From Candidatus Saccharimonadota bacterium (GTDB lineage Bacteria > Patescibacteriota > Gracilibacteria > BD1-5 > UBA6164): a DNA stretch of 32,000 bases. Below the pieces are notes generated by a model, which did no database searches, was not told the origin of the DNA, and was given only the letters and a program-made list of their open reading frames with translations. A program made the translations under genes and the position numbers. The DNA lies in NCBI GenBank assembly GCA_965229705.1, contig OZ245922.1:300001-332000 (forward strand), in the 5' to 3' direction. Below, in pieces: positions 1-32,000 of the stretch; the stretch's first letter is position 1, and each line of letters starts with the position of its first letter.

Positions 1-470
1 TTGAAGAAGTATTTCTTGCAGACTTTTCTCATAAAAAACGATTTTTTGCTCATGAAAATCTTGTGATTTCTCCAGAAACATCACGAAAACAACTCACAAA
101 TCTTGTGCGTTCAGCACAAAATACACTCGATATATATTTTCCTTATGTTGCAGATGATGCGTTTCAATATGAACTTTTTTCTGCGTCTGATAGATGAGTG
201 AGAGTGAGATTTATCACAGAAAAAGGATTTTATGAAGACGCAGAAAATGTAGTATTATTAGAAGAATTTTACAGAAAGGGGATAGAAGTCTTTCCTATAA
301 AAAAATATAAACTCCACGTGAAAGCAATTCTTGCAGATGAAGAAGTCTTGTATATTGGGAGTATAAATTTTTCTCGTTATAGCTTTGATGAAAATCGAGA
401 AATAGGAATACTCCTCAAAGAGCAGGAAATTATTTCTCAATTTCTTGAATTGTATAACAATGACTTGTAA
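1..470 (+). CDS. Phospholipase D-like HKD-motif protein, C-terminal part (5' end outside window)
   Basis: Frame 3 is open from the window edge to TAA 468-470. TGA 193-195 read as Gly joins ...FSASDR-G-VRVRFITEK. HKD signature LHVKAILADEEVLYIGSINFS (H-x-K-x4-D...G-S-x-N). Confidence 0.75.
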
Positions 471-572
471 ATATATTTTGTATTTTGACAAGTTTTTTTT
501 CTTTCTTCTAGTGTTCATAGCGCTTTCATTTCGTACAATACGGAGAATATTATTTATTATTATCACGCTGGT

Positions 573-3245
573 ATGTTTATACGGATACTTTCGAGTATTA
601 TTATATTTTTGTTTTTTATCTTTGTTATTTTTTTTACTTTCTTTCAAGAGAGTAGAGATATTGAGAGTATTGATATCTCTTTTCCTTGAGGTGTCTGAGA
701 AATATATTTGAATGAAGATAAAGGAGCATGGGGGAAGAGCTTTTCTCTTTTTGAGACTCTTTATACCCCGAGCAGAGATACAGAGCTCACAGATTTGTAT
801 GACGATGCAACAACGAGTATAAAACTTTCTCAGTCGCAGTGAGAGTTTGTGAGTTCACTCAGGGACTTACGAAAAAAGTATTATTTTATCACTGATGGAC
901 TTATTGCAACACAGTCATGACCAGGAGAAGTATATTTCCGGAGGGAAGAAACAGGAGAAATATTGCTCTTTCCTCTCAATACGAGTCTTGATCTCAAGCT
1001 TGTTTCTTCTCAAGGAGAGACATATACCTCTATGTATCTGTATCCCCATATGTATTTGCGTTTTCATCCTCTGAAGTGAAAATTTCTCAAAAATGCTGAT
1101 AGAGTCCGTATAGAAACAGTTTATGAGTTATGATTTGTTGGAGATATTAGAGATATCGAAGAACTACCCGATCCGAATATACGGCTAGGAGAAAAACTGA
1201 TTCTTCAAAGTAGTTTTCTTCGAGAAGTACAGTCTTATATCCTGCAAGTACAAGACATATCTGAGCAAAAGCTTGCAGATATGTTGGAGGCAAGGATATT
1301 TTCTCTTAGGGGAATGTCTATGATACAAGACTATATGACGATTTTTCTTAATGAAGAAAAGAAGCTCATATATTATCAAAACCAGGCTCTCGCATCTTTT
1401 TTGAAAAGAATACGCTCAGACTCATACGATACTACTCTTATTCTCGCTGGAGAACGAGATGAAAAAATACTAAAAAAATATAGTGACGAATGATACCAGC
1501 AGCTCAAAGAAGTGCAAGATACTCTTCTCGCGCATATCTTTATGAGTCCAGATAAAGATATGATAAACTCAAAGCTCAACTTCCTTGGAGAAGCAACGGC
1601 AAATGGAAAATCATTTTTTCCTCTGTATACCTATAGCCTCTTTAAAACCTATCACAATACAAGTGTTCTTCAGCAGGAGATACTCAAGAAGTATTTTGAT
1701 GCTTTTCAAATATGGAGTCTCGATATGCCACCATTAGCAAGAGACTATTTTCTCTTCTTCCTCGAAGCTCAAATAACTCATCATCTTTCAGGGGAATATA
1801 CTACTGAAAACTTCGACTATATACGACTCCTATTATGAGAATATTTTGAAATATCATCTGAGTTATATGCTCAAGATAAAAAATCACGAATAACAGCGCT
1901 ATTTATCTATGAAACAATACTGAGAGAGGTTTCTCTATATTTGAGGAAAAACTTCTTTGAGGTGAAAAGAGATGGACAAATACTTCTTCTCAGTAGTGAT
2001 GTGCAAATGGATTCACAGGGACTTTCAGATATGAAAAAGTTTTTCCAAGATATAACACTATTTTTTGAAGAAAATAAGAGCTTTCTCAATAAAAATCAGT
2101 GACGAGATGCAGAAATCTATAACGGATTTTTAGAACTACAAAAAAGCTACGAAGAATACCTCGATGCTCTTACAAATTATGAGTCTTATAAGAGTAAATA
2201 TGATACTTCAAGAAAAAACTTGCTCGACTTTAATGTTGATGGTGAAGATCAGGGAATACAACTCTCGCGAGAAGATTTTTTCGCATACATGAATAACTTT
2301 AAAGGGCTATCTTTTTCTTGAACTTCTGTAGAGATTATTGATAATCGCTATTATCAGGTGAAAAATATGCAGGTGTTTGGGAGAAAAATCAGCTTTGATC
2401 TTTATCCAAGTTCTCTCTACACTATCAAAAATATATATATAGATCAGCAGAGAAGACCACAAGAGTATAAGCTCGATCTTATTGAACAAGAGTGGGATAA
2501 TAATTTCAAAATAGCCGCACCTTCAGAAAAAGACCAATACGACTTTTCTCGTTTTTTCCTTATAAGTCTTTTATGACAAACCGTTGCAAAAAACTCTGTA
2601 GAAGTGTTGGATGATGTAGGGGTGAAAAGCGCAGAGGATAAAACAGAAATCGTATTTAAGCGTAGCAAACTCTTATGAGAGGGAAGTGAGTTATGAGAGT
2701 TTGAGTCTTTGCAAAACTTTTTAAATATTGAGTATGAAGATATTTTTCTTGAACGACAGGGAGATGAGTACCGAGTCTTTCTTGAAGAAGTTGATTTTTC
2801 TCTTCAGGCACCAAACTCTCGCAAAATTTTTTCATGAGTACTGCGTTCAGAATACAACCTGAAAAGCTCATCAAGATCTTTTCAAGACATGGAAATACAG
2901 TTTTATGTAGATAAGAAAAATATTTCACGAGGATATCTCTTGAAAGGTATACGCGTATCACTTGTATCAATAAAAAAACAAGACCTCGCCTGAGTAATAG
3001 GAAAGATTATTGAAGATATTCCAGATATCGAAAATATACTCGTGTACCTTGATCGCTCGTCATATGAAGAAGAAAAAATAGTATTTATCCCATGATTAGG
3101 AGTATATAAATACGACTTCATTGATGAGCAAAACAAAAAAGTCTCTCTGAGTTTTGACAGAGTGAGTAAAACTTTTACCCTCGTTATAGATGGGAAAAAG
3201 TATAGCGGAGTTACATTTGATACTTTAAAAAAATATTTATTTTAA
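573..3245 (+). CDS. Large (890 aa) membrane-anchored hypothetical protein, no family recognised
   Basis: Frame 3 has no TAA/TAG from ATG 573 to TAA 3243-3245. In-frame TGAs (e.g. 687-689, 696-698, 840-842, 1491-1493, 1836-1838, 2574-2576) read as Gly join ORF-track pieces 1281-1493, 1512-1838 and 2358-2576. N-terminal hydrophobic helix MFIRILSSIIIFLFFIFVIFFTFF. The stop lies 2 nt before the next start. Confidence 0.7.
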
Positions 3246-3247
3246 CT

Positions 3248-3442
3248 ATGAAGAAAAAGAAAAACTATATGGCAAAGCTTGGAGCTCTTATTGCGCTTCT
3301 TGCTATCTTTGCTAGCATTATAGGGACGGCAGTTATTTTTATCCTTGGGAGTACACATACATCATCAGTGCAAGAAATGTCTCAAGAAGAGATATATGAT
3401 TTGCTAGAAGATTTTCCCGAAGATATCAACCCTCAAGAATAA
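3248..3442 (+). CDS. Small (64 aa) single-pass membrane protein with acidic tail
   Basis: The ATG lies 2 nt after the upstream stop. TM helix KLGALIALLAIFASIIGTAVIFILG, acidic C-terminus EEIYDLLEDFPEDINPQE, TAA stop. Confidence 0.5.
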   Translation: MKKKKNYMAKLGALIALLAIFASIIGTAVIFILGSTHTSSVQEMSQEEIYDLLEDFPEDINPQE

Positions 3443-3463
3443 TTTTACTTTATCTATAATAAT

Positions 3464-3958
3464 ATGAAAAAATTTTTACGCGAACTGGTGCATGATGAGA
3501 CTTTTGAATTGCTCATTGATACTTCTCTTTTCTCCGAAGAGATTATTATGAATGCCGCATTTAACCTGCAAAATCTCGGATATTTTAGTTTCCAAAAAAA
3601 TGAAGATGCTCGTATGATACTGAGTTTTACTCGAAAGTCAGGTGTGAAACTTCCAGCAAAAGAAATCCTTGGAAGATACAATAACCAATTACTCGAAGTA
3701 GCTCTCAGGGACAAAGTAGAAAAACAAAATAAAACTATACGAGAGGCTATTGTTCTCAAGGCTCTTACAGGACCTTTAGATTCTCAAAACTTTGTTTCTT
3801 TTGATAGTGACGAGATAGTTCAGGATGTTGCAGGTGGTAAAAACAGTAGTAACTCTCCAAAAAAGAAATCCAAAAACACTGCAACAAAACTCAAAAAACC
3901 TCAGATTAGCACAAATACAAAAGCGCTAAAAAACGCCAAAAAACAATTCACACAATAA
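3464..3958 (+). CDS. HxsD-like protein (His-Xaa-Ser system accessory protein family), Lys-rich C-terminal tail
   Basis: Intact 164-aa ORF ending 2 nt before the radical SAM gene. The segment RYNNQLLEVALRDKVEKQNKTIREAIVLKAL resembles the LLNDYxLRE motif that names the HxsD family. Context: radical SAM and His-x-Ser protein genes follow directly. The family call comes from memory of the motif, not from a search. Confidence 0.55.
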   Translation: MKKFLRELVHDETFELLIDTSLFSEEIIMNAAFNLQNLGYFSFQKNEDARMILSFTRKSGVKLPAKEILGRYNNQLLEVALRDKVEKQNKTIREAIVLKALTGPLDSQNFVSFDSDEIVQDVAGGKNSSNSPKKKSKNTATKLKKPQISTNTKALKNAKKQFTQ

Positions 3959-3960
3959 CT

Positions 3961-5418
3961 ATGACTCTTACACATAAAGATATAAACAATCTCAATACAG
4001 AATTGCTTGGACATTTTCGTTTTCGGAAAATGCCTCATGGAAGTTATTTGATTACTAACGATGCCGGAAAGTATCATTTTTTTTCTGAGAACAGTTTTCG
4101 GAAGTTTCTTCGTGGAGATATATCACAGCAGGATATGATCACGCTTACAGGAAAGGGTTTTATCAAAGACGAACTTTATGAGTCTCGCATGGTGGAGTAC
4201 TATAGATCTCGAACATGATTTGTTGGGAAAGGTCCCACACTTCACATGATGGTGATCACGCTGAGATGTAACCATCATTGTCGTTATTGTCATGCGGCAG
4301 TTGCTCCAGTAACCGCGACACAGTATGATATGACGCAAGAGACAGCAAAAAAGTGTGTTGATACGATACTTCATACCAACGCAGAGAGTCTTACTATCGA
4401 GTTTCAGTGATGAGAAGCACTTTTAAACTGGGAAGTATTACAATTTATCGTGGAGTACGCGACGACTATGGCAAAGCATCTTTCAAAGAGTGTGCACTTT
4501 GCTTTGGTGACTAATCTGACACTTATGACGGAAGAAAAACTGAAATGGCTTATGGATCGCCATATTTCTATTTCTACCAGTCTTGATGGAGATAAGGTCA
4601 ATCATAATCATAATCGTACGGGCTATGAGGGAGATAGCTATGACAGAGTGAGTTATTGGATACAGCGTATTCACGAGGTGCGAGCAGAAAAAAATATGTG
4701 ACCACTCGGGGCGCTCCTCACAGTAACTCGGAGAAATATGCCAGACTATAAAAATATTATAGAAGGGTATAGAAAACTTGGCCTCAATAGCATCTTTCTC
4801 AGATGGCTCAACCCCTACGGTTTTGCTGCATCTGATCTAGAGTCTCTTGCCTATAGTATGGATGAGTGGCTTGAGTTTTATATACAGTCTATGGAGTATA
4901 TTTTAGATCTCAATAAGCAGTGAGTTTTTTTTACAGAGCAAATAACGACGGTATATCTTATGAAGATTCTCTTTGATAGAGATCCTTGATATATGGATAT
5001 ACGCAATCCAAGTGGAATCGCTATATGAGGTGTTGCATATAATTATGATGGAAAAATATATGCCAGTGACGAGAGCCGCATGCTTGGTCGAATGGGTATG
5101 GAAGATTTTTTGATGACGCCGATGCAGGAAACGGGAGCAGAGACCTATAGTGCGATGATAGAGAGCGATATTACGAAGATTGCCGTACAATCGAGCTGTC
5201 TTGATGGTCTTCCTGGGTATGATACGCATGCATATAAACCATATTTTGGAGTGGATATTATCCATAACTTCAAGATGTATAACTCTTTGTTTTGTGCTCT
5301 TGCAGAAGATGAAAAGATGCAATTACAGATAGGAGTTTTGGATTATATTTTTGACAAACTTGAGCGTGATCCTGAGGCAAGAAAGATTTTTCATTCGTGG
5401 GTATGAATACAGGTATAA
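3961..5418 (+). CDS. Radical SAM enzyme (485 aa), HxsB/HxsC-like peptide maturase candidate
   Basis: Frame 1 is continuous once TGAs are read as Gly, joining track ORFs 3961-4218, 4450-4701, 4738-4923 and 5080-5406. CxxxCxxC cluster CNHHCRYC at 4267-4290. SAM-binding Q-GG-E has both Gly encoded by TGA TGA (4408-4413). Maturase-like NYDGKIYASDESRMLG follows. Only two Cys occur in the C-terminal ~200 aa. Ends TAA 5416-5418. Confidence 0.85.
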
Positions 5419-5427
5419 CTAAAATAT

Positions 5428-5925
5428 ATGATGAAAAATAGAGGAAAACAACAAAACTTTCTGCGAGGGTTACTGACTCCTGAGAGCCTATTGATTACCA
5501 AAAAGACGACTCTGAGTATGCTCGCGTGATGAGTTGTGCTTTCAAACATGGGTTCTGCAGAGGCAGGTACATCAAAACCAACATGTTATGATGTAAAGAT
5601 CAATCCTATAAGTGAGGACGATGTCTATGGTCACTATAGTGGGAATAAATGATGAAGCGCCAAGGCAAAATGTCCTTCGGGGGCAACGGCACAAAATATC
5701 TCTTGTAGAGTGGATGTATGACATGCTAGTGGTGTAGTGAACGGGCATTTTAGTGTGACTCCGAGCCATACAACCTCTTCTGAATGAAGCTGTCATTCGA
5801 GTCACAGTGATAGCCATGGGAATAATGATTACACACATCAGAATGGTAATACATGGAAAGATAGTAATGGAAATCCAGTAAAAGATAGTAACGGGAATCC
5901 AGTTTTAGGAGGTTGATGATGGTAA
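5428..5925 (+). CDS. His-Xaa-Ser repeat protein (HxsA-like), putative radical-SAM substrate
   Basis: 165-aa frame-1 ORF visible only with TGA=Gly; the standard-code track shows only an antisense ORF here. Signal-like N-terminus ...TTLSMLAGGVVLSNMGSAEA. Repeats GHYS (5629-5640), GHAS (5719-5730, Gly=TGA), GHFS (5743-5754) and CHSSHSDSHG (5791-5820). Tandem KDSNGNPV x2, tail LGGGGW, TAA 5923-5925. Confidence 0.65.
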
Positions 5926-5945
5926 TATGAAAAGAGTAAAAAAAT

Positions 5946-5973
5946 TTGACATAAAATAAAAAATAATTATAAA
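5946..5973 (+). promoter_or_regulatory. Putative sigma70-type promoter (TTGACA, 16-nt spacer, TATAAA)
   Basis: TTGACA at 5946-5951 and TATAAA at 5968-5973, directly upstream of the lipoprotein gene. The -10 sits so close to ATG 5978 that ATG 6005 may be the real start. Confidence 0.35.
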
Positions 5974-5977
5974 ATTT

Positions 5978-6553
5978 ATGCGTATATCTATTAAAAAATT
6001 CTTTATGAAATCATTAGTATTTGGTGCTACCTGCGCAGTTCTTGCCTGATGTTCTTCGAGTGGATGAGGAAATAAGCATGTAAGTGATGTAACTCAGTTT
6101 GAGTTTGATACTACGAAGGGCACTTACAATGTCGCCTGCGATGATCAGTACTCTCAAATACAAGATACAGCATTTACTGTTGCTCAGGGAATTACTGCTT
6201 GTATATGACAAGAAGAAGTTTCTCAAATCCAAACTACAACATGATCTTGTTACTTACGAAACTCAGAAGATTTTTGGAATACTATTTCACAAACTCCTGT
6301 GAGTCTATGAGACACAAAAACTGAGCAACTCAATTATGAATTTTCTAGCAGAAGTGCACCCGTATTTACTGATAAAAATGGAGATGAATCTTATGGGAGA
6401 AAATATAAACTTGCGGCGAATACTCTCAATGGAAACTTAGAAGAGATGGTTATCTATCAAGATGGAGAAGCTCCGCACTTCTTGGATATAGCTCAGAGTC
6501 AGTTTCTTTCGTTTGCAAATTGTATCCTTGCTCACAAAGTAGATAACAACTAA
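5978..6553 (+). CDS. Lipoprotein, hypothetical
   Basis: Frame 2 ORF with TGA=Gly, ending TAA 6551-6553. Signal peptide MKSLVFGATCAVLA-G-C with lipobox L-A-G-C whose Gly is a TGA codon. Alternative start ATG 6005. Confidence 0.7.
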
Positions 6554-6603
6554 ACTCTTCATTTCCATAAGGAAACCCAATATTCACACTTCTTTTTATC
6601 TAA

Positions 6604-6638
6604 AATAAGCGAAAAAAACATTCGCTTATTTTTTTTTC
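6604..6638 (+). terminator. Rho-independent terminator
   Basis: Perfect 10-bp stem AATAAGCGAA (6604-6613) / TTCGCTTATT (6621-6630), 7-nt loop, followed by a T-run from 6631. Confidence 0.75.
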
Positions 6639-6678
6639 TTCTTATAATTCTGCAAAGATATTTTTTTACACATATATA

Positions 6679-8631
6679 ATGAAGAAGATTATCACACTTT
6701 GCCTCTTATCGAGCTTACTGCTTAGTTCGTGCTTCAATTGAGATGGAAATAACGGTTCAGAAGAAAAGCAGAAAAAGGATTTTTATATCCAAACACAACT
6801 CTGAGGAGATTTTCTTGCAAATCCCACAATACTCAAAACATGAAGAGTGAGTGCCCGTAGCGAACTGACACTCGTATCAAACGCCTCAGGAAGAGTAGAA
6901 AATATCCTGGTAAAATCTGGTGACCAAGTACAAAGAGGGCAGGCACTTATATCGCTCTGAGATACCATTGCCAGTTATGGGAATAATCTTGAACGATCTT
7001 CCCTTGCGCTTGAAACAGCAAAAAATAACTATAATTCTAACAAAATCTCTCTTGATAAGCAAGTAAGTGATGCGAAGATATCTCTTGATAATGCAAAAAG
7101 AAGCCTCGCAACCTATGAAAGTGATACAGAGAAGAATATTGAACTCGTTACAGATACGGCAGAAAATGCTGATCTTAGCGATGCAGATTCATCAGCAAGA
7201 CTCCAAATAGAACAACTCACAAATAATATAGAGAAAGCCAAACTTGATTTTGATATTCGAAAGATTAGTGATGAGCAACAAGTAGGATCAATCATAAACT
7301 CCAGCAGAGATCAACTTAACGCGCTGAGTCTCTTGTTTATAGATGTATTGCAGTTTAGTGATGAGCTTCTAGGTGTGAGTGAGGCAAACAGAGACCTCAA
7401 TGATGATTATCAAGACTTTCTCTGAGCCCAAGATAAAAATCAAAAAAACCTCTCAGAAAAAAAGCTGAAAGAACTCCTTGATATAAAATCTTCATGAGTT
7501 TTTTATGATATAGAACAAAAGATAGATGACGAAATGTCAGAAGCAGAAATACTAGAAGTCCTCGATTTTATTCAGGAAATGTATATTTCTACAAAGAGTA
7601 TGCTCAGTATGCTGGAAGAAACTATCAATAATTCCCTGAGAAGTGAAGGAAGTCTTTGAGATACTGAAATAGACACATTTCTTGCCACTCTTAATGGATA
7701 CCAATCATCACTTCAAGGAAATCTTACAGGATTTACCAGTTTCCTTACCCAAACAGAGAGCTTTCTCGCAACATACAAACAGTCTCAACAGTCTCTTCTC
7801 AAGTCTATAGAACTGCAAGAAAAAGATAGAGAAATACAAATAAAGAATCTCCAAAGCTCTAATACAAGTGCGCAAATAGGATTAGATAGAACAGAGCTCA
7901 ACTCAAACGATACGCTCGAAAATCTCAAAAACTCTGTGAATATCGCTCAAACAAATTATGATGTAGCTGTAGAAAATAGAGCATCAAACTTAAGGAACCT
8001 TCAAAATAGTATTGATGATGCAACACTTGGATACAATACCGCTCTCAGGGAATACAAAAAACTTACTATCAACGCACCATCTACGGGAGAAATTCGTACA
8101 ATATTTGCTCAACAGTGACAAGAAGTTGCTCCAGGAACAGCTCTTATTGAAATGGTATGAAATGCAGGAATACGCATCGAGCTGACTCTTAGCGCTGCTG
8201 AAAAAGCACTGATGTCTCTCTGAGATACAGCAAAAGTTTCCATAGGAGATACCAGCTATGATGCCTATGTCCATGCTCTGTCTGATGTCGCAGATAAAAA
8301 TTTTAATTATTATACAGAAATATATTTCGAAAGTTCAGAGAATATTCCTCTCTGAGTCCTCGCGAAAGTAGAACTCATTTCACAAAAAAAGAAAATTCTC
8401 TTTCCACTCTCGAGCGTTGAAACTCTCGGAGACAATAAAGGAGAAGTAAATATCTATAACTCAGAACTAGGGGCACTTGAACAACTACGCTTAGAACTCT
8501 GAAGTATTTATGATGAAAATATTGAAATACTCTCGTGTGATGAACTTTGTCAAAGTGCTCGCATTATCACAAACGATATTTCAAAATATGATGAAAATAT
8601 ATTTAGTATTGTAGAACAAATTTATGAATAA
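6679..8631 (+). CDS. RND efflux membrane-fusion (periplasmic adaptor, HlyD-like) lipoprotein, 650 aa with very long coiled-coil insert
   Basis: Frame 1 checked line by line: no TAA/TAG until 8629-8631. Lipobox LLLSSC. Lipoyl-like segment GRVSARSELTLVSNASGRVENILVKSGDQVQRGQALISL and distal LTINAPSTGEIRTIFAQQGQEVAPGTALIEMV. About 350 aa of heptad-like sequence lies between them. Overlaps the RND pump gene by 8 nt (ATGAATAA). Confidence 0.8.
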
Positions 8632-11600
8632 ACTGAAAAAAGGATTTTTTACATTTTGGATCGAGAACTATAAGCTTTCTTTTCTTTTCTTGCTCCTGAT
8701 TGTTATCGCTGGTTCGGTTTCTTTGATACAAATACCAAAGGAATCCAGCCCTGATATCAAGTTTGGTATCATATCTATTACGACGCAGTACACGTGAGTG
8801 AATCCTGTAGATATAGATAAACTTATCACAGAAAAGATAGAAGCAGAGATAGAAGATATCGAATGAATCAGTAGTATCGACTCAAACTCTTCTGTATGAT
8901 TGAGCTCTGTGACGGTAGAACTCGAAAATGGTATAGAGACTCGAGATGTGATGACAGATATCAGAGATCGAATAGACACTATTGCTTTTCCAAGTGACGC
9001 AGAAGATACAACAGTTCAAGATATATCTACAAAAAACCAACTGTTGTTTGAGGCGCTTTTATATAGTGAAAAAGATATTTCAAGATTTTCACTTCTTTCA
9101 AAAGCTCGAGTACTCCAAAGTGAGCTAGAGTGAAAATGAGGGATTGCAGAGATAAATTTCTGAGGTCAGGGCGGGGATGCTTTTTCTACGGGATCTGGAG
9201 ATGAGGATTATGAAATAAAGGTACGAGTATCATGAGAAAAACTTGAGTCTCTTGGTTTGACACTTGCATGACTTGCATCAACTCTTCGAGCGGAAAATGC
9301 TAATACCCCTCTTGGGAATTATGAACTGTGAGAACTCAGCTATGACTTTCGTTTTGATGGAGAGTTTCGTTCTCTTGAAGATATTGGGAATACCGTTGTT
9401 GCAGGTTCAGGAATATCGCTCGTAAAACTCAAAGATATTGCCACTCTCTCACGAGAATATGCTGATGACTCTATTAGTAGACTTTGAGCATATGAAGTAT
9501 CGGGATACAATTATGTGACACTCTCTTTCAATAAAAAAATCTGAGACAATGTGTTTCAGGTATCTGCTTCGGCGAAAAGAGAACTTGAAAATTTCCTTGA
9601 AACTACTCCATGATATGAAAACCTCAAGGTAAAATACTCTCAAGACTTATGAGAAATCATTATAGAAGACTACCAAAATCTTGCAGGAACAGCACTTCAA
9701 ACTCTGATCTTAGTATTTGTAATCATTTTTATTTTTGTATGATTTCGAGAGTCTTTGATCGCAAGTATTCTTCTTCCACTGGCGTTTTTTATTACCTTTA
9801 TGGTGCTTGATGGTATTGGTTTTTCTCTGAATTTTTTGACAAATTTTTCTCTGGTTCTGACGCTTGGTATCGCGATAGACACTATTATCGTCATCATTGA
9901 ATGAGCCTCTGAGAGACAAAAACTTTGATACAGTAGAAAAAATGCTGTTATCCTGGCAGTTCGGGACCTCAAGAGTCCTCTTATCAGTGGAACGGCAACA
10001 ACGCTTGTAGCTTTCCTCCCGATGATATTTCTTCCTTGAGTGTTATGAAGATTTTTATCATATATTCCGATAACAGTTTTTGTAACGCTTCTGTGAGCAC
10101 TCATACTTTCTCTTACTCTTGCTACAGCCCTTTTCTATAAGCTCTCAAAGAAAAAAACAGAGTTTCACAGAGACGCTTCTTGGGAAGAGTCTCTCTCTCA
10201 GGAAGAGGAAGATTTTCTTGTCTCAGAGAGAGAATGAAAAGCAGAAAAAAAAGAGTGACTCAACCTCAGAGAAAAATTTCTTAACTATATGGGAGAAGTA
10301 TATTGCTGAATGCTCTGAAGATTTTTGCGTTCTCGTATATCTCGTATTACATCGATTTGTATTCCTATAGTCTTACTTATACTTTCTTTTGTGGTTCTCT
10401 CACCAAAAATATGATTCATACTCTTTCCTGCTGCTGATGAGTGAGTGATAGAGATAACTATTGAGTCTCGAGAATGATCATCAAAAGAACGCCTTGAGAG
10501 ATATATTCCAAATCTTGAGGAACTTCTTTCTTCTTATGAGGAAATGAAAGTATTTTATGTGAGCCTACAAGCAAATGTGATGTCTGTATATATTGAACTA
10601 ACAAATTCTCAGACTCGTCAATCAGCAGGTCAAAGAGATGTGTTTGAGATAGAGAGAGATATTTTAGAAAAACTCGATTTTCTTCGCTCAGATGGACTGC
10701 TCGTTGAAGTAAAAACTGCACAAGGCTGACCAGCAACATGAGCTCCTGTTGGGATAAAGTTTCATGTACAACGAGCAGAAGATATCAACCTTATCAAAGA
10801 AGTTTCAGATGATTTTAAATCTTATCTCCAGACAGTAGAGGGAACAAAAAATGTTTCTGCTACTTCATCGGATACACCAGGACAATTTGTCTTTGTATTT
10901 GATAGAGAGGCGTTGGCATACTCATGACTTAAAGCCAGTGATTTATTATGAGAAATACGCCAAAGACTTGCTGGAGTGTCAGCCTGATCAGTAGGTTCTA
11001 CGTATGAGGACAATGATATTATTCTTTCTCTTGATGAGTTTGAGGATGGTGTTCGTCCATATCAGATTCTTGATCTAGAAATACCGACACAAGCAGGAAT
11101 GATTCGTATAGGAGACTATGCTTCCTATGAACTGATCCCTGGTCTCTCATCGATTACTCGAGAAAATGGAAAAATCACTATCGGAGTAAATTCTGATGTG
11201 CAACCATGAGTACTTCCAAGTGATATACAACCATGACTGATAGATTTTGCCGAGACATATATTTATCCTTCGGGTGTTTCGTATTCTGCTTGAGGAGAAA
11301 ATGAAGAAAATGCAGAGCTTATCAATGCTACACTTCAGTCGTTTTTTATCGCACTTTTTCTTATCTTTACAATACTCGTATTTCAGTTTAACTCCTACTC
11401 ACAGCCAGTAATTATCCTATACTCAGTAGTTCTCGCTCTTTTATGAGTAAATATTGGTCTTTTTGTTACGGGAAATCCCTATTCAATGACTTTTGGTATT
11501 TGATTTATTGCCCTTACTTGAGTTGTAGTAAATGATGCGATTATCTTGGTAGATAGGATTAATCGTAACCTTGATAGGCTCGTTCGTAATGCGGGGAATA

Positions 11601-11845
11601 AAAAATTGGTATTAGAAGACTATGTAAACTCTCTTGTCGCAGCAGGAAGATCTCGTCTTCAACCTATTATTGTTACGACACTCACTACACTTTTTTGAAT
11701 TCTTCCTTTAGCGCTTCAAGATGCTTTTTGGGCAGGTCTATGATATACGGTGATATTTGGTCTATTTACAGGGTCGTTTATGACACTCTTTATCATACCA
11801 GCATTGTACTACGCAATATATCTTGGAAAAAAGATGAATAGATAG
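8624..11845 (+). CDS. RND superfamily (AcrB/HAE-type) efflux transporter, 1073 aa
   Basis: Frame 2 is continuous with TGA=Gly and ends TAG 11843-11845. AcrB-like N-terminus FFTFWIENYKLSFLFLLLIVIAGSVSLIQIPKESSPDIKFGIISITTQYTGVNP. Two TM bundles (ALQTLILVFVIIFIFV..., FFIALFLIFTILVFQFNSYSQP...) separated by large soluble domains. Confidence 0.9.
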
Positions 11846-11884
11846 TTCTATAGATACAAATGTTTATAGATTTTAAGAATAGCT

Positions 11885-13291
11885 ATGAAAAAAAATATGA
11901 AAGATATTGTAAACCTCTGTCAAAATAGAGGTTTTGTCTACCCATGATCAGATATATATTGATGACTGGCAAATACCTGGGATTATGGTCCATACGGAAG
12001 CCTCATGAAAGAAAATATCAAGTTCCTTTGGCAGAAAGAGTTTATACAAAAGCGTCATGACATGGTGATGCTCGACTCTGGAATACTGATGAATCCTCAA
12101 GTATGGGTTGCGAGCTGACATGTTGGAGGGTTTTCTGATCCTCTGATTGATGACAAAAATACAAAAGAGCGTTTTCGCGCGGATAAACTTCTCGAAGATT
12201 TTATAGAAAATTCTGAAGATGGCGGTGAGTACCTCAAAGAAAAATATGGCCTAAACTCACTCATTACCGAGGCATGGAGCCTCGAAAAGCAAACAGAAGT
12301 TATGAGAGGAGAACAAGTGAAAAACCCAAATACATGAGAAGCTGGTGATTGGACTGATGCAAAACACTTTAACCTCATGTTTCAGACATCTCAAGGAGTC
12401 ATAGAGGACTCAAGCTCTACGATATATATGCGTCCTGAAACAGCCCAAGGAATGTTTGTAAACTTTGCAAACATTACGAGAACCAGTAGAAGAAAAATTC
12501 CTTTTGGTATAGCTCAAGTCGGAAAAGCCTTTCGTAATGAAATCACACCAGGAAACTTTATATTCCGAACTCGTGAATTTGAGCAAATGGAGATAGAGTA
12601 TTTTTGTGAACCAGGGAAAGAAAAAGAGTTTCATGAAGCTTGGAAAAACAACTGCAGGAACTTTTTGATAAACATACTATGAATCCATAAAGAAAACTTG
12701 AAAATGAGAGATCATGATGTAGATGAACTCTCTCATTATTCAAACGGGACAACAGATATTGAATACAGATTTCCATTTTGATGGGGAGAGTTGTGGTGAA
12801 TAGCATCAAGAACTGACTTTGATCTCAAGGCTCATATGAGCCACTCAAAACAAGACTTGAGTTATTTTGATCCAGTAAATAGTAAAAGGTATATTCCCTA
12901 TGTAGTCGAACCTTCTGTATGACTCACGAGACTTTTTTTAACAACGCTCTGTGACGCATATACGGTAGAAGAAGAGAGGACTTATCTCAAACTTGATACC
13001 AAAGTTGCTCCTATAAAAGTATGAGTATTACCCGTAGTAAAGAAGCTGTGAGAGTTATGAAAGCAAGTCTATGATCAGCTCTCAGAGGATTTTATCTGTG
13101 AATATGATGAAGTATGATCCGTAGGGAAGAGATATGCACGTTTTGATGAAATAGGAACACCATTTTGTGTGACAATAGATAGTGAAAACTTTGATGCAGG
13201 AAATGTTACTCTTAGGTGGAGAGACAGTATGGAGCAGAAGATTATTCCCCTGAGTGATCTCAATGCCTATATTCGTGAAAAGTTGGTTTAA
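11885..13291 (+). CDS. glyQS: Glycine--tRNA ligase (homodimeric GlyQS type)
   Basis: N-terminus [25 protein letters not shown] with TGA at 11945-11947 and 11960-11965 on invariant Gly. Motifs [12 protein letters not shown] and [40 protein letters not shown] 13289-13291. Confidence 0.95.
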
Positions 13292-13330
13292 AAAAGTGAG
13301 AAAAAGCTTTGTATTTATTACTAAAAAGAA

Positions 13331-14143
13331 CTATTTCCGTGAGACTTTTGCCTCTTGTTGCCAGATATCAATATACTCCTGCAGGATTGCGATAATATTT
13401 TCAAAAAGAAGAATTTTTTCTTCAATAATAGTGGTATAGTAGGGCTTATCTTCGAGTTTATTTTTTGCTTTCCGAAACTTTTCGATCATTTTCTCAAAAA
13501 TACTGATTTTTACCTCAGAGCGAAGTTCTTGAAAATCTTCTGTACGAGTAAACTCAAATAGCCTGATTTCGACTTTTCCGAGCAATTCTTCAAATTTTTC
13601 TCTTATAGCTTGTTCCGCATTTTCAAAGGCAGTATCTTGAAGCTCTTCTAGTCTTTCTTGTCGTTCTTCATCTTTTTTTGCAATCTCTGTTGATACATCG
13701 CTACTTTTTACTCTATATGCGAGATCAGCGTCTCGGTACTCAATATATTCATCAAGTCGTTCTGGATCTATATATATCTGTAAAGCATCATAAAAATCGC
13801 TTTTCAGCGTATAAAGTTCTGTTTGAAGAGATGATATATCATTTCACTTTTGGATGTTCACTTCGATGTTGGTATTGAGGGATTTGAGTCCTTTTCTATA
13901 TTTTTCTATAAGTGTTTCTATATTTGTTATTTCTTCTTGAGTGAGTTGTCTCATAAAACCACCGACAAAATCTTGTCAGAGGTAGTAGCTGTTCCATTGC
14001 CAGTCAAGTTGTTGTTTTTCTTGTTCGAGGACCTTAATCTGTTCTTGTTTTTCTCTGAGAGTTTCTCTTTCTTCCAAGTTTTCTGCAAACACACTGGTAC
14101 TCAGAGTAAAAAATATACAAATATATATACAAAATATTTTCAT
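13331..14143 (-). CDS. Secreted coiled-coil protein, hypothetical (270 aa)
   Basis: Track ORFs 13331-13585 and 13976-14209 share a frame and are joined through TGAs 13976-13978 and 13844-13846. Signal peptide MKIFCIYICIFFTLSTSVFA from ATG 14143. The rest is Glu/Lys/Gln-rich and heptad-like. Confidence 0.6.
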
Positions 14144-14302
14144 AAAAAAAGGAGTATAAGAATTGATTAAAGAGCTCCAAAGGAAGAATGTTATAAGGCT
14201 TTTATTCAAAAATAGGAGCTCTTTAACTCCGATATAGTACGAAGAGAAGGAAGAAAAAAAAGAGAGAGAAGTGAATTTTGTGTGAACGCAGAAAAATATG
14301 AG

Positions 14303-14402
14303 TTTCTCAGAGGTTCCTTAAGAAATCTCTGAAAAATAGAAAAATCTTGTGTAAGAGACCGGTCTCAAGAAAATAAAAATGCCTTTCTCAGAGGTTCCTT
14401 AA
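14303..14402. repeat. Intergenic repeat cluster: two copies of TTTCTCAGAGGTTCCTTAA flanking a GAGACCGGTCTC palindrome
   Basis: TTTCTCAGAGGTTCCTTAAG at 14303-14322 forms an imperfect palindrome with the following AAATCTCTGAAAAA. Second copy at 14384-14402. TTGTGTAAGAGACCGGTCTCAAG at 14347-14369 recurs at 23577-23599. Confidence 0.8.
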
Positions 14403-14431
14403 CGATGAAATACGAAGTTTTTCTACATTTC

Positions 14432-15736
14432 CTAGAGGAGAATATCAAAACGAAACCCCTTATGATGATCAGAGTCTATCTCGTATTTCCAACTATGTAC
14501 TTCGACTATTTTTTTCACGATAGAAAGTCATACTCCGATACCTCTCTTTGCGGCATCTCCAGTTTTTTCTTTATTTCATTGATAAAATTTTTCAAATAAA
14601 AAAGGTATTTTTGCCTTATATACTCACTTTCCATTATCCCAAAAAGAGATTCTATCACTATGAAGAGAGATTTGAAGACGAGAGTGTTTTCCCGCATATT
14701 TATGAAAATTTGATACAAGATTGTATACAAGTTGGACAAGCAGATCACTATCACACATAATCTCGATATCTTTTGATCCTATAAGCTCTATTTTTTGAGC
14801 ATTTTCTTCTAGAATTGCCGTCTGAGTTTCTATGATATCTTCCATAATTTTATAGGGCTTACACCACTTTTTTTCGGGTAAAAGCTGGGTATTATCAAAC
14901 TGCTCATACTCCATGATTTTATTGACGAGATCAATGAGTCTTCGCATTTCACTACTGATGGAGGCGAGGTTTTTCTCTGTGAGAGTGATGACTCCATCTG
15001 ATATGCCTTCAAGATAACACTGGATAGAGGTGATAGGCGTTTTGAGTTCATGAGAAATATCTGCTAGGAGTCTATTTCGTATATTTTCCTGCATGGCAAG
15101 TCTACTGTTGAGACCGTTAATTGCTTGCACGAGAAGTCCTATTTCATCTCTTTTTTTATAATCGATATTTTTACCATCTTTTCAAAATTTGAGAGTACGT
15201 ATTTGACTTGTAGCTCTACGAATAGGAAAAATAGTTTGTTTTGCAAAATGGTATCAGACAAGAGTGAGTATGAGAAGAATGAGAATATTGATTCATACCA
15301 TTGAGTAGAGAAGTCGTCTGACAAAGTTACTCTCAGGGCTTTCTCGATCTTGCAAGAGGGACACGGCTTTTTGAAGAGTATTTTCGGGAATTACCTCTTC
15401 GATATACTTTGCGTTCACCCCACTTTTGATCAAAAAATCTACGACGATACTCACAGTTTTTTCTTCTTGGAGCGGTATTTTCCCATCATTGATATCTAAG
15501 AGTTCAAAAAATTCGAGCTCAGCATCAGAAAAAATATCATCAAGCTCGTCTTCAGTTTGTCTCTGTATAATACTGTTGATGTATTCTATAGTAATGTCTT
15601 GTCTTGAGGCAATTTTTTCGCTCAGATAGATCTGAATGTAGCCTGTATAAAAGATATAAAATGCAAAAATATTGAGAAGTGCGATACTACAGACACTTCC
15701 AATCAGGACAAGGACAAATTTTCTTGAAAGAGACAA
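14432..15736 (-). CDS. Sensor histidine kinase (two TM helices, HisKA + HATPase_c), 434 aa
   Basis: Track ORFs 14624-15130 and 15293-15736 share a frame and are joined by TGA=Gly. H-box LADISHELKTPITSI, N-box LVYNLVSNFHKYAG, G1 DNGK-G (Gly=TGA 14624-14626), G2 GIGVGLSIVKKIVE. TAG stop 14432-14434. The only in-frame start after the upstream stop is TTG 15734-15736. Confidence 0.85.
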
Positions 15737-15766
15737 TGTGGAGAATAAGGTTAGTGAGGAAGAGGT

Positions 15767-16435
15767 TTAGACATTGAGTCTGTAGCCTTTTCCTCGAATA
15801 GTAAGAATAATATCTTTATTTCAGAGTTTTCGGCGGATATTTTTTATATGTGTATCTATCGTTCTGTCATAGACATAGTTATCATATCCTATTACTTCTT
15901 TCATCAGAGTTTCCCGCGTTACGAGATTTCCTTTTTCGGAAGAGATTTTCACCAAAATATCATATTCATTTGCTGTGAGGCTTACCTCTACACCATCTAC
16001 ACAGACCTCTGCTTTTTCAAGAAATATCTCTACATTTTCATATTTTATGGTTCATTCTTTTTCAGATTCTTCACTCGTACTTCTTCTGAGTATTGATTGT
16101 ATTCGTGCAAGGAGTTCCCTTGGGGAAAATGGTTTTGCGATATAGTCATCGGCTCATACTTCTAAACCGGTAATTTTATCAACCTCTCATCATCTGGCAG
16201 TGAGCATCATCACAGGAGTCATAGAGGTTTCTCGGAGTTCTTTGCAGACCTGTATTCCATCTTTACCTGGGAGATTGATATCAAGTACTACGAGATCTGC
16301 CCCTTCTTGTTTGATAAAATCTACAGCTCCTTTTCCAGATTCAAAGATAGAGACAGAAAAATCAGAGTTTTCAAAATAGAGTTTGAGAGAGTTTGCTATA
16401 CCACTATCGTCTTCAATAATACAAATTTTTTTCAT
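15767..16435 (-). CDS. OmpR/PhoB-family response regulator, 222 aa
   Basis: Receiver domain [10 protein letters not shown]...[14 protein letters not shown]...[42 protein letters not shown], with GG = two TGA codons at 16187-16192. Winged-helix end [10 protein letters not shown]...[10 protein letters not shown]. Fully hand-translated to TAA 15767-15769. Confidence 0.9.
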
Positions 16436-16503
16436 AATCTTGGGGTAATTCTAAAAAAATACTCATAAAAAATTGTAAATATTTTTTCTAGGATTGCAAT
16501 ATC

Positions 16504-17634
16504 TTAGCGAAGATCTGAACAATTTTGGAATAGTTGTATACTTCCAAGATTTTCCCAACTGACATCATCTCTTCCAAAGTGTCCATATGTCGCTGTTTTT
16601 TGATATATTGGCTTTTTGAGACCCAAAAACTTGATGATGCCTCTTTGTGAAAGATCAAAATTTTTCTCGATACAGTCTATAACTTTTTCACTCTTAATGC
16701 TGGCATTTTTCATATGTACATAAATGCTCACAGGTTTTACAACGCCAATAGCATATGCAAGCTGTATTTCAGCACTTTCACATAGTCACGCGGCAACAAT
16801 ATTTTTTGCAAGGTATCGAGCCATATAGGCTGCAGATCTATCGACCTTTGAAGGATCTTTCCCTGAGAATGCGCCTCCTCAGTGCCGCCCAATTCAACCA
16901 TAGGTATCTATAATGATTTTTCTGCCTGTAAGTCAACAGTCACCTTTTGGTCAACCAATGGTAAATTTTCATGTAGGATTGATATGAAAAACGGTATCAT
17001 CATCTATGATATCTCTAAGTTCTGTTTTTATGACTTCTTTTTGTATATCTTCTTTGAGTTTTTCGAGTGAAATACCTTCTCTGTGTTGGTTTGATACCAC
17101 TACGGTGTCAACTCTGGTAAATTTTTCGTCATGGTATTCACAGCTGACTTGTGTCTTTCCGTCGGGTCAGAGGTAGGGGAGAGTATTATTTTTTCTTACT
17201 GTTTCGAGTCTTTGAGCAAGTTTGTGAGCAAGATATATAGGAGTAGGCATATAAGCTTCGTTTTCATTTGTAGCATACCCAAACATGATACCCTGATCTC
17301 ATGCTCATCCACTATCAACTCACAGAGCAATATCAGGAGACTGTGAGTTAATGAGTATTTGCACAGATACATCATCGGCTGAGAATCATACTTCTAGAGA
17401 ATCATATCATATATCTCTCACAACTTTTCTTGCAATGTCTTGAAAATTTACCCACGCCTTTGTACTGATCTCTCCACTGACGATGATGGTTCCTGTTGTA
17501 GTCATGCATTCACAGGCTACTCGTGAGTCAGGATCTTGCTCTAAACATGCATCGAGAATTGCGTCAGATATCTGATCACATATTTTATCAGGGTGTCATG
17601 CAGTAACCGATTCTGCAGATATGTAGTGTTTCAT
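16504..17634 (-). CDS. metK: S-adenosylmethionine synthetase
   Basis: [29 protein letters not shown] (Gly=TGA at 17596-17598), [38 protein letters not shown], and C-terminus [12 protein letters not shown]. 376 aa. Confidence 0.95.
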
Positions 17635-17681
17635 AGCTTGTAGAGAATGGTAAATAAAATAGTATCCTAGTAATTATATAG

Positions 17682-17712
17682 AAAAAAGCTTTTCGTAGTT
17701 GGAAAAGCTTTT
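17682..17712 (-). terminator. Intrinsic terminator in the metK leader (putative riboswitch expression platform)
   Basis: Minus-strand AAAAGCUUUUC-CAACUAC-GAAAAGCUUUUUU: up to 11 bp of stem, 7-nt loop, U-run. Lies between the aptamer-like region and the metK ATG at 17634. Confidence 0.6.
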
Positions 17713-17730
17713 GAAGTTTTTATACATTTT

Positions 17731-17838
17731 CTATATCTTTCCCGAGTAGGGGAGGAAGGAGCACCTTTTTTCTTTGATAAAATAGGTTGCCGGAGTGGTC
17801 ATAGAGCCTCTGTCTCTCTCACTCGCTCTGGATATGTG
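17731..17838 (-). promoter_or_regulatory. SAM-I (S-box)-like riboswitch aptamer upstream of metK
   Basis: Minus strand reads CAUAUC-CAGAG-C-GAGUG-AG-AGAG-ACAGAGG-CUCU-AUGAC-CACUC-CGGCAACC-(loop)-GGUGCUCCUUCC-UCCC-CUACUC-GGGA-AAG-GAUAU. Hallmarks CGGCAACC...GGUGCU (P3), an AUGA k-turn-like internal loop in P2, a P4 hairpin, short P1 AUAUC/GAUAU, and possible pseudoknot GAGG/CCUC. Manual alignment only. Confidence 0.5.
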
Positions 17839-18063
17839 GGAGTGAGTATAGCGAGTTTTGTTTAAATGCAATGAAATATAGTTGACAAATATAGTATTTT
17901 TATGATAAGATATATTTCAAAGTACAATTATGCTGTTGAGAAACAAGAAATATAGTTATCTATTTTTCAGTGTTTTCTGAGATTATCTTGAAAAAGTCGA
18001 AATGACTCTCCTCGAGGCAGAGCCTAGAGGAATTGACGGATTAAAAAATAAAGTCAAGAAAAT

Positions 18064-18091
18064 TTGCATAAGAAGATAACTCTTATATAAT
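18064..18091 (+). promoter_or_regulatory. Putative promoter of rpmF (TTGCAT, 16-nt spacer, TATAAT)
   Basis: TTGCAT 18064-18069 and TATAAT 18086-18091, 44 nt upstream of ATG 18135. Confidence 0.5.
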
Positions 18092-18134
18092 CACGCAGGT
18101 AATTTTTACAGTTCTTATTATTAACACGATTATT

Positions 18135-18347
18135 ATGGCATTTGGTCCAAAGAAAAAACACTCAAAGCACCGAAGCAGACAACGAACAACAAACTGGATA
18201 AAGCTCACAGCTCGAAAACTGTTCAACAGAGTTTCCCTCAACGCAGAAGAAAATGGGCTTGCACATTTTGCTGATGAAAACGGAGTATATAAGGGAAGAC
18301 AAGTTGTTGCTGCAAAAAAATCAAAAGCGAAAGTGACGCGAGTATAG
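18135..18347 (+). CDS. rpmF: 50S ribosomal protein L32 (Cys-less form)
   Basis: MAFGPKKKHSKHRSRQRTTNWIKLTA...GVYKGRQVV matches the L32 pattern (basic N-terminus, R-x-H/N-W-K, YKGR). No zinc-ribbon cysteines. TAG stop. Confidence 0.85.
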   Translation: MAFGPKKKHSKHRSRQRTTNWIKLTARKLFNRVSLNAEENGLAHFADENGVYKGRQVVAAKKSKAKVTRV

Positions 18348-18357
18348 TCATCTGAAA

Positions 18358-18393
18358 ATCTCTTCCTTCATGTAAAAGGTAAGAGATTTTTTT
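18358..18393 (+). terminator. Rho-independent terminator after rpmF
   Basis: ATCTCTTCCTT (18358-18368) pairs with AAGGTAAGAGAT (18376-18387) with one bulge, followed by a T-run to 18393. Confidence 0.65.
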
Positions 18394-18403
18394 GTATTAT
18401 TAT

Positions 18404-18511
18404 TAAGGAATCTCTGAAAAATAGAGAAATTTTTAATCCTCTCTGTCTCTATCGAGCCATCTCTCCTTTGAAAAAGGAGAGAAAAAAGGAATTTCTCAGA
18501 GATTCCTTAAG
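18404..18511. repeat. MITE-like element with 20-bp terminal inverted repeats related to the 14.3-kb repeat family
   Basis: TTAAGGAATCTCTGAAAAAT (18404-18423) against ATTTCTCAGAGATTCCTTAA (18491-18510) is a reverse complement with 1 mismatch. Internal hairpin TCTCTCCTTTGAAAAAGGAGAGA at 18460-18482. The left arm plus following bases match 14318-14345. Confidence 0.7.
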
Positions 18512-18582
18512 CCTATTGAAGGGAGATTTCTCACTCTTTATCGAAAATTCGAGGGCAGATATAGAAACATCTTACAACACAT

Positions 18583-19047
18583 ATGAACCAAATATCACGA
18601 AAAAAAACTCGAAGATTTCTCCTGCAGATCCTGTATTCTCGTATTTATTGAGATATTGATATGCAGAGATTTTATGTTTCGTATTTTGAAGGAATACTCG
18701 ACTTTGAAATCGATACAAACTATCTTGAATCAATGCAAAAACTGGTTATCGAACACCAAAAAGAGATTGTAAGTATCATTATCGAACTTGCCCCAAAGTT
18801 TGATATAGAGACAATGCTCAAGACAAATATCCTCGCGCTCGCGATTTCCATCACAGAGATGCTGTGGTTTCCTGACGAGATTCCTGCAAAAGTCTCTCTC
18901 AATGAAGCTATAGATATAGCAAAATATTATGGTGATGAGAGCTCAAAAAATATTGTTAATGGCATACTCCATAGCTTTTTAAAAAATATTACAAAGTACC
19001 AAAAAAGTATTGAGATATCCGAAAAGAGTTATGATTTTTTTCCATAA
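18583..19047 (+). CDS. nusB: Transcription antitermination factor NusB, 154 aa
   Basis: Track ORF 18661-19047 extends upstream through TGA 18649-18651 to ATG 18583, giving the NusB-like N-terminus SRKKTRRFLLQILYSRIYG. C-terminal motif SLNEAIDIAKYYGDESSKNIVNGILHSF. Confidence 0.75.
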
Positions 19048-19138
19048 AGAGAGAGGAGACTTTCTTGAAAGATACTTTACACAGAGAAAAAAAATACTAT
19101 TCTTTCTATAACTTCTTATATACTAATTTTTATTATTT

Positions 19139-19867
19139 TTGGTTATTACAAAAACAGTTACACAATGTGATATTCAGAGAACAAAAGTAGGAGAGTTTTT
19201 ATCTCAACTTTGACTTTCCTACCAAGATATTTCTCACTATATCCTCTCCTTTGTTCATAGATCAATCGTTAATGAAAGGAGTGATTATGCTCCTGAACAC
19301 AACGAACGACTCGAGTTTTTATGAGACGCTGTTTTAGAACTGGTGATTACCCATGCTCTCTATCAAGATTTTCCTCAAAAGGCAGAGTGAGAGATGACAG
19401 ATATGCGAAGCGCTCTTGTGAGATGAAGAAACCTCGCAGAAGTAGCAAGAAAACTCTCAATGCAGAACTTCCTCTTTTTAGGAAAATGAGAAGAAAAATG
19501 ATGATGAAGAGAAAACGACTATCTTTTAGCAAATACTCTTGAGGCATTTATAGGTGCTATATATGTAGATCAGGGATACGAAACGGTAAAAGACTTTATT
19601 CTCCTGCATATTTACAGTACTCTTGAAACAATACTCGATCTGGGGCTTGCAAAAGACTATAAAACACTCTTGCAAGAATATGTTCAAGCACAACACGAGA
19701 TCACACCTCACTACAAGCTTTTAGCAGAACACTGACCAGACCACTCAAAGATGTATACCATGTGAGTCTTTATGAACGAAACGCATCTTGGTTCTGGAGA
19801 AGGAAGTAGTAAAAAAAAGTGACAAGAAAAAGCGGCGGAAGAAGCATATTTATCTCTCAAAAAATAA
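19139..19867 (+). CDS. rnc: Ribonuclease III
   Basis: Frame 2: [37 protein letters not shown] (signature Gly=TGA 19322-19324), LANTLEAFIGAIYVDQG, and dsRBD end GSGEGSSKKKGQEKAAEEAYLSL. TAA 19865-19867. There is no in-frame ATG, so TTG 19139 is the only canonical start candidate and the start is uncertain. Confidence 0.85.
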
Positions 19868-19873
19868 AATACT

Positions 19874-20161
19874 ATGACATATATTTTCACCAGCTTAGTA
19901 ATATTTCTCCAAATACTTTGGTATATCATTATCCTTGATGTGATTCTCTCTTGGATAGAACTTTTTGGAATTTTACGAAAACCACAAGCAATAAAAAATA
20001 TCATCGATCCTATTTATAGTTTTATTCGTAGATACATACCTACGAGTCTGGGTCCTATAGATTTTACTCCTATTATTGTACTATTTGCTATTACTTTTAT
20101 GATGTGAGTGATATTTAATATTTCTCCAGAAGCTTATTCGCAATTATCACGCTTTCGTTAA
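19874..20161 (+). CDS. yggT: YggT-family membrane protein, 95 aa
   Basis: ILDVILSWIELFGILRKPQAIKNIIDPIYSFIRRYIPTSLGPIDFTPIIVLF fits the YGGT repeat pattern. Extends through TGA 20105-20107 to TAA 20159-20161. Confidence 0.7.
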
Positions 20162-20167
20162 GGACTT

Positions 20168-21430
20168 ATGAAAAAACCTGTTGATTACAAGCTATTTTTT
20201 ACAGCATTATTCTTGATGATTTTTTGAATGGTCATGATAAGTTCTGTATCTGTATGGGGATCATTTGGTGTGACGAGTTCTATGGCAGACTCCGGATATA
20301 TTGAAGAGGCATACAATCATTTTTATGTTGTACGAAATATTATCCATGTGATTCTCTCACTCTTTATTATCTGAGTGTGTGTCAAGATTCCGTATAAGTA
20401 TTATGAAAAATATGCTCCTCAAATTTTTTCTTTTTCCGTTATACTTCTCATTTTAGTACTACTTATTGGTCAAAGTTACAAAGGAGCAACCTGATGGTTA
20501 TCAATACCAGGTATTCCTTTTACGATACAACCAACAGAATTTCTCAAGTTTGCTCTTATCGTTTTTCTTTCTTCATTTTTTAAAAAATACCGTTCACATC
20601 TCTCTTCTTTTCAAAGTGGATTTCTCCCATTTCTTGTCATCATTTGATCAGTAGGAATATTGGTGTGAGCACAACCAGATTTTTGAACCATCTTGGTGAT
20701 TATTCCGATTGCTTTTATGATGTTTTTTATTGCAGGAGCAAATTTTACCCATGTATTTGCCATGATATTTTTATGATGTTTTTTAGCAGTTTCTGTATAT
20801 ATTGCCTGAGATTATGACCCCAAAACAGGAAAAAATCTCAATACTCTATGATATATCACTCAGAGAATAGATAACTTTATGTCAGACAATCAAGAAGCTA
20901 TTGAAAACAAGACGATCAACTATCAAACGGAACAGGCACTTATTGCCATTGGAAGTGGTTGAATACTTGGCCTAGGCTTTGGTAATTCGGTACAGAAATT
21001 TGGTTACCTACCGGAAGTACAGTGAGACTTTATTTTTTCTGTTATTGCTGAAGAATGGGGATTTCTCGGAATACTTTTTGTGCTTTCTTTGTACTTACAT
21101 ATTGCATATCGATGATGTATGATATATATACATTCAAAAGATACCTTTGCAAAGTATGCAAGCTTTGGTATTACTGCATGGATTCTCTTGCAAGCATATA
21201 TTAACATATGAGTGAATCTCAATATTGTCCCTCTGACAGGTATTACCTTACCTTTTCTGAGTTATTGATGATCAAGTCTCTTATCTTTGTGTTTGGGACT
21301 AGCCCTTCTTTTGAGTATTTCGAGAGATATTGAGGAAGAGCGACATTTTTATAAAAAGAGATGAAATATATTTTCACTAAGAAAAAGTCTATGAACCTCA
21401 CTCCAGCGATGCAGCAGTATTATGAAATAA
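20168..21430 (+). CDS. SEDS-family peptidoglycan polymerase (FtsW/RodA/SpoVE), 420 aa
   Basis: Frame 2 with TGA=Gly: multi-TM protein with [60 protein letters not shown] and PLTGITLPFLSYGGSS. The first non-TGA stop is TAA 21428-21430, so the tail overlaps mutS by 40 nt. Confidence 0.85.

Positions 21431-32000: not shown

Follow-up and report, generated by a model that had tools for sequence, protein, structure and literature searches.

A three-gene variant of the Hxs radical SAM module in a Gracilibacteria genome, probably a trimmed paralogue

Gene content and genetic code of the locus

The window analysed here is a 32-kb stretch of a Gracilibacteria genome in which a compact run of genes occupies positions 573-5925 of the + strand. 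Translated with table 11, this region fragments into short ORFs; with UGA read as a sense codon it yields five + strand ORFs, exactly at the coordinates given by the initial annotation and separated by 2, 21, 2 and 9 nt. UGA occurs 16 times in the first of these genes and 8 times each in the fourth (hxsB) and the fifth. The GGE motif, which is universal among radical SAM enzymes, is written TGA-TGA-GAA in hxsB (4408-4416), and the UGA codons of this gene sit at alignment columns that are invariant or mostly glycine among its relatives. This shows directly that UGA encodes glycine (table 25) in this genome.

The first gene (573-3245) encodes an N-terminally membrane-anchored protein of 890 aa that matches no Pfam or NCBIfam family, and the second (3248-3442) a single-TM protein of 64 aa. 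They are followed by an hxsD-like gene (3464-3958; 164 aa), hxsB (3961-5418; 485 aa) and a gene for a 165-aa protein (5428-5925), which is presumed from homology to be the HxsB substrate. As had been claimed, the locus holds a single radical SAM gene, and hxsB is the only one in the entire window. Further downstream on the same strand lies a gene for a 191-aa lipoprotein (5978-6553; lipobox LAGC), which has a promoter-like site of its own (TTGACA-18-TAAAAT at 5946-5975, 11/12 matches) and no homologue in any locus examined. It is followed by a hairpin resembling an intrinsic terminator (6602-6632; 12-bp stem and T run), the sole strong terminator on the + strand within 573-7000, and by an HlyD-like gene that starts at 6679.

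Conserved backbone around the cassette

The initial annotation had placed the 890-aa and 64-aa proteins at the head of a five-gene operon, as new partners of a reduced Hxs system. Co-transcription of the five genes is plausible, because the gaps are only 2-21 nt and no terminator-like site lies on the + strand between 573 and 5925; the partnership itself, however, is already contradicted by synteny and appears highly improbable. Only three homologues of the 890-aa protein are known, all of them distant (27-30% identity), and each has a PLD gene on its 5' side, a small TM gene and HlyD/RND genes on its 3' side, and no Hxs genes. This backbone (PLD, ~900-aa, small-TM, HlyD, RND) was found Hxs-free in three contigs (L012, L014, L015) in which homologues of both genes stand together; the 77-aa homologues of the 64-aa protein lie directly 3' of the ~900-aa gene in L012 (E 2e-9) and L015 (E 2e-8). 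The proposed co-occurrence with the cassette was found in 0/11 other Gracilibacteria Hxs loci (L001-L007, L010, L016-L018), nor does either gene have a homologue in the Myxococcales, Planctomycetota, Methylobacter or Klebsiella loci. Both genes can thus be assigned, on conserved gene order, to the backbone rather than to the Hxs system, the 64-aa gene travelling with the 890-aa gene. In addition to this backbone the locus has an extra block, which includes the lipoprotein gene and is closed by the hairpin at 6602-6632. The 64-aa protein shows no relationship to HxsD_rel, the acidic protein of 61-71 aa that other Hxs loci encode.

HxsB and its missing auxiliary-cluster ligands

The motifs that had suggested a relationship to Hxs (NNQLLEVALRD, CNHHCRYC and GGE) are all present, and a search with TIGR03976-TIGR03979 bore out the assignment for HxsB, left HxsD at the borderline and gave no match to HxsA. 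The 485-aa protein scores 456.8 bits against TIGR03978 (cutoff 370) over positions 3-466 of the 466 in the model, which identifies it by homology as a full-length HxsB, a radical SAM peptide or protein maturase. It has an RRE-like N-terminal domain (about aa 19-84, nt 4015-4212), the CNHHCRYC motif at aa 103-110 (nt 4267-4290) and Pfam matches to Radical_SAM and Fer4_12.

There are, as first noted, just two cysteines (413 and 445) in the C-terminal 200 aa. The absence of a Pfam SPASM match is uninformative, because the canonical HxsB of Klebsiella gives none either; the case for lost auxiliary ligands is made instead by residue-level comparison. Klebsiella C399/C402/C408/C432 align with Y420, H423 and F429 (nt 5218-5247) and M453 (within nt 5311-5322) in the window protein. 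These columns are non-Cys in all 12 Gracilibacteria HxsB proteins (Y/F, H, L/I/F and M/I/N/T), and the cysteines are retained in 130 of 150 representatives of the HxsB family. The window HxsB sits on the longest branch of the family tree. It keeps 145 of 153 clade-invariant residues, and its 8 changes, all conservative, fall within the range of 1-13 found in other members.

An AF2 model of P0007, a proxy 61% identical to the window HxsB, reached a pLDDT of 89 and shows a beta-beta-beta-alpha-alpha-alpha N-terminus, a radical SAM barrel and a SPASM-like C-terminus. Its best PDB matches by Foldseek were CteB, anSME, TigE, ChlB and SuiB (E 5e-18 to 1e-10). CteB (5WGG/5WHY) came first (E 5e-18) with an alignment over the full length, including the N-terminal leader-binding domain. 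The likeness to these RRE-containing radical SAM/SPASM maturases and to the anSME core is one of fold; sequence identity is only 12-17%, and unlike these enzymes, which carry one or two auxiliary [4Fe-4S] clusters, the Gracilibacteria HxsB clade has no cysteine ligands for any.

The HxsD-like protein and the presumed substrate

The 164-aa protein scores 49.6 bits against TIGR03976 (E 3.8e-13; model positions 1-85 of 90), 0.4 bit under the cutoff of 50, and its identification as HxsD-like is accordingly borderline by this measure. It is 37-53% identical to HxsD from 10 Gracilibacteria loci, its conserved N-terminal domain spans aa 1-120, and QLLEVALRD (nt 3686-3712) aligns with the family motif LLNDYxLRE. 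Where all other Gracilibacteria HxsD proteins carry an acidic motif at the C-terminus, this one has a basic tail of low complexity; in an alignment that includes Klebsiella HxsD, the acidic motif is deleted from the window copy.

The 165-aa protein had been described as an HxsA-type repeat protein. Its homology to a His-x-Ser family held up, and membership of HxsA proper did not: it has zero matches to TIGR03979 even at E <= 10, finds nothing in NCBIfam or Pfam, and fails the HxsA3 and HxsA4 models entirely. H-x-S occurs 4 times in it, where its composition predicts 1.07 (P = 0.013, shuffling), an enrichment that is weak evidence alone; the His-x-Ser assignment is better supported by homology. 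Next to HxsB, L017 encodes an (HGS)n protein to which the window protein is 45% identical (E 3e-21). Homology extends to the His-x-Ser proteins encoded after HxsB in all 11 other Gracilibacteria loci, L018, L003, L002, L007 and L001 among them, and the protein is a divergent member of an HxsA3/HxsA4-like family distinct from TIGR03979.

Several features can be recognised along its length. A basic leader with the motif F-L-x5-ES-x2-ITKK (nt 5458-5517) is followed by an Ala/Gly-rich hydrophobic segment that ends in AEA (nt 5518-5565), and both are conserved across the substrate family. With a KD of 1.23, the segment of the window protein is less hydrophobic than that of any other complete family member scored; a partial paralogue fragment, P0122, alone scores lower (1.14). 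The double-HxS core, GHASGVVNGHFS (nt 5719-5754), is conserved; beyond it come CHSSHSDSHG (nt 5791-5820), which is a degenerate tandem tail, and two copies of KDSNGNPV (nt 5857-5904). The gene contains a 24-nt tandem repeat. In the family alignment the leader has diverged and the repeats have shrunk to this tail, but the ES..ITKK motif and the core are kept.

Relation to known Hxs systems and to other Gracilibacteria loci

The chemistry and function of Hxs (His-Xaa-Ser) had been thought uncharacterised, but HXS, in which radical SAM enzymes mature a protein, was published in 2026 as an antiphage system that blocks phage DNA entry in E. coli (Nat Commun; PMC13128918). There, HxsB, HxsC, HxsD and the C399/C402 pair of HxsB are all required for HxsA processing and defence, and HxsC-HxsD was modelled as the modifying core (PMC13128918).

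Canonical HXS (HxsD-HxsB-HxsC-HxsA, TIGR03976-03979), as found in E. coli MEM and on Klebsiella plasmids, lies amid nucleases and mobile elements. The window cassette resembles it in having a true HxsB family member with the same layout of RRE, radical SAM and C-terminal domains, a gene for a small HxsD-family protein immediately 5' of hxsB, and, downstream, a gene for a His-x-Ser protein whose N-terminus includes a hydrophobic or signal-like segment. It differs in that all four auxiliary cysteines are substituted, and in a substrate that falls outside TIGR03979, has no PG_binding_1 domain in a Pfam search and carries its HxS motifs centrally and C-terminally rather than as a five-motif block near the N-terminus. 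Of the censused systems, 99.7% belong to Pseudomonadota; the host here is a CPR bacterium that uses table 25.

A distant relative of the Gracilibacteria module is the NCBIfam "type 4" variant (HxsA4 NF038313, HxsC4 NF038332, HxsD_rel NF038315), on whose families a literature search found no publication. Its Myxococcales exemplar, L008, passes the cutoffs (HxsD 51; HxsD_rel 82.4, cutoff 41; HxsA4 116.6, cutoff 55), includes an HxsC4-like radical SAM gene, shares its gene order with Gracilibacteria and has the closest non-CPR HxsB (38% identity). In both, the substrate gene lies directly 3' of hxsB and encodes a leader and (HGS)n repeats, with an aromatic residue last. The usual Gracilibacteria module (HxsD, HxsD_rel, HxsB and a protein with a leader and (HGS)n repeats, in many cases close to radical SAM genes of HxsC4-like and other kinds) shares the HxsD_rel and HxsC4-like genes too, its proteins matching HxsA3, HxsA4, HxsD_rel and HxsC4 below or near cutoffs; the window copy has neither gene, and its substrate is one that the HxsA4 model does not recognise. 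Gracilibacteria substrates also add the hydrophobic segment and a conserved H-x-S-G-V-V-N-G-H-x-S core, both absent from Myxococcales HxsA4, and Myxococcales HxsB keeps the auxiliary cysteines.

All 11 other Gracilibacteria loci examined combine HxsD, HxsB and a His-x-Ser protein, although L010 is visible only from the 3' end of HxsB onward. Five of them (L002, L003, L016, L017, L018) share an orthodox position beside RRF and DHH genes, and fuller loci include PapB-like radical SAM/SPASM enzymes, a PP-loop ATPase, an asparagine-synthase-like protein, methyltransferases and a 2OG-Fe(II) oxygenase. L018 has no radical SAM gene within 10 kb downstream of its cassette, and HxsC-like genes are therefore not universal. 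Another HxsB, P0021, is found in the 1.0-Mb genome of the window (a single 1,006,762-bp contig carries both copies); its identity to those of L017 and L018 is 72-73%, against 64-65% for the window HxsB. The contig also carries a second HxsA-like protein, P0122/P0123, which is richer in His/Ser and whose gene appears split into two ORFs. The window cassette is thus best described, on sequence comparison, as a likely diverged and relocated paralogue of the Gracilibacteria Hxs module, itself distantly related to the type 4 variant.

A trimmed module and its possible roles

We consider it probable, with appreciable room for doubt, that the locus as a whole holds a three-gene, trimmed Hxs paralogue that modifies the 165-aa precursor, in line with the initial suggestion of a reduced or variant system in a table-25 CPR genome. 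The unit would comprise hxsD, hxsB and the 165-aa gene rather than all five genes, set between the small-TM gene and the HlyD/RND pair of a backbone that is Hxs-free in relatives. Its losses would be HxsD_rel, the acidic HxsD tail, most HGS repeats and any HxsC-like enzyme in the vicinity. The RRE-like domain of HxsB would bind the basic leader of the precursor, with HxsD as adaptor; hydrogen abstraction would take place at the one [4Fe-4S]/SAM site, unaided by an auxiliary cluster, so that a residue in the GHASGVVNGHFS core or the HSSHSDSH tail is modified; and the product would be exported, or anchored in the membrane through the Ala/Gly-rich segment. Such a copy would be an Hxs system stripped of two things that E. 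coli HXS requires, a second enzyme and an additional iron-sulfur cluster, and because E. coli HXS needs both HxsC and C399/C402, the chemistry here may be different, or there may be none.

The same losses could be read as steps towards a pseudogene in a duplicate with no function of its own, a reading for which the long HxsB branch, the deleted acidic motif, the diverged leader with its shrunken repeats and the failure of every HxsA model to score the substrate all speak. We regard it as unlikely, since the three ORFs are intact, HxsB keeps CxxxCxxC, GGE and nearly all clade-invariant residues, and the substrate retains its double-HxS core and ES..ITKK motif. It is conceivable, if rather doubtful, that the cassette is functional without being autonomous, adding an extra substrate-enzyme pair to a primary locus (P0021 with P0122/P0123) that supplies HxsD_rel, an HxsC4-like or another radical SAM enzyme in trans. 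The second copy on the same contig fits this, as do the HxsD_rel and further radical SAM genes of most other Gracilibacteria loci, some best matching HxsC or HxsC4, and the need of E. coli HXS for HxsB and HxsC together; the split HxsA-like gene of the second locus, the example of L018 and the co-divergence of the window HxsD, HxsB and substrate as a set argue against it.

As to what a working, trimmed paralogue would do, envelope-level phage interference is a tentative possibility by analogy with E. coli, although the Gracilibacteria envelope may offer no periplasm of the kind used in E. coli. The module could instead make a His-rich, RiPP-like product that is secreted or displayed at the surface, for instance for metal binding or host interaction; we hold this to be a possible but not a favoured role. 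Multi-radical-SAM, RiPP-like clusters surround other Gracilibacteria loci, Myxococcales HxsA4 has a leader and no hydrophobic segment and so resembles a cytoplasmic RiPP precursor, the window substrate has no PG-binding domain, and PADLOC gives nothing beyond a generic viperin-like radical SAM similarity. Against this, the sole Hxs system studied experimentally is antiphage, the setting of canonical loci is one of nucleases and mobile elements, and the cassette of L007 is interrupted by toxin-antitoxin-like insertions.

Genetic code and genes of the cassette region

Under the standard bacterial code only short ORFs are found across the cassette region. With UGA read as sense, five plus-strand ORFs appear precisely where the initial annotation had placed them, and its gene set and motifs are real. 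A gene of 890 aa (573-3245; 16 in-frame UGA codons) is followed after 2 nt by one of 64 aa (3248-3442; none), after a further 21 nt by the 164-aa hxsD-like gene (3464-3958; none), whose stop lies 2 nt before the 485-aa hxsB (3961-5418; 8), and 9 nt later by the gene of a 165-aa His-x-Ser protein (5428-5925; 8). The code is table 25, in which UGA is Gly, and not table 4, in which it is Trp. The radical-SAM motif GGE (4408-4416) is spelled TGA-TGA-GAA, the UGA codons of hxsB occupy columns that are invariantly or mostly Gly in relatives, and the public copy of this HxsB (P0001, on a contig of 1,006,762 bp) reads "WWE" where properly translated homologues have "GGE". The best named matches are from Candidatus Gracilibacteria. 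The deposited proteins P0001, P0121 and P0124 of the source genome carry Trp at every UGA, turning GGE into WWE, and the 50%-cluster representatives P0128, P0134, P0201 and P0213 also bear the Trp-for-UGA signature. Such table-4 mistranslation of public records hides features like GGE and degrades database searches.

A full-length HxsB without auxiliary-cluster ligands

On TIGR03978 the 485-aa radical SAM enzyme scores 456.8 bits (cutoff 370) over model positions 3-466 of 466, which makes it a full-length HxsB; the runner-up family is PapB, at 108 bits. It belongs to the radical SAM superfamily, with CNHHCRYC at aa 103-110, GGE at aa 150-152 and Pfam matches to PF04055 (44.9 bits, cutoff 29.5) and PF13353 (37.2 bits). 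As had been claimed, it is the single radical SAM gene of the window: there is no second ORF with CxxxCxxC in the 32 kb, nor any similarity to HxsC (TIGR03977) or HxsC4 (NF038332) anywhere in it, and the adjacent HxsC partner that formed part of the original definition of HxsB is absent beside this hxsB.

The initial annotation had also seen no SPASM-type auxiliary cluster motif, which a residue alignment bears out, all four ligand Cys columns being substituted. The Cys residues of Klebsiella HxsB lie at 94/98/101 and 399/402/408/432, in agreement with the residues mutated in PMC13128918, and C399, C402, C408 and C432 align with Y420, H423, F429 and M453 of the window enzyme. The same columns hold Y/F, H, L/I/F and M/I/N/T in 12 of 12 Gracilibacteria HxsB, and the four Cys are kept in Methylobacter, Planctomycetota and Myxococcales. 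A set of 150 wider-family representatives includes 130 that keep the auxiliary ligands and nine without them, the rest being fragments. Four of these nine read WWE, GWE or WGE, the mark of a recoded genome; the remaining Cys-less representatives adjoin Cys-containing neighbours, so the loss arose more than once. The absence of a Pfam SPASM match is uninformative in this respect, since canonical Klebsiella HxsB also gives none.

Matches of a proxy model to CteB and anSME indicate that the SPASM-like fold is kept, but the Cys-rich C-terminal motif of the SPASM/twitch subfamily is absent, with no ligand Cys left. The AF2 model of this proxy (P0007, 61% identical to the window HxsB; pLDDT 89, pTM 0.90) predicts an N-terminal domain of beta-beta-beta-alpha-alpha-alpha topology, together with the radical-SAM barrel and a C-terminal domain of mixed helical/beta structure. 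The N-terminal elements (strands 20-23, 29-32 and 38-41, helices 43-50, 60-65 and 74-85) were compared with the PqqD-like RRE layout, and the best PDB match is CteB (E 5e-18) over the full length including the RRE, followed by anSME, TigE, ChlB and SuiB. No relative of this type of HxsB was found in viral contigs.

The HxsD-like and His-x-Ser proteins

Two of the three Hxs assignments in the initial annotation, HxsB and a borderline HxsD, hold; the third, the 165-aa protein as HxsA, does not. The 164-aa protein matches TIGR03976 with an E value of 3.8e-13 over model positions 1-85 of 90, yet its 49.6 bits fall just short of the cutoff of 50, which a close homologue in the Gracilibacteria locus L002 exceeds (55.8 bits). 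Its QLLEVALRD aligns with LLNDYALRE, so that D61 of PMC13128918 is E and R65 is R. At its C-terminus (3833-3955) a Lys/Ser/Asn-rich tail stands in place of the acidic motif IDFDKDIDEILKEIENDPDL-IDE-EIE-IL, which is common to all other Gracilibacteria HxsD and partly present in those of Myxococcales and Planctomycetota. This replacement coincides with the lack of HxsD_rel and HxsC-like genes in the window. A single-sequence model of HxsD has low confidence (pLDDT 67) and no RRE-like look, its best Foldseek match being Rpb11-like and not significant (E 3e-3).

The 165-aa protein gives no match to HxsA (TIGR03979) at E <= 1, nor even at E <= 10, and none in NCBIfam or Pfam, the HxsA4 (NF038313) and HxsA3 (NF038309) models included; its relatives, the HxsA-like proteins of other Gracilibacteria, score 28-45 bits on HxsA3 and HxsA4 (cutoffs 65 and 55). 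Neither it nor its relative in the Gracilibacteria locus L017 has any Pfam match, the peptidoglycan-binding domain of Klebsiella HxsA (PF01471, 25.5 bits) included. Characterised HxsA contains five tandem His-Xaa-Ser repeats, as in the HRSHSSHRSHSSHRS of Klebsiella, whereas the window protein has no such block: its four H-x-S motifs stand at positions 69, 99, 107 and 123, and only HSS-HSD-SHG is loosely tandem. The N-terminus comprises a basic n-region of 27 aa (net charge +5) and a weakly hydrophobic Ala/Gly segment (KD 1.23), then AEA followed by G. HGS repeats are mostly absent, CHSSHSDSHG being left, and the protein retains the GHASGVVNGHFS core and, in its leader, the ES..ITKK motif. With 45% identity to the L017 substrate (E 3e-21), it appears to be related to the variant families HxsA3/A4 and not to HxsA.

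A probable trimmed and diverged copy of a Gracilibacteria module

The loci L001-L007, L010 and L016-L018, drawn from GTDB genomes and metagenomes, define a recurrent Gracilibacteria module that encodes, in order, an HxsD of ~190 aa, an acidic protein of 61-71 aa, HxsB and a protein of 116-165 aa, and that often adds a TM/Cys protein of 230-265 aa and several more radical SAM genes. The 116-165-aa protein has a basic leader, KKxFPKLKKKLxxFLTDESGKITKKDALG, a conserved Ala/Gly-rich hydrophobic segment after it, the core H-[AVIS]-S-G-[VIL]-[VI]-N-G-H-x-S and a C-terminal (HGS)n tail. The variant families HxsA2, HxsA3, HxsA4, HxsC4 and HxsD_rel are already in NCBIfam, and we found no paper on them. 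A Myxococcales locus (L008) shares the gene order of the module, contains an HxsC4-like radical SAM gene and scores above cutoffs for HxsD (51 bits), HxsD_rel (82.4, cutoff 41) and HxsA4 (116.6, cutoff 55). In Gracilibacteria the acidic protein of 61-64 aa reaches 47.8 (L002) and 36.3 bits (L001) on HxsD_rel against the same cutoff of 41, and the extra radical SAM enzymes reach 40-127 bits on HxsC4 and HxsC (cutoffs 500 and 268); a Planctomycetota locus has a true HxsC (385 bits), and the other Gracilibacteria loci have sub-threshold HxsC/HxsC4-like genes only. HxsD_rel (NF038315), the small acidic protein encoded between hxsD and hxsB in type 4-like Hxs modules, is present in L001, L002, L004, L005, L008 and L016-L018 and absent from the window, where the 2-nt gap between hxsD and hxsB leaves no place for it and a six-frame search found no similarity.

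Besides the window cassette, the genome encodes another HxsB (P0021) and another substrate, which is split and richer in His/Ser (P0122, P0123). P0021 is 72-73% identical to the HxsB of L017 and L018, the window copy 64-65%, and the latter forms the longest branch of the HxsB tree. The orthodox cassette site, common to L002, L003, L016, L017 and L018, adjoins genes for RRF, a nucleotidyltransferase and a DHH phosphoesterase, and the position of the window cassette differs from it. The cassette is thus best read from these comparisons as a trimmed, diverged paralogue of the Gracilibacteria module. It does not appear to be decaying: HxsB keeps 145 of 153 clade-invariant residues, and the changes are conservative only.

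Other Hxs loci contain unexpected genes. On a complete Patescibacteria chromosome (OZ245768.1; L007, 11537-14297), several small genes whose translations, judged by eye, resemble toxin-antitoxin genes of the nucleotidyltransferase/HEPN type separate hxsB from the HxsA-like gene, and a further two lie between hxsD and hxsB. On a Methylobacter plasmid (NZ_CP091425.1; L011, 5182-5898) a thermonuclease-family gene follows canonical hxsB-hxsC with no annotated hxsA, and a PDDEXK nuclease gene and a DUF3644 gene are nearby; the thermonuclease gene may represent an effector swap in a canonical-type Hxs system.

The 890-aa and 64-aa genes and the extra block

The 890-aa and 64-aa genes had been put forward as new Hxs partners, a proposal that comparison of neighbourhoods overturns, as homologues sit in Hxs-free contigs and are absent from Hxs loci. 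Neither protein matches NCBIfam or Pfam, and the 890-aa protein has three distant homologues only (27-30% identity). In all three contigs that contain them (L012, L014, L015) the ~900-aa gene follows a PLD gene and precedes that of a small TM protein; an HlyD-like gene comes next in L012 and L014 and then an RND gene in L012, while L015 stops past the small TM gene. The flanks in the window match this backbone (PLD at 63-470, HlyD-like from 6679, RND from 8624), no Hxs genes stand between the backbone flanks in the three contigs, and no 890-aa or 64-aa gene was found in the 11 other Gracilibacteria Hxs loci. Since the flanks are conserved without Hxs genes and the Hxs loci lack the two genes, the block at 3443-6678, holding hxsD, hxsB, the 165-aa gene and the gene of a 191-aa lipoprotein, is extra relative to the conserved backbone, and the 890-aa and 64-aa genes appear to adjoin the cassette by accident of insertion.

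A functional partnership of these two genes with the cassette is not supported. Co-transcription is possible, there being no plus-strand terminator ahead of 6602-6632. Around the block, a search for boundary repeats or mobile-element scars gave only short AT-rich chance matches, and its GC content (0.388) exceeds that of the flanks (0.344 and 0.368) only a little. The 191-aa lipoprotein showed no homology to the TM/Cys proteins of ~230-265 aa that are encoded after the substrate at other loci. A link of the cassette to HlyD/RND efflux, and so to metal handling, was considered and rejected, as only this genome shows the adjacency and the usual cassette site adjoins RRF and DHH genes. The PLD gene itself (63-470, plus strand; NucT/DrmC-like, below cutoff) is steadily linked with the ~900-aa membrane-anchored orphan and the small TM protein, and with the HlyD-like gene (L012, L014) and RND gene (L012) they form a conserved neighbourhood of their own.

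Relation to the antiphage HXS system and proposed mechanism

The initial annotation called Hxs chemistry and function uncharacterised, a view that is now outdated. As an antiphage system, HxsD-HxsB-HxsC-HxsA stops phage DNA entry, the first bacterial defence shown to do so (PMC13128918, Nat Commun 2026); such protection is known for the E. coli system only. In that study E. coli HxsA undergoes N-terminal processing and a +8 Da modification on SHRSS, HxsC binds HxsD, and mutation of C98/C101 or C399/C402 of HxsB abolishes defence; 99.7% of the systems lie in Pseudomonadota, with HxsB and HxsC adjacent in every case. What HxsB and HxsC each catalyse, and what the +8 Da modification consists of, are unsolved so far. 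The census was queried with canonical HxsA, and for this reason it missed the Gracilibacteria HxsB family, which comprises > 120 clusters at 90% identity. Hxs models are lacking in PADLOC 2023, where the window HxsB gives only generic matches to viperin-like radical SAM enzymes.

We speculate that HxsB would bind the conserved leader through its RRE-like domain with HxsD as adaptor, that its single cluster would radically modify the His-x-Ser core or tail, and that the hydrophobic segment, with its basic n-region, Ala/Gly h-region and AEA, would then direct export or anchoring. With considerable doubt, we propose that this is a naturally minimal Hxs system, in which a single-cluster HxsB and HxsD, with neither HxsC nor an auxiliary Fe-S cluster, might be all that an ultra-small CPR bacterium needs for radical modification of a His-x-Ser protein that it exports. 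In E. coli HxsB, by contrast, the second Fe-S site (C399/C402, plus C408 and C432), whose Cys the window enzyme lacks, is needed for defence. The window cassette may instead depend in trans on the second Hxs locus of the genome. By analogy with E. coli, an antiphage role at the envelope is possible for the cassette, and it is weakened by the lack of HxsC, auxiliary cluster and peptidoglycan-binding domain and by the RiPP-like context of several radical SAM genes in fuller loci.

Were the minimal-system proposal true, HxsB would have an autonomous catalytic role, one that the 2026 E. coli study was unable to tell apart from that of HxsC, and recoded episymbiotic bacteria absent from the census would share HXS-type defence of the envelope or put its chemistry to a new use. 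The chief value of the locus lies in a clade-wide HxsB that persists under purifying selection although it has no auxiliary cluster and, at this locus, no HxsC nearby; the three proteins of the locus could serve as a minimal system in which the enzyme's own reaction is isolated.

Other features of the window

A SAM riboswitch (RF00162; 17730-17838, minus strand), whose 47.6 bits exceed the gathering score, immediately precedes metK (16504-17634), an ordinary feature. Two near-identical large genes on the minus strand (23653-26586 and 28084-31296; 977 and 1070 aa) contain a tandemly repeated unit of 135 nt (45 aa), KFLKDDLELTG..IGQL..GDIETK.SYLLKT...PEKPVW, in ~12 and ~14 copies respectively, and between the two genes lie an IS200/IS605-like tnpA (26720-27325) and a gene for a 179-aa multi-TM protein. 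A MutS-like ORF (21361-22593, plus strand) of 410 aa has N-terminal domains only, overlaps the end of an FtsW-like gene and is directly followed by a holA-like gene, which suggests a possibly truncated mismatch-repair gene. The ~1.3 kb at 17839-19138 have no convincing ORF, no tRNA or tmRNA and, apart from the SAM riboswitch, no Rfam match at E <= 0.1; a 163-codon ORF within them (18468-18959) contains nine UGA codons and is of odd composition.
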